Positions 1 through 63,956 are shown, counted from the whole stretch's first letter. The stretch is DNA of 63,956 nucleotides, filler included, from Rhabdomonas costata (GCA_019059605.1; 58 parts of 58 records of this genome joined end to end with filler, not necessarily neighbours in it); one strand, 5' to 3'. The notes: generated from the sequence alone by a model not told the origin. Numbers and translations: made by a program.

Positions 1-1005
1 TGTGTTTTGTCGCGTTAATGCATTTTGAAAGTGAGTTTTTGAACTGTGGCCAGTAAATTGAACAACATCGTTAAATTATTTGCCTCAAACGGCTTCACTC
101 TTCACACAACGCTGTTGTGTATCTTTGTCTCAGGAGCACGGGGGAGCACTTGCGGCGGCCTACGTGGAGAGGAAAGCCAAAGAATCACCTTCGGAGTTCT
201 TTCCTGATGCTGAATCCCTGGTATGACATTTTCAGTTGCCCCTCCCCAACAGTGCGGCTTGGGAGGAGCCACCCCAGTTTGTGATCGTCAAGTTACTTTT
301 TGCTTTCATCATTGCCTTTGAGGAGCCGTTTCGTCTGCCTTGGAGAATTTTGTTGGCATTTTGTTCAGGTGGTATCTGGGGCAGTGACGAAGACGGACGA
401 AAACGCTGCGGAGCGAGTGGTGGAGGAGCTTGCGACGACGTATGTTCTTCTTGACGAAACCCTTTTCAACCTTTCACCTTGGGTGGTTGATCCTGTACTG
501 TGCTCCAGGAAACAACTTTGAGGTGGGGATTAGAAGTTGGAAAATTGCCATGGTTTCTTTCCAAACACTTCACTTTTTCACAGCGTGTTCACAATTTTTT
601 TTCCGAAGCGTTTTTGGGGGTGGGGGGTTAAGCGGCGTGAGCCCTCTAATACACAAATGCCGAAGAAAGCACCCATTATAAAACTTGCAGTATCAAACCG
701 TCGTTCAACAACCCCCCCCCCCAAAAAAAAATGCACCGGAGCTGGCGGTAAGGGCTGGCGGTCCCATGACTCAAAGCGAAGCGTTAAAAAATAAAAAATA
801 GAAAATCCCTGGTGGACGTTCGGGTTGAAATCGGTTTTGCGGAAAGTACTTTGGAATTTTTCTTGTGTGCTGAAGGCTACGCTGGTACCTAGTGTCAAAT
901 ATCGGAAGTTTCCTTCGGAAACTTCCGTTTCTCGCCCGCCCAGGAGAAGACCAGAAGCACACAAATTTTCTGGTACTTTCATAACTCATTTTGCCGTGTT
1001 CGAAA

Positions 1006-1105
1006 NNNNNNNNNNNNNNNNNNNNNNNNNNNNNNNNNNNNNNNNNNNNTTAATTAATTAANNNNNNNNNNNNNNNNNNNNNNNNNNNNNNNNNNNNNNN
1101 NNNNN
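1006..1105. other. Artificial contig-joining linker (first of 57 copies, spaced ~1104-1105 nt apart up to 62853-62952)
   Basis: 44 N + TTAATTAATTAA + 44 N recurs at a nearly fixed period. The 12-mer places stop codons in all six frames. ORF-track entries ending in XXX..LIN or XXX..N are linker artefacts. Confidence 0.98.
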
Positions 1106-2814
1106 ACGACCACTAGGAAATGGGTCTCGTGGTCAGGTATGACCGCAGGTATTCCCGCATCTGGCGTCTTGGCGTCACCCTTGCGTCCTAAATGCGTTGG
1201 GTGGTTGGAGGCCGGTGAGTGGGGACGTATGCATCATCATCTTGGGGTCCTTACACCCCCGGGCTGGTGGTTCTAAGCGTCCCAATAGGCAAGGGGGTAT
1301 CGGGGAGCAGGAAGGTGCGTAGGTATCGGGTATCTGCCTGAGGTTGTTGGGCGGTGCGTAGGTGGTAAGGGTTGGGGGCGGTCCTGACGTCAAGCTGGGT
1401 CCTGGGTCATAAGTAAAAATATCTTGGCTGGGTGGCTGGCTTGGTTGCCGAGTCGTTGCCGTTCGCCTTCCCGGCGCGGCTTTTTGCACTTTGGGCCTTG
1501 CGTGCTCGCATTGTTTGGGGTACAAATTTCCGCGTTCTTTTTGTTTTCCGTGCTCTGGGTGCCCTTTAGCGGGCTTCGGCCAACCTCTTCTTCCAAAACA
1601 AAAAATAAGGACTTTTCCAGCCCGTGTTCGTGTGTCCGTGCTGTGGCCACGTGCGTAAACTGTTGCTTTTTTTTAGGAAGGGAACTCTGGTTCTGGTCCG
1701 TGTCTGCAAAGCCCTGCAAAGCAATGAAAGCGCAAAACCAGTGCCCCCTAGAGGCGCGGTGGGGACGGTTGGGTATGCGTTTGCGATGGTCACATTTTAA
1801 TTATCGGATTGAAAACTTTTGGTTTCAGCCACGAAAAATCACGAACGTAGTTTGTGTGTGAATGTGTGTATTTGCTTAGATCGGTTACAAGACTCGTGTT
1901 TCACTTCAGGTTCTGCCTCTTTTCCTGAATAATAAGGGATGCCTTTCATGACTTTCCTGATGTCTTTCCGAGAATTCTCCCTCGTCCCCCAACTGACTCC
2001 AACTCAAGAATAGATAGCGAGCGGGTCTCAACAAAGTGAAACACGGCTGTCAATGTCACAAACAGCGATGGAGAACATGTGAAAGCAAGTTCGATAGGAA
2101 CAACCACCCCNNNNNNNNNNNNNNNNNNNNNNNNNNNNNNNNNNNNNNNNNNNNTTAATTAATTAANNNNNNNNNNNNNNNNNNNNNNNNNNNNNNNNNN
2201 NNNNNNNNNNATTCCAACCCAGAAACAATTTCACTATTATGTGTATGCTTTCCTGCTAGCGCGCGCTATGCTTCTGTGCATTGTATTTTTCTCTTTCTGC
2301 GCAACCACTATCAATTTCTGAAGTAAAAGGCAGGAAACTCTCACAAACATGCACAAACAATTTCCTGTCCCTGTGCACGGAGACGGAGTAGTATCACAAA
2401 AGAACGAGGATAACGTGCAAGCAACGAGAAGGACTGGCAGCTAGAAGCGAATGTAGACAAGCGCAAAGCAAAGAGTATCCCACTATCCCACAAAAAGCTC
2501 ATGTTTGATGGTTGTTTTTAGACATTCCGTGAACCCATCATTGGGGTGGCGTATCCCTCCGGGTCGCTTTTTTTCATCTTTTGTTCTCGCCATTGCTAAG
2601 CAGTGCTAAGGGCGAGAGTACCCTTGTCGAGCAAGCCCAATAAATATTCGATATTCAAATTCAAACATTTCACACCGCACCAAACATGCGCGAGAACGAA
2701 AATCGGTGTACACCGGAAGAGCTGGCAAATATAAAGCAGCTAGATCTCGCGCTTGTACAGCACGGCGCCCCTTCTCCCTGAGTGAAGTGACCACAAGACC
2801 GTGGCTCAGTGCTA

Positions 2815-3156
2815 TTCATTCAAAAAGCCGCAGTGTCCCATCGGAAAATGCAAGAACCTTGGGCTCAAATAGCAGCAGAGCTGTAATGCAATTACCAAGC
2901 TTTGTAACTTGAACGGCGTCCTCAACAGCAAGAAGCTCCGAGCTCTGTGCTCGGGAAAAAGGGAAGGCTGCACATAATTAAAAGGTGAGAACAACAGCAG
3001 TTAAAACGATGGGTAAGCACCTCAACACCAAATAAAAAAATCTGCACATACCCCACACGTCTCCCTGATTGTTCCCAGCCAAAAGCCAACGTTTGTGCAA
3101 CGTCGCCCGACGCAATCCGAAAGCAGCAACAAAGAGGGGATCCGCCTCCTCGTCAC
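2815..3156 (-). CDS. C-terminal exons of a probable WD40-repeat protein
   Basis: Putative exons read DEEADPLFVAAFGLRRATLHKRWLLAGNNQGDVW (GT donor) and SSELLAVEDAVQVTKLGNCITALLLFEPKVLAFSDGTLRLFE* (TGA). SDGTLRLF and GNNQGDVW are WD40-like. Boundaries are approximate. Confidence 0.35.
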
Positions 3157-5714
3157 TGCGAGAAAACGAAGAGTATGTTTTGGTCTCTGGCAAGTTGAAT
3201 TTATGGCCAAAAAAAANNNNNNNNNNNNNNNNNNNNNNNNNNNNNNNNNNNNNNNNNNNNTTAATTAATTAANNNNNNNNNNNNNNNNNNNNNNNNNNNN
3301 NNNNNNNNNNNNNNNNGTTTTCCATTGTGTCAACATCACAAAACGTATTTCAAGCATGCACCACACCCCGACAAGGGTTTCTCGCCCCAGTGTTGGGCGC
3401 CGGGTGGGGGAGGACACAGAGTTTCTTTCGCGCGTTTTTGTACATAACCCTGGGACACGTGGGGCAAGCGGAGGGTCTTGGCCTGTAGTCTGGTGAGCCG
3501 GCACCCCACGTCTAACAGCAGAGCTATAGGACCCTGCGTGCAAGCACCCAGGCTGCGCGCGACTTAGGTTAGGGGCAGCTTTTCTTTTCTTTCCATCATC
3601 GCTCTCCTTCACTTGTGTGTTTGTTTTCTGTCTTAACATCGCACAAACATACACAAACACGAACAAACAGACACAACTGTCCCTAAGTCAAAGAACAAGG
3701 CATCATAAGGATTTCCGTCTGCTTCAGCAGCGGGTACTGGCAGTTACAGCTCCGGGAGGAAAAAGTGCAACTTGGGCTCAAAAAAGGGTCCAAAGTGCAA
3801 TGCATGTAAGCGGAGAGGTTGAAAATGCAAAAAAAAAAAAACAGTGAAATTTGACAGGTTGCCTTTTTTCCAGCCCTGCCGGCGCAAATCTCTGTTCTTT
3901 CTGAAAAACTGTTGTTATTTCGTTTCGCTTCCAGACAATACTGTAACATGCCACCGATGAGCATTGCCGTTTTTTCCCAAAACAAGAAATCACGAAGGCT
4001 TACCCTGAAGACCCCCCCAAAAAAGCTTACTACTCTGTGGGGAATTTGTGACTGGCTCACCACTTATCGCAATGCAAACCGCGCTCTCTTTGGCTGCCCA
4101 GGACTGGGCTTCGGGTGGCCTTGCGGGGGGTGCCCACTGGGGTGGTGGAGCGCTTCTTCTGCCGCGCGTCCACGCTGCAGGTGTAGGCCTGCTCCATCTC
4201 CCGAAGCTCCCGAAGCACCTCGGCCCGCTCCCTGGAGGACACCAGCTTGCGCTGCAACAGAAAATCCTGTCCAGGGAAAAAATGGGGGGGGGGGATGTTA
4301 ATGAACGAGGCCCAACAAAAANNNNNNNNNNNNNNNNNNNNNNNNNNNNNNNNNNNNNNNNNNNNTTAATTAATTAANNNNNNNNNNNNNNNNNNNNNNN
4401 NNNNNNNNNNNNNNNNNNNNNTCCAGGGCGCTTCACTTTCCTCGATATCATTGGATCTTACGTGGTGGGTTGGAGGCGGTGAGTGCGCAAGCGTTTCTGG
4501 TCACAGCTACTTTTCAAAACGGGGATATGCATCAGCCGCATCGCTTTCGGTACCGTGAAGATGGCCTTTGACTCCATTTATCTGTCACAGCTTGGTACTG
4601 GAGCACAAGAAACAGGCAAGATACCAACCAGTGCTGCGTGAAAACGTCATCAGGGTTTCTCACACCAAAATGTCCTTGCAGACTACATATAATCGAGTTC
4701 TAATCCTACAAGTTGGGATCGAGTCACCAGTGTGGTGTGTACGCGGATGCTAAAAGAGGATTAACACAGTGGGACGGGGGCGGGCGGGAGAGATTGAGCC
4801 ACAGCGACCGCTCCAAAGAAAACAACGGTGTCCGCGGGCCGGTGGAAAGGTGAACATCCAACACACTTCTGCTCGAAAATGTTTAGCACATCGCGCTCCA
4901 GGTCAGGGTCAGGGATAATCACGCTGAGGATCTTCACCACGTCCGCCTCCACGTCCTGCATGAAAGGCAAGGCAAGGTGCAGGACTCGCGCTCACCCTCA
5001 AACAGAAGTCCTACCAGTAGCAGCCCAGACCACCTGCTGTCTTCTCCCACAATTTTCCACATCATCAATAATCGATGTCTACCATGTATTGGAGTTCCCG
5101 TAAAGCTCATGGACATGGTATCCATAAATGTATTGTTGGCCCTACACTGGTTCGTAATACGTAGTGAAAACTTGCAAAAAAGAAACTTTTTCGCAAAAAT
5201 CCATATACGAGCCACCATGCGGCGGGGTACTGAAGGTGGGTAGGTGACGCCCGCTAAAGATCATATGCCTGAGACGTGAGCAGGCCAGAGAATGCCGAAA
5301 AAAGACTGGAGACCGGCTGACGTCACTGGGATGGGCGCCGCCGGAAGGACCCCCAGAGCAACAAACACAGCTACCAAAGAAGTATCACAAGCAATATAAT
5401 CCGCTCAACAGTCACCACCCCCCCACNNNNNNNNNNNNNNNNNNNNNNNNNNNNNNNNNNNNNNNNNNNNTTAATTAATTAANNNNNNNNNNNNNNNNNN
5501 NNNNNNNNNNNNNNNNNNNNNNNNNNCACGTCAGGTCAACAGTGAGAACTCAGTCAAAGCCCCAAAACATGCACGGCTGTTAGGCTGTTAGGCTATTAGG
5601 CTGTTAGGGGGGTGCACATACCGGTATAACTGAAAACCATGCAACCAACCGCATCAGTACTAGGCGCATATGCCTCATGAAGAAGAAGGAGGCGGAAAGT
5701 CACCTCTTACTCAC

Positions 5715-6170
5715 CTGCTTCAGCAGTAGAACAGCCGAGCACTGGTCAAACTCGGAGTCCATTGGATTCTGACTGGCTTCGCAGACCTTCATCCGGAACT
5801 TGAACTGGGGAAGACAGAGGACGACGTCAGATGACAAAAAGGGCCAACAGCACCCAGATGAACGCATACGCTCCAGTCTTGGGTTCACCGACATGCAACA
5901 GGCTGGAGCAAGTCCGCCAAATGAACTTATGCGGCAATAGATACATCAACGCTGATTTGAAAGAAAAACCCACTTGCGAAAGAAAAGCGGAAGACGTATA
6001 CTGCCAGCTCACCATTTTCTTTTTTGCGCAAGGCCTACGCATATGTGCACAGCCGTGCGCCCACACACCGCTTCGACAGGCTGCCCCTTGATCGTGCGCA
6101 CGTCGCGAACGAAGGGGTGCTGGAGGACGTCTACGAGGGTCGGCCGCTTCTTCATGTCCTTGTCCAAAAG
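5715..6170 (-). CDS. Ser/Thr protein kinase fragment (subdomain XI plus a downstream exon)
   Basis: Exon 6170-6069 reads LLDKDMKKRPTLVDVLQHPFV, the typical kinase C-terminal R-P-T..L.HPF motif. Exon 5804-5715 follows. Both exons have AG/GT borders. Confidence 0.6.
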
Positions 6171-6851
6171 CTGGACACATGCCACGTGGCGAGAGCAAGG
6201 GATATGCTTGTGCATTTTTCGCGTCCCGGTATGTATCGGTGCGTACAAGAAATGAGGTCATGAGCGTCTCAACAGCTGAGAGATAAAAAACTCACTCAAA
6301 CGAGTTTCAAAACTTCCCCAAGTGCGTATCACGTTCCCATTTCTCTTCTGCAGACTTTCTTTCTTCTCCAACTTCTTCAACAGGTCTTTGTTAGGTCTAT
6401 TGGTTGGATTGTTCTTCTTGCGCTTTGCTGCACAACTTCTGTCCCACCCCTTCGCTACTTGTTTCTTTTACAGGCGGGCAAATGAGGTGGGACAGAAGTT
6501 GTGCAGCAAAGCGCAAGAAGAACAACCCAACNNNNNNNNNNNNNNNNNNNNNNNNNNNNNNNNNNNNNNNNNNNNTTAATTAATTAANNNNNNNNNNNNN
6601 NNNNNNNNNNNNNNNNNNNNNNNNNNNNNNNGGTTGGGGTGCATTTTTTGTTTCCCAAGCAATTACAGGTGCAAGTTGGATGTAACGTTCCCGGTGCCCC
6701 CTCCTGACGCCAAACTTTATTTTGCTCCCCCCAAGACAGTAGCATATGCCGCAATCGAGTGTCCAGCTTTTTGAGCAGGCAATGCAAATGCGAAGAAATT
6801 TGGTTCTTTGGATCTGTTTCGAATCTCCAGTGTATCAACGCTTTTGTGCAG

Positions 6852-7016
6852 GTTCATAACACAAGTGCTGAGGTCTCCCGGTCGCGGAAGATGATCACCA
6901 TTTTGAACCGTCGTGTGCTCACTGATAAACTCTTTCTCGTCATTATCATAGTTGCGCTGGTTGCAGCTATCTTAGTTGTCATTTACTATCGATGGATCAA
7001 GCCGCTGTTTGCGTAG
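6852..7016 (+). CDS. VTI1: Last exon of a Qb-SNARE (Vti1-like)
   Basis: After the TGCAG acceptor: VHNTSAEVSRSRKMITILNRRVLTDKLFLVIIIVALVAAILVVIYYRWIKPLFA*. This is the end of a SNARE helix (SRK.l..m.RR...nK) followed by a C-terminal TM anchor. Confidence 0.7.
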   Translation, partial: VHNTSAEVSRSRKMITILNRRVLTDKLFLVIIIVALVAAILVVIYYRWIKPLFA

Positions 7017-9407
7017 CTTGCGGCTTGTTGCTGAATCCCAGCTGGGATTGTACTGCTTGCATTGTAACTGACTCCGCTGTTTTGTAAAGTGCACAGGTGG
7101 CTTTCTTGTACGTGCGTTGACTTGCCCACAAATTTCATTTTTGTGTTTGCAACGAACAAGGTTTGGTTCTGAAAAGGAGGAAGGGGGCTTCCATTTCGTC
7201 TTCGACTGTAGTGATTTTTTCATTTAACAGTTTGCGCCCAGGCTGTTCAGTGGAATTTGGCTGATTCAGCACTGCACTGGGTTCAGAAAGAAAAATAAGT
7301 GGCTGAACAGAAAGCTGCCACTCACCACAGAAGCTGTGCCAAAGATATCCATTGTCCGGCCTCCAGTGTGTAGGTTCCTTTTGCTTTGGACTAGTTCGAC
7401 GAGCCGCGTAACCGGAGGAAGCCCCGATTTTTCTGGGTAAGGCGCCGTTTGCCCAGTCCAGGGGTGAACCGAGGTTCGGCGAGGCATCGTTCGCCAAGCC
7501 GCGGGATACCAGTTCTGTCGGAATAACCCCCGGCACCAGCGGTGTAAATAAAAGCGGTGAAATTGCCAAAGTCCCCCCACTGTTGTCGCAGGTTTTTTTT
7601 TGAGACGAGCCAAGCGCTACCCGCCCGTTCGTTGGCNNNNNNNNNNNNNNNNNNNNNNNNNNNNNNNNNNNNNNNNNNNNTTAATTAATTAANNNNNNNN
7701 NNNNNNNNNNNNNNNNNNNNNNNNNNNNNNNNNNNNGTGGGGGTGGTTTTGCGCAGCTTTTTGCTCCCGCTTTCGTGCTTTATTCTTTGTTTTCCTCTGC
7801 CGGAACAGACAATGGTACGTATTGCGCATTTTCGTACCCTTGTTTTTTGGTTGCTGTTTCCTCTCAAGTGCCCACGCGAGCCGAAACAAAGTGGGACCTC
7901 GTCAGTAGAAACAAAACAGACAAAACCTGCACGTCGTTTGTGTTCTGACAACGCATCTCTCTGGATTTCTTCATGCACACATTTTTTATATGAGGTCTGT
8001 GTGTGGGAGGGGGCGGTGAAATGCCATCATCACAAACCGCAAGTACCCACTAGTACCCGCAAGTACCCGCACACACACATACTTACACGCATACACTTCA
8101 AATGCCATATCCGCAGTACTGAGTCTCTAAGAACAAAGTGGACTTTTGCTTTGCTCTTTTGCTACAGAACGAAACGGCTGTTTGATAGGTTGTGCGGGTT
8201 CTTGCACGTTTTCTGCATCCCCTTTGCCATACTTTACATCCACACATGTTTCAGCAGTACACGTTCTCCAAGTCCTGCAGCTTTTCGGACACAGCCACGG
8301 ACGACTCTCTTGGAAATGAACAAGGAAAGGTGCTGCTAACCCTTTATATTGGATGGGAATGGAATGGTGCAACGCCTTTTCTTTCTCGATGGGCGTTCTC
8401 CTATTAGTTGGCGCTGAGTTTGATTTCTGAGTGCACGAACCCTTGGCGGGTCTGGTGCCTTTTTTTCTTGATCGCTGTGGGGTGATATCCTGCCGTATGG
8501 TGAACCGTTCACACTGAACAGGGCAAGCTTTTCGGGATTTGGCAAGGGAAGCTTTTTCCAAGTCGCCAGCAACCCGAACATTTGTGCGCGTTTGTGTGCG
8601 TGCGCGAAGAGGGAGAGGAATGGGCGTGCCTGTGCAGCTCTTTCTGCGGGTGTGCTTCGTGGATGCCGATGAGGTGCTGCGGCAGCACGAGGGGGGCCGC
8701 CCCGCGAGGTACCGCAAGGGCGATGAGGGTGCACTTCGTGGNNNNNNNNNNNNNNNNNNNNNNNNNNNNNNNNNNNNNNNNNNNNTTAATTAATTAANNN
8801 NNNNNNNNNNNNNNNNNNNNNNNNNNNNNNNNNNNNNNNNNGTGGGGTGTGGTCAAGGGCTCCCTGAGTGGCTTTATGGAGCGAAACATGGCGTTGTCGT
8901 AATTGTCATCGCCTCGACAGTCAGGAGCCAGGAGCCAGGAGGCTACTGATAGTTGGCGTACTCGTCAGCCACCGCAGAGTCAGCAGCCTGACGAGCGTCC
9001 CGGGTACAGATCCTGCACCCGGTGTGGGGGTCCGGATCTTCGAACAGCAGGGTTCGGTCACCGCCTTCAGGGCTGCATGAAACGGCGCTGCCTGGCCTCA
9101 CTCCCCGGCGAGGCCTCCATCGAGGAAGGAACCTGCTCCTGGGGGGGGTGGCGGTTGCTCGGCATCCTCCTCCTCCACTGAGGGAGTGACGAGATCGTCA
9201 GAGTCGGAGTCAGGCTCGTCGACAGACATGTCGCTGGTAATGCACAAGACTCACAACGGCGTGCATCCGCTTTTGCGCTGCACAAGGGGTAGCAGTAATC
9301 CTCGTCGCGCAGCGGCACACCCAAAACCCAGCGGATGGCCTGCCGTGCTTCTGAGTCTTAGAACTTCAAGAGAAACCCCAGAGAAAAGAAAAGAAAGAAA
9401 ATATAAC

Positions 9408-9679
9408 CTCGACCCGAGTCATTCCGAAGGGTTCCGGGTGGCCCATTGCCGCCCTCAAGGCCCCATACTTCGTGGACACTTCCCCGTTCGCAAACTCTAG
9501 GGCGTCCAGGGCATCCTGCGTCACCCATTCAAGGGTATCCTCTGAGTAATTCCCATTCATGACGTAGCCAGTAAAAATCGACATCTGCGGTGCGGAGCCC
9601 AGACGCTCGCACAAGATAAAGTACTCCAGCAGCCCCAGCCCATCGGTGGTCCAGTAGCCCCATGCATCACTGAAGTGCC
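9408..9679 (-). CDS. Alpha-L-arabinofuranosidase (GH51), internal exon
   Basis: GHFSDAWGYWTTDGLGLLEY...QDALDALEFANGEVSTKYGALRAAMGHPEPF matches conserved GH51 motifs (W.YWTDDGLG; RAAMGHPEPF). CAG acceptor and GT donor are present. Confidence 0.85.
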
Positions 9680-10341
9680 CTGCCAAAAATCAAATGCAGA
9701 AACAATCACTCATCACAGGTTCACACGATTCAAACCTTCACAGACACATGCATCTCCTATTGAAGGGAAACGCAGAATCACATCGTTTTCATTCCCAGAG
9801 ATTCATAATTCGGCAATGTAACAAAATCATACAACCCCAAAAAACANNNNNNNNNNNNNNNNNNNNNNNNNNNNNNNNNNNNNNNNNNNNTTAATTAATT
9901 AANNNNNNNNNNNNNNNNNNNNNNNNNNNNNNNNNNNNNNNNNNNNGGTGGTGGGGTGGTCGCACAACAAACAAAGGACTCTGACAACAGACGTGATCTA
10001 TCATCACTCCTGCAAACCAGATTGCGTCGCCTTTGGAAGAGCCCATTTATCAGGAGTTTGCGCGTGGTTTCAGAACAGTTTGACTGTGGTATCGTGACGC
10101 TACAAACGCTACAAAATTCCTTTAAATTTGCACCTTGCTAGCCCCCTGACGCCATAACAAAATCCACATTGTAGCCCAGTTTCCCTCATAACGGTCCTCC
10201 ACCAACTTGGAAATCTTTCCTCCTTGTCCCCCTTGATTTTGCTCTTAAACCAAAGAACTCATTTAGCTCCAGTACACGAGATTTGGGCCCTGATTGGATG
10301 CCTTGAGCAAACTGCCTGGCAACCTCGCGCAGTGACTTGCT

Positions 10342-10951
10342 GTGACTCCTACCGCGGACGGTGCCGTTACTGGCGGGTCATGCTGTCCTTGTTTGGAAAA
10401 CTACAGGAGACAGGTTCATCTGCTTGAGCTTGAGGTGAAGTATCTGAAGGACAAGCTCTCTGAGAAAAAAAGAGAAAAGAGAAGCGTTGTGGTTCACATA
10501 ACCCAGTGTGAGCAGCAGAGGTCACCGCAGGCACCCGCTCCAGCTGCCAGCGAATCAAATAGCGAATCCAGCATCGAAACACCCGTGAGAAGCCCAGGAC
10601 CTCTGGTTCCACTTTTGCCTTTGGGTCCCGACTACGTTGCTTCCGCTTCGCAGACAACTGGAAGAAGAGCTTCGGTAGGACCTCCTGTTTTCGCCCCCAA
10701 AGTTTCCACAACAGATGCTCAGACAAGTGCAAGAAGAGCTTCGGTTGGACCCCATTCTGTTTTTGCCCCCAAAGTTTCCACAACAGACGCGCAGACAAGT
10801 GCAAGAAAAAGGTCAATGTGCTGCGCCGAAACCAGTTGTGAAGACCACTTGCCGCTGCCGGCACTGGAGGTTAGCTCCGTGGGCACCACCACAACTCTTC
10901 CCATGACCACTTCCTCGGTTGCGCAGACAGAGCATTGTGGTCGGACTGTTC
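10342..10951 (+). CDS. Hypothetical low-complexity protein with a short coiled coil and an internal repeat (partial)
   Basis: Open frame to the contig end containing RRQVHLLELEVKYLKDKL and two RRASVGP..VFAPKVSTTDAQTSA units. Confidence 0.45.
10651..10810 (+). repeat. Coding tandem repeat, ~69-72 bp unit, ~2.2 copies
   Basis: CAGACAA.TG.AAGAAGAGCTTCGGT.GGACC...GCCCCCAAAGTTTCCACAACAGA is repeated in frame. Confidence 0.85.
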
Positions 10952-12190
10952 NNNNNNNNNNNNNNNNNNNNNNNNNNNNNNNNNNNNNNNNNNNNTTAAT
11001 TAATTAANNNNNNNNNNNNNNNNNNNNNNNNNNNNNNNNNNNNNNNNNNNNTTTGTGGTGTGGAAGCGCGTAGCGGTGAAACCAGCCATCATCAGAGAAA
11101 GGATGCGAATACCTGAGCATGCTGACTTTATCGCGAGTAACGGAAGCGCGTAGCGGTGGAGTGACTAACCATGCATCTAGCATGAAAGGAGATGCGCAGC
11201 ATCGACTGACCGACATCAAACATCTCACGTCAGAATTCCACGTTCGTCGAATGCATCCTCTCCTCTCACTAGTCACTCCACGACTCACGTCGGTCCGTTT
11301 CTCGTCTCCATAGTCGTAATGCATCACTCCTTTTTCTGTATGTCACTCCACCACCCTATGGTGCTTCCGTTCACCATTCCATCAGCATTAAGTTTCACTT
11401 CGCACTCTCACGTCCTATCGAGTGCTCCGTCCTGGCATAGCCACAGGAAGAAGAATACGTGTTCACTGAGAGGGTTCAACTTAGCACTGAAAGATGGATA
11501 AAAGGGTGGTTGAATTGTTGAAGGAACGAAGGATGTGTCACGACGAAGGAGGGGAGCCATCCGCAGCAGGAGGTGAAGAGTAAGGGCACCGCGGGTAGTA
11601 ATGTCAAGAGGATGATACCTGGTAAGAATTCCAAGAAGTTCATGCTGATACCCCACACTCTAACATCCTCAACTCACCACTTTACACAGGAAGTCCTCGA
11701 AACAATGACATCATCAACTCTGGAACACACATGCACTCAAGAAGCCGTGGAGACAAAAATACCAGCAACACAACTCAATGCCCCGGAAATCCACGCACTC
11801 ATGGAACCACCATCAGAAACAGCAACCGCTGACAAAGCACTTGAGACATAGACCGTAGGAACAGAGACCGTAATACAGGAAGGCCTTGATACAGAAACAG
11901 AGACAGAAGGCATCGACACAGACACAGAAGCAGGAACCCTCACACTCAGCTTGGCATCAGAAACATGGACAATCAACACACCAACGTCACTGAACCCCAC
12001 GCACCCTCCAACTCCAACTCCAGCGCTCTTCAACCCAGTGCCAGGAAAACCGTTACNNNNNNNNNNNNNNNNNNNNNNNNNNNNNNNNNNNNNNNNNNNN
12101 TTAATTAATTAANNNNNNNNNNNNNNNNNNNNNNNNNNNNNNNNNNNNNNNNNNNNGGTGGTGTTGCTACGCTATCTGTCGCGCTCGCGT

Positions 12191-12461
12191 CGAGCGCGAC
12201 AGATAGCGTAGCAACAGCAACCAATAGGGTGACGTACCATTTGTACGCCCGACTCCAGGTCAGAGCGTTTTCAGCATCATTCGGAAGCCACTCTACCAAG
12301 TACGGGTCCTCCTCCGTGCCGGAGCCCGCGTACTTGTGGTTCAAGAGCTCCTCGAACGGTGTTTCGTAGAGTTTCCATGGGAGCCTGAAAGTCCTGTGCG
12401 AACTCTGCGTGAGGGCTGCCATGGAGCCATTCGACTTGCCCGCTTCCAAGTCAGTTTGCAT
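12191..12461 (-). CDS. N-terminus of a fungal-type MFS (DHA1) multidrug transporter
   Basis: MQTDLEAGK...TPFEELLNHKYAGSGTEEDPYLVEWLPNDAENALTWSRAYKWYVTLLVAVATLSVAL contains the YxGSGTEEDPY.V.W..nD.eNP..W...KW motif typical of fungal DHA1 transporters. Confidence 0.8.
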
Positions 12462-13261
12462 TTTGAAAAAGGAGTGTAGAAAACAATGCTGGAACGCCGT
12501 AATGCAGAAAGAAAAATCCGAGAATACCATGCGATATGCAAGGTGCGGACGCATGACCAAACCCTCCGCAGGGCAAACCCAAAAAAGGTGCAAAAGGATT
12601 TCACATTAAATGCAGATGCATGCGTTATAGTTGCATTGATACTGTGGACAAATCCTATAGCAGAGAGCAGAGAACTTTCCACCTCACAAACACTACCCAC
12701 TGGCATAATGATCATGCAGGTTGACCATGCGTCGTCATCATGATTGGTTGAAGGTTGACCATCATGACAACCCATGACTATTCAGAATAAATGCTGCCCA
12801 TCCCTCGCAAGACAAAGCGCTGAAGTATTCAAATTATCGCATCCTCACGCCTTTTTGCTTCAAAAATTCTATGAGCGTCGTCGAATCAGATTCAGTGCAC
12901 AGCAAAGCCATTCCATCTCAGTGTTTCCAACCAAACGTGTTGCAAGTGATCTTGGTATACATCAATAAATGGGTATCCCTTTCCGAATGCTGAAAGTCGG
13001 GAGCCAACAACAAACAAAAATATGCGACCACAGAAGTATAGCGAGCGACAAGTGTAGGAAAGGAAGGGACTCCAGAAGTCTCCCAAACTCCTGCACATTT
13101 CGATGCCAAACCATCCCACAAGGACCCACGGTTTAGCAATCACAAAGCCACACAAAAAAAANNNNNNNNNNNNNNNNNNNNNNNNNNNNNNNNNNNNNNN
13201 NNNNNTTAATTAATTAANNNNNNNNNNNNNNNNNNNNNNNNNNNNNNNNNNNNNNNNNNNN

Positions 13262-13357
13262 GTTTTTGGGTCTTCCTCTTTTCTTTGGTTCTGCTGATTC
13301 TTCAGCACGTTCTTTTTCCTTTGTTTTATACATTGTTTCACCGCTTCGTGATGTCAT
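13262..13357 (-). CDS. Small ORF start (truncated by contig end) with an AT-hook-like motif; absent from the ORF track
   Basis: ATG at 13357 gives MTSRSGETMYKTKEKERAEESAEPKKRGRPKN. It is divergent from the ATPase. The last ~3 codons may be amplification-primer derived. Confidence 0.5.
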
Positions 13358-13399
13358 TTATAATTTAACGTGAGAAAAAATAATATAATATTATATTAA

Positions 13400-14065
13400 A
13401 TGGTAAAAAATAAATTTAAGTTACCAAATGAGATAATAAAGTTTAAATCCTCTGATAAAGATCATCATCAAAAACCTGATTATCATGATTTAGCCAATTG
13501 TTGTAGTCCTGTTTTTTGTGTTATTGCTGGAAATGTGAACTGTGGCAAGACATCATTATTAAAAAATCTACTTGTTCATAAAGAGCCACATTATGAAAGA
13601 ATTGTAGTATATAGTCCATTAGGTGAAGCCACAAATGAATACAGTGACGTTATCGATTGTGAGCTAATTGATTTTGTGCCTGATTTTGAATTTTTTGATC
13701 GTGAAGTTCGTAATTGTTTCATAGTCGAGGATTGCGATACTAAATCATTATCTAAAAATGATCGCTACACCTTGGGGCGGTTCTTTGGAGTCTACGCGTC
13801 GCATAATAACATAGATATTTACGTTATAAGCCAAAATGTATTTGATTTATTACCACAAATTCGAAGACTTGCAAATATTATATTTTTGTTTAAAAATAAT
13901 GATTTAGAATGCATGAAATCACTTGCTAAGAAATTTTCAATAAGATTAGAAGATTTAAAAGCAATATTTCATACATTTACAAAATATGATAGTCTTTGTA
14001 TTGATGATAGCAGAGAATCACTATATAGACTGCGTAAAAATATTTTTGAATTAATTCACGTCTAA
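13400..14065 (+). CDS. A32-like DNA packaging ATPase (FtsK-HerA superfamily) of Polinton/Polinton-like virus type
   Basis: Complete, intronless, AT-rich 221-aa ORF. Walker A GNVNCGKT (nt 13529), Walker B CFIVED, the H.N motif (ASHNN), SQ sensor (YVISQ), arginine finger (LPQIRR.AN) and a C-terminal hydrophobic-ID strand are all present. Confidence 0.9.
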   Translation: MVKNKFKLPNEIIKFKSSDKDHHQKPDYHDLANCCSPVFCVIAGNVNCGKTSLLKNLLVHKEPHYERIVVYSPLGEATNEYSDVIDCELIDFVPDFEFFDREVRNCFIVEDCDTKSLSKNDRYTLGRFFGVYASHNNIDIYVISQNVFDLLPQIRRLANIIFLFKNNDLECMKSLAKKFSIRLEDLKAIFHTFTKYDSLCIDDSRESLYRLRKNIFELIHV

Positions 14066-14093
14066 TTATATTCATTTGTAAGTGAATATAATT
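14064..14093. terminator. AT-rich hairpin between two convergent viral-type genes
   Basis: AATTATATTCA-(TTTGTAAG)-TGAATATAATT is a perfect 11-bp stem that fills the gap between the two TAA stops. A terminator role is inferred. Confidence 0.45.
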
Positions 14094-14266
14094 TAATAAA
14101 GAACATGTTTTAGAAAATTTCTTTTATGATCATCACTTGTATACAATTTGTCATCAATCATATAACCACTTCCACTTATTTTTTCTTTTACTAAATTCCA
14201 GATTTTGTCCAGCGCTGTTCCAGCAAGAGCTGAAATTACACCAACTGCTAAAGGTCCAACACCCCC
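14093..14266 (-). CDS. C-terminal part of a small Gly-rich, amphipathic protein (candidate virion core or membrane-active protein); absent from the ORF track
   Basis: Open from the contig end: GGVGPLAVGVISALAGTALDKIWNLVKEKISGSGYMIDDKLYTSDDHKRNFLKHVLY* (TAA 14095-14093). It converges on the ATPase. Confidence 0.6.
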   Translation of the reverse strand, partial: GGVGPLAVGVISALAGTALDKIWNLVKEKISGSGYMIDDKLYTSDDHKRNFLKHVLY

Positions 14267-16592
14267 NNNNNNNNNNNNNNNNNNNNNNNNNNNNNNNNNN
14301 NNNNNNNNNNTTAATTAATTAANNNNNNNNNNNNNNNNNNNNNNNNNNNNNNNNNNNNNNNNNNNNGTTGGTTTGGGCACAGGAACGCCTTGCTGTGTCT
14401 CATCTTTTTTTTCTAAGGTGCGGCATCAACGCATACAGCACATATTGCGACATCCTTTCTGCAGTGACAACTCGATCTGATGGGTCCATTGTGATGGAAT
14501 GTCCGACGAAATTTCCGACAACTCTGGTATAAGCCGGGACCCTAGAAGAGTGGTGTCATGGTGTCTGAAGAAAGAACTTTCAACAGAGACCCGACTTGCG
14601 GTTTGAGTTCAAGTGAAATTCAAGATTATTCAGGGGGTCAAAGCTTGCCTCGTCCTCTGGCAAAGGACATGGTTTTATATCGAGTTTAGAGAGCTCTATT
14701 CTGAGTGTGAGCTTCCAGATGTTTATGCACGGCTCTAGTATGTGGCTTTTTGGGTATTGCGCAGTGACCGACACTTTTTCTTCTGAATGACTTTCCGGTC
14801 ATAGTAAAAGTAATTGTTATAGTAATAGTATTAGGTCCAGTTTGGTTGGTTTTTCCCCAGCTAACTTCTATATAGCAAGTTTCCGATTATACATCCAGCC
14901 TTGCTTTTTCCCCGTCTTCCCCTGCAAGCGGATTTGGTGTTGGCATTCCCCCAATTGTGTTTAATTTTTACCAAAATACAGTGACACCTGGCTGTAGTGC
15001 AGTTGTGATAAACACACAATGCAAAAAGAAATATTTGAAAACAAAGCGCTTGTCAGTATCTCCTGGAGTCTACATTTGACGTTTCCTATGGCCGAAAGCA
15101 GGTAGAAGACGAGCACGCGTGCCCCAGGAGTGCGATGCTGGCACGGGATATCATGCAAGTTCCAATGGTGTCCGTTTGTGCACCCGAGGGAGGAGCACCT
15201 AGAGCAGACCCGCGCAGAGACGAACCCAGTGCGCAGAAGTACAAGCGGACCATCGAGCTTCGCAAGAAATCAAAGCCCCTATGCTAGGGCCAACGGGAAG
15301 CCAAAGTATTCGCAGACGCACCAGGGCAAAGAGTCAGTGAGGCAGCCTCGAGGTACCGGAGGCTCAGCGGANNNNNNNNNNNNNNNNNNNNNNNNNNNNN
15401 NNNNNNNNNNNNNNNTTAATTAATTAANNNNNNNNNNNNNNNNNNNNNNNNNNNNNNNNNNNNNNNNNNNNTTTTTTTTCATTGTTCGCTTTCGTCTGGA
15501 GACAGGGGGATGGTTGGACGGATGGGGGTTGTTGATGGAAGTGGTTAGATTGCACGGAGTCAGATACTCCGGGTGTACAGCATCGGTTGCAGGGCATCCG
15601 GTGCACGCGCGCGTTGTACTCTGCGAGTGTTGGCAAGTTAGCGTTGACAGCCACGACTTTCTCCTTGCTTTTTCTTCGCGAGAATTGCACTCTGCCCTTT
15701 TTTTACATTCATCGCTGTGCGCCGGTGGCATTGTCTCACCCAGCACAGTTTGTTTCTACCCTGCACAAAAGCTTGATTGTGACGCTGCCTCACTCTTCTG
15801 GGAGACCCCCAGGGTAAGATGTCCCTTTCCTGTTGGCACCGAAAAACTCTGTTTAGGGTAAACCAGCCATATGTGTGATAACATGCTTTCATGGGACTTC
15901 CATCGGACTCTGTTCTCAGGAGGAAAAAGAGATTACTGGGTCCTTTGTCGCCATCAACCAAAGCCTGTCCGACACATTGGCCAAGAAAAGTGCCGGGACT
16001 GAGGCTGTCCCGATTCGTTGCCTTTACGTGCAATGCCCCATTGGTGTTGGTACTCCGGAACAATGTTGTTGATTATCGGCTGAAGGAGGGGGAACGGGAA
16101 AATGTTTCAATATCCCCTCTTGAACAATCTGACCCACTGTGCGAACGGCGTATGTTTTCGCATTCTTTTCTTCCTGGTTGAGGTTACACAGGTCCGCATG
16201 CAAGTTTTTCTATCAAATGTTCACTGCTTCGAGTTTTCGCTCGTTTGTTGTCGGACTCCTCGCCTTCTTTCCAGGGTTTTTCCTCAGTCATAGATGACCA
16301 TTCCTTTTTCTCCCGTTTCTTCCCTTGGCATTTCGCCGAGCGGATTGCAACCTTCACCCAAGCGACCTACGTTGATACCTCAGTCGAGTGGTATCAATGC
16401 AGCGAATTCAGGTTCTACGACATCTCATCCGAATTAAAGTAGCTACACCGGTTTTCGATGATACCCACACAAACAANNNNNNNNNNNNNNNNNNNNNNNN
16501 NNNNNNNNNNNNNNNNNNNNTTAATTAATTAANNNNNNNNNNNNNNNNNNNNNNNNNNNNNNNNNNNNNNNNNNNNGTGTGGTGGGGTGCAG

Positions 16593-17554
16593 GTGAACAC
16601 CCGCGCGGGGAAGCGCTACGGGCACCCGGACTACGTTAGCTCCGGGTGTGGGGTAGGCCGGGAGGCCACGCTGTTCATGCTGCGGCAGGGCGTGCGGGTA
16701 ACGGGTACGGACGGGTGGTCCTGGGACGCCCCCTTCGTGCACACCGCACAGCGGTGGGAGCAGAGCAAGGACCCAGGGCTTATCTGGGAGGGGTGTGACC
16801 AATACTTGCGCGTTGCACCCTCGTCCTCCCCCCTCCCTCATCCCCTTGGTTCGGTCCAGCACTTGGATGGCTCGCGTCATCTCAAAAAGAAGAGTAAGGG
16901 GTACACAACAAACAGGTCGAAAAGGGGCCAAAACTCCTCCAGGTCCAAACCAGTTTTTTCACCACCCTTCTTAGCTTCTGAGTCTGCAAATGCCATATTT
17001 ATAATGCAGACTTTTTGAGGTGACGCGGACAACACAAACACACGCGCAAGACTGAGGTCATTGCTGCCTGTTTCGCCCGCCCACTTCGGCTGCGTCGCGG
17101 ACGGGCCTACTCGGCACGGTGGGCTGGCCCCGGCCTCCTAAACAAAACTGTCTCAGTTGTCCCGCAAAACCCTGCTACAGGCTCCGTTTTCTGTTACCTC
17201 TCGTATCCGTTAACCGCAACTCTAAGTCCTTTTAGAACCGATAATTGACCACTTTGCAATGGCGGTCACCAGTACAAAGACCGTACCCTTGAGCGGTATT
17301 CAGGATGGATGGATGGGAGCGTTGTGTCATCAAAGAACTTGCTTCACTTCCTCCTCGCCGCCGCGTGTTTTGAAATGTGTGGAAATTTTCGCAGTCACCG
17401 CGTGGGCCGAGAGATTGGGTACTGCCATCTGGAGAAGCTGCACAATCTGGAGGCCCTGCCTGCCACGGGGTTCATGGTGAGCTGTTTCCCCGTGAAGATC
17501 CGCGCGGCCTCTGCGGGATGGACCAGGGCGGTGGCGATCGTCGACGGGGCTTGA
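16593..17554 (+). CDS. Cyclase / kynurenine-formamidase-like metal-dependent hydrolase, 3' two exons
   Basis: Exon 16593-16792 (VNTRAGKRYGHPDY..GCGVGREAT..GVRVTGTDGWSWDAPF..LIWEG), then GT-AG intron 16793-17394, then exon 17395-17554 (HRVGREIGYCHLEKLHNLEALPATGFMVSCFPVKIRAASAGWTRAVAI..*). Splicing restores WEGH in frame. Confidence 0.9.
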
Positions 17555-20022
17555 GCTGATCGGATTTTTCCCCACCACACCNNNNNNNNNNNNNNNNNNN
17601 NNNNNNNNNNNNNNNNNNNNNNNNNTTAATTAATTAANNNNNNNNNNNNNNNNNNNNNNNNNNNNNNNNNNNNNNNNNNNNTGTTTTGTGGGTTCCCCCG
17701 CGCTCAATCACTGGGCTGCCAACGGCACCTGGAATAAAAACGAGCAAGGGGGAACCCGCAAAGGCGATATCTATTTCCGCTCATAATATTAAACTCGACT
17801 TACTATTGGCTCTTTGTCGAGTAATACGCACGGCACTTGAGGGAAAAAACGAAGCAGCCCTGGACCTATCAACCGGTGCGTCGCGCCGCTTTTCGGCAAT
17901 CAAGAATTTTACGGTTTGCTTTCTTTTTTATGAATACTACTTCATCATCAACTTGAAATTATAGAATACAGAAGAAAAAGAGAACCTCTGCAAAAAAGGG
18001 AATTCTTGCGTGGGCATCTACCTGCACCCTTTGAGGCTCTGCAGGGTCAGGTTTCGCGTTGCCACGCGGAAAAGACTCTCAAGAGAAGAAAATTCGGAAA
18101 GCAGAATTTCCTCTCAAGCTCAGAAATACTCAGCAATTCCACTCACCAATCCGTCTCGCCTGGCTGTTTAAAGGTTTGCCACAGCTAATGGCTTTTCCAT
18201 CGATAAAGGAAAGTGGAGTCAGGGGAACAGGAGAATGGTTGCCGATCTGGTCTCCAGATTAATTCGAGAAGCGTGCATTTTCTTCCTGAAGCGTGCATTT
18301 TCTGACCAGCACGTTGTCCCCACAAATCTACGAATCTGAAGTAATTTCTAAACCAGGTGTCCGATTTCAAATTTCCACAGAATCGGCCGTTGAACTGGTG
18401 TATAGAAGAATCGCACAAACCCCATAATTCTGGTAATGAATTGCACCCTTCCAGCTTTTGCACCGGTCTTTCACTCCATTGGAAACTGGCTTCCATAACA
18501 ATGAAGCAGAAGCGGGTGCAAACCAACCCAAAAAAAAACGGGAAAGGGGGAGGTCAACTCTGAACGCAAGGAACTGTGGGCCGTCCCCCCTCCGAAACAG
18601 AGGAAGAAAAGCGGAATCCCAAACGAAGACAGCACCACCAGCTCCGAGGCAGACTGAGCCTCCGCACCGCATCTTCCACAAAAACCNNNNNNNNNNNNNN
18701 NNNNNNNNNNNNNNNNNNNNNNNNNNNNNNTTAATTAATTAANNNNNNNNNNNNNNNNNNNNNNNNNNNNNNNNNNNNNNNNNNNNTGTGTGTGTGGCAA
18801 GTACAATTAGTGGGACACACTAACCGAACGTCATCACACGATTTTGATTCGCAGCGTTTGAACCGAGACACAAAAATCACGTGTGTGTGTGCGTGCGTAT
18901 GTGTTACTGTACGTGTACGTATATGGCGTATACGTATAGCATTTGGTTGTTGTGCACACATTACCTGCAACCATGGCCACTGGTAACGATGGAGCTAAGG
19001 TGGTGGAGAATCCGCACAGGTTGCTCAACTTCACACACTGAGGTGATATCGCGTTGTGGTGGGGCGAGTCATGTCATCAAGCCACAGGTTGGCCAAGGTG
19101 GTGTGACCCCATTCATCCATGGACACAACACCATAGTTACTACGCGTATACATCAACGTAGGGTGTGTTACCCTGTTAGTAGTGTAGCGAGTGTGTGCTA
19201 GTACCAGGTGTTGGGATAGGCGTATGGTTCATGCGAATGGTGTGGTAGGCTGCCAATGTACCGTGTTGTAACCATCCTTCGTTGTACCTGTACCTATTCC
19301 TTCACCCTGTGGTGTGGTTCGGCATCAACACTCCTAAGCTCTCAGCACCTCATGTAGAAGGAGGGTTAGAATGACGGTGCGTTAGTGTTGTGTTGCTGGT
19401 GCCTTCCCTGGTGGTGGTCAAGGCTACTACACAGAGGGTGATGATTCCCAACGGTGTAGCGACTGATGTTGGAGTGATGCTAAGTGGAGGGCGCCGATCC
19501 CGACATGTGCGTTGATGCCTTTCTCAGTGGTAGCACTCACAGCATCCATCATGGTACGTGTAGGTAGAAGCCTTGAGTGTCAAAGGTGAGACGTAAGGGA
19601 GTGATGGGATGCAAGGTTCGCTCCACCACCATAAGGATGGTTACGCTCACTGGGTCACACTCGCTCCTTGCTACGCAATGTCTCTCCTGTTCCTTGGTTG
19701 GTTCTGTCGGTCACACTCGCTCCTCTCACTGCGCTCGATGTCACTCCTGTTCCCTCCTTAGCCATGGTTCAACTGTCGTCACAACCACACCNNNNNNNNN
19801 NNNNNNNNNNNNNNNNNNNNNNNNNNNNNNNNNNNTTAATTAATTAANNNNNNNNNNNNNNNNNNNNNNNNNNNNNNNNNNNNNNNNNNNNGCATCAGAG
19901 GAATTCACAACAGCAAAAAAAAAAGAAGCATATCTTGGTTTGCGTTTTGAAAAAAAAAACAGAGCAAGCCCTCCTCCAGCAAAAGCCGCACGAAAGGTGG
20001 ACTACCGCCGCAGTGAAATTAC

Positions 20023-20833
20023 GCGCAAGCATGCCGACGTTATGCCCTGTTCGATTAAAGTGTCGATGACGTAGTGCCCTGCGGACCGAGAGTGGCAGTT
20101 CACAGGAAGGCCAAGTTCCTTGGCGACGCACAGCTGCTGCACAAACTGATGTTGCTGACGTTCTCTCCGCTGGGTTGCGACAGAGGGGTCCGCACCTGAA
20201 ACATGAAACATGAGCAACTCGACGCAAGAGGCGTGAAACACATACTGATGAACGCATAATCGCATGCAGCATTAACTTCGTCTTTTGAGCTCATAACGTG
20301 GAAGAACCACTGGTAGGGAAGAAAAAAGTCATAATGCACCTGAAAAGGTGGATCACAAGAGAAGATATATCTGAAACACGCGTTGGATGGTTACTCGGAC
20401 GGAGACCATCAAAGTCTTGTTGTGTTGTGTTGTCCACCACCTAAAAAGAATATATAATGTATATAATGCCTGCCCGGCTCTAGGCTCACAGAACGAACAT
20501 AGGATGACTCACAATACCCATGAACCTTTGATACCAAAGCTCACCGAAAACTTTATGCGCTCCTTGTTGGCTTCCCGCGCCTAAATTTCGCCAGCTAGGA
20601 CAGTCCCTTAGCAAAAAGCCAAAAGCTCTTGCTGCACCGAGAACGGCAGGAGTGAAGTCCAGTCCGATCTCCCCGACACAGGCTAGCCGCTCGTGGTGGC
20701 TTCGCAAGAGCTACAGCATCCCCGGAAGCTCGTCCGCTTCAGATGCGGGCAGGTCAGGTGCGGGGTGCAGTCCCGCACACGGGATGACAAAGGTGGGGTA
20801 CCGCTCTGCAAGACGAAGCACCTCGTGAGCATC
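20023..20833 (-). pseudogene. tatD: TatD-family DNase (TATDN3-like), two exons, with an in-frame TAG
   Basis: Exon 20833-20638 reads ..CAGLHP..GML*LLRSHHERLACVGEIGLDF. Exon 20195-~20023 reads ..QLCVAKELGLPVNCHSRSAG. The GLHP, GEIGLDF and HSR motifs are present. TAG is at 20713-20711. Pseudogene versus error versus recoding is unresolved. Confidence 0.6.
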
Positions 20834-23800
20834 CTGAACACCCCACAACATCACCAACAAGAGGTGGTCTAGGTCATCTAGCCCGTGCCCAACACCNNNN
20901 NNNNNNNNNNNNNNNNNNNNNNNNNNNNNNNNNNNNNNNNTTAATTAATTAANNNNNNNNNNNNNNNNNNNNNNNNNNNNNNNNNNNNNNNNNNNNGGTG
21001 TTTAGCAAGATAGTTTCCATGGTCTTTCGCTTTCTCCTTCACGACAACATGCTCCACGTCGCCGTTTGCAATCTGTGCAAGAAAAATGGGGACAAGTTGC
21101 CTTTTCTTTCACCGCAATGGCCTGAAGTCACACTATCCTGAGACACGGACAATTTGGTTTTGCCAACCAAAAACAACCTACATTTGTTCAGCCCGATTCG
21201 CCTTTGGGATAGGATTGTCTCCAGCCACCGCCTGGGAAGGCGAAAGGACGGCAGCCCTGCAAACTTAATTTACCACACCTTTCGTGCCAACTTGGGGTCG
21301 GCACTATGCTCTCAGTTCGTCTCCTTGGAACCTCACGTGGATCAAGCCTGGCGATATGTCAGCTGCCTCCCTTCAAAGCAAAAGACCATGGAAACTATCT
21401 TGCTAAGCACCCGACGGGACTTGCACTCCTACTTCACAGAAGCACTCGGCCCCTTCCAGCAAACCGAAATTCCTGCTCGCAGGAAGTCACTGCAATGGAC
21501 GAGTTGCTCCGCTCCCCTGGAAAGGAAACGTGCGCCCTTCCTTCTCCAACTACAAAGAGACGCCCAACTGCAGGAACCCCTTTCTGGTTGTTTCCTCAGC
21601 ATCTACACCCATCTCTCAACGGCGCAGCGACTGCACTTGTGCACGCAGTCATGGCGACTCCTCCTCTAAGAGCGTTTATATTGAACTACTCCAACTCCGG
21701 GAACTCAGACCTCCTTGCGCTGCACAACACTGTCTCACGCCTCTGGGATGGAGATTGCATTCCACTGAAAGACTGGAGAACCCTGGAATCAGCACTTTCG
21801 GTTGGAGGACACCCTGGAGCGCTAATGCAAAGAATACAAGGCCGGTTTCTGTCCCCAACATTTTGAGACGCAATGCGTGTCGGATTCCAGATCAAAGCCT
21901 TTCGCCAATGCCGCGCTCACCCTCTGGACAAGCTCTTCCATGCCCCAATCCTGATCCTCGGAAGCCACACGCCTCCAGAAAGCTCTGGAACCACCAAAAC
22001 CNNNNNNNNNNNNNNNNNNNNNNNNNNNNNNNNNNNNNNNNNNNNTTAATTAATTAANNNNNNNNNNNNNNNNNNNNNNNNNNNNNNNNNNNNNNNNNNN
22101 NTTTTTTTTTTCTTCCGGCAGATTTTTTTCACGTGGGGGAATTTTCGCGTGGGTGTATAAGTTTCGCGTTTTCTGCATTTCCGTGTGTGTGTGTGTGTGT
22201 CGGCCTTCTAGAGTGGGTTAGGTACGTAGGGTGGGGTGGTGACTTTGGGGCTAATTTTCGCGTTGGTATTTGTTTTTCTGTCTCCGTTGCTGTCTCCGGT
22301 TCCGGTTCCTGTGTCTGATTAGGCCTTCGTTACTTAGGGTGTGTTTTGGGGTACCTTCCTGCTTTTTTGTCTTTTCCACTTCCTTCCCACTCCTTGCTCT
22401 CACTGTATCGCTCGGGGGTCTTGCCCTTCTCTCTCTCCGGTTCCTCCTTCTCCACCATTTCCATCTATCGCTTTGCTTTTCTGCCGGGCAGGGTGTCGTG
22501 TATTCGGGATGTGTTTTTCCAGGCTTGCCTCGGTCAGATGTTCTTGCTTTTCCTTCCCCTTCCTCATCAACTTTCTTCCCATTCAACTGCTCCCATATAT
22601 CTCTCATGACTTTTTTCACTGGCTTTATCCAAGTGCACCGCTTCTTTATCTACTCTTGAGCTTTTCTGAATTCCCATATCATCGACAGAATTTATCTCTG
22701 CTATTGCAGCAACAACGCCCTCCTCTCTTCTCAACTCAAGAGCTGAACTTCCAATCTTTAGCGGGTTAATCATTCCTCGCAATTCTCGTATGTCAACCAC
22801 TTTCTCTACTCCGTCGAAAATGACTCTCAAAATTATTGACCACTGCAAACGCCAACGTGTTCTTTATCTTTTTATTTTAGTTGTCATGTTTTTATCAGTT
22901 TTTACTGCTTCGATAATAAATATACACAATGAAAACGGTTGGATTAAATGTGAGCTCTCCAGCGCAATAACTTCTAATCATACCATTGTTAGTGGATTCT
23001 CATGATTAATTTATATGATTTTGTGTATGCATACCTTTTGGCCATCAGGAGAGAACATTAACTACAAAATATGGTTACATCACTGGTTTTAATATGCTAA
23101 TGGGNNNNNNNNNNNNNNNNNNNNNNNNNNNNNNNNNNNNNNNNNNNNTTAATTAATTAANNNNNNNNNNNNNNNNNNNNNNNNNNNNNNNNNNNNNNNN
23201 NNNNGGTTGGGGGGCCTGCGGTAGTCCAGGACGACCAGCGGAGGCTGGTTGTGCGCCACCACCCACTCCAGGCTGAGCGGGGGTGAGGCCGACGAGGATG
23301 AGGAGCTGGCGTTGCCGTCCTGCGTAAAAAAAAGAGGAGGGCTGCGACGAGGTCATCACTTTGGGATGGGAACTGGGGAAAATTAGCGGGGAGGAAGATG
23401 AGCTTCTTGGAAATTCTTAAACGGCGGTGTGTGGGTTATGGTGATCTTCGTATGGCGATATAATAATAAAAGAAAAAAGAGCCAAATATATTGGCGCTGC
23501 TTCTGCAAAAGGTGCCTCACAGTTCCCATTTGTGCATGCATACACATTTAACTTTTGCCTTTTACTCTTCATCCACATGTCAGCACTACTGCTACAATAC
23601 TAGAATGATGTTGTCATGCTTATAGCGGGGGAGCACCATCCTCCCTTCAGTACTTTAGTCCCTTAGCACAGCTTTAGGATTCGCCCACGCCCGCAAAAAA
23701 AAATAGACAACGCAGAAGGCACTACAGAACTTTATTCGCCGAGTGCTCTGCAAAGCTGCAATCGGGGTAAAGGCACGCAAGGCAAGCAGCGCCATGGATT

Positions 23801-24309
23801 TTATCTTTATCTGCTGTGCTGCTCTCTGTGGCCTTCACACACCCTCACACACACACACGTACACACCGCGAAGGTGAGCTGCATGGCGGTAGGTAGGTCC
23901 CCCACAGACACCTCCACCGCGCCAGAGCAAGCCTCGGGCCGCATCGGGGATGCAGTCTGACTTCCCTGAAAGCACGCACACATCGACGTCCAAACAAGAC
24001 CGCACTCCTTAACCCCAGCGCACCACAAAACATAAGCGGCAGAGGCCACTTCGCCACAGAGTAATCACAAAAAGAAGGGTCTTCACAGAAACATTGCTTG
24101 CACGAGGCATACCTGAGATCTTCCTTCCGCTTTTTGTGGGTACCGTGGAGTGAATCCAAAGAGCCGGTTTAAAGGAGCTCGAACTTACGAATATAGACAA
24201 AAAACACTCNNNNNNNNNNNNNNNNNNNNNNNNNNNNNNNNNNNNNNNNNNNNTTAATTAATTAANNNNNNNNNNNNNNNNNNNNNNNNNNNNNNNNNNN
24301 NNNNNNNNN

Positions 24310-25131
24310 GGGTGGGGGGGTGCAGGACGTGTGGGCTGATGCTGAGGGTACCTGGGGGCATGTGCACCTACCACCCCTATCGCATGACCCTACCCCTCTG
24401 AGGCAGACCCTGATCTCGGCATAGCACCCCACCCCACTTCCGCCTGACCCCGGGTCTGCCCATTGGCATGCACCGCCGCTGGACCATCCGCATCCTCCCT
24501 GAAGTGGGTCTGCCCTTCCTCGACGTCTGGAAGGCCCACTTGGGCGACCTCGTTCGCCGCGAAAGCTCAGCTGTGGCCACAGGCCCCCGTCGCGTGGGCC
24601 CTCCCCCCCGCGCCAAGCGCGAAGTGAGTTCCCGGGCGCGCACCAACGCCCCTCCTCCACCCTACCACACCTTGGAGGAGCGTGTCAAGCGCCTTCGCCA
24701 TCGTCTCCACCGAGGTCCTTGTGGAGGGCTCCAGACACTCTTCCCTCCGCGTCCCGTCTCACTGCCTCCTCATCCACCAGCAGCTAGGCCTTCCGCGCCC
24801 TTCCCCGACTGCTCACGGTCGCCGCTTCCGCGTCTTCCGTGTCGTCATTGTTGGCACTAGGCGCAGAAGCGGGCGGAGCACTCCACTCCCGGTCCCATTC
24901 CACAAAGGCGGGAACGGCGGGCTCCCAGCACACCGCTGGGCCTGTCGACCGACCCCCCTCCTCATGTAAATCTCCCTAACCCCCTGCGAGATCTATTTAT
25001 TTCGTCCTCCGGGCAGGTGGATACACTGCTCCAGAAGTGCCTTATATTTATAAAATTTATTACTTATAAAAAATATATAGTTGGGAGCGTCGGTGGAGAT
25101 TAGATTAGATTAGATTAGCAAATTAGATTAG
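24310..25131 (+). mobile_element. Possible degenerate retroelement 3' end with a (TTAGA)n tail
   Basis: GC-rich, stop-interrupted coding-like sequence followed by an AT-rich stretch and TTAGA repeats at ~25097-25131. No diagnostic RT motif is visible. Confidence 0.25.
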
Positions 25132-26519
25132 TTCTTTCCAATCCTGATTGCCGCCGACCTCCGGATGGATCTGCTCAGCAGCGGTACGGGAAGGAGGAGG
25201 GGTACCCAGTGGGAAGTTGTAAATGCAAACGTAGCCAATTATTATTCAAATAGCTTTGTACGGACACATGAAATCAGGTTGCGCGTAGACGACGTGCATA
25301 ATACCCCCCCAACCNNNNNNNNNNNNNNNNNNNNNNNNNNNNNNNNNNNNNNNNNNNNTTAATTAATTAANNNNNNNNNNNNNNNNNNNNNNNNNNNNNN
25401 NNNNNNNNNNNNNNGTGGGTGGTGAGCAGGCGCCGTCAGACGGCCCACAAGAAACCTGCACCGAAGTCTCACGGCGCCTGCTCTCCACCTGCAACGAACA
25501 GACAGAAGACCATCGCGGATGCACAACATGAGAAATCCCTGTAACCTCAGGGAACGACGCATTGAAACGAGTCGGGCGAATAGGGTTGGTGACAAAAACC
25601 GTACTCCAGAGTTACATGAATTTTTAACTTTGTTCAATATTACTCTGATGCAGAGAGAAAGCTCGTTCATTCTCTCGGAAATCATTCTGCGAATCGCACC
25701 AAATCCTGAAGTCCATGCAGCAGGTGAGGACGCAGGTGCCAGGAAACGGCACTGGACGGAGGAGACACGAGAAATGGAGGAGCGATGAACCCATCCCCAC
25801 CCCAGCAACAAACTGCAGACGAACTTTTTCGGCGGTGCAGAAAAAAGCCTTCCCACTTGTCTCCTCGTCGGAAACCATCACGGGGTGGACACCTGGGTGC
25901 AATACTAGCGGCAAGATGGAGATGAGCAACCTTCTCCCATATACAACAAAATCCGAAATAGTTGCCAAAAACGCACCTGCGCAAGCGAGTGCGAAAAACA
26001 GTCAGTTAAGTGACCGTGAGCCCGACAGTACAAAAAATGGGGGCCTATATACCTTTTTAAAGAAGCAAATGCACACAACAACTAAGCAACTAAGCCGTAG
26101 AGCAAGAGTAGAGCAAAAGCGGAAACGCAGAGCAACACTTTCACCTACCTCCCAGACCCAAAACACCAACACTCATCAATATTAAACTCCGCAAAGCACC
26201 CACACACCTCTTCCGAAGGCCATCGATGGAAACCCTGGGCTCGAGGCTGGTGTGAAGTCGCTCTCTCCCGAAAAGCCCCTTCCAGCCACGGGATGGTCGT
26301 TTCCCTGAACTAATGGCACCGCAGCTGGAGCAGCAGCCCCAGTGCCAGTGTGCAGCCCCTTCTCCGACGCAGCCTGAGCGTTGTGCGCGAGCTGGATGAC
26401 AATGCCCTCCTTCATATTGNNNNNNNNNNNNNNNNNNNNNNNNNNNNNNNNNNNNNNNNNNNNTTAATTAATTAANNNNNNNNNNNNNNNNNNNNNNNNN
26501 NNNNNNNNNNNNNNNNNNN

Positions 26520-27524
26520 GGGTTTTTTGCAAGAATATTTGATAATTGGTCTTATGAAAATCGTTATATTGCTGGCGCTGATTTCACAGTAACAACTGAT
26601 TCAGCTTCTGGTTATCCTCTTATTACCTATCAAAAAGTTTTCGGTAATATATTATACAATCAATTGAATTTATTATTGTATGAAGCATATAGACGATTAT
26701 ATCCTGTTATTCGAGATCAAAATAATGTTATTATTACGGATGGAACAAATGCAATAACTTTAACAAGCACATCATGTGGTTACACAATTTCGCAATTACA
26801 AGATGTTGTAACTACTAATTTAACTACTGGTCATGTACTTGTGTACACATTAGGAAATGTCGAAACTGGTGGTTATAAATGGAGAAATAGAACATTATTG
26901 ACATCAGATATAACTAATTTAGTTAATTTAATTATAAATTTAGTTAATTTAATTAGTTAATTTAATCATAAATTCTAAACCTCAAGCAAACGGTCTAGCA
27001 TCGTTAGATTCGAACGGAAAATTAAACACTTCTCAAATCCCTAGTTTATCATTAACTAATGTAACATCTGTTAACACAATAGCACAACGAGACGCATTAA
27101 CAGCAGATGAAGGAGATGTTTGTATTGTGACAAATGATAGTACAAGTACAAATAATGGTTCCTATATCTATAATGGAACAGGCTGGTCAACACTTTCATT
27201 ATATGTAACTCCCATTCATTTATCGTCATTAACTGATGTTTCGCTAGGTACATTAGCAAATAATCAAGCTCTTGTGTACAATACAGCAAGTACAAAATGG
27301 GTTAATGTAACGTTAACAAGTTCATATTTATCGGATTTTAATATATCGAGCCCAGCTAATAATAATGTTCTTGTATATAATTCTGCGACTTCAAAATGGT
27401 TAAATTCAGCTGTTCCAGTCTATATTTCAACATTATTAGATTGTTCAATCAGCGGAGCATCTGACGGCCAATTATTAAAATACAGTTCTTCATTATCAAA
27501 ATGGGTTAATTATACACCACCAAC
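26520..27524 (+). CDS. Viral fibre/tail-fibre-like repeat protein (partial, frameshifted at ~26940)
   Basis: AT-rich and intronless. Four L..L.DV.....ngqvLvY.....KW.N repeats (ISQLQDVV..GHVLVY..KWRN; LSSLTDVS..NQALVY..KWVN; LSDFNI..NNVLVY..KWLN; ISTLLDCS..GQLLKY..KWVN), plus ANGLASLDSNGKL..SQIP and TIAQRDAL...GD motifs of phage/virus fibre proteins. Confidence 0.75.
26919..26973 (+). repeat. Imperfect triple tandem duplication (21+13+21 bp)
   Basis: TTAGTTAATTTAATTATAAAT / TTAGTTAATTTAA / TTAGTTAATTTAATCATAAAT. Removing 34 bp fuses the two ORFs (..SDITNLVNLIINSKPQANG..). Confidence 0.85.
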
Positions 27525-27624
27525 NNNNNNNNNNNNNNNNNNNNNNNNNNNNNNNNNNNNNNNNNNNNTTAATTAATTAANNNNNNNNNNNNNNNNNNNN
27601 NNNNNNNNNNNNNNNNNNNNNNNN

Positions 27625-28628
27625 GGTGGTGCCTGAAAGAAAATTCCTGTTGGATTTCTGCATCTGAAGCAGAAAGATCAAATGAATGGCAACCAATTAA
27701 ACACCCTTCAGTGGCTGCCCCAGTGAATCGCAACCAAAGCATCGTTCTGGCCTCCTGCAGGCAAATGGCAAGTCGATCCCGCTGCTCCTGAAGGGCAAGC
27801 ACACTCCATCGCTGACTCTGGAGTGCTATAGAGACCTTTTCGAGAGCCCTCTTCAACTCTGCCTCCTGGAAACATTTCGTGTCTAGAGTAACGTTGACGT
27901 CCCTCAGACACTGCTGTGTCTGCAGGAGCTCAGCCTCTTTTGCCTCAAGCTGCCGTTCCAGTTCGCGGCGGCAGCTCTCGACGCTCTGCATCCTAGAAAT
28001 CTCCTCCGCGGCTTGCTGCCTCAACTCGAGGAGCTCGCTGGCACACCCCTGAACATTTTGGGAAGAGCTGGCTTGAGGGTCAGCGATCTGCTCGGTGACC
28101 CGAGAGAAGGCCTGCAGGATCTCAAGCTCCGCGTTGCGGTACGAGAGCTGTTCCAGCTCGCGAGCTGTTTGGGCAGTGGCACTACGAAGCGTTTCCACCT
28201 CAGCGGACATCTTGGAAAGCTGCTCCTCCAGAAGAGCCTCCTGGTGACATTTCTGCTCGAGCAAGGCGGTGCAGCTTGACAGCTCCTCCTGAAGTTGGGC
28301 GACCTGGGCGCCCATTCCCTGCCCGTCGGTGAGGCCGGGCTCATCCTTTCTACAATTTCCACGCGTGCTGAGCTCGCGAGTGAAAGACGTCAACTTGGCC
28401 TCCACCTTTTCTAGGTACCCCTGAAAGGCTTGCTTCAAAGCCAACTCAGCAGGCTGGGTTCTAGCCGAGCCCTTCCAGCCTGGAGACCTTTCCTCAAGCA
28501 AACCCTCAAGTGCGTGGTATGCATCACTGAGTTGACCTAGTCTGGCCAGATAGTCCACATTTTTCAACCTGAGTTGTGCAGCTTCTTCCCGAGCTTCCTC
28601 GAGAGCCTTCGCAGCCCCCCAACCAACA
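27625..28628 (-). CDS. Long coiled-coil protein (partial)
   Basis: Uninterrupted ORF of over 300 codons rich in E/Q/L heptads, with a repeated 'KC(H/F)QEA.L' motif. Confidence 0.7.
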
Positions 28629-28743
28629 NNNNNNNNNNNNNNNNNNNNNNNNNNNNNNNNNNNNNNNNNNNNTTAATTAATTAANNNNNNNNNNNNNNNN
28701 NNNNNNNNNNNNNNNNNNNNNNNNNNNNGGTTTGGTTGTATAT

Positions 28744-29733
28744 TTACATCAACATCTTCAATGCCTCTTGAGCACTAATACGATTCATGTAATTTACAAC
28801 TAACATTTTTTCTAGTACTTCGATCATTTCTTCCGGTATGATTGGTTTGAGTTTGTCCCAAAATTCACATTCTAGATAAAAAATATTATCACTTGTACCA
28901 TTTTTAAAGTTTGTCATGATATTCTTCCAGTACAAACTCGTCTTTATCTCATGTGCTTCCGGTAGTCCTAATGTTCTCAAGATTGTATCCATCTTTTTAT
29001 AAGATGATACTGTAATATCATCCGTTTCTATTGTAAATACTGGTTTATGTGTAAATAATTCAATGATAATACAGCCCAAAGACCATATGTCACAAATTGC
29101 AGTTTTAATAATTCCCATTAGTTCCTCGGGCGATTGATAGATTGCAAATGTTTTTGTTTTATCTTCAAATTTATATATACACACATCTCTTTCAAAACTA
29201 GTACCAATATTGATTTTAATTTTATTATTTTCTACGACGAATGTTCTAGGTGTAATATTCCCGTGATATGTATTATTACTATGCATGAATGCAAGTGAAC
29301 TTAATATCTCCATTACATTTCGTTTTATTGTTTTATAATCCAATTCTACATGATGTTGTATCAATGGATAAACAGATGGTTTATCATATGTATCAATTAT
29401 ATTTGTACAAATCATTATCTTATTTTGATCACCATAATTAAATGTATGAATGTACTCATCACATTTATTTGTTAATTGTGTCAAACTAATTGCATTCTTT
29501 GTATCTATATTTTTTTCAATATCTTGAATATAGATTGTCTTATAATGATAATATCCATTGTATGTATATGGTACATCTAATCTAGAATTTTCTTCATTCA
29601 ATGGTGTCGTTGGTTCATCCATTTCTTGTTCTTGATTTTCTTCAGGTGTATCTTGACTCTTTTCATTATGTGATTCATCTTCAACATAAGATAAATTTTC
29701 ACCTTCAGCTTCTGCTAATGATGAAATTTCATC
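28744..29733 (-). CDS. AT-rich, intronless CMGC-like pseudokinase with an acidic N-terminal region (5' truncated)
   Basis: Frame is open from the contig end (DEISSLAEAEGEN..) to TAA. C-lobe motifs YQSPEE, DIWSLGCII.EL, LGLP and LEKML....NRISAQEAL are present. HRD is replaced by HGN, and no DFG or VAIK is visible. Confidence 0.8.
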   Translation of the reverse strand, partial: DEISSLAEAEGENLSYVEDESHNEKSQDTPEENQEQEMDEPTTPLNEENSRLDVPYTYNGYYHYKTIYIQDIEKNIDTKNAISLTQLTNKCDEYIHTFNYGDQNKIMICTNIIDTYDKPSVYPLIQHHVELDYKTIKRNVMEILSSLAFMHSNNTYHGNITPRTFVVENNKIKINIGTSFERDVCIYKFEDKTKTFAIYQSPEELMGIIKTAICDIWSLGCIIIELFTHKPVFTIETDDITVSSYKKMDTILRTLGLPEAHEIKTSLYWKNIMTNFKNGTSDNIFYLECEFWDKLKPIIPEEMIEVLEKMLVVNYMNRISAQEALKMLM

Positions 29734-29861
29734 NNNNNNNNNNNNNNNNNNNNNNNNNNNNNNNNNNNNNNNNNNNNTTAATTAATTAANNNNNNNNNNN
29801 NNNNNNNNNNNNNNNNNNNNNNNNNNNNNNNNNAGATCATGGTGGGTGGGGTTGTGCGCAG

Positions 29862-30547
29862 GGTGGGTGGTGGGGCACTCGTACATCATCTACGGGCCCC
29901 TTCTGTTGGGGATTCCCACGGTGGTCTTCGAGGGCACCCCGGACTCCCCCACCCCTGCGGTGTGGTGGGAAACCGTGCAGAAGCACCGTGTCACCGTGCT
30001 GTTCTCCGCCCCCACGGCATTCCGGGTGCTGCGGAAGGTAAAGTCATCCCCCCCCAAAAAAAACACTTCACTTCTAAAATCTTCTAAAATCGACGATGCG
30101 ACCAGGAACCTAACCCCGGCACTTGATTGATATTAATTGCTCTGAAAACTCTGACGTCTGGTTCCTGGGGAAGCCTCGCCCCCCTCCCTCCCTCAACAGA
30201 CACAGTATAGACGCCCGCCCGCTCCTGCGTACAGCAACTAATAAAAAGACTCCTGCGGGCTGCCTTTTGTTGAAGACCTTGAGTTTCCGGTCATCTGTTG
30301 TTCGGTTTTATGATCCTTTTTCTGTTTTTCTGGGACTAAAACACCAACCGGGTTTTGTGAAGTTATTGAAAAGAAAAAATCTTTTTTTTTCGTAAATGGG
30401 TGCTTTGCTTGTTTTGTTGAAAAGAAAAAAGGAGGCGACGTGTTTGTATGTGTGTGTATCACTGTGCAGTTTCCGGAGCGGTGGCTGCGGCGGGCCGACC
30501 TTAGCTCGCTAAGGCATATCTTCCTCGCGGGGGAACCCTTGGACGAG
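29862..30547 (+). CDS. prpE: Propionyl-CoA synthetase (PrpE-type acyl-CoA synthetase), two exons
   Basis: Exon 29862-30037 reads GWVVGHSYIIYGPLL..FEG.P..WWETVQKHRVTVLFSAPTAFRVLRK. Exon 30470-30547 reads FPERWLRRADLSSLRHIFLAGEPLDE. GT-AG borders join in frame. Confidence 0.85.
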
Positions 30548-31699
30548 GTTGCCCAACCCCTCCAGGAGTGACAACCGTGCGTGGTCTTTTTTTTCGTCAC
30601 AAGACACCACGGTTCAGCGAAAGGCCCACGTGCAAACAGCAAGCAGCAAACAACACGCACGGAACAAAAAAAAGAGAGTTGCGGAAGCGGGTACAGAGCT
30701 CAAACGGCGGGAAAGCACACTCCTGGAGGGTACCTCCGTCCCATGTCTCCCATCGGAAACGCGTTTTCTCGTCTCATAGACGTTGAATTCAAGTAAGAAT
30801 GTAAGTAAACCCCCCCACACCCAAACACACCTAACACNNNNNNNNNNNNNNNNNNNNNNNNNNNNNNNNNNNNNNNNNNNNTTAATTAATTAANNNNNNN
30901 NNNNNNNNNNNNNNNNNNNNNNNNNNNNNNNNNNNNNAATCGGTGATCGACGCAGTTCAGAACAGCGGTAAATGACTATCGTGGGTAAACTGTCCAGCGG
31001 TCAAACGGTGCAGTTTTTGCAGCGCGCGGGTTTCCTGAATCATTGAATAATGGATCAATTTGGACGCCGATCCACTGATCCATTATTTGTGCTGATCCAT
31101 CATTGATAGAGAGAAGCACAGAAGCACCAACAACAGGCTGGTAGAACAAGTCTACAGTTGGTAAACACAAGTAAGGGCGCTGCGCGCGGGCGCATTGTCC
31201 GAAAACACCACCAAACCCACGTGAGTGACGCAACAGTTGCTTGCAGGGAAAACCGATTCTTGTTTTTTTCCCATCCACGCTTATCTACAGCAGGCCGAAA
31301 CGCTGCGTGCGGTCCTTAGGGTCAGAGTTCGCTGAACTTTCACCGGTGGTGGTGAGCCGCCAAACCTTTCGTAACCCTTTTGCGCCGCTTCTTGCCCCAC
31401 ACAGCGGAGGGTCAAGCGACGGCTCCAAAAAGGTATGAACAATAAAACGCACACCCCTCCCATCACTTTCCTCACTCCCAACGGGGCCAGGCAATTGGCT
31501 CTTGGCCGCCTGTGTCCACAAAACTCACTGTGCTACTTCCACTTTGCAAGACAGCACAGAACCCCAGAACCTTCTTCATTCAACCCACCCAGCCCTACAC
31601 TTCGGCTATCCACTTCCGGAGCATGGTGGTTGAACTCACCCGCCACCTTCTGAAAAAGGAAAGCGATATTGTTTCATTTTCTCATTGTTTCTGTTGCAG

Positions 31700-31942
31700 A
31701 GCCGGAGACGTCGTCTCAGAACCCAGAGGAAACCTCCGTGCATGTCGAGGACCCCTTTCTGCCTGCTCGAGACCCTTTGGAGGCTGCACTTCACCACCGC
31801 AAGCTGGCCGCCCTGGTGGGCGGACTAGGCAGCCTCGCTCTTCTGGCTGTCACTCTTGCGCTGGTGGGAATGTACTTCTCGATTCCTGTTCCCACGACGT
31901 GGACCCCAACCAAGACCCCAACCCGCACGCCCTCCCGCACGC
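31700..31942 (+). CDS. Type II membrane protein exon with a TM helix followed by Thr/Pro repeats
   Basis: After TTGCAG: ..RKLAALVGGLGSLALLAVTLALVGMYF then PTTWTPTKTPTRTPSRT. Confidence 0.45.
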
Positions 31943-34900
31943 NNNNNNNNNNNNNNNNNNNNNNNNNNNNNNNNNNNNNNNNNNNNTTAATTAATTAANN
32001 NNNNNNNNNNNNNNNNNNNNNNNNNNNNNNNNNNNNNNNNNNGGTTTGGGTGGTGGCTGTGCGCAGCGCTGCTCGTTCGGCTGCCGCTGCTGTTGCTGCT
32101 GGTCGGCTTGGAGACTTGCAGGGTGTTCATGTCTTCCTCGCCAGTGCACCAGAAGAAGAGTGAGGAGAAGCAACAGCGAGGAGGAGCCAAAATGAAGAAG
32201 GAGTAGGAGATCCCAAAACCTATCCTGTGCTTTCTTTTTTGCTATAGGGAGGAGTCCAGGGGCCTGCCAAAGGTTCAGGAAAGTGGCCAAAGGGCGCCAA
32301 AAGAAAAGGGAAAGCAAACTAATATAAGACTGCCACGCGAGGAGCGAAGCAGCAGGGACGCGGCACAATCCCAACACGGGAGGCCTCCAGGAGACAGCTG
32401 ATTTACAAAAACGAGCACAAAACACTCGGAAACTCGAGAAAACGCGAACGCAGAAAACACACACTGCAAAGGGAAGGAGCAAAGAGAGAGCCGAACAAGC
32501 AATACTAGCAAGCAATATAACCCCAGAAGCAGGGCACGATATCACTAAAGTGAAAAGCTGTTTAACATTTAAGGGTACTACGAATTTAAAGCAAAGAAAT
32601 AACAAAACTAAACTCTTGTCAGGAATTCCTGCTGCAATCCCTATCTCCATCACAGACTTTGAGTGGTGATGGCAGCTTACCACCAGCAAGATTGAAATTT
32701 CTGAGCGGATATCAAAGCGGGAATAGTTCTTTCACAGAGAGAGAATCATCGTAACAACACGAACTCCGTGATCTGTCCGAGAACGAATTACCTGGTTGCC
32801 ACAAAAATGTAAACCCTCTGAATTCAGCTGTTAGATCCTGCTCTCCTATTTGAAAAATACTACCTGTATCACGCAATATAGCACCGTCAGCATTCACCAC
32901 GGAGGACCGAGCAGTATAAGGAAGGCAATCCCAACCAAACGTCGCATCAACCAAAACGTCATCGCTCCTTGAGTTCAGCTGTTGAGCCGCAACACTGTGC
33001 TGTACTGTGCCGCCTCAGCAGCTCGGCAAACTCACCCACACACCCCNNNNNNNNNNNNNNNNNNNNNNNNNNNNNNNNNNNNNNNNNNNNTTAATTAATT
33101 AANNNNNNNNNNNNNNNNNNNNNNNNNNNNNNNNNNNNNNNNNNNNGTGTTGGGTGTGGTTGGGGTGGGGTGGGAGAGGTTGATGGAGTCCAGCGCCTGA
33201 AAGGGAGAGAGAGAGACAAGAAGAAATGGGAGCTCGAAAGTACAGCGAGAAAAAGGTTCACGCCACTCGAAGCAAGCCGGGGCGGCAAGGGAAAGGGCAG
33301 AGCTCACCTGGCACCAAGCCTTGCCGTTCTTGATGCACAGCGCGAGCTTTTCACAGAAGCTCCATTTGTTGAGGCTGGGAGAGAGCTCGGCCAAGTCTAA
33401 GCCAAGAATGCCAAGAAGGGGGACGGGTTCGACAAAATCCATCCTGGCAACCACCCACCACTCACGTTTCTGGACGCCGAAATTATACTAATCATATTGC
33501 GCGCCTTTTTAGTCAAAATCCGGCCCAGATGGAGTTTTCGGATGAGGGTACTGATGAATTTCCTTTGCAAACCACATTTACGCCTTTCACGGGTTGAGGT
33601 CACTTGGAAGTCAGGCATGATATATTGTCCCCGCCATCTTAAACGTGAGAGTTTGAAATGGAATCTAAAGGAGGCGTTTTTACCTTACAAGCCATATTCA
33701 CTAAGAAAAAGTCTGCTGTGGAATTTCTGATTTCTGTTGAAATGTTGCATTTTGAACAGCTTGGTTGGTGGAAATAGGTATCTTCGCAAACGGCGGCGCA
33801 CTGAAAAGGCCACATAGTGACATGATTTTCTCTCATGGCACGTGACTTCATGCGGTGTTCAGGGAATTTTCATGCTTTTTTTTAAACATTAAAACGACCT
33901 TACGAGTTTCATCACATCTCGCCTTTGAAGTTCCGTGTTTTTGCCGAATTATCGTTTCTCCTGTAACTTTCACTTTTGACAATACACGCGTCAAACATTG
34001 CCCAAAGAGACAAGGCTGCCCTTTTCCTTATTTCCTCATCGTGCTGAGGACTGTTGAACGCTTCAACGTTTAATTTTCGGCATCCTCCGATTTCACGTTT
34101 CTTCAGAAGAATTTTTGATGCGCTCCTTTTTCAACAGCACCAACACCCCCNNNNNNNNNNNNNNNNNNNNNNNNNNNNNNNNNNNNNNNNNNNNTTAATT
34201 AATTAANNNNNNNNNNNNNNNNNNNNNNNNNNNNNNNNNNNNNNNNNNNNCCAAGCTGCCATTAAAAAAGAACTTCAGGCCCGCAGTGACGAGCGGGAGA
34301 GGTCCCACAACTGTTCACAACTGTCACGGGCAGAACAGAACAACACCGCTCCGCCTCAAAGTCAGCGAAGGAGAGAGCCCATCCCAAACTACCCACCTAG
34401 GCAAGGGTTCCCACCACGTCATCTTTTGGGAAACGCAAAGTAAGGCATGTGAGGAGCGCTGAACATCAGTTTCCATCGGAAAACGGGTGAAAGTGGGATG
34501 CACAAAAGTTCAGCCATCCCACCATGCCCTTTCCCCGTTCTAAAACACAGTCAACTCTCCTCTTTCCGCACACATGCCCTCTGAGCTTTCCAACGGAAAT
34601 GCGCAGCTTCAAGGGTGGTGGTGGTGGGGAATTTCAGAACAGGAAGAAAGCAGAGGGTGACCAACGAAGCAGGGGCTGGGGAATGCCACCTTCCGGTGAC
34701 GGTGTGGCATTACCTGTCAGACTCACGGCCATGCATGTGCGTGCAATTTTTGTGATTTTCTTGTGACTCTACATCATCCTTGCAACCCAAAATTTATGTA
34801 TGTCTTGTATGTCTGGGAACGTGAGCAGATGCACGGCGGGAAACTCCATCAGAGCCTCCCCGCTTCCTGCCAGCCTCACTCTTTCTCTTCTTTACAGCCC

Positions 34901-36545
34901 AAACGGCGAAAAAAGAACAGACTGGAGTTGAAGTGAGGTAGACACAAAAAGAAAGAGAGTGATTTCAAACAGGGCAAACCCACTCTCTAACTATCGCCCA
35001 CCGTCCAGTTGTGGGTGCAGGCAAGAGAGCTGGGTTCCTGGGAAGCATCTGTCCACTCTAATCCCCCCCCCCTCCTGCGAACGCCCTTTCAGTTTCTACC
35101 TCTCTCGCGGTTGCACCCACTCTCTTTCGCTGTCCCTTCTCGGCTGGATTGAGAATCCATACCTAACTCTATTGCCCCATCACTCTATTGTTCCCGCAGA
35201 AGGGGAGGGGTTTACACAGGAGGGGGGGGGGATTAGAGTGGACACAAACCCNNNNNNNNNNNNNNNNNNNNNNNNNNNNNNNNNNNNNNNNNNNNTTAAT
35301 TAATTAANNNNNNNNNNNNNNNNNNNNNNNNNNNNNNNNNNNNNNNNNNNNTTTGTGGGGGTCCTGTATCTGTTTTCGCCTTTGCCTGGAAGCGTTTTGG
35401 AAAGCGCTGCCATTCAGTCTTACTGGGCACGTCATGCAGAAGCTTCGGGAAAACGTTCTTTCAAGGGATCTAGAGTGGCGTCCCCTGATCTTCCGTCCGC
35501 GCCTCGGAATGGCTTCTGCAAATAATGCAATCCCAATTCCAATCGATCCCGATCGATGTCAAACCCTTTAAACACGCGAAGCGTCCCCCCCCCCCGAAAA
35601 AAGACAAATTGGGTTCAGCCCATTGAGAGGTAGACCGGACTACTTCAGTCTGTCCAAAAAAACCCTTTTTACGACTCACTTACAGCTTGCACTTGTTGCC
35701 TTTATGGCTTTGTGGTATCATGCAAAGTTGCGGCATGTCTCGTGTAGTGAGGGGGAGCGATTGAATTATGGCAACTGCAATGCTACAAGGAAACCGAGTG
35801 TGTAGTGGTGATTCGGAATGCGAGGGCGGTTCGGTGCACACTACCATCACTCAACAAGTGAATGACTGGTGGTCCATGATGCAGCCGGGGCTGTTCCTGG
35901 CCATTATCGCTGCATGTCATGCCTTGGGGTACCCGGTACCGGTACCTCAAGGTTGGCCCTGCCATAGAGTCAGAGGAAAAAATCAGGCGCTTCGCCTTGG
36001 CTTTCTTTTTGGCCTCCTTCTAGACCCCATGGATCAACACAACGCGGGGAGCTGGGAAGAGTTTATGGCAGTCCGATTTGGACGGTTTTGACGGTTTGAA
36101 CCAGCCAATGTTGGTAAGGTGTTCTGTAAGCTGTCGCGGTTTAAACGCTCAAGTCAAATGGTTCTATTTTAGATAAGTTTACTGCAACACTGGTCAGGAA
36201 AGGGGAACCGGTATCGAAGTGCTAATTGTAGACAAACATTTTGTCCTGAAGACCTGCAGAATTTCGAGATCGCCAGTGAAGACGACTGGAGCAAGCAAGC
36301 AAGCAAGCAAGCAAAGTAAAATAGAACCATTTGACTTGAGCGTTTAAACCACACANNNNNNNNNNNNNNNNNNNNNNNNNNNNNNNNNNNNNNNNNNNNT
36401 TAATTAATTAANNNNNNNNNNNNNNNNNNNNNNNNNNNNNNNNNNNNNNNNNNNNGTTTTTTCCCAGAGAAACCAGAAAATATACCCCTTTAGCGAGACA
36501 GATCGCATTTCCAGATGATGAGCATAAGGAAAAGTCGCGAGGTAC

Positions 36546-37386
36546 CAGCGCTGGCCATCATCCGGCCCTCCATGGAGAAGGTCACCTGGTTCACCGGAGC
36601 GGCGTGGTTATCGGCAGCGTTGGTCACGCAGAAGCACTTTCCCGTGCCGATGTCGTAGCTGTGTTCAAGCGGGCGCAATGCCCACGCACATGTGCACAGG
36701 AAAGCGAAAACGCTCTGAAGAAGGAAGCCGATCCGGAACCAGTGCACTCCTCTCCAAACCAGCAACTACCCTGCGGAATATACCGAGAGGTCATTGTGAA
36801 ATTATATGTCAACCCCGAATTCCACATAATGCTGAGGCGCATTGCAAAGGAAATAAATTTCTGAGGCGGAAATTCCGCCGTGGGCATTGGGCCTGTTCTG
36901 GTGGTTTGTCCGGAAATCCTGCCTTAATATCCCCCCGGCAGCGCTTTGGGAGCACTCTTTGTTGTAGTTCTTGTTTTCTTTTGCGCATTTTCTCCCAAAC
37001 GGAAACACTCACAATTCGCACCAGTTTGTTTTCCCACCCCAATGGGGCTTTATATAATCATGCCTTGCTCCCCACAGCAGACTCTCATTTCTTGATGTCC
37101 GCATTCAAGCGTGGTGGACTTTTTCCTTTCTTGGCAGAACTCCTCGACGCCAACAGCCACACGCAGCCACACAAACACACAGTCTAAGGACGGCGTCGTC
37201 CGTGGCGACAACCAGCATTCGTCCTCCTGGGTGGATCCCCAGCCCGCGCACAGCGTAGGTGTCGGGGTAGGTGTGCACCGCCTTTCGGGTGTCTGGGCTG
37301 CTATAACTGAAGACCCGCACGTGCCCGTCACGGCACCCCGTGAACAGAAGCGGCCGGGCAGGGTGAAACATCAGGTCGTTGACAGC
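36546..37386 (-). CDS. CSTF1: Cleavage stimulation factor 50 kDa subunit (WD40), two exons
   Basis: Exon 37386-37181 reads AVNDLMFHP..GCRDGHVRVFSYSSPDTRKAV..DTYAVRGLGIHPGG..VLRL. Exon 36658-36546 reads YDIGTGKCF...NHAAPVNQV. The order is colinear with CstF-50 (FHP..SRD..LFDYSKPS.KRA..FHPSG..LRLYDINT.QCF). Confidence 0.8.
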
Positions 37387-38194
37387 CTGGGACCATAGGG
37401 GTGGGCACACATTCCGCCTGCCTCCCATCCCTCCAGCAAACGACAAATAATCCCAAAAANNNNNNNNNNNNNNNNNNNNNNNNNNNNNNNNNNNNNNNNN
37501 NNNTTAATTAATTAANNNNNNNNNNNNNNNNNNNNNNNNNNNNNNNNNNNNNNNNNNNNGCTGAAGATGCGAAAGCTACACAGACATGGTACCCCCTCAT
37601 CCGCTGGTCCTGAAGATCGCAAGATATCTGGGGAACAGCAAATACATCATCAGAATAGAAATACCGGGAAATATCGCCACCCAATAATATGGTGGATCTC
37701 CGTCATGAGGAGAATCTCCACTCAAAGGATCACTTAAATGAATCGAACTACAAAGGAGCGAATTAGGTCCAATTTTCAACTCAGATTTGAATCCCCCACT
37801 TTTTCTTCTCTGCCTTTCTCTCTCATTCTCTGAGGGACTCTGATATGTGGTCTCCGTTCCTTTCCGCCGCCCACGTCTATTTTGTTCTGATTATTGCGTG
37901 CGGAAACAGAGACCGTTCTGCGCTCCTCTTCACCACCACGTGGCTGTTTGCTTGATGTTTCCTGTGTTAAAAAAAGGGCACACTTCAATAGTATTATTGT
38001 TCAGATCCAGCAAGTTTCAGCTCCCTACATGCAGGCGAAAGTAGCTGCAGGTGGGAGCTATGGAATCCACAACTAAAAACGGAGCGGGTCAAGGGAAGCG
38101 GGTTCCGCTCCCATTTCCAAGAGAATTGCATTTGGGATGGCGGGACGACACGGAGCCCAATTGGAGTGTCGCAGAATTCTCGTGGGGTTCAGGC

Positions 38195-38324
38195 CAGAAC
38201 TCAGCACCACAGCCGTGGGGTGAAGCCGCGCGAGCAGGCCGGGAACCCACCCCAGGGTCAGCTCCAGAGAAGTATCCGTGGAGCAGTCGTCATACAGCGA
38301 AACCTCCAGGGGCCCGGCATAGTC
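38195..38324 (-). CDS. Glycosyltransferase family 2 exon (B3GNTL1-like)
   Basis: After CAG: DYAGPLEVSLYDDCSTDTSLEL...W, the GT2 DD.STD motif. The 3' border is uncertain. Confidence 0.6.
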
Positions 38325-40249
38325 CTGAGCGGTGGCACGGGACAAGTTATGGCGCACAAAAGCTCATTCTAGAACCAGCCCGCTGCGACGGACGGACGGA
38401 CGGACGGAGGATGAATCACCGCGTTTACGTACTCGCGCCTGTGCCATGAGTTCCCATGCGAGTGTGGGTCAGACCCATGAGAAATATGACAAGGGAACAT
38501 CCACCCTCCAACCCTGCGCCGTGGTTCGTTCCCTTTCCACCCCTTCGCAGCACCCCCACCACANNNNNNNNNNNNNNNNNNNNNNNNNNNNNNNNNNNNN
38601 NNNNNNNTTAATTAATTAANNNNNNNNNNNNNNNNNNNNNNNNNNNNNNNNNNNNNNNNNNNNTGAGTTGGGAGTGTTTGGGGTGTTTTTTGCCTTGTTT
38701 GGTGTGGTTTTGGTAGTTTTGGGGTTGCGGGGCATGCCCGCCCGCTCTAAGACCGGCACCCACACACACCTCTTTGGTGGCACATCGCCTCCTGACCGGC
38801 TGCGAGGCCAAATACCTTAAACTTAAGGGACTAAATTGTCCCCACGCCTGTAGATATATACGTATGCACAAATCAGCTGTTGGCGCACTTGGGGCCTGCC
38901 GGATGTGGCAACCAACGTGAGCTCCTCTTTTTACCGGCCTGCAGCGCGCTGAAGTCCCCGAAAAGGTTTCGAGAGCAGCTGCAAAGAATTCCCTTCCACT
39001 CCGATGCCAGCATCAATGGGCTCTTTCGCAGCCCCGCCCGAAAGCTAGGCTCAGCTGGAAGGCCTTCAAAGGCTTGAAAATGAGGCTAAGGCCAAGTCCC
39101 AAAATGGATTCTTCAACATTCCAGAACTGGGTTTCGAGATGCAGCCAGAGGCTTGGAATCTGCCAGTAAACTCAACTCAGGAGTACAGCATCCCACCCGC
39201 TCACACGCGCACTACTCCCTCCGTCCCTCCCTCACTTATCTTTGCCGCCCATTGGGCGGCTCAATCACTAACAGATGGGCCTCTTAGCATATTGCCTCTC
39301 AGTCTCCATCGCTCTCTTGCTTACTCACGCGCTTATTTCTTGGTAACCCACTGCAGGACAAAGCCAATGTCAGCCGCACTCCCGCGAACCCGCTGCAGGA
39401 CAAGGGTGAGCGGGGCAACGAGAGCAGCAGCACTGAGACGAAGACGAAGACGAAGACGCTTCGGGAGTGCATCTGTGACGAGCTCGGGGTGGTCCAGACA
39501 TACTCGGAATTCCGCTCCACCCAGCGCGCCTACATTCGCACCATGGGCAAGCCGCTGGCGGCGCCGCAGTTGTTTAAGCACCTACAGCCTCCGCCAATGC
39601 CACCAAGAAGCAACAAGAATCCCTTGCAACCGCAGCTGGCCTCATCCCAATGAATTCACACCCCACANNNNNNNNNNNNNNNNNNNNNNNNNNNNNNNNN
39701 NNNNNNNNNNNTTAATTAATTAANNNNNNNNNNNNNNNNNNNNNNNNNNNNNNNNNNNNNNNNNNNNAGGAGAGGGAGAAAGCACGCACAAAGCGGGGAG
39801 AAGGAATGCCCCGAAGATCTAGCACGAATGCTTGTTCTGAACCACCACGAATACTTTTGCGGTATGCGCTCCACCCGAAAAAGTAAGGTTTGAAGACCGG
39901 CATGTACACGTGCAAACTTGCTTGCTAATCTTGTAGTGTCCTACCCGCTCTACCATCACCCTGAAATCAGTGTTAATAGGGAAGGCGCTTCTGGGCCACA
40001 AAAGTGTGCATGAAGAGGAAAGTATTCTGCTGAGATGGAAAACACAACCTTTTGCAACAGCACTCCAAAGAACGACGATGATCCCGTTTCCATTCATGAA
40101 CAAGCATGCAGCCAAATAGCCAAACAGTTCAAGCCCGTAGCGCAAACATTCGAAGAGAAAGCGTTGTAAGATGGTGCATGTTTTGAACACATGTGCACTT
40201 TTGAGGAAAACAACGAAAATTGCCTCACGCCCCCGCCACCACCACACAC

Positions 40250-40550
40250 CGTCCGCACTGAGGGTCCCAGCCCTTCGGTTCAGGTCAATGTCAGCCTTCT
40301 TGCACACCACAAACCCGAACCTCCTCCCCACACCTGAAAAAACAGCCCATTGTTGAAGGCGCTGCCCATCTGGTTGAAAGCACTGACGACAGTCGTTGGG
40401 TGAAAATCGTACGGGCCTGACCCGAAAGCCACCCAGGGGGGACGTACCCTTGATTCCGCGGAGGGCATAGGCGACCTTCCTCTTGCCGTCAATGTTGGTG
40501 TTGAGAACTCGCAGAATGTGCTGAAACTCCTCCTGCTGCAGCGAGAGTGC
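40250..40550 (-). CDS. RPS18: 40S ribosomal protein S18 (uS13), two exons
   Basis: Exon 40550-40448 reads [35 protein letters not shown]. Exon 40333-40250 reads [27 protein letters not shown]. The intron between them (40447-40334) is GT-AG. Confidence 0.95.
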
Positions 40551-41237
40551 CTGCAAAGGAACAGCACCAAAATGAACCTTTTTGAAGAGTTTCAACCAAA
40601 AGCCTTCCCTTCAGGAGTCCAAACGGCCACTGGACGCAGTCGAAGACAAAAGCAGCAGCCCATGTCTGACAACGCCCGTCATTCCCATCACTGGTTTTTT
40701 ATTCCTTCCGCTTTTCCAGACTTGTCCAACAGGCCAGCCATGACGCTCGTCATCAAAATCACTCGCAACAANNNNNNNNNNNNNNNNNNNNNNNNNNNNN
40801 NNNNNNNNNNNNNNNTTAATTAATTAANNNNNNNNNNNNNNNNNNNNNNNNNNNNNNNNNNNNNNNNNNNNGGGGTGGTGGTAAGACAATTGCCACCAAC
40901 TGCCATCATATTCTTCTTTCTCTTCCTCCCGTTTTTTCATAGAGGTTGCTCTTTCGTTTCACACGAAACGTTCGCGTTTTCGGCTTCATCCTTGGGATTA
41001 ACTTTGGCTTACGCATCCGGAGTTTTCCAATTTGTTTTCCGATTTATTTTCGAGCCTGTGTGAGCACAGCAGAGCCTCACGTGTACAAAGTGAGCGAGAG
41101 CACGACCAGCATGATCACGAAGGAAACAACTATGCAGGGGAGTACCGTGCACACTCATTGTAAAACAAGTTGTGATAAACGCACTCCAGCCAGAAGACAA
41201 TGCGCGTCCGGTGACTGACAGCTGCTGGGTTACAGAC

Positions 41238-41411
41238 CTGGGCCTCCAGGCTGCCCAAGAAGCGGCAGCAGTGCCCACAGGCCAGCACTTCAGGGACATT
41301 CTCGAGGTGCTGCAGGCTCACCAACGGGTGCTCAGTGAACACCTCCTCCCCCGGCAGGAACGCCCGCCGCGCCACAACCCCACGCCCTTTGGTGGGGCCA
41401 ATAAACACCAC
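41238..41411 (-). CDS. SET/MYND (SMYD5/ATXR2-like) lysine methyltransferase exon
   Basis: KGRGVVARRAFLPGEEVFTEHPLV..QH..N...LACGHCCRFLGSLEAQ has the SET N-terminal KGRG motif and a MYND CxxC. Confidence 0.75.
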
Positions 41412-42184
41412 CTTTTGAGGGTATCACAGGGAGGGTAGGGGGGCAAGAGTCGCGAAATGCGCGCAAGAACAAAGGCTGCACCAAACGTGGCAAAACGTGA
41501 CCCTTCGGAAATAGAATACCGTCCACTGCCGCAGAAGCATGGGCTCTTTCAGAAAAAGGTACGGGCATTTCCACCCCGTGGATTGCTCTCAATAAAAGAG
41601 AGTGTGAAGGCCTTCTAAAATCTGTGGCAGCTCTGCCAGATCACGCGCCGATTCGAAGCCCTGATGTCAGTGCGTGCGACAGCTTGCGATTTATGATTGA
41701 GTGAGAATGGAGGAGAAGAGCCCAGCGGGAGCGACACAGCGTGAAGCTCCCCCCACCTCAGGTTGATGTCTATTTCTCAAACGATAAAAGAGACCATAAT
41801 GAAACCTCAACGGGAAGAGAAGCGGTGCGCTGGCCGTAAAAACGGGACTGCTGCTCATCCATTTCACCCCAAAAANNNNNNNNNNNNNNNNNNNNNNNNN
41901 NNNNNNNNNNNNNNNNNNNTTAATTAATTAANNNNNNNNNNNNNNNNNNNNNNNNNNNNNNNNNNNNNNNNNNNNCATCTTACCCCTTTACCGTTATCGG
42001 AGGGAAGGGGTAAGATCCCCCACACTCAAGCAAACATCCTGGCTTTTCCGGAACACACTCACACAGAAACATCGCTAACATAACATAAAATGATACTCCC
42101 GAGTATTGTACTGCTTCTTTTTTCGCATGCCTTTGCGCAAGGAATGATTCATCTTGAAGAGGATTTAGGCGACCCCTCTGATCA

Positions 42185-42977
<793 letters not shown>

Positions 42978-45900
42978 CANNNNNNNNNNNNNNNNNNNNN
43001 NNNNNNNNNNNNNNNNNNNNNNNTTAATTAATTAANNNNNNNNNNNNNNNNNNNNNNNNNNNNNNNNNNNNNNNNNNNNGGGGGTGCATGAGACCGCGTG
43101 TGTGTACGTGTGTGTTAAAAAAAGAACGGCACAAATGAAAAAACAAATTACAAATTAAAAGGTGGATTGGACCCGAGTGGTCCAGTACAAAGAAAAAAAG
43201 GCGAAGGGCAAGTGTGGGAGTACGTATGAGATGAGAGCGCAAGGACGTTTCGATGGGAGGCAGCAATTGAAAGGAGACGCTTAACGGCGAAGTTGTGCAA
43301 CCGCAAACAAGCTGACAATGCGAAAACAAGCCCTGAGCAAAAAAAGAGTGCAGGAAAAGCACGTTGCCTGTTCGTTTCCGAGCACCGCCAAGACTTCATG
43401 AGCAGCAAACGGAAGCTCAATGAATGATTTAGTGAGATGAAAGCGAAATGGTTACAACCCGCACATCCTCTGCGGGCAACAGTGGGTTTCTGCATCCTCA
43501 CAACCCAACGGTATCGGTCGCCAAGCACAGCTGAGAATCCCAGGAAGCAGTGCAAATCCCCGCCGGCGGAACTGCACTTCCGCAATCCGATCGGAGCCCA
43601 CAGTTCTTTCTCTAACCGGGAGTGGAAATAGAAATGCTCAGTATGAACGCAGAGGCACCCAAAAAAAATACCGACAATGACCAGTGCAAAAGACCAGTGA
43701 AGCAGCTATAATCCAAATCCTTCCATGCCATTCCGGTGCCAGCATGAAGTACTCTTAAACACAAGTTCCGGATCATGTATGTATGCCTGCAAAGTTCCAA
43801 GAAATGTCCTTCCCCATCCCTTGGAAATGTGCATAGGCAAAGAAACAGGCAAAGACACAGGCAAGGGCAAAGGCAAAGGCAAAGGCACTTAAAAGGCTCA
43901 TAAAATGGAACTTGAGGGGTCCTATCTCGACACAGACATCGAACCGCTGCCGACCAACTCTAAGGACTGACGAATCCCACCGTATAACACCCAACCAGCT
44001 ACCCGAGTTCTGAAGTCAATGTCAGGTCTCCAGAGAGGGACGTTTCCGAGCATTGCAACTGAAATTGGTGGTACCAAACCACCNNNNNNNNNNNNNNNNN
44101 NNNNNNNNNNNNNNNNNNNNNNNNNNNTTAATTAATTAANNNNNNNNNNNNNNNNNNNNNNNNNNNNNNNNNNNNNNNNNNNNTTTTTTTTGTCTTAGAA
44201 GTGGAGGGATATGTTGCCTGTGCCAAAAGGGGGAAGAGGGAGGCTGAAGGTATGTATCCCTTTTTGTGTGTGTTTGAGAAGAACAGGCTGGACGGGGCGC
44301 AGGGGGAGGGCTTCCTCTGGTGCACACACTGGGCCCAGCTGGGTGTGACTGGGGAGCCCTTTCTGTGGTCCGTGCCTGCCGAGGTTTGTTTGATCCTCTC
44401 GGTTTTTGGTGGTTGCAAAACATCATACCACCAAACATCGGTGTGGTTTCCCAAAAGCTTTTGTTACTGGAAGTTCACTGGAAGTCATAAGTTTAAAAAT
44501 AGATTTGCTGATAAGGCGAAAGCATGTAGTCTTCTTATCAAGTCGACGAAAGTTCTCCCCGTGACTGCCATGAGTGGCAGCGATCAACACGCCGTGGGCG
44601 ACCGCATGCGTTTGCTCGGCCTGTCTGATCCGCGAATCGTGCGGGGGGAGGGGGGGAGTGTGTTGTGGAGAAGGCTGCGAGAATGCTACTGGGAGGCTTT
44701 CCGGACATTCACAGAGTGTTGTGAAACGGGCAGCTTCGCTCTTTGTGCGGCGGGAGTTTTGTGGATGCCCGCCCGATCGGAGCGCAAGAAGGCGAAGCTT
44801 GACCTGAGCGAATACCCCTCCTTTCGCTCCACGACAAAGGTTCGCCGTTGATATTCTCACTGCAAGACGTCTCTTCGAAATTGGGCCCTTCTCCTTCTTT
44901 AAAGCAGCTCCCTCATTGATGGCAATCGGAAACGCGGCAGGAAGGGGTACCTATTTACTAACGCCACACTCCAAACACGTGTCAAGAGTATCGCTTCAGC
45001 AGATCGAATCCTGAATCAGCACCGAATCTTGTGACTGGCTAGACGCGCTCTCAATAGGGGTTCATCGTCGTCTCGTGGATGAGCTCCTGCGGTGTTTCCT
45101 GCAGGAGACGCTATGCCCGGAGGCAATCCTTCACGACGCCCTTCTCGTGGGCTCCCCGGATGCTCTTGAACAGAGCACGTCGCCGTTNNNNNNNNNNNNN
45201 NNNNNNNNNNNNNNNNNNNNNNNNNNNNNNNTTAATTAATTAANNNNNNNNNNNNNNNNNNNNNNNNNNNNNNNNNNNNNNNNNNNNGTGTTGGGTGTGT
45301 GTGGCGGGTATCTGGCTAAGGCTAACAGTGAAGATTCTATGCGGTATCATCACGTGCGGTGTGATCTCCCGCGCTCGCTGCTTACGCTCGTACCCAGGTG
45401 GAACCAGCTGTTTGGTCTGCTTAGGGGAGTGTGGTGTGGGTGGTAAGGCCTGCGATGCTTCGTGCATCTCTAGATGTCAGTTTCTGTGCTGGGCTTCGGT
45501 GAAATTTGCGCGTCATCGTTGCTCTTTCACTGCAGCGACGAGTCCGGACTCTGGCCGAAGAGGCAGCTTTGGCCAAGGTCAGCCGCAGACTTGCCCATTT
45601 CCCACTTCTCCTGTTGTGTGTTTCTTGTCTGCCAACTCTTTAAGAACGTCGGTTTTTACTGCTCGAACGGAACCAAGCAGGCGAGCCCTTTGCTACTTGA
45701 GATCTGGTCGAGATCTGGTCTCTGTCGTGGCCAAAGCACTGCACTCCTGTTTCCTCCGAAATCCTGAGACAGCGAGTGAGAGCTCCTTCCGCTGATCGGA
45801 AGTGCAAGTGCAGAATGTATTCTGATCTTTTAGCAGCAATTCTTCTTCTTACATGACTGGTGGAGTTCTTAAATGATGTTTGTGTTCCCATGCTCACAGG

Positions 45901-46391
45901 GCAGCAGCCCACGGCGATGCTCAGCGCCAGAAAGAAAAACTCGTTGTCCCCTGCGCTGGGTGTGCGCGAAGGCTTTGGAGTGGTGTTGTCTATCAAAATT
46001 AATACGGACGGACCTTTTTGATGCTCTATTTTCGCTTCGCATCGCCGCCCCCACTGGCATCCCCTTCGTTGATCGCTGATTTTTAACGCTCTGGCTCTGG
46101 ACACAGTTACAAAAGCTACCAGGTTTTTTTAAAATTTGTGGGCTTCGCTTCGGGTCGTCGCATCTCCGGCCGTTAATCACTGCGAGCTTGGCCAGAGCCA
46201 ATGACAACCGGTAATACAAACGAGTAAGATGGGGAACCCGCCGAGACGGTCTCTATTTCCGCTCGAAATTGAAATTTTACAAAAACAAAACNNNNNNNNN
46301 NNNNNNNNNNNNNNNNNNNNNNNNNNNNNNNNNNNTTAATTAATTAANNNNNNNNNNNNNNNNNNNNNNNNNNNNNNNNNNNNNNNNNNNN

Positions 46392-47390
46392 GTGTTTTTT
46401 GTATAACGAGAGGGACATCTTGGGCTCGCAGCTGATCAAACGGAACGACGAGCTGGCCCACCTTTACGAGAAGATTCGCATCCAGCAGTCCTCTTTGAAC
46501 AAGGGTGCGGACCTTTCTCTCACTCGTACACACCTGACGCATACACGTTATACAATTAAACTTTGCACACCTCCTTAATGGAAAATTACATGAGAGGGCG
46601 GTAGCAATCGTGATACTTGGGGGCGAGGGGAGGTATCACGAATCCTTTTTGGGTTCCCCTTGTGTGTCTTTCTTTGCGACATGTGTGAAACTGATGGTTT
46701 GTGTCTTAAAAGTTAATTGGGAAGCTCCCACCCCACATACACCCAATATACAGTGTGGAATGCCTTCGTTCCCCGAATATGAGAGAAACACCACCGGGGG
46801 GGAGGGCAGTACAAAGCAAGTTCACGCTGCTGCTGCAGGGAAGAGGGGTCATGGTGGAGAGGAGGGGAGCTTCATGAACCTTTCTCGCGCATGTGTACGG
46901 ACACCCACACCCACACATGCGCGTCTACACGCTCGTTCAATGCAGAGGCAGACAATAGCTCCTCCCGCCTCCAAAGCCCGTGCTGAGGCATCACATTCAA
47001 CTATGGCAATAATGACTGGAAAAGGCCATTCGCGAAACGCTGTTGATTGCAGCTGGGACGTCGCAGTTGACTTAAAAGGGTTCTTGTATGAACACCCTCG
47101 CTTACACAGTCGTCTAAGGCCCAAACGAGCCTCGGGTCAAACAGAATCTTTCTGTGAAAGTCTCAGTTGTGGAGAATCCTGACAGAAAAAGCAATGGCGC
47201 ACAGTAACAACGCAAAAAAAAAAAAGAATTGCCAGAATATCTACGTACGTCGATCCGGCTAGGTACTGTCAACCAAAGACCACAACAGTGCAACCACATT
47301 GATACAGGGGAGGTGCAGTACCGTGACCGCCTGGTGGACATGTGCTGCCTGGCCAACAAGATCCGCCAGCTTAGCGCTGAGCTCACCACG
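46392..47390 (+). CDS. CFAP58: Cilia- and flagella-associated protein 58, two exons
   Basis: Exon to 46504 reads NERDILGSQLIKRNDELAHLYEKIRIQQSSLNKG. Exon 47308-47390 reads EVQYRDRLVDM... This matches the conserved CFAP58 ERDILGSQL..RNDELALLYEKIKIQQS.L.KGE.QY stretch. Confidence 0.85.
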
Positions 47391-50300
47391 GTGAGNNNNN
47401 NNNNNNNNNNNNNNNNNNNNNNNNNNNNNNNNNNNNNNNTTAATTAATTAANNNNNNNNNNNNNNNNNNNNNNNNNNNNNNNNNNNNNNNNNNNNGGTTG
47501 GGGGTGATCCATAGCTTTGTGGGATGAGAGCGTGTTGGGCTCGCCCAAGGTTTCCCCCTCCGAGCTGGGCCCAATGCTTCGGATGGGGGCGACTCCGGAG
47601 CAAAGGATGCTCGCGATGAAGGTGCTGCGGAAGGCTATCTGGTGCGCGCGCGCGTTTGTGTGGATAAGTGGGGTTCTGTGTTGGGTGCTCCCCCCGGGCC
47701 ACCCTCGTTCGTGATCTCCAGTGGAAGTAAAACCGAATCGTTATGGGTTGTTGTTGTTGTTTTCTTGTGTATTTCTGAACGCTGTTAGAGAAAAGAAGAA
47801 ATGGCTGGTATCGTTTTGGGTGCCGAGGGTGCCGGGTGGCGTGCGGGTCCACCCTGTCCCATTCCCCTTCACCTTTAGTCGCTTTCTTCTTGTTTTACCC
47901 TCCCTCCTCTGTTTCGCTGCCACACTGTTTCCATTTCATGCGCCGTTTTTCCCCCATTTCCTTGCGCTCCTTTTGCGAAACGCTCTCTCATCTTGTGATG
48001 TATTGCCCTTTTGGGCATCCATTCTGAGTCGACTGTGGTAAAATGTTGTGTGCCTGAGGTCTGTGCGCCTGCCCTGGACATTCGTACCTCTCTCCCCCCC
48101 TTCCCAAAGGTTCAGTGAGTACAGCACTGTGGTGGCGCAGCACTACTCCGCATTGTGTCGGTGCGTGTTGACGTCGGCAAATTCGTGGGAGGTAGAACTT
48201 GCGGCGAAGCTCCTGGCGGACTTTGGGTGCCTGCACGCCGCCATGCGCCCCCCTTCATGTTTCCTTCCTTTTTATTTTAGGGAGAGACTTTTCTGCCTCG
48301 ATCAGGTTGGGGAAATGTAACTGTCTATTTGCTGTAGCGCATCTCCCTCCTCACTCTCTGGTAGCCTCGGATTGTGTCGGTTGCAAGAATTTCCGCGGGG
48401 CACAGCGAGCTCACCTCCGCGGGGACGCCGTGAAAAGAGTGGTTTCACGTCAACTTCTTCACCCCAATGCTGATCCATGGCACAGATGAGGGCAAAAACN
48501 NNNNNNNNNNNNNNNNNNNNNNNNNNNNNNNNNNNNNNNNNNNTTAATTAATTAANNNNNNNNNNNNNNNNNNNNNNNNNNNNNNNNNNNNNNNNNNNNG
48601 GTGGGTGGTCTGCCTGTGGCTGACGACGGGGTATGGGAGTGATTCATTTTTACCCCTTCCTCCGATCCCTTCCAAATCCCTTCTCTGGTTGCCATCCCTG
48701 GAGTTGCCGGAGGATCTTTCGAGAGAGAGTTCCGGTGTACATATTGTCCCCCGTGTTTGCGTGCGTGTACTGCTTTGCTGCCGGTCTGCGGCGGGTCGCT
48801 GAGATTTCGATCGTCACAACTTGCAAAAGCGCGTTGGGCCGAGTATGGGTATGGTTGCTGGCGTGGGCGCCTGAGGATGCACAGTGCGAGCTCGGTGTGC
48901 TCTTCATCAAAGAAGAAGGATATAGCGCAGAGGAGCGTTGTGGTGCTTTCGCAGGTTTTGGTGGCCTACATCATAAGCCGCGATCATTCCTTCTCCCTTC
49001 TTCCCCAATTCCATTGGTGGCCTCTGCCCGGCTCTCTCGTTCTCAGACCGTTTTGGCTTGTATTGGCCTAACTGCCCTCGCTTTTGTACCCCCTGCTGAT
49101 GGGAAGTTCATCCCTGATGTACATTTGCAGATTAGCCAGAGCTGGAAAACTGATTGCCTAGAGGTACTTCATGCGGAAAGGCGGTTCCATCAACTCTCCT
49201 TTCCCTTTACTGCCCCCCTTCCCCCGCAGCCTTCTTCTACGCCCTCCCGTCACCTTTTGTTAAATACTCTGTGTCGCCGTCAATAACGTTGCTGCATTCT
49301 TTGCAGATGTTTCGCTCATGAGCAAGTCTTCTTGCTAGAGGTGGGGAGTCTTTTGAAGGAAGCAGCTGGGGCTGGCCCGAAAAAAAAAAGTCGAAATTTT
49401 TTCATGTTTTGTCCAGCCATGGCAAAGGGTTGAACGCTAGATCTGATCACGTGATCTTGATCTGATTTCGTGCGGGGCCGAACAGCCACAATGGAGGAAG
49501 TTGAGCGCCACCCTCAAATGTCGTACTTCAGAAGAGCTAACCCCGTTACAAACTGCTGGTGGTCTTGGAATCCCCATTCTTCATTTGCAAGTTCCCCAAC
49601 CCCNNNNNNNNNNNNNNNNNNNNNNNNNNNNNNNNNNNNNNNNNNNNTTAATTAATTAANNNNNNNNNNNNNNNNNNNNNNNNNNNNNNNNNNNNNNNNN
49701 NNNTTTAGGGCCCAGTTAGCCAACAATGGGCTCTCATTCCTCACCTAGCCACAATAACCAATGGACAGGAGACCTTCATTTGCAGATCAACGAACTCCTG
49801 CTCTGCAAATGTGAGCTGCTGATGCGTGGATAAAGCGTAGCAGTGATTGTAGGTCATGGTGCAATGCAGAATTTCATGCTAAAGCAGGTTCTATAAACAC
49901 TTCTCACCCCGCCCCCTCTCTCCTCACGGCCTCACCAAAACAAATCATCAGTTGCGATCGGTAAGACTCATGATACGTCACAGTGAGCTGAGTAGAGTCA
50001 TCATTTGGGAACGTCCAAAGTTCGGGCCAAAAAAAGAGCGAACGCCATATGCACGCCTCTTCGCATCTAGGTGCGCGCTGTATGGTGTGGTATGCTAAAC
50101 GCTGAAGGCCCGCATGAATCCGAAAGGAATCGCGCTCCTTTTGTTAACAGGAGCACCTCCAAAGTATGTGATAGGAGGTCAACCTGAGCAACTTCGCCGT
50201 ATGGGGTCCACGAGGCATGCTCCGGACCCGTTGCAGGTTACGGCATCTCTTTTTAGCTACTGCCTGAGAGTATGGAACGTGAGTCGTCTCCTTCGAGTTC

Positions 50301-53300
50301 TATTGCCAGAGCGCATATTAAAAGCTGTGGCCAATACCGCCGACAGCGCTCACCGTGCGCTGGAAGAAATCCTGGGTCACAGCCTGCCACACACAGCTTG
50401 GCTTCTGAGCTGTGGGCTCCCATCCAACTCCACCCCACTCCTCCCCTCCTTCGATAAGGGATCTTCGGAATTCAGGACCTGACTCACACCCATCACGACC
50501 TTCCTTGCATCAGCTCCAGGGAAAGAAACGTATCCCGTTCACCGAGTTCTGAGATGAGGTAGAGAGCAATTCCAACCGGCTGACCATACCTTGGCGACAT
50601 AGCACGTGGAGCACCCTCTTCCTCTGGGGGAAGCATAACCCGGAGAATGAATATCAAGAAAGTGCGTTTGACCAGAGAAAGCGCGCTTGCAGCTGAAAAG
50701 CGCTCTNNNNNNNNNNNNNNNNNNNNNNNNNNNNNNNNNNNNNNNNNNNNTTAATTAATTAANNNNNNNNNNNNNNNNNNNNNNNNNNNNNNNNNNNNNN
50801 NNNNNNTTGTTTTTGACAGGTTACCGACTTTGCGGCAAGGAATTCTGGGAACGGGTCCCGAATAAACGCGAGAGTGTATTTGTATCTTCTCTCCCCTGGT
50901 TTTTTCAGTGGGATGAAAAATGTTTCGTATTTCTCGGGTGTGGTTGTCGTCGATGACTGTCACCCTCCGTCTTGTAAGTACAGAAGAATCAGAAACAGGC
51001 GTGAAGGTATTGCATCTTTAAGGTGCAACTTCCTGTCGCCAAAGAAACCCTCTCCGTTCTTTTTAGCTCTGTACGCTATCCATCCCTGGAGCCATTGGGA
51101 TGGTTTCCAGCCTGGTTCAATTGAGTACGTAAAAAGTGGTTGTACTTTGTTATCCTTCCTTTTTTTGTTGGAGGTGCAACTCCCAACTGTGGGATCGTTT
51201 GTTACATTCCGATCGTTTCTGCTTTGAGCAAGGGATCGATTCTACATATGTTTCTGCTGATGATGTGGCTACACATCGAATCGAAACAGAACGGGGGCAC
51301 AAAGAATCAAACAAATGGAGGGGCACAAGGGAACGGGCAAACAGGCAGTTCATGGCGAACGTCCCGCACAGACTCCAGCAGGGGTGGAGCGTTGGGAAAC
51401 CCATGACACAATGTCGCTGGACCACCTTCAGCCCAAACTGGTTCTCCTATGGCAGTTGGTGGCTTTGGAAGAAACACCGCCCTGGACTGGAGAGAAATAC
51501 AACTGCCCCGCGCCAAAGCCACCAGAGAAGGGCCACTTTTTCAAATATAGCGGGTGGAAGGAAGGCTGGGAATGCTTTGCCCGCTTGGCACCATGGCGAA
51601 GCACCCCATCTGACAAGATCCAGGCGCAAGCCCCCAAACGGGACAAGCCCACTGAGTTACATACGTCCTCAATCTGGACGTGAAGCCGCGAAGCCCCTAC
51701 CGCCAAGCGCATGGTACGCAAACTGGCCCGTGCGTTCCTTGAGCACGCGCGCACAGGGGCAAGCGAGCGAGAGATCCCCCGAGCACCACCTTAAGGTAAT
51801 TCCGCTGCATNNNNNNNNNNNNNNNNNNNNNNNNNNNNNNNNNNNNNNNNNNNNTTAATTAATTAANNNNNNNNNNNNNNNNNNNNNNNNNNNNNNNNNN
51901 NNNNNNNNNNTGTTCCCCCCCATTTTAGAAAATGTGGGTGTGCTTATCATGCGGCAGCCCATTCACTCCCGTCGAAAGGGATCCAATGTGCTGGAGCCCT
52001 GAAGCCGAACCTTTGGAAGGTGAAAGACAGATCAGGATGGTATAGCTCTGATGCCTTTCACAGTGTCCACGGTGCAGTGGTCTGGTGGGGGGGGGTCCAG
52101 ACGTGCTCGCCAGTCTCCGCCGCGGCCTCGGACTCCCCTTCGGGCACCAAACGACCCCTGTCGTACAGATTTGTTGCAGGTATGCCCACCCCTCCCCTCC
52201 TTCATCGTCTTCATCGGCCCTCAGTTTTTGTGGTTCCAAATTTTCATCTGGAGCGAACGCTCAGGCTCTGTTCCATCGCGGTTGAGTAGTTTTGTTTGGC
52301 ATAGCTTTCCTTTTTTTTACTCCCCAATCATCAATCTATACGCGACGCTTTTTCAGTCGAAATTCAGGTAATGCTTCCAATTGCCGATGGGCATCCACAG
52401 GGCAGTTTTCGTTCGCTCTGGCGTGGCCAGTCGATGATGGTGTGTTCTGAGGTTTAAAGCACACCATTCGAGGCACTCCAGACCGCGTTTCATCATGCTG
52501 TCCTGACGACGCTTGTAACATGAACTCTCTTTCACTTCGACACACCTCTTGTTCCTCCAGGTACACATCACCTCAACTGCACGTCTGCTCCTTTTTTGCA
52601 CCACACCAAAATGTCACTGCATAACCCTTCAGTCCCAGTGGTCGTGGCAGCAATGCGATCTCTAAGCGAATTGAACTGTATCACGACAGAAGCAAAGCTG
52701 AAAGCAGGGACCCCAAAGATGGAGGAAAGCGAAGGTGTCCCCATCATACGTCCACGTGTGGGGACACGAAAAACGATCAAAAGAAAGCACTAGGAACCTC
52801 ACCTTTTCTTTCCTGTACAGAGCTTCAGCGCAGCCCAGCCTTCCCTTCGGTGTCCCGGGCCTCCCCACGGCTTCCCCTGCGGCCCGTGGCGGTGGCAGGC
52901 TCCCCCACCCAACCNNNNNNNNNNNNNNNNNNNNNNNNNNNNNNNNNNNNNNNNNNNNTTAATTAATTAANNNNNNNNNNNNNNNNNNNNNNNNNNNNNN
53001 NNNNNNNNNNNNNNTGTTTGGCGGTGGTGATCCGGGAGCGGGGCAGCCCACAGCGGGCCTCGATGGTATGCAGGGGAAGACGCGAGACCTCCACGCTGCG
53101 GGACAGCCGAGCCTGGGGAAAAGTTTGTGTGCGTGAGTGGGAAATGACTGTGGGTGGGGAATTGTATGCTTACGTCGGAGCACCATAAGAGAGAAGCCGA
53201 GGAAGTGCGGAAGGTACACACCCTTACGGATGCTAACTGAAGCAAGCTCTGCTCGAGGCAGTTGCATTAGCGAACAAAAACCCTGTTGAAGACCCTGACA

Positions 53301-54637
53301 GAGGGCGGGCAAGGCCAAATGCCAATGTGTATGGAAGAAATGTCAGTGCAGAAGAAGGGATAAAGGTGGTGGGTGCCTGGTTGGCACGAGCGCTGAGCTC
53401 GGTGGGGCTGAGCTGGTAGGTCACCTCGAAAGGAGCGTCCAGGATAAAAACAGGAGTAGTGAGAGTCGACGGGGACGTCGCCGGGGTCACGGGCCCACAC
53501 GCAGCCTGAAGACCATTAAAAATGTTCACATTGGCGAGTAGGCAGACAAAAATGAAAGAGAAAGACATGAAGAGCTGAGCGAGGCCTCCTCCCTTTACTC
53601 CCACCCTTTCCTCCGAATTTTTGTTGTAGCAGGAAGTAACCATCGGGAGAGATTTGAGAATGAGAATGATTGGTGAGGAGTGAGAAGGAGAGTAGGCGGG
53701 TAACCGAGCCGTGCAAACATCCCACAACCTCCTGGACGCGACCCTCTCATTCATCTTCCTCTGCGTAAATTCCGGGGCACCGAAAAGCAAAGAAGGTTAC
53801 CAGCCCCACCCCAACCGCAGGACTTTTTTCCTGCAGGTGCTGTAGGTTGGTGTTTCCGAGTTGCTGTAAAGAAATGGCCACAGCAGAGGTTCCCAGACCT
53901 TCAGACACAAGCACGGCAAACCTCCGCGGGTCTGCGCTGGGTCTGGACGAGAGTGAAGGTCCCGAGGTGGGGCACGGACACCCCGTGCCGGCGCCGCAGG
54001 GTCTCCCCCACCAAAAACNNNNNNNNNNNNNNNNNNNNNNNNNNNNNNNNNNNNNNNNNNNNTTAATTAATTAANNNNNNNNNNNNNNNNNNNNNNNNNN
54101 NNNNNNNNNNNNNNNNNNGTGGGGGTGGGGCTGTTTGTCGGGAGGGCAAATAGCACCCATGTCAGTAGAGCTAGTAACAAAGACCTGAGCGACGCCTCCT
54201 GGGTAAGGTAAACTTCCCCACCCACTCGCGCCAAAGGGTATTTTTAGAGGGGTTCCTCTGGGTAAGTTCGGGGCGGACTGGAATATGGGCGCCGTGGAAC
54301 AGGTTTATTCTTGAAGGCTCGGGATGTGTTGAGCCACCCAATACCTTGGGTGCTGGATAATGAAGGTGCATTTTTGTGAAAGGGAGGGAGATGTTACCTG
54401 GCCTGGTGGACGTTATTATGTCCCACTGGCTAAATAATGACGAAAGCAACAACATCTGGTTTTTGGCACTTCTAACAAAAAAGCGCTTTAAGCGGATGCA
54501 TAAGCCTACTAAATTCTGAGTTTGCGGATGTATGTTATTATTATGTTACTATTGCAGCAGCGCAGTCGTCAGTGAAGTTGAAGTTCCCTTGAAGTTCCCA
54601 AAGTTGATGGGTTCAAATCGAGTGCAGAATGGTGCAC

Positions 54638-54880
54638 CGGGTTGTCCTCCATCATCTTCCTCAGGAACTTCTGCATGGCGTGAGAGGTGAGCTTCTCCTC
54701 GAGCTTCCCGAAGTACGGGATCAGGCCCGAGGGCATCGGCACCACCGCGGGGTACAGCGAGGAGGGGATGTACGATGGCTGCAGCACAAACCCCACCATC
54801 GGGACTTGCAACACCTCGCTGACGATCATCGCGATGCTCAGCATGGTGATTCCGTAGATCAGGAGGTCAGGCTTCAGGAT
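54638..54880 (-). CDS. Sterol glucosyltransferase-like GT-B glycosyltransferase exon
   Basis: KPDLLIYG......MIVSEVLQVPMVGFVLQP..IPSSLYP resembles the UGT51/80 N-domain (D..I......h.AE.L.iP.....tmP..pT..yP). AG/GT borders are present. Confidence 0.6.
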
Positions 54881-55800
54881 CTGCAAGGGAAGCAGCAACC
54901 AGCGACGTAGTTTACCCCTTTCCAACAAGAGAACAGCCGCGGCACTAAACTAGCTTCGGGGCTCACTCTGAAGCTATAAGACATATGGCGGCAGCGGGGA
55001 GATGAATAATAGCAGTTTCTTCACTTGCACCGACCCTTTGGCTTTGCTTTGGATTGGGTTAAATAGCCACTTGTGGTTGGGGCGGGGGGCAAAAACACTA
55101 CAACAACAGCAGCAACACCACANNNNNNNNNNNNNNNNNNNNNNNNNNNNNNNNNNNNNNNNNNNNTTAATTAATTAANNNNNNNNNNNNNNNNNNNNNN
55201 NNNNNNNNNNNNNNNNNNNNNNGTTGTGGGGTGGGGAACTTGCATTGTTTGAAGTTGTGCGCTTCTTTAGTTTATGATTAAGAGCCGGGGTTTTGACGAC
55301 TCAAAGCTAGTTTTGCGTTGTTAGTCCTTTGTGGTGACCTTTCACAAGCTCAGCCCGGGTCTGTGCGTACGTGTGACAGTGAGGTTTTCGCGATTCGCAC
55401 CCCTCCCCCCCCCTCGGGAAGCGGCCTGGAAGAAACTTTCCTCCGTAGATAGGTCCTCTCTGCAATAACCTGTGTGGGGTCTTGTGTTGGCGCCATCCGT
55501 CGTTCCCCGTGGTTAACAGCAAAAAAAAACTATGCGATTCCAGGTCGTCAAGAAGGGCGAGGGGGCTCTTTCCTTCCCTTCATCCATAAAACACCACCAG
55601 GTCTTAGAAAAGTGCCGAAACGTTCGTCGCATTTTATCATGCGCTATTATGGGTAGCTGAGGGGGTCGTTTTCTTTTATCTTTTTCTTGTTCTTATATTT
55701 TTTTGGACGCGTACTTTTGTACGACAGGGCACATTATCTGCCTCGTAACGGTGACCCCGCTAACTACATCACACTGGGAGCATCCCCCGTTTTTAAATAG

Positions 55801-56199
55801 TCCCCAAAACCGCTGCGGCCAAGCCCGCTGCCCCTTTGTGTCGGAACTTCTCCCGGACTGGGATGTGCCCGTACGGGAAGAAGTGCCGGTTCCTTCACCA
55901 GCGGGGCACGCCTCCATCGGGAGGGCCGGCCGTGGCTGCCGACACCCCCTCCCCGGTCGAAGGAATCGGTGCGCGAGTTCTGGGGAGAGCTTCTCGTTCC
56001 TTTAGTGGCGGTCTGTGTGCCCTTGCTAATCCTGTCATCGTTGGTTCTCATTCATCTCAGGCACTTGAGGCTCTATACGAAGTTTATGAACGTGCTGTCT
56101 GACGACACCCGTAGGGAAGAGATGTATACCCTCCCAGCAATACTGCCCTTTTCCGAGGCCGCAGATGCGCGTGCTGCTTTCTTGAAGCTCATTTCACAG
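55801..56199 (+). CDS. CCCH zinc-finger protein, two putative exons
   Basis: LCRNFSRTGMCPYGKKCRFLH is C-x8-C-x5-C-x3-H. A second AG/GT-bounded exon lies at ~56061-56199. Confidence 0.7.
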
Positions 56200-56376
56200 G
56201 TACCCACACCACCAACACACCCAACCNNNNNNNNNNNNNNNNNNNNNNNNNNNNNNNNNNNNNNNNNNNNTTAATTAATTAANNNNNNNNNNNNNNNNNN
56301 NNNNNNNNNNNNNNNNNNNNNNNNNNGGTTGGGGTGTTTGGGGCGGAGGCCAGCCCACGGCACGGCCGGAGCGGAC

Positions 56377-56475
56377 GGATGGGGTGGGGACGTGTCATGG
56401 GGGGAGGGGGCATGCTGATTGTTTCAGGTTAAAATCCGACTGTTTAACGAAGCTACGCGTTTAACGTTCAACGCC
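56377..56475 (+). repeat. Dispersed repeat copy; a homologous copy lies on the - strand at ~58325-58421
   Basis: GGATGGGGTGGGGACGTGTCATGG..CATGC..CTGTTTAACGA versus (reverse complement) GGATGAGGCGGGGACGTGCCATGG..CATGC..CTGTTTAACGA on a different contig. Confidence 0.65.
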
Positions 56476-57706
56476 CCCCCCCCAAATTCGAAAGCCCCAG
56501 TTCCATCCATCTCGCACTGTCTCGCAAAAGGTTTCGAACGGACCTACTCCGTTTGACCCAAGCCATGCCCCCTTGGTATGATCCTTTGGTTTTCATGAAT
56601 TGCCAGGGCTAAAAAATGAAAAACTGCAGAGGAAGAGACGTGGCGGTTTCGAACCTGCTAAAAATGGACCTGCTACCACTGAAAATTCTGTTAACCACTG
56701 TTAAGCACTGAAAATTCAGTCCTCACGGCGATCACAATGCAAAAATTCAACCATACACAACAAATGCATGCACACCACCAAACGCGCAGGTTCCCAAAAA
56801 CAAAAACATGGCCATCGCAAAGGAACATTCAGCCACTCACACAAATGCAGTAAAAAGAATACTCACGGTACCTGCACCCGGCCAGAGAATCCGTTCTCAA
56901 TGGAGGTGTTTGACTTGAATGTTAGCTCCGCAAAGCGCAACAGAATCTCCACAAACGCCCGGGGATGAAGCCCTGCCTGCGAGTGCGACATCGGAAAAAT
57001 CAGCGCAGAGGTTCAGACCGCTCGTCCCGAAATGCTATGGTCCATTCTGACCTATGAGGATTATGAGGATATCAGGAACTGAAACCTTCAGAGGTTCCCC
57101 CAGCTGACAGCGTATGGAATTTCGAGCCCAGGGATTAGCACAAAACACAGAACATTGTTCAAACAAAATTGCGAAGATCGCAGAAAGCGCAAAGGAGGAA
57201 TAAAGATTGTAGTATCCGCTGAGAGCGGTTCAAGCAAAATTGACCAAAAGCCCAAAGCTAGTTGTGAAACAGGGTCCAATACCCCGTACACTCCTCCCCA
57301 GACTTCTTTCGCTGCACCTCAACCCCCCACNNNNNNNNNNNNNNNNNNNNNNNNNNNNNNNNNNNNNNNNNNNNTTAATTAATTAANNNNNNNNNNNNNN
57401 NNNNNNNNNNNNNNNNNNNNNNNNNNNNNNTTGTGTTGTTGTTGTCAGTGTCCGCTTGAGCCTTTAACCCGTTTGACCTCAGAACCCCAGAATTACCTGG
57501 GGTAGCGGTCGAGGCCCATTCTTGCAACTTGCGATACGGCAATACTCGTGAGAGCTCTCGGCCTCAGCCTGCTCCATGTCCACAGCATATGATTCCCATG
57601 AAGGCCCATTTCTTGGCCCTCTCTGAGAGAGGAGAGCTGCTAGATGCTCCGTTGGGAATGACGCCAACAAAAACTCTCTTGCTGCTGTTTTGCCTTACCA
57701 CAGTAG

Positions 57707-57809
57707 ATTAGGCAGTTGGTTTTCAGGGGATTGTATATTGTTGATGCCAACTTAAAAGTCAGATTTTCTCACATGTACTCTGAAGGAGGCGATATTTCCG
57801 AGGGAAAGG
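57707..57809 (+). CDS. Thioredoxin-fold (peroxiredoxin/AhpC-like) exon
   Basis: LVFRGLYIVDANLKVRFSH resembles the R(G/A)lfiiD..g.vr strand of the Prx family. The match is short. Confidence 0.3.
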
Positions 57810-59327
57810 GTTGGTTGCGTATTATCATTTTACAGAAGGACGATGCTCCACCCGCGGGCATGCATGTGAGCGACCCGGAAGCCGAACGAAGCAGCAGCAG
57901 CAGTGACGGCGTGCCCCCCTCACGGACGAGCGCCACTCAGGTATCTCATAATACCCGGTATTTTGGTCTTAGCCAACTAGTTACACATATTTATGTTACT
58001 TTCAACCCTTGTCACTTTTTTCAGGGACCTTGTTTCCCCGCTTGTTTGTTGCCAATTTGTGTTGCCGTACTTGCTGAAATCACAATACAAAGCGGTGAGC
58101 GTAAGTGGAGGAGAGATTGAGTGAGAGCAACACCTCATTGAAACGGAACACAGAACATAATTCGTGAGGGTGCTCTGAGATGTCATAGGTGTTTTCCACA
58201 TGGCTTCTTTTGAACGGGCACCAGAGGCGCCGGACACCTCCGCACACTCACACATTACCTCAAACCCCATCAGTCTAGTGAGTATAGGCACAGTTAACGT
58301 AACCCTCGTGCAAAGAAAATGACGCAGTTAAACTTTAACGCATTTTAACGTTTAACATCGTTAAACAGCGAATGTCAATTTTTTGCATGATCCCCCTCCA
58401 TGGCACGTCCCCGCCTCATCCACCCACACCCACNNNNNNNNNNNNNNNNNNNNNNNNNNNNNNNNNNNNNNNNNNNNTTAATTAATTAANNNNNNNNNNN
58501 NNNNNNNNNNNNNNNNNNNNNNNNNNNNNNNNNGGTGTTTTGGGGGAATGCAATGGAGGGCGTTTTGACAAATGCGGAATCGCTCAGTTCGGATTGGGTC
58601 GAGGGAATCGAGCTACTAGAGCCGAGCTTGGACTGCCCCACTCTGATGATGGGCCTGCGGGTGAGCACCCTGCTGCCTGGGGTGCCTCTGCTGCTCTCTC
58701 TGGCGTACCTGCGGAACTCCCGCTTCCTGGCTCCTCACCTGGTCGACAAGCAAGGCGTGGCCCCTCCGCGGATTTTGGAGCACATCCTTTCGGGGCTCCT
58801 TTGAGATAGGAATGGAGTAGCTGGGATAGATCTGGGGGCAAATCAGAGCTGCATCCGATTTATGATATGAACAACTTTGGGGTGGCGAGAGTTCAGTTGG
58901 GTCAGGCGGGGCGCCGTCAGCTGTAGGATTCCTGCTGATCTTGGCGCAGTCCGCGGGCTATCTGTTTCCTATCATTCTGCGGGAGGTGTAGCAAAGATTC
59001 CTCTTGATGCATATGTGGGCTTCCCTTCCGGCCCTCGGCCTCTCGGTTGCATAGCTGGGCGGCGTGAAAGCGCGTTTTTCTGCACCCCCATATATTACGA
59101 TGTTTCTTTCCACCGCTTTCCCAGTCACCCTTTCCTCTCTTCTGTTTTCTTGTAGTATGGGTGTGTGGAGGAGGGCAGAAATGCTGTTTTAATACGCCAG
59201 TGAGGTTTCCGAAGAACCCCTCCCAGAGGGGTGACTCGTACCCCGATAAGCGGTCAGGCAGCGGGGAGTATTTGAAAGCCCGCTGGAGGCAGAAAACCCT
59301 TCACCAAAACCATACCTTGTGCGCGAA

Positions 59328-59354
59328 GTGTGTGTGTGTGTGTGTGTGTGTGTG
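59328..59354. repeat. (GT)n microsatellite
   Basis: About 13 GT units, visible directly. Confidence 0.95.
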
Positions 59355-59640
59355 GGAAACGGCACCTCGCGTTCTGTTGTAGATGTTCATCTATGTTCTA
59401 TGGGTTTTTATGTTCTTTTTCCGATTGCTGTTCTGCCACGGCCCTCGGATTGTGGGGGTCGGTATGACATTTTTAAGTGTGGGGTGGGAATTCACGTGTG
59501 CCGAAAGACAACTCTGTCTGTGGTAATGAAACCACACACCNNNNNNNNNNNNNNNNNNNNNNNNNNNNNNNNNNNNNNNNNNNNTTAATTAATTAANNNN
59601 NNNNNNNNNNNNNNNNNNNNNNNNNNNNNNNNNNNNNNNN

Positions 59641-60112
59641 TGTTGGGGGGTACCACGCCAAGAGGGGTCTCCCAGGCATCGGGGGAGACGGACACGGCTG
59701 GACCGATCCCACGGTGGTTTGTTCCCAGCAGCAGCACCGTCAATGGGGTAGCCCGGCAGGGAAGCAGAGAAGACAGTGTGCGGAAACCGTGGGCGTAAAT
59801 CGGGCCCGAGTCCATATAAGCACCGTGAGGGTGCATGAGAATCACGGGGCATATGGGTTCAGACCTCAAGGAGGAATGCCGCAGCAAGGGAGACGGGACC
59901 GGTTGATTGGAAGAAGATGACTGACTGGCGCTGAGCTGGGCATCCAGGGTTGAAGTTCTTGCAGATGACCGACGGCTAGGCCCAAAGCGAGGGTCAGCGT
60001 AGCTCTGCAAGATGGACCCAAGCAGTGCCTGCGGGGCGGAGTCGTAATACAGTACTAACGGCTTTCTGATCTTAGTGGCTTGAAAAGACATCGCCGCATC
60101 GGTCCAAGCCAT
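59641..60112 (-). CDS. Memo/AmmeMemoRadiSam protein B family protein, N-terminal part
   Basis: IRKP...YY....L...I...Y.DPRFGP, PHGAYMDSGPIYAHGF and TVLLLGTNHRGIGPAVSVSPDAWETPLGVV match Memo-family motifs (PHAGY.YSG..AA; LGPNH.G.G; WETPLG). The start is ATG 60112 or 60091. Confidence 0.85.
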
Positions 60113-63040
60113 GTACAGACGAAGTACGTAGCTGCAAAAAAAATGCCACCCACCAAGACAACACAATGGAACATCTACATACGGGGTATGCCGCGAACTG
60201 TGGCTGCTTGCATAGAATTTTAGCACCCCTGTTTTGTAATGTCAATAGGATGGATCGTGTAATTTCTTCTTCGTTTCAATCTATGCCTTCTTGATCGTCT
60301 TGATCTTCATGACAATATCGAGAGGGAACGGCGGTTGAGCCCGGCAAAGCTGAAAATGCATCGAAATACACCGCGCTAAACAGAAGCGTAATGTTCCAGA
60401 ACAAAGAGAGTCACTCAAGCCATCCATCCATGTGACACTTCTTGCTGAGCAACCCTGCCATCGTTCCGACATGCTCCATTCCTCGTTTCCCGCGTTTCTG
60501 TCAATTCACGAATCGCGCACCCCTCATTCCTAGATAGCACCTCAGAACTATCCCAATGAAGGGCTCTTTCCAGAAACCCCTCCAACTCTTCCTCTCTCAA
60601 TCAGCTCTCCATGACTGGGACACCGCCGTGGCCCCCCACCAACANNNNNNNNNNNNNNNNNNNNNNNNNNNNNNNNNNNNNNNNNNNNTTAATTAATTAA
60701 NNNNNNNNNNNNNNNNNNNNNNNNNNNNNNNNNNNNNNNNNNNNGTTGGTTTTTCTGTGGTGGTTGCTCTTTCGTCTCACCGGAAACAAAGAGCAAAAGG
60801 GGACGTCTTCAGTAGAAACAAAACCTGCACATGACGACAGCAGCAAAGCGTGTCTCTCCGATGGTTTGGCGTGGAAAGGCACGAACGTCAGTCTGGCACC
60901 TCGAGGGCTTGGCTTCGCGTAGTCTGATGCGTTGTTTCTACTGACGAAGTCCCCCCCTCCTTTTTCCCTTTGTTTCGTCTTGCGTACGCGCTGCTGCGAG
61001 ACATTCACGGCAACCACCAGAGAAAGATAGGTCGCCTTCAGAATGCGGTGCTTTTGGGTTGTCAGCGGAGGTGGAGTTTCAAAATATGACGCAGAAAGCA
61101 GTTTGTCTGCTTCTTTGGTGCTCTTCTTGGAGGGGGTGACTTTAAAAGAGCTCGCCCGATTAACTGACCGCACATTATGGGCAAGAGAGTTTTTCCTTTT
61201 GCATCTCGCTTTAAATGCTGCGGGCAGGTTGCACCTTACCCGCCTTATCCACCCCTCTTTTATGCAGGGGATGTCGGAGACCCTCGCCCACCTGAGCAAC
61301 GCGTATGTGCTCACAGCCCGGTCAATGTTTTTCTTCCCTGATGCTGCGTTGGTTAATCGCTGCTGCTTGTATTCGGGACTTGAAACGACCTGATTTTTGG
61401 AGGAAGTTTACTTCTGTGAGAACGGTGAACATGCCAAACCCGAAGCGGGAGTTGTTTCCTGCATGTGTGCATGTGCTATTCCCGCACGTGATGCTGAAGC
61501 CTAGGTCAGCCCGAGGGAGGGATTTTAGTTCAATGTTTCATTTTGGGGCAGCATGCAACATACAATTCATTCAGTGATGCACCGTTGCCAAGTCTTCGTT
61601 TGTTCTACCTCACAGAAAGCCACCGCGTGCTTCGACAGTGCACTCCGATTCAGCAGACCAATAATACCAAATTCGAAGCGAAACGTTGACCAAACCTGAA
61701 ATGAACCTTTTGCGGATTTCTCAAAGGAATCAGTGACCAACCAAACCCNNNNNNNNNNNNNNNNNNNNNNNNNNNNNNNNNNNNNNNNNNNNTTAATTAA
61801 TTAANNNNNNNNNNNNNNNNNNNNNNNNNNNNNNNNNNNNNNNNNNNNAGTTCAACCCAGAGGCCATCCACCACCAGAGGGTAGCGCTTGAGTTCACCTC
61901 TCGACCCCTGGTAAAACTGGAGCCCAAGCGGTAAAGGTAAAGATCGGCGGGGGTGTTGGGAGAGAATTCGGGCTGCCTGCTGGCGTGCTTGTGTGCATCT
62001 TGAGCATGGGATAGAACAAGTGGTGGATTTCTTCCCTTCGTGGGTTCGCCCAGGGAGGGAAGGGTTGATGTAGCGCGCTTCTGTTGTCTTGCTTTTATGT
62101 CTGTGTTGTGCTTTGTTTGTTTGGCTGTGCTAATATGATTGTGAACAGGCTCCTGGCGGAGATGTTGGGTCCGCATCTGTGTGAGAGGGCGCTGCTTTTG
62201 CTCTTGAGTTCTGCTCAAGAGTTCGGGATCGGTTCACGTTGGCGAGCGGTGGCAGTAGGGGTGGTGTGGATTGCTGCGGTGATCAAATTCGCAGTGTGCA
62301 GGTCTGAAATAGCCAAACCTTTACTTATATATTTTATGGCAGTGGTGGTGGATGATGGGTGACCTCGGGTTTTCCCCCGCGTTAGATCCGGTTTCTCTGT
62401 AATGACCCGTATTTCTTTCTCGAAATTTCCCTAAAGGTGTTGCCGGGGGTAGGGTGGTTCCACGTTCCGCCCCCATCCACCCACCAATGCTGCAACACGA
62501 ACGGAAACAGCAATGGAGTAGCAGCTCAGGATGACTGAGGATGAAATTCAGAAGACAGCTTTTGTCACGCTCTCCTAAAGCTGAGGCATCGACTCTGAGT
62601 GCAAAGCAAGTGCTGTTTGTCTGTTATTTTGCCACGCTCAGATTTTTTCTTCTCCCTTTGTGCCTCTGCTCTCTCTTCCCTTCCACTCTCCTCTTTCTAG
62701 AGCTCCCTCCGACTCTCTCTTCCGTTCCTTTATCTCTCTCTCTCTCGCTCGCTCGTTTGCTCCTTCCTATCCCTCGCCTCCAGCAAAAGGAAACCCCGAG
62801 GTCTCTGTCGAGCCCGTTGTGGCGCTTCCCACCGCACCCCTCCCGCTTTGGTNNNNNNNNNNNNNNNNNNNNNNNNNNNNNNNNNNNNNNNNNNNNTTAA
62901 TTAATTAANNNNNNNNNNNNNNNNNNNNNNNNNNNNNNNNNNNNNNNNNNNNGGTTGTGGGGGAATCCCGAGGAGAAAAAAAACAAGAGTCGGACAGGAA
63001 ACGCCATTCAAAGGAAGGACCATTGCAGAAGATCACCTAC

Positions 63041-63750
63041 CTCAAGCGCTGCCTCGGTGCTTCGGACATGAGTGATTTCCACCCCACGCTCCTGCATGGC
63101 CGTCAGGTGGTCCCGCAGGCAGGACTGCTCCAAGTCACGGGTGTCCACCCAAAGCACACGGCGAATGGTGAGGATGCGAAACCTGCCACCGCACTCGAAC
63201 AAAAACTTCTGCGGGTCCGGGCCGTGGTTCGCAGCGCGGGGCACCGCGGACTCCTGGGGGGATGAGCAGTCCACGGGTGACCCCCGCACGGGCTTCTCTG
63301 TGACTCGGATGACGTGCTTGCCTTCCTTGAACCAATCCTCCTCCGCCGATATCCGCTGCTTCGCCAGCTGGGTGCTGCTCCCACTACTGCAAGGCGCAGC
63401 CTCCTTCTCGTTCTCCTCGGGATTCCCCCACAGGGAGCAGATGTTCGACCGTGCGATGATCGCCGTCGAGTTGGCCACTAGGTCCTCGCACCAGGAGTAC
63501 TCGTTGTCCTTGCCGCTGGCCCAGCGGTTGCCCGCGCACCCCTGGATCGCCGCCACAGGGTCCGAGGAGTGGATGTACGCCACCTGCTTCCCCTGCGCCG
63601 CTAGCATCCACGCCAGGGCCTTGGGGTCCCGCTGATGCACCACCACTCGGCACGGGAAGTCGTAATTGTTCCGCAGCAGAATCCTCTCCGTGATGAATTG
63701 AGACGCACCCGAACGGTAGAGGTAAAAGGTGTTGAAGGCTCCCCTCAGGC
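63041..63750 (-). CDS. Large exon of an unknown protein, ending in a receiver-domain-like segment
   Basis: 710-nt AG/GT-bounded open exon with GC-rich codons. It ends in RRVLWVD.....MQERGVEITHVRSTEAALE. Confidence 0.55.
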
Positions 63751-63956
63751 CTGAAAAACAGCACAGGAAAACGTGTGATGTGAACGGGTCTCATTTCCAC
63801 AGGCATAGTATTGTTGAATGCTTTCGGGCAAAACAACCACGGAGGACTGCGCAAACGGCCACAGCGCTATCATAAGGGGTGGCGTCCGAAGCAAAGAAGA
63901 ACCAATATAAGCACACACACTCCTCAAGGAAACCAGAGATATAAAGCAACCCAACA

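Follow-up and report, generated by a model that had tools for sequence, protein, structure and literature searches.

The window, a stretch of 63,956 nt from Rhabdomonas costata (GCA_019059605.1), consists of 58 unlinked contigs of 1001–1007 nt each, joined by spacers of the form N44 + TTAATTAATTAA + N44. Its bulk represents an intron-bearing eukaryote genome of ~52% GC with short exons. Three contigs, located at 13262–14266, 26520–27524 and 28729–29733, clearly depart from this background with GC contents of 0.296, 0.306 and 0.286, respectively, compared with a mean of 0.517 (sd 0.032, range 0.428–0.594) for the remaining 55, which corresponds to z-scores of −6.6 to −7.3. A principal component analysis of trinucleotides likewise groups the three (PC1 of 0.098–0.105), while all 55 others lie at or below 0.032. 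By composition, the three do not belong to the eukaryote genome that makes up the bulk of the window and are foreign DNA. Their longest open reading frames (ORFs) span 221, 190 and 329 codons, respectively, and none of 1000 shuffles per contig gave an ORF as long (shuffle maxima of 123–143). The initial annotation had described the three contigs as very AT-rich, wall-to-wall coding and intron-free; these values bear out the first two points, while the lack of introns stands within each contig and extends to 1 kb of each only. The contigs lie near each other in the window because the concatenation was, in our reading, apparently sorted by the size of the pieces.

The first AT-rich contig (13262..14266, both strands) carries three genes, which account for 936 of its 1005 nt. 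The only complete one (13400..14065, + strand) encodes a 221-aa protein which, based on profile, Atlas and motif evidence, is a genome-packaging ATPase of the A32/FtsK-HerA type, the type found in polinton-like viruses (PLVs). The packaging ATPase named in the initial annotation is thus confirmed. Its Walker A (GNVNCGKT) and Walker B (CFIVEDCD) motifs and the RR pair at residues 155–156 are conserved across 17 aligned relatives. In the comparison of the family profile with the PDB, the B204 packaging NTPase of STIV was the sole match below E = 1e-3 (E = 5e-4, 22.8 bits). The nearest Atlas clusters, based on language-model features, carry Pox_A32 (score 0.99), and weak matches were obtained to Adeno_IVa2 in Pfam and to a PHROG terminase; the Pfam Pox_A32 family did not match at E ≤ 1. 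In total, 80 relatives with 39–87% identity were found, of which the intact full-length ones measure 217–227 aa. For the seven closer relatives, pN amounted to 0.11–0.15 and pS to 0.67–0.84, indicating that the ATPase is under strongly purifying selection.

Diverging from the ATPase gene, another gene begins on the − strand (13262..13357), the first 32 codons of which encode a basic segment containing KKRGRPKN. No relative and no Pfam or PHROG match was found for this segment. A 12-nt palindrome, TATAATATTATA, is situated at 13384..13395, its end being 4 nt from the start codon (ATG) of the ATPase. Relatives keep it at the same place, which makes it a candidate for a promoter or operator specific to this gene.

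The third gene (14093..14266, − strand) comprises the last 57 codons and the stop of a PLA2X-like virion protein, with 68% identity to the C-terminus of the protein encoded at 1304-2020(−) on the related metagenomic contig L011. This piece has a hydrophobic helix together with a tail of basic character; the PLA2 domain lies past the contig end. In the L011 protein, the N-terminal part matches PF08398 (Phospholip_A2_4) with E = 1.1e-8 and 35.7 bits, above the cut-off of 23.9. Two of the three members tested exceeded this cut-off (L011, and L005 with 25.1 bits), while L010 remained below it with 18.5 bits. The Ca-loop (Y.GPG) and the catalytic motif (HD..Y) are visible in the alignment of the relatives, so the domain that defines PLA2X is present in these, with the window contributing the C-terminal 57 residues only. 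A PLA2-like virion protein termed PLA2X is known from polintons and adintoviruses, according to the available portion of PMC8502044.

The ATPase contig is part of a metagenomic, AT-rich lineage that is widespread but uncatalogued; the gene neighbourhood of this lineage was surveyed in 33 loci with ATPase relatives (GC 0.23–0.37). All 80 relatives sit on contigs of at most 4.8 kb. A PLA2-like gene adjoins the ATPase in nine of these loci as well as in the window, and a GIY-YIG nuclease insert occurs in three. A capsid-sized protein of 492 aa, absent from the window, is encoded in four loci; in L003, L004 and L026 its gene is the second one downstream of the ATPase. Neither Pfam, including its NCLDV capsid families, nor a sequence search of the PDB gave a significant match to this protein. 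A penton-sized protein of 263 aa, also absent from the window, was found in L022 and in L011, here beside a fibre gene, and has no significant Pfam match (best E = 0.027). The AlphaFold (AF2) models of both candidates were unusable, with pLDDT of 36 and 31, respectively. Neither a polymerase, an integrase or a protease nor a terminal repeat was seen; the longest related contig measures 4.8 kb. Pfam detected no NCLDV family in the three AT-rich contigs or in 22 ORFs that neighbour the ATPase in related loci, and an NCLDV gene was seen in none of the 33. Scanning IMG/VR with the ATPase, capsid-candidate and PLA2X queries gave no relative, which leaves the lineage without a tie to a named virus.

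The second AT-rich contig (26520..27524, + strand) is a fibre ORF from end to end, namely an inner portion of the gene that spans at least 336 codons and is open at both ends. It contains four repeats of ~33–35 aa (L.D....L..N..LVY....KW.N) and matches, down to E = 1e-12, 14 PHROG families whose members are tail, fibre or virion proteins, in agreement with the fibre-repeat protein proposed earlier. The reading frame is broken once, with the first frame stopping at 26960 and the next open from 26953; the shift occurs inside a degenerate tandem repeat (26911..26974, + strand) with units spaced 21 and then 13 nt. The fibre shares 57% identity over 100 aa with that of L011, where the genes are ordered ATPase, PLA2X, 263-aa gene and fibre, and where the fibre gene lies ~1.7 kb from the ATPase. 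This single locus provides the link between ATPase and fibre. The best match is a 2093-aa protein of two T7-like phage contigs, L034 and L035 (60% over 122 aa), which also matches the N-terminal part of the fibre with 37–39% identity. In both phage contigs this protein lies between capsid and tail-tube genes, within a Caudoviricetes structural module, whereas L011 has the ATPase/PLA2X module instead. Three cultured-phage records gave weaker matches, and among 185,579 prokaryote species (one genome each) only relatives of 29–34% identity were found. The codon usage of the fibre correlates with that of the pooled ATPase-lineage genes with r = 0.92, above 95% of the lineage's own genes, while all 12 chunks of phage L035 gave lower values (r of 0.61–0.85). 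Since L011 carries the ATPase, PLA2X and a penton-sized gene together with a related fibre, the window fibre would most simply be the small virus's own. It is most likely a phage-derived modular fibre and not a giant-virus protein, and would serve for receptor binding in an element of the kind to which the ATPase contig belongs.

The third AT-rich contig encodes the C-terminal 329 codons and stop of a CDK-like protein kinase (28744..29733, − strand), with an acidic low-complexity stretch on the N-terminal side. The kinase fold is recognized by Pfam Pkinase (PF00069) with E = 7.6e-18 and 65.3 bits, above the cut-off of 31.7. Alignment to CDK8 shows that HRD is replaced by HGN (157–159), the catalytic-loop Asn by Thr164 and DFG/DMG by NIG (175–177). 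The N-lobe gave no match, and neither a Gly-loop nor a VAIK match was seen in the Pkinase and CDK8 alignments. Active kinases carry a VAIK Lys and a Gly-rich loop besides the HRD Asp, the loop Asn and the DFG Asp, the last three of which are replaced here; the protein is a catalytically dead CDK-like pseudokinase, in accordance with the degenerate kinase of the initial annotation. Among 1.84 billion representatives, the best relative had E = 8.7e-23 at 23% identity and none exceeded ~40% identity. The nearest named relatives are eukaryotic CK2/CDK proteins (23–34% identity), including one from an AT-rich dictyostelid, and the best solved ones are CDK8, CDK2 and CDK1. Its codon usage (r = 0.825) is close to the median of the ATPase lineage and inside the phage range, and does not discriminate between them.

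The fate of the fibre and kinase contigs is where alternatives have to be weighed. The T7-like phage protein matches the fibre equally well (60%), and therefore a phage origin remains a rival, in which the fibre contig, unrelated to the ATPase contig, would stem from a tailed phage whose AT-rich bacterial host was either an associate of the eukaryote or a contaminant. The PHROG families, the N-terminal similarity and the cultured-phage records fit this origin. Nevertheless, we regard it as unlikely: the phage has 37% GC compared with 30.6% for the fibre contig, its codon usage is less similar, the prokaryotic relatives are distant, bacterial-type genes were looked for on the other 55 contigs and none seen, and the same module occurs in the ATPase lineage (L011). 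In addition, PLVs use phage-like fibres, as stated in the available part of PMC12220804. For the kinase, it is possible but doubtful that the contig is non-viral and comes from the nuclear genome of a second eukaryote, one that is AT-rich and present as prey, symbiont or contaminant. This origin would agree with the eukaryotic CMGC relatives and with the acidic N-terminal stretch, since AT-rich protists commonly have stretches of this kind. Furthermore, no kinase relative occurred in any viral locus (0 matches in 41 fetched loci, compared with 80 relatives for the ATPase). It is opposed by the virus-like nature of the only other two AT-rich contigs, by the failure to see AT-rich housekeeping genes within the window, by the 990 nt of kinase contig without an intron, and by the lack of a relative above ~40% identity among 1.84 billion representatives, which would be unusual for a conserved cellular CDK.

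The initial annotation had proposed a tripartite association, in which the ATPase contig belongs to a PLV or virophage, while fibre and kinase come from an AT-rich giant virus (Nucleocytoviricota) co-infecting the same host cell. The low GC common to all three contigs and one Nucleocytoviricota-labelled Atlas cluster near the kinase (rank 7, score 0.95) speak for it, and algal mimivirus-type viruses have ~25–32% GC and many kinases. A natural system of alga, giant virus and PLV has been reported for Tetraselmis in the accessible text of 10.1101/2025.10.09.676808. Of this proposal, the foreign composition and the PLV-type ATPase stand, but a giant-virus partner appears improbable. Searching the window for NCLDV core genes gave no marker, the 96 ORFs of the other 55 contigs yielding five Pfam matches at E ≤ 1e-5, none of them viral. 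The fibre relative sits near the ATPase on a contig of the ATPase lineage, phage-like fibres are described for PLVs in the available parts of PMC12220804 and 10.1101/2022.07.28.501842, the kinase has its best named relatives in eukaryotic CK2 and CDK, and the proposal requires a second virus without positive evidence for one. Because most of the named Atlas clusters nearest to it bear the label Nucleocytoviricota (Pox_A32 being found in 14–98% of their members), the ATPase alone cannot separate a PLV from a giant virus. All three contigs could then belong to one AT-rich giant virus, free or endogenised, with the ATPase as its A32 protein and no PLV involved. The uniform composition would suit such a virus, as would the amount of AT-rich DNA, which would exceed one 20–40 kb element if 3 of 58 contigs at this length mirrored the whole assembly. 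We consider this very improbable, given the short ATPase, its neighbours (a PLA2X-like protein as in polintons and adintoviruses, plus a capsid-sized one without a Pfam NCLDV capsid match), the contigs of at most 4.8 kb carrying all relatives and the absence of NCLDV genes from the surveyed loci.

With somewhat better than even confidence, we favour a combined reading in which the contigs are foreign, the ATPase contig is a fragment of PLV/polinton type, the fibre likely belongs to the same kind of element and the kinase is a dead CDK-like protein. As a single small polinton-like virus seems to account for the ATPase and fibre contigs, and the remaining one appears to be an orphan dead kinase, no giant virus is needed. 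The ATPase contig would be a fragment of a small dsDNA virus or of an integrated element of the polinton-like supergroup. In such an element, the 221-aa ATPase would fill a preformed capsid with the linear genome, the PLA2X-like protein would travel in the virion and open the endosomal membrane during entry, and the fibre protein would bind the receptor. The pseudokinase, if viral, may act by binding and not by phosphorylation, for example as a cyclin or substrate decoy or as a scaffold.

In comparison with known systems, the kinase shares with the CDK family the CMGC-type C-lobe and the DIWSLGC and RISAQEAL motifs, but the catalytic Asp, catalytic-loop Asn and metal-binding Asp of CDKs are all replaced, and its identity to known kinases of at most ~40% covers short stretches only. 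Clusters of Tribbles pseudokinases are among its Atlas neighbours. The fibre contains modules 60% identical to those of the L034 and L035 tailed-phage fibres and the same ~33-aa repeat, but the module order differs, and GC and codon usage are nearer to the ATPase lineage. STIV B204 and poxvirus A32 share the P-loop core and a similar size (210–260 aa) with the ATPase. A conserved SHNNIDxYVISQNVYDLLPQIRRLAN block of the family aligns to the C-terminal half of B204, although the similarity is marginal (22.8 bits). As far as the available descriptions of adintoviruses and polintons go, their PLA2X resembles the L011-type protein in its N-terminal parvovirus VP1-type PLA2 (PF08398), its hydrophobic and basic C-terminal domain and its position beside virion genes; adintoviruses, however, infect animals, and of the PLA2X-like protein just the final 57 residues fall inside the window.

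PLVs are characterized by a double jelly-roll major capsid protein (MCP) and a single jelly-roll penton, or minor capsid, protein. Their genomes of ~14–40 kb often have terminal inverted repeats and encode replication or integration genes (pPolB, primase-helicase, integrase or Yrec). In the ATPase lineage, the MCP and penton are not recognizable by sequence, the lipase is a parvovirus-type PLA2 instead of an alpha/beta hydrolase, and no replication or integration gene was seen on contigs of at most 4.8 kb. Nevertheless, the window and its lineage share with the protist PLVs, such as PgVV-14T of Phaeocystis and the endogenous ones of cryptophytes and Halocafeteria, a short A32-type ATPase, compact genes on both strands, GIY-YIG nuclease inserts, a lipid-hydrolysing virion-type protein and a long phage-like fibre, within the extent of the published excerpts. 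According to the available text of 10.1101/2022.07.28.501842, PgVV-14T has genes for A32, GIY-YIG, mCP and MCP, as well as for a tail-fibre-like protein that is present in its virions. The GC of the AT-rich contigs, ~20 points below that of the host, also corresponds to the values given in the accessible parts of two reports, namely 14–28 points from the host for PLVs with bacteriophage-like fibres (PMC12220804) and 34% GC for endogenous PLVs in a 47% GC host (10.64898/2026.07.28.741278). Published endogenous or multi-copy PLVs of protists have a GC below that of their hosts and break up into short contigs. Low-GC polinton-like elements in protist-type genomes are a kind already known, of which the one proposed here would be a new member.

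The window is not a single locus but consists of 58 contigs of 1001–1007 nt each, separated by spacers of N44, TTAATTAATTAA and N44. Since these contigs were joined artificially, their adjacency within the window is uninformative on linkage, and the trio studied here is unlinked, as the initial annotation had stated. The GC content is 0.296 at 13262–14266, 0.306 at 26520–27524 and 0.286 at 28729–29733, while the remaining 55 contigs have a mean of 0.517 (sd 0.032, range 0.428–0.594), which places the trio at z = −6.6 to −7.3. In a trinucleotide principal component analysis, the three contigs group at PC1 0.098–0.105, compared with at most 0.032 for the other 55. Their longest open reading frames (ORFs) span 221, 190 and 329 codons despite the stop-rich composition, and none of 1000 shuffles per contig matched the observed ORF length (shuffle maxima 123–143). 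The earlier description of the trio as AT-rich and largely coding is thus confirmed by GC content, ordination and shuffling. An all-vs-all blastn comparison of the 58 contigs showed neither mutual overlap nor a common repeat among the three, and no GC step or host junction was found within them. Organelle DNA was rejected as their source, since organelles do not encode genes of the kinds seen here (a kinase, a packaging ATPase and a fibre). An origin from ciliate nanochromosomes was likewise rejected, because the ATPase contig carries three genes on both strands and all ORFs are open in the standard code.

The remaining 55 contigs look like those of an intron-bearing eukaryote. Five of their 96 ORFs of at least 100 aa match Pfam at E ≤ 1e-5, mostly through small parts of domains of eukaryotic type (TIP49, ribosomal S13/S18, Memo, ASD1 and cyclase), and no viral or full-length bacterial-type domain occurs among these matches. 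Scans of the whole window for Rfam families and tRNAs gave no result. One contig of host-like GC (0.56), at 27625–28628 (−), is a single unbroken ORF of 334 codons from end to end; it has no Pfam match at E ≤ 1e-5 and is unusual among the surrounding short-exon contigs.

Coding sequence occupies 936 of the 1005 nt of the first AT-rich contig. It comprises the first 32 codons of an unassigned minus-strand gene (13357 to 13262), a complete plus-strand ORF of 221 aa (13400–14065), and the last 57 codons of another minus-strand gene (14266 to 14093). The 221-aa protein contains a Walker A motif (GNVNCGKT) and a Walker B motif (CFIVEDCD). As a single sequence, it gave only sub-threshold Pfam matches (ATPase_2 and Adeno_IVa2), a PHROG match to 'terminase large subunit' at E = 7.3e-5 and a match to the genome-packaging NTPase B204 of STIV at E = 0.15. 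A profile of 17 relatives matched STIV B204 in the PDB at E = 5e-4 and 9.5e-4, the only PDB matches of this profile below E = 1e-3. By language-model features, the nearest ATPase clusters are Pox_A32 (0.99); most of them carry the label Nucleocytoviricota and one Preplasmiviricota. The ATPase had no match at E ≤ 1 among 50,697 phage records. Judged by its motifs and relatives, the protein is a packaging ATPase of the FtsK-HerA/A32 (poxvirus-type) kind, and the B204 profile match together with the Pox_A32 clusters bears out the function originally proposed. The ATPase by itself does not discriminate between a small and a giant virus. The minus-strand gene diverging from it (13262–13357) begins with a basic peptide including KKRGRPKN, which we take to be AT-hook-like; it has no relative among the 33 metagenomic loci related to the ATPase, where another gene occupies this position.

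A word-indexed search returned 80 relatives of the ATPase at 39–87% identity, none informatively named and all on contigs of at most 4.8 kb. The metagenome scan yielded 33 related loci of 1.0–4.8 kb with a GC content of 0.23–0.37 and 66–80% DNA identity to the window. Compared with nine relatives, the ATPase shows pN of 0.11–0.35 (0.11–0.15 for the seven closer ones) and pS of 0.67–0.84, the latter being saturated. These values indicate that the family is old and under strong purifying selection rather than a set of decaying copies.

The gene set around the ATPase was defined by clustering every ORF of the loci. One cluster of phospholipase A2 (PLA2)-like proteins occurs in nine loci and in the window, where it includes the minus-strand C-terminal fragment, which is 68% identical to the member in L011, a 3415-nt metagenomic locus (GC 0.32). 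Full-length members match Phospholip_A2_4, the PLA2 domain of parvovirus VP1, with 35.7 bits (E = 1.1e-8) for L011, 25.1 bits for locus L005 (above the cut-off of 23.9) and 18.5 bits for locus L010 (below it), and their C-terminus consists of a hydrophobic helix and a basic tail. According to the available text of Starrett et al. (PMC8502044), which credits PLA2X to Yutin, Raoult and Koonin 2013, a PLA2 domain with such a C-terminus characterizes PLA2X, a virion protein of adintoviruses and polintons. A GIY-YIG nuclease (PF01541, E = 3.6e-6) lies beside the ATPase in only three of the 33 loci (L001, 685–1248, −; L029, 719–1180, −; L031, 788–1345, +) and resembles a mobile homing-endonuclease insert. 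Further recurrent genes encode a low-complexity protein of 313–445 aa, a capsid-sized protein of 492 aa (four loci, for example L004, 3243–4718) and a penton-sized protein of 263 aa (two loci). Neither of the latter two has a significant match in Pfam, or one by sequence in the PDB where this was searched. Their AlphaFold models, built from only three sequences for the capsid candidate and two for the penton candidate, reached pLDDT values of 36 and 31, respectively, too low for a meaningful fold comparison. Scans of IMG/VR with the ATPase (as single sequence and as profile), with the capsid candidate and with PLA2X recovered no relative.

The order of genes near the ATPase varies even among loci whose ATPases are 70–88% identical: some have PLA2X upstream and co-oriented with the ATPase, others downstream and in opposite orientation. 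Together with the absence of any contig above 4.8 kb among the 80 clusters, this points to frequent rearrangement, to elements present in multiple copies or to chimeric assembly. Multi-copy insertion and microdiversity have been described along with low-GC polinton-like viruses (PLVs), at least in the accessible portions of PMC12220804 and 10.64898/2026.07.28.741278, and would also account for the assembly of the present lineage only as short contigs everywhere.

A 12-nt palindrome, TATAATATTATA, is located at 13384–13395 and ends 4 nt short of the start codon of the ATPase gene. Allowing one mismatch, it is found directly upstream of this start, at a distance of 2–24 nt, in the window and in at least 15 of 23 sources covering the start (loci L002–L006, L008–L016 and L029). 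It is often doubled or arranged as an inverted pair flanking TCTA, and is almost missing elsewhere in the 63 kb of loci. It is regarded as a candidate gene-specific promoter or operator.

The second AT-rich contig is an ORF throughout, in two frames that overlap at 26953–26960. The change of frame occurs within a degenerate tandem repeat (26911–26974) with units spaced 21 and then 13 nt, where the peptide NLVNLII occurs in about three copies; it may represent a slippage mutation, an assembly or amplification artefact, or a pseudogene. The encoded protein contains four repeats of about 33–35 aa, whose copies in the DNA are 99 and 105 nt apart, and matches 14 PHROG families for tail, fibre or virion proteins (best E = 1e-12), in line with its previous designation as a fibre-repeat protein. 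Its relatives in the large protein collection are unnamed and thus offer no taxonomic information. In L011, an unassigned gene (−) is followed by the ATPase (550–1233, +), PLA2X (1304–2020, −), the 263-aa gene (2043–2834, −) and a fibre gene starting at 2887 (+), whose product is 57% identical to the window's fibre over 100 aa (E = 2e-23). L011 is the sole locus that reaches past the 263-aa gene. The best overall match is a 2093-aa protein, 60% identical over 122 aa, with a further match of the N-terminal part at 37–39%, encoded between capsid and tail-tube genes on two IMG/VR contigs of 29.6 and 65 kb (L034, 5080–11361; L035, 5880–12161). Both contigs are T7-like phages, with a portal protein (PF12236, E = 1.9e-73), a T7 scaffold, an HK97-type capsid protein (E = 1.5e-50) and tail tube proteins, and neither is matched by the ATPase profile. 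With the L011 fibre, the phage protein shares modules at 40% identity. Since both it and L011 match the window's fibre, this module is common to tailed phages and the ATPase lineage.

The third AT-rich contig is filled by a kinase ORF open at its 5′ end (28744–29733, −), which matches Pkinase (E = 7.6e-18) at profile positions 61–260 only. Its best solved relative is CDK8 (E = 2e-13), whose HRDLKPAN motif reads HGNITPRT here, while NIG stands in place of DMG/DFG. The window's protein has thus lost the catalytic Asp, the Asn of the loop and the metal-binding Asp and retains the CMGC-type C-lobe motifs. These substitutions mark it as a CDK-like pseudokinase and substantiate the 'degenerate kinase' of the initial annotation. 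None of 985 candidates from a word-indexed search reached E ≤ 1e-5. When 1.84 billion representatives were searched exhaustively, 3829 matched at E ≤ 1e-3 and none at E ≤ 1e-30, the best having E = 8.7e-23 and 23% identity, with identities of 23–40% among the matches listed. Ten of the matches were looked up; six belong to named clusters, all of them common proteins of eukaryotes (chytrid CK2 alpha, an arachnid CDK9, a plant CDK, and nematode, dictyostelid and lamprey proteins).

The economical reading is that at least two of the three contigs stem from a single type of small polinton-like virus or integrated element. Their GC content lies about 20 points below that of the eukaryotic host, and comparable offsets appear in the accessible text on cryptophyte PLVs (14–28 points from host, PMC12220804) and on Halocafeteria (34–35% in elements vs 47% in the host, 10.64898/2026.07.28.741278). 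The fibre probably comes from the type of element that carries the ATPase. Derivation of its contig from a phage would be favored by the T7-like protein being the closest match; however, the phage has a GC content of 37% compared with 30.6%, no bacterial genes were seen on the other 55 contigs, and fibre relatives from cultured phages and prokaryote genomes are only 29–43% and 29–34% identical, respectively. Moreover, the codon-usage correlation of the fibre with the pooled genes of the ATPase family (r = 0.92) exceeds that of 95% of these genes themselves and of all 12 phage chunks (0.61–0.85); this constitutes weak evidence for a PLV origin. We consider a phage source unlikely.

For the kinase, codon usage (r = 0.825) is close to the median of the ATPase family's genes and was rejected as a discriminator, since this value also falls inside the phage range. 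The kinase has no match in the 41 loci, no PLV-encoded kinase was found in the literature, insofar as its text was available, and 'kinase' occurs zero times in the accessible text of the cryptophyte PLV paper (PMC12220804). Carriage by the same PLV-like element can be advanced only tentatively, and so can some other source. Another AT-rich eukaryote, with which the eukaryotic relatives would agree, is somewhat unlikely, and carriage by a giant virus is improbable. The initial annotation had put forward, as a hypothesis only, that the trio represents a tripartite host/PLV/giant-virus system. Such systems exist, as described in the available part of a Tetraselmis preprint (10.1101/2025.10.09.676808), but this reading is improbable here; it has no positive support in the window, because the fibre and kinase contigs have other, better or equally good, explanations. 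The initial interpretation is thus partly supported: the evidence favors a polinton-like element with its packaging ATPase, and lends no support to assigning the other two contigs to a giant virus, given the related fibre in L011 and the eukaryotic kinase relatives.

In the economical reading of a polinton-like element, the ATPase would package the genome, PLA2X would breach the endosomal membrane and the fibre would bind a surface receptor, as expected from their families. The element may be integrated, episomal or a free virion. It is a rather speculative extension that the whole trio represents one uncatalogued PLV lineage, widespread in environmental metagenomes and absent from IMG/VR, that unites a parvovirus-type PLA2 protein for entry, a modular fibre derived from phages and a CDK-like pseudokinase. 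The pseudokinase might then serve a small protist virus as a cell-cycle decoy.

Low-GC polinton-like elements are recognised and common in protist genomes, so the main result is ordinary in itself; it flags foreign viral DNA within a fragmented eukaryote assembly. Since the ATPase lineage has neither Pfam annotation nor an IMG/VR relative in our scans, a common environmental virus group, represented by 80 ATPase clusters under purifying selection, appears to be uncatalogued. Its parvovirus-type PLA2 protein is rarely reported in protist PLVs: a survey identifying 2,355 PLVs mentions one such enzyme in its available text (10.64898/2026.05.28.728513). The fibre module, at 57–60% identity between the window and, respectively, the ATPase lineage and a T7-like phage, provides a concrete example of recent sharing between bacterial and eukaryotic viruses. 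The orphan pseudokinase is of interest only if linked to a virus, in which case it would be a gene class with no report found in the accessible PLV literature. Combined, the lineage is PLV-like by gene content and is not anchored to a named virus. Its gene set, in which the two capsid genes are candidates only, matches the content of the PLV PgVV-14T, which, according to the available text (10.1101/2022.07.28.501842), encodes an A32 ATPase, a GIY-YIG nuclease, a virion protein that hydrolyses lipids, both a minor and a major capsid protein and a protein resembling tail fibres.
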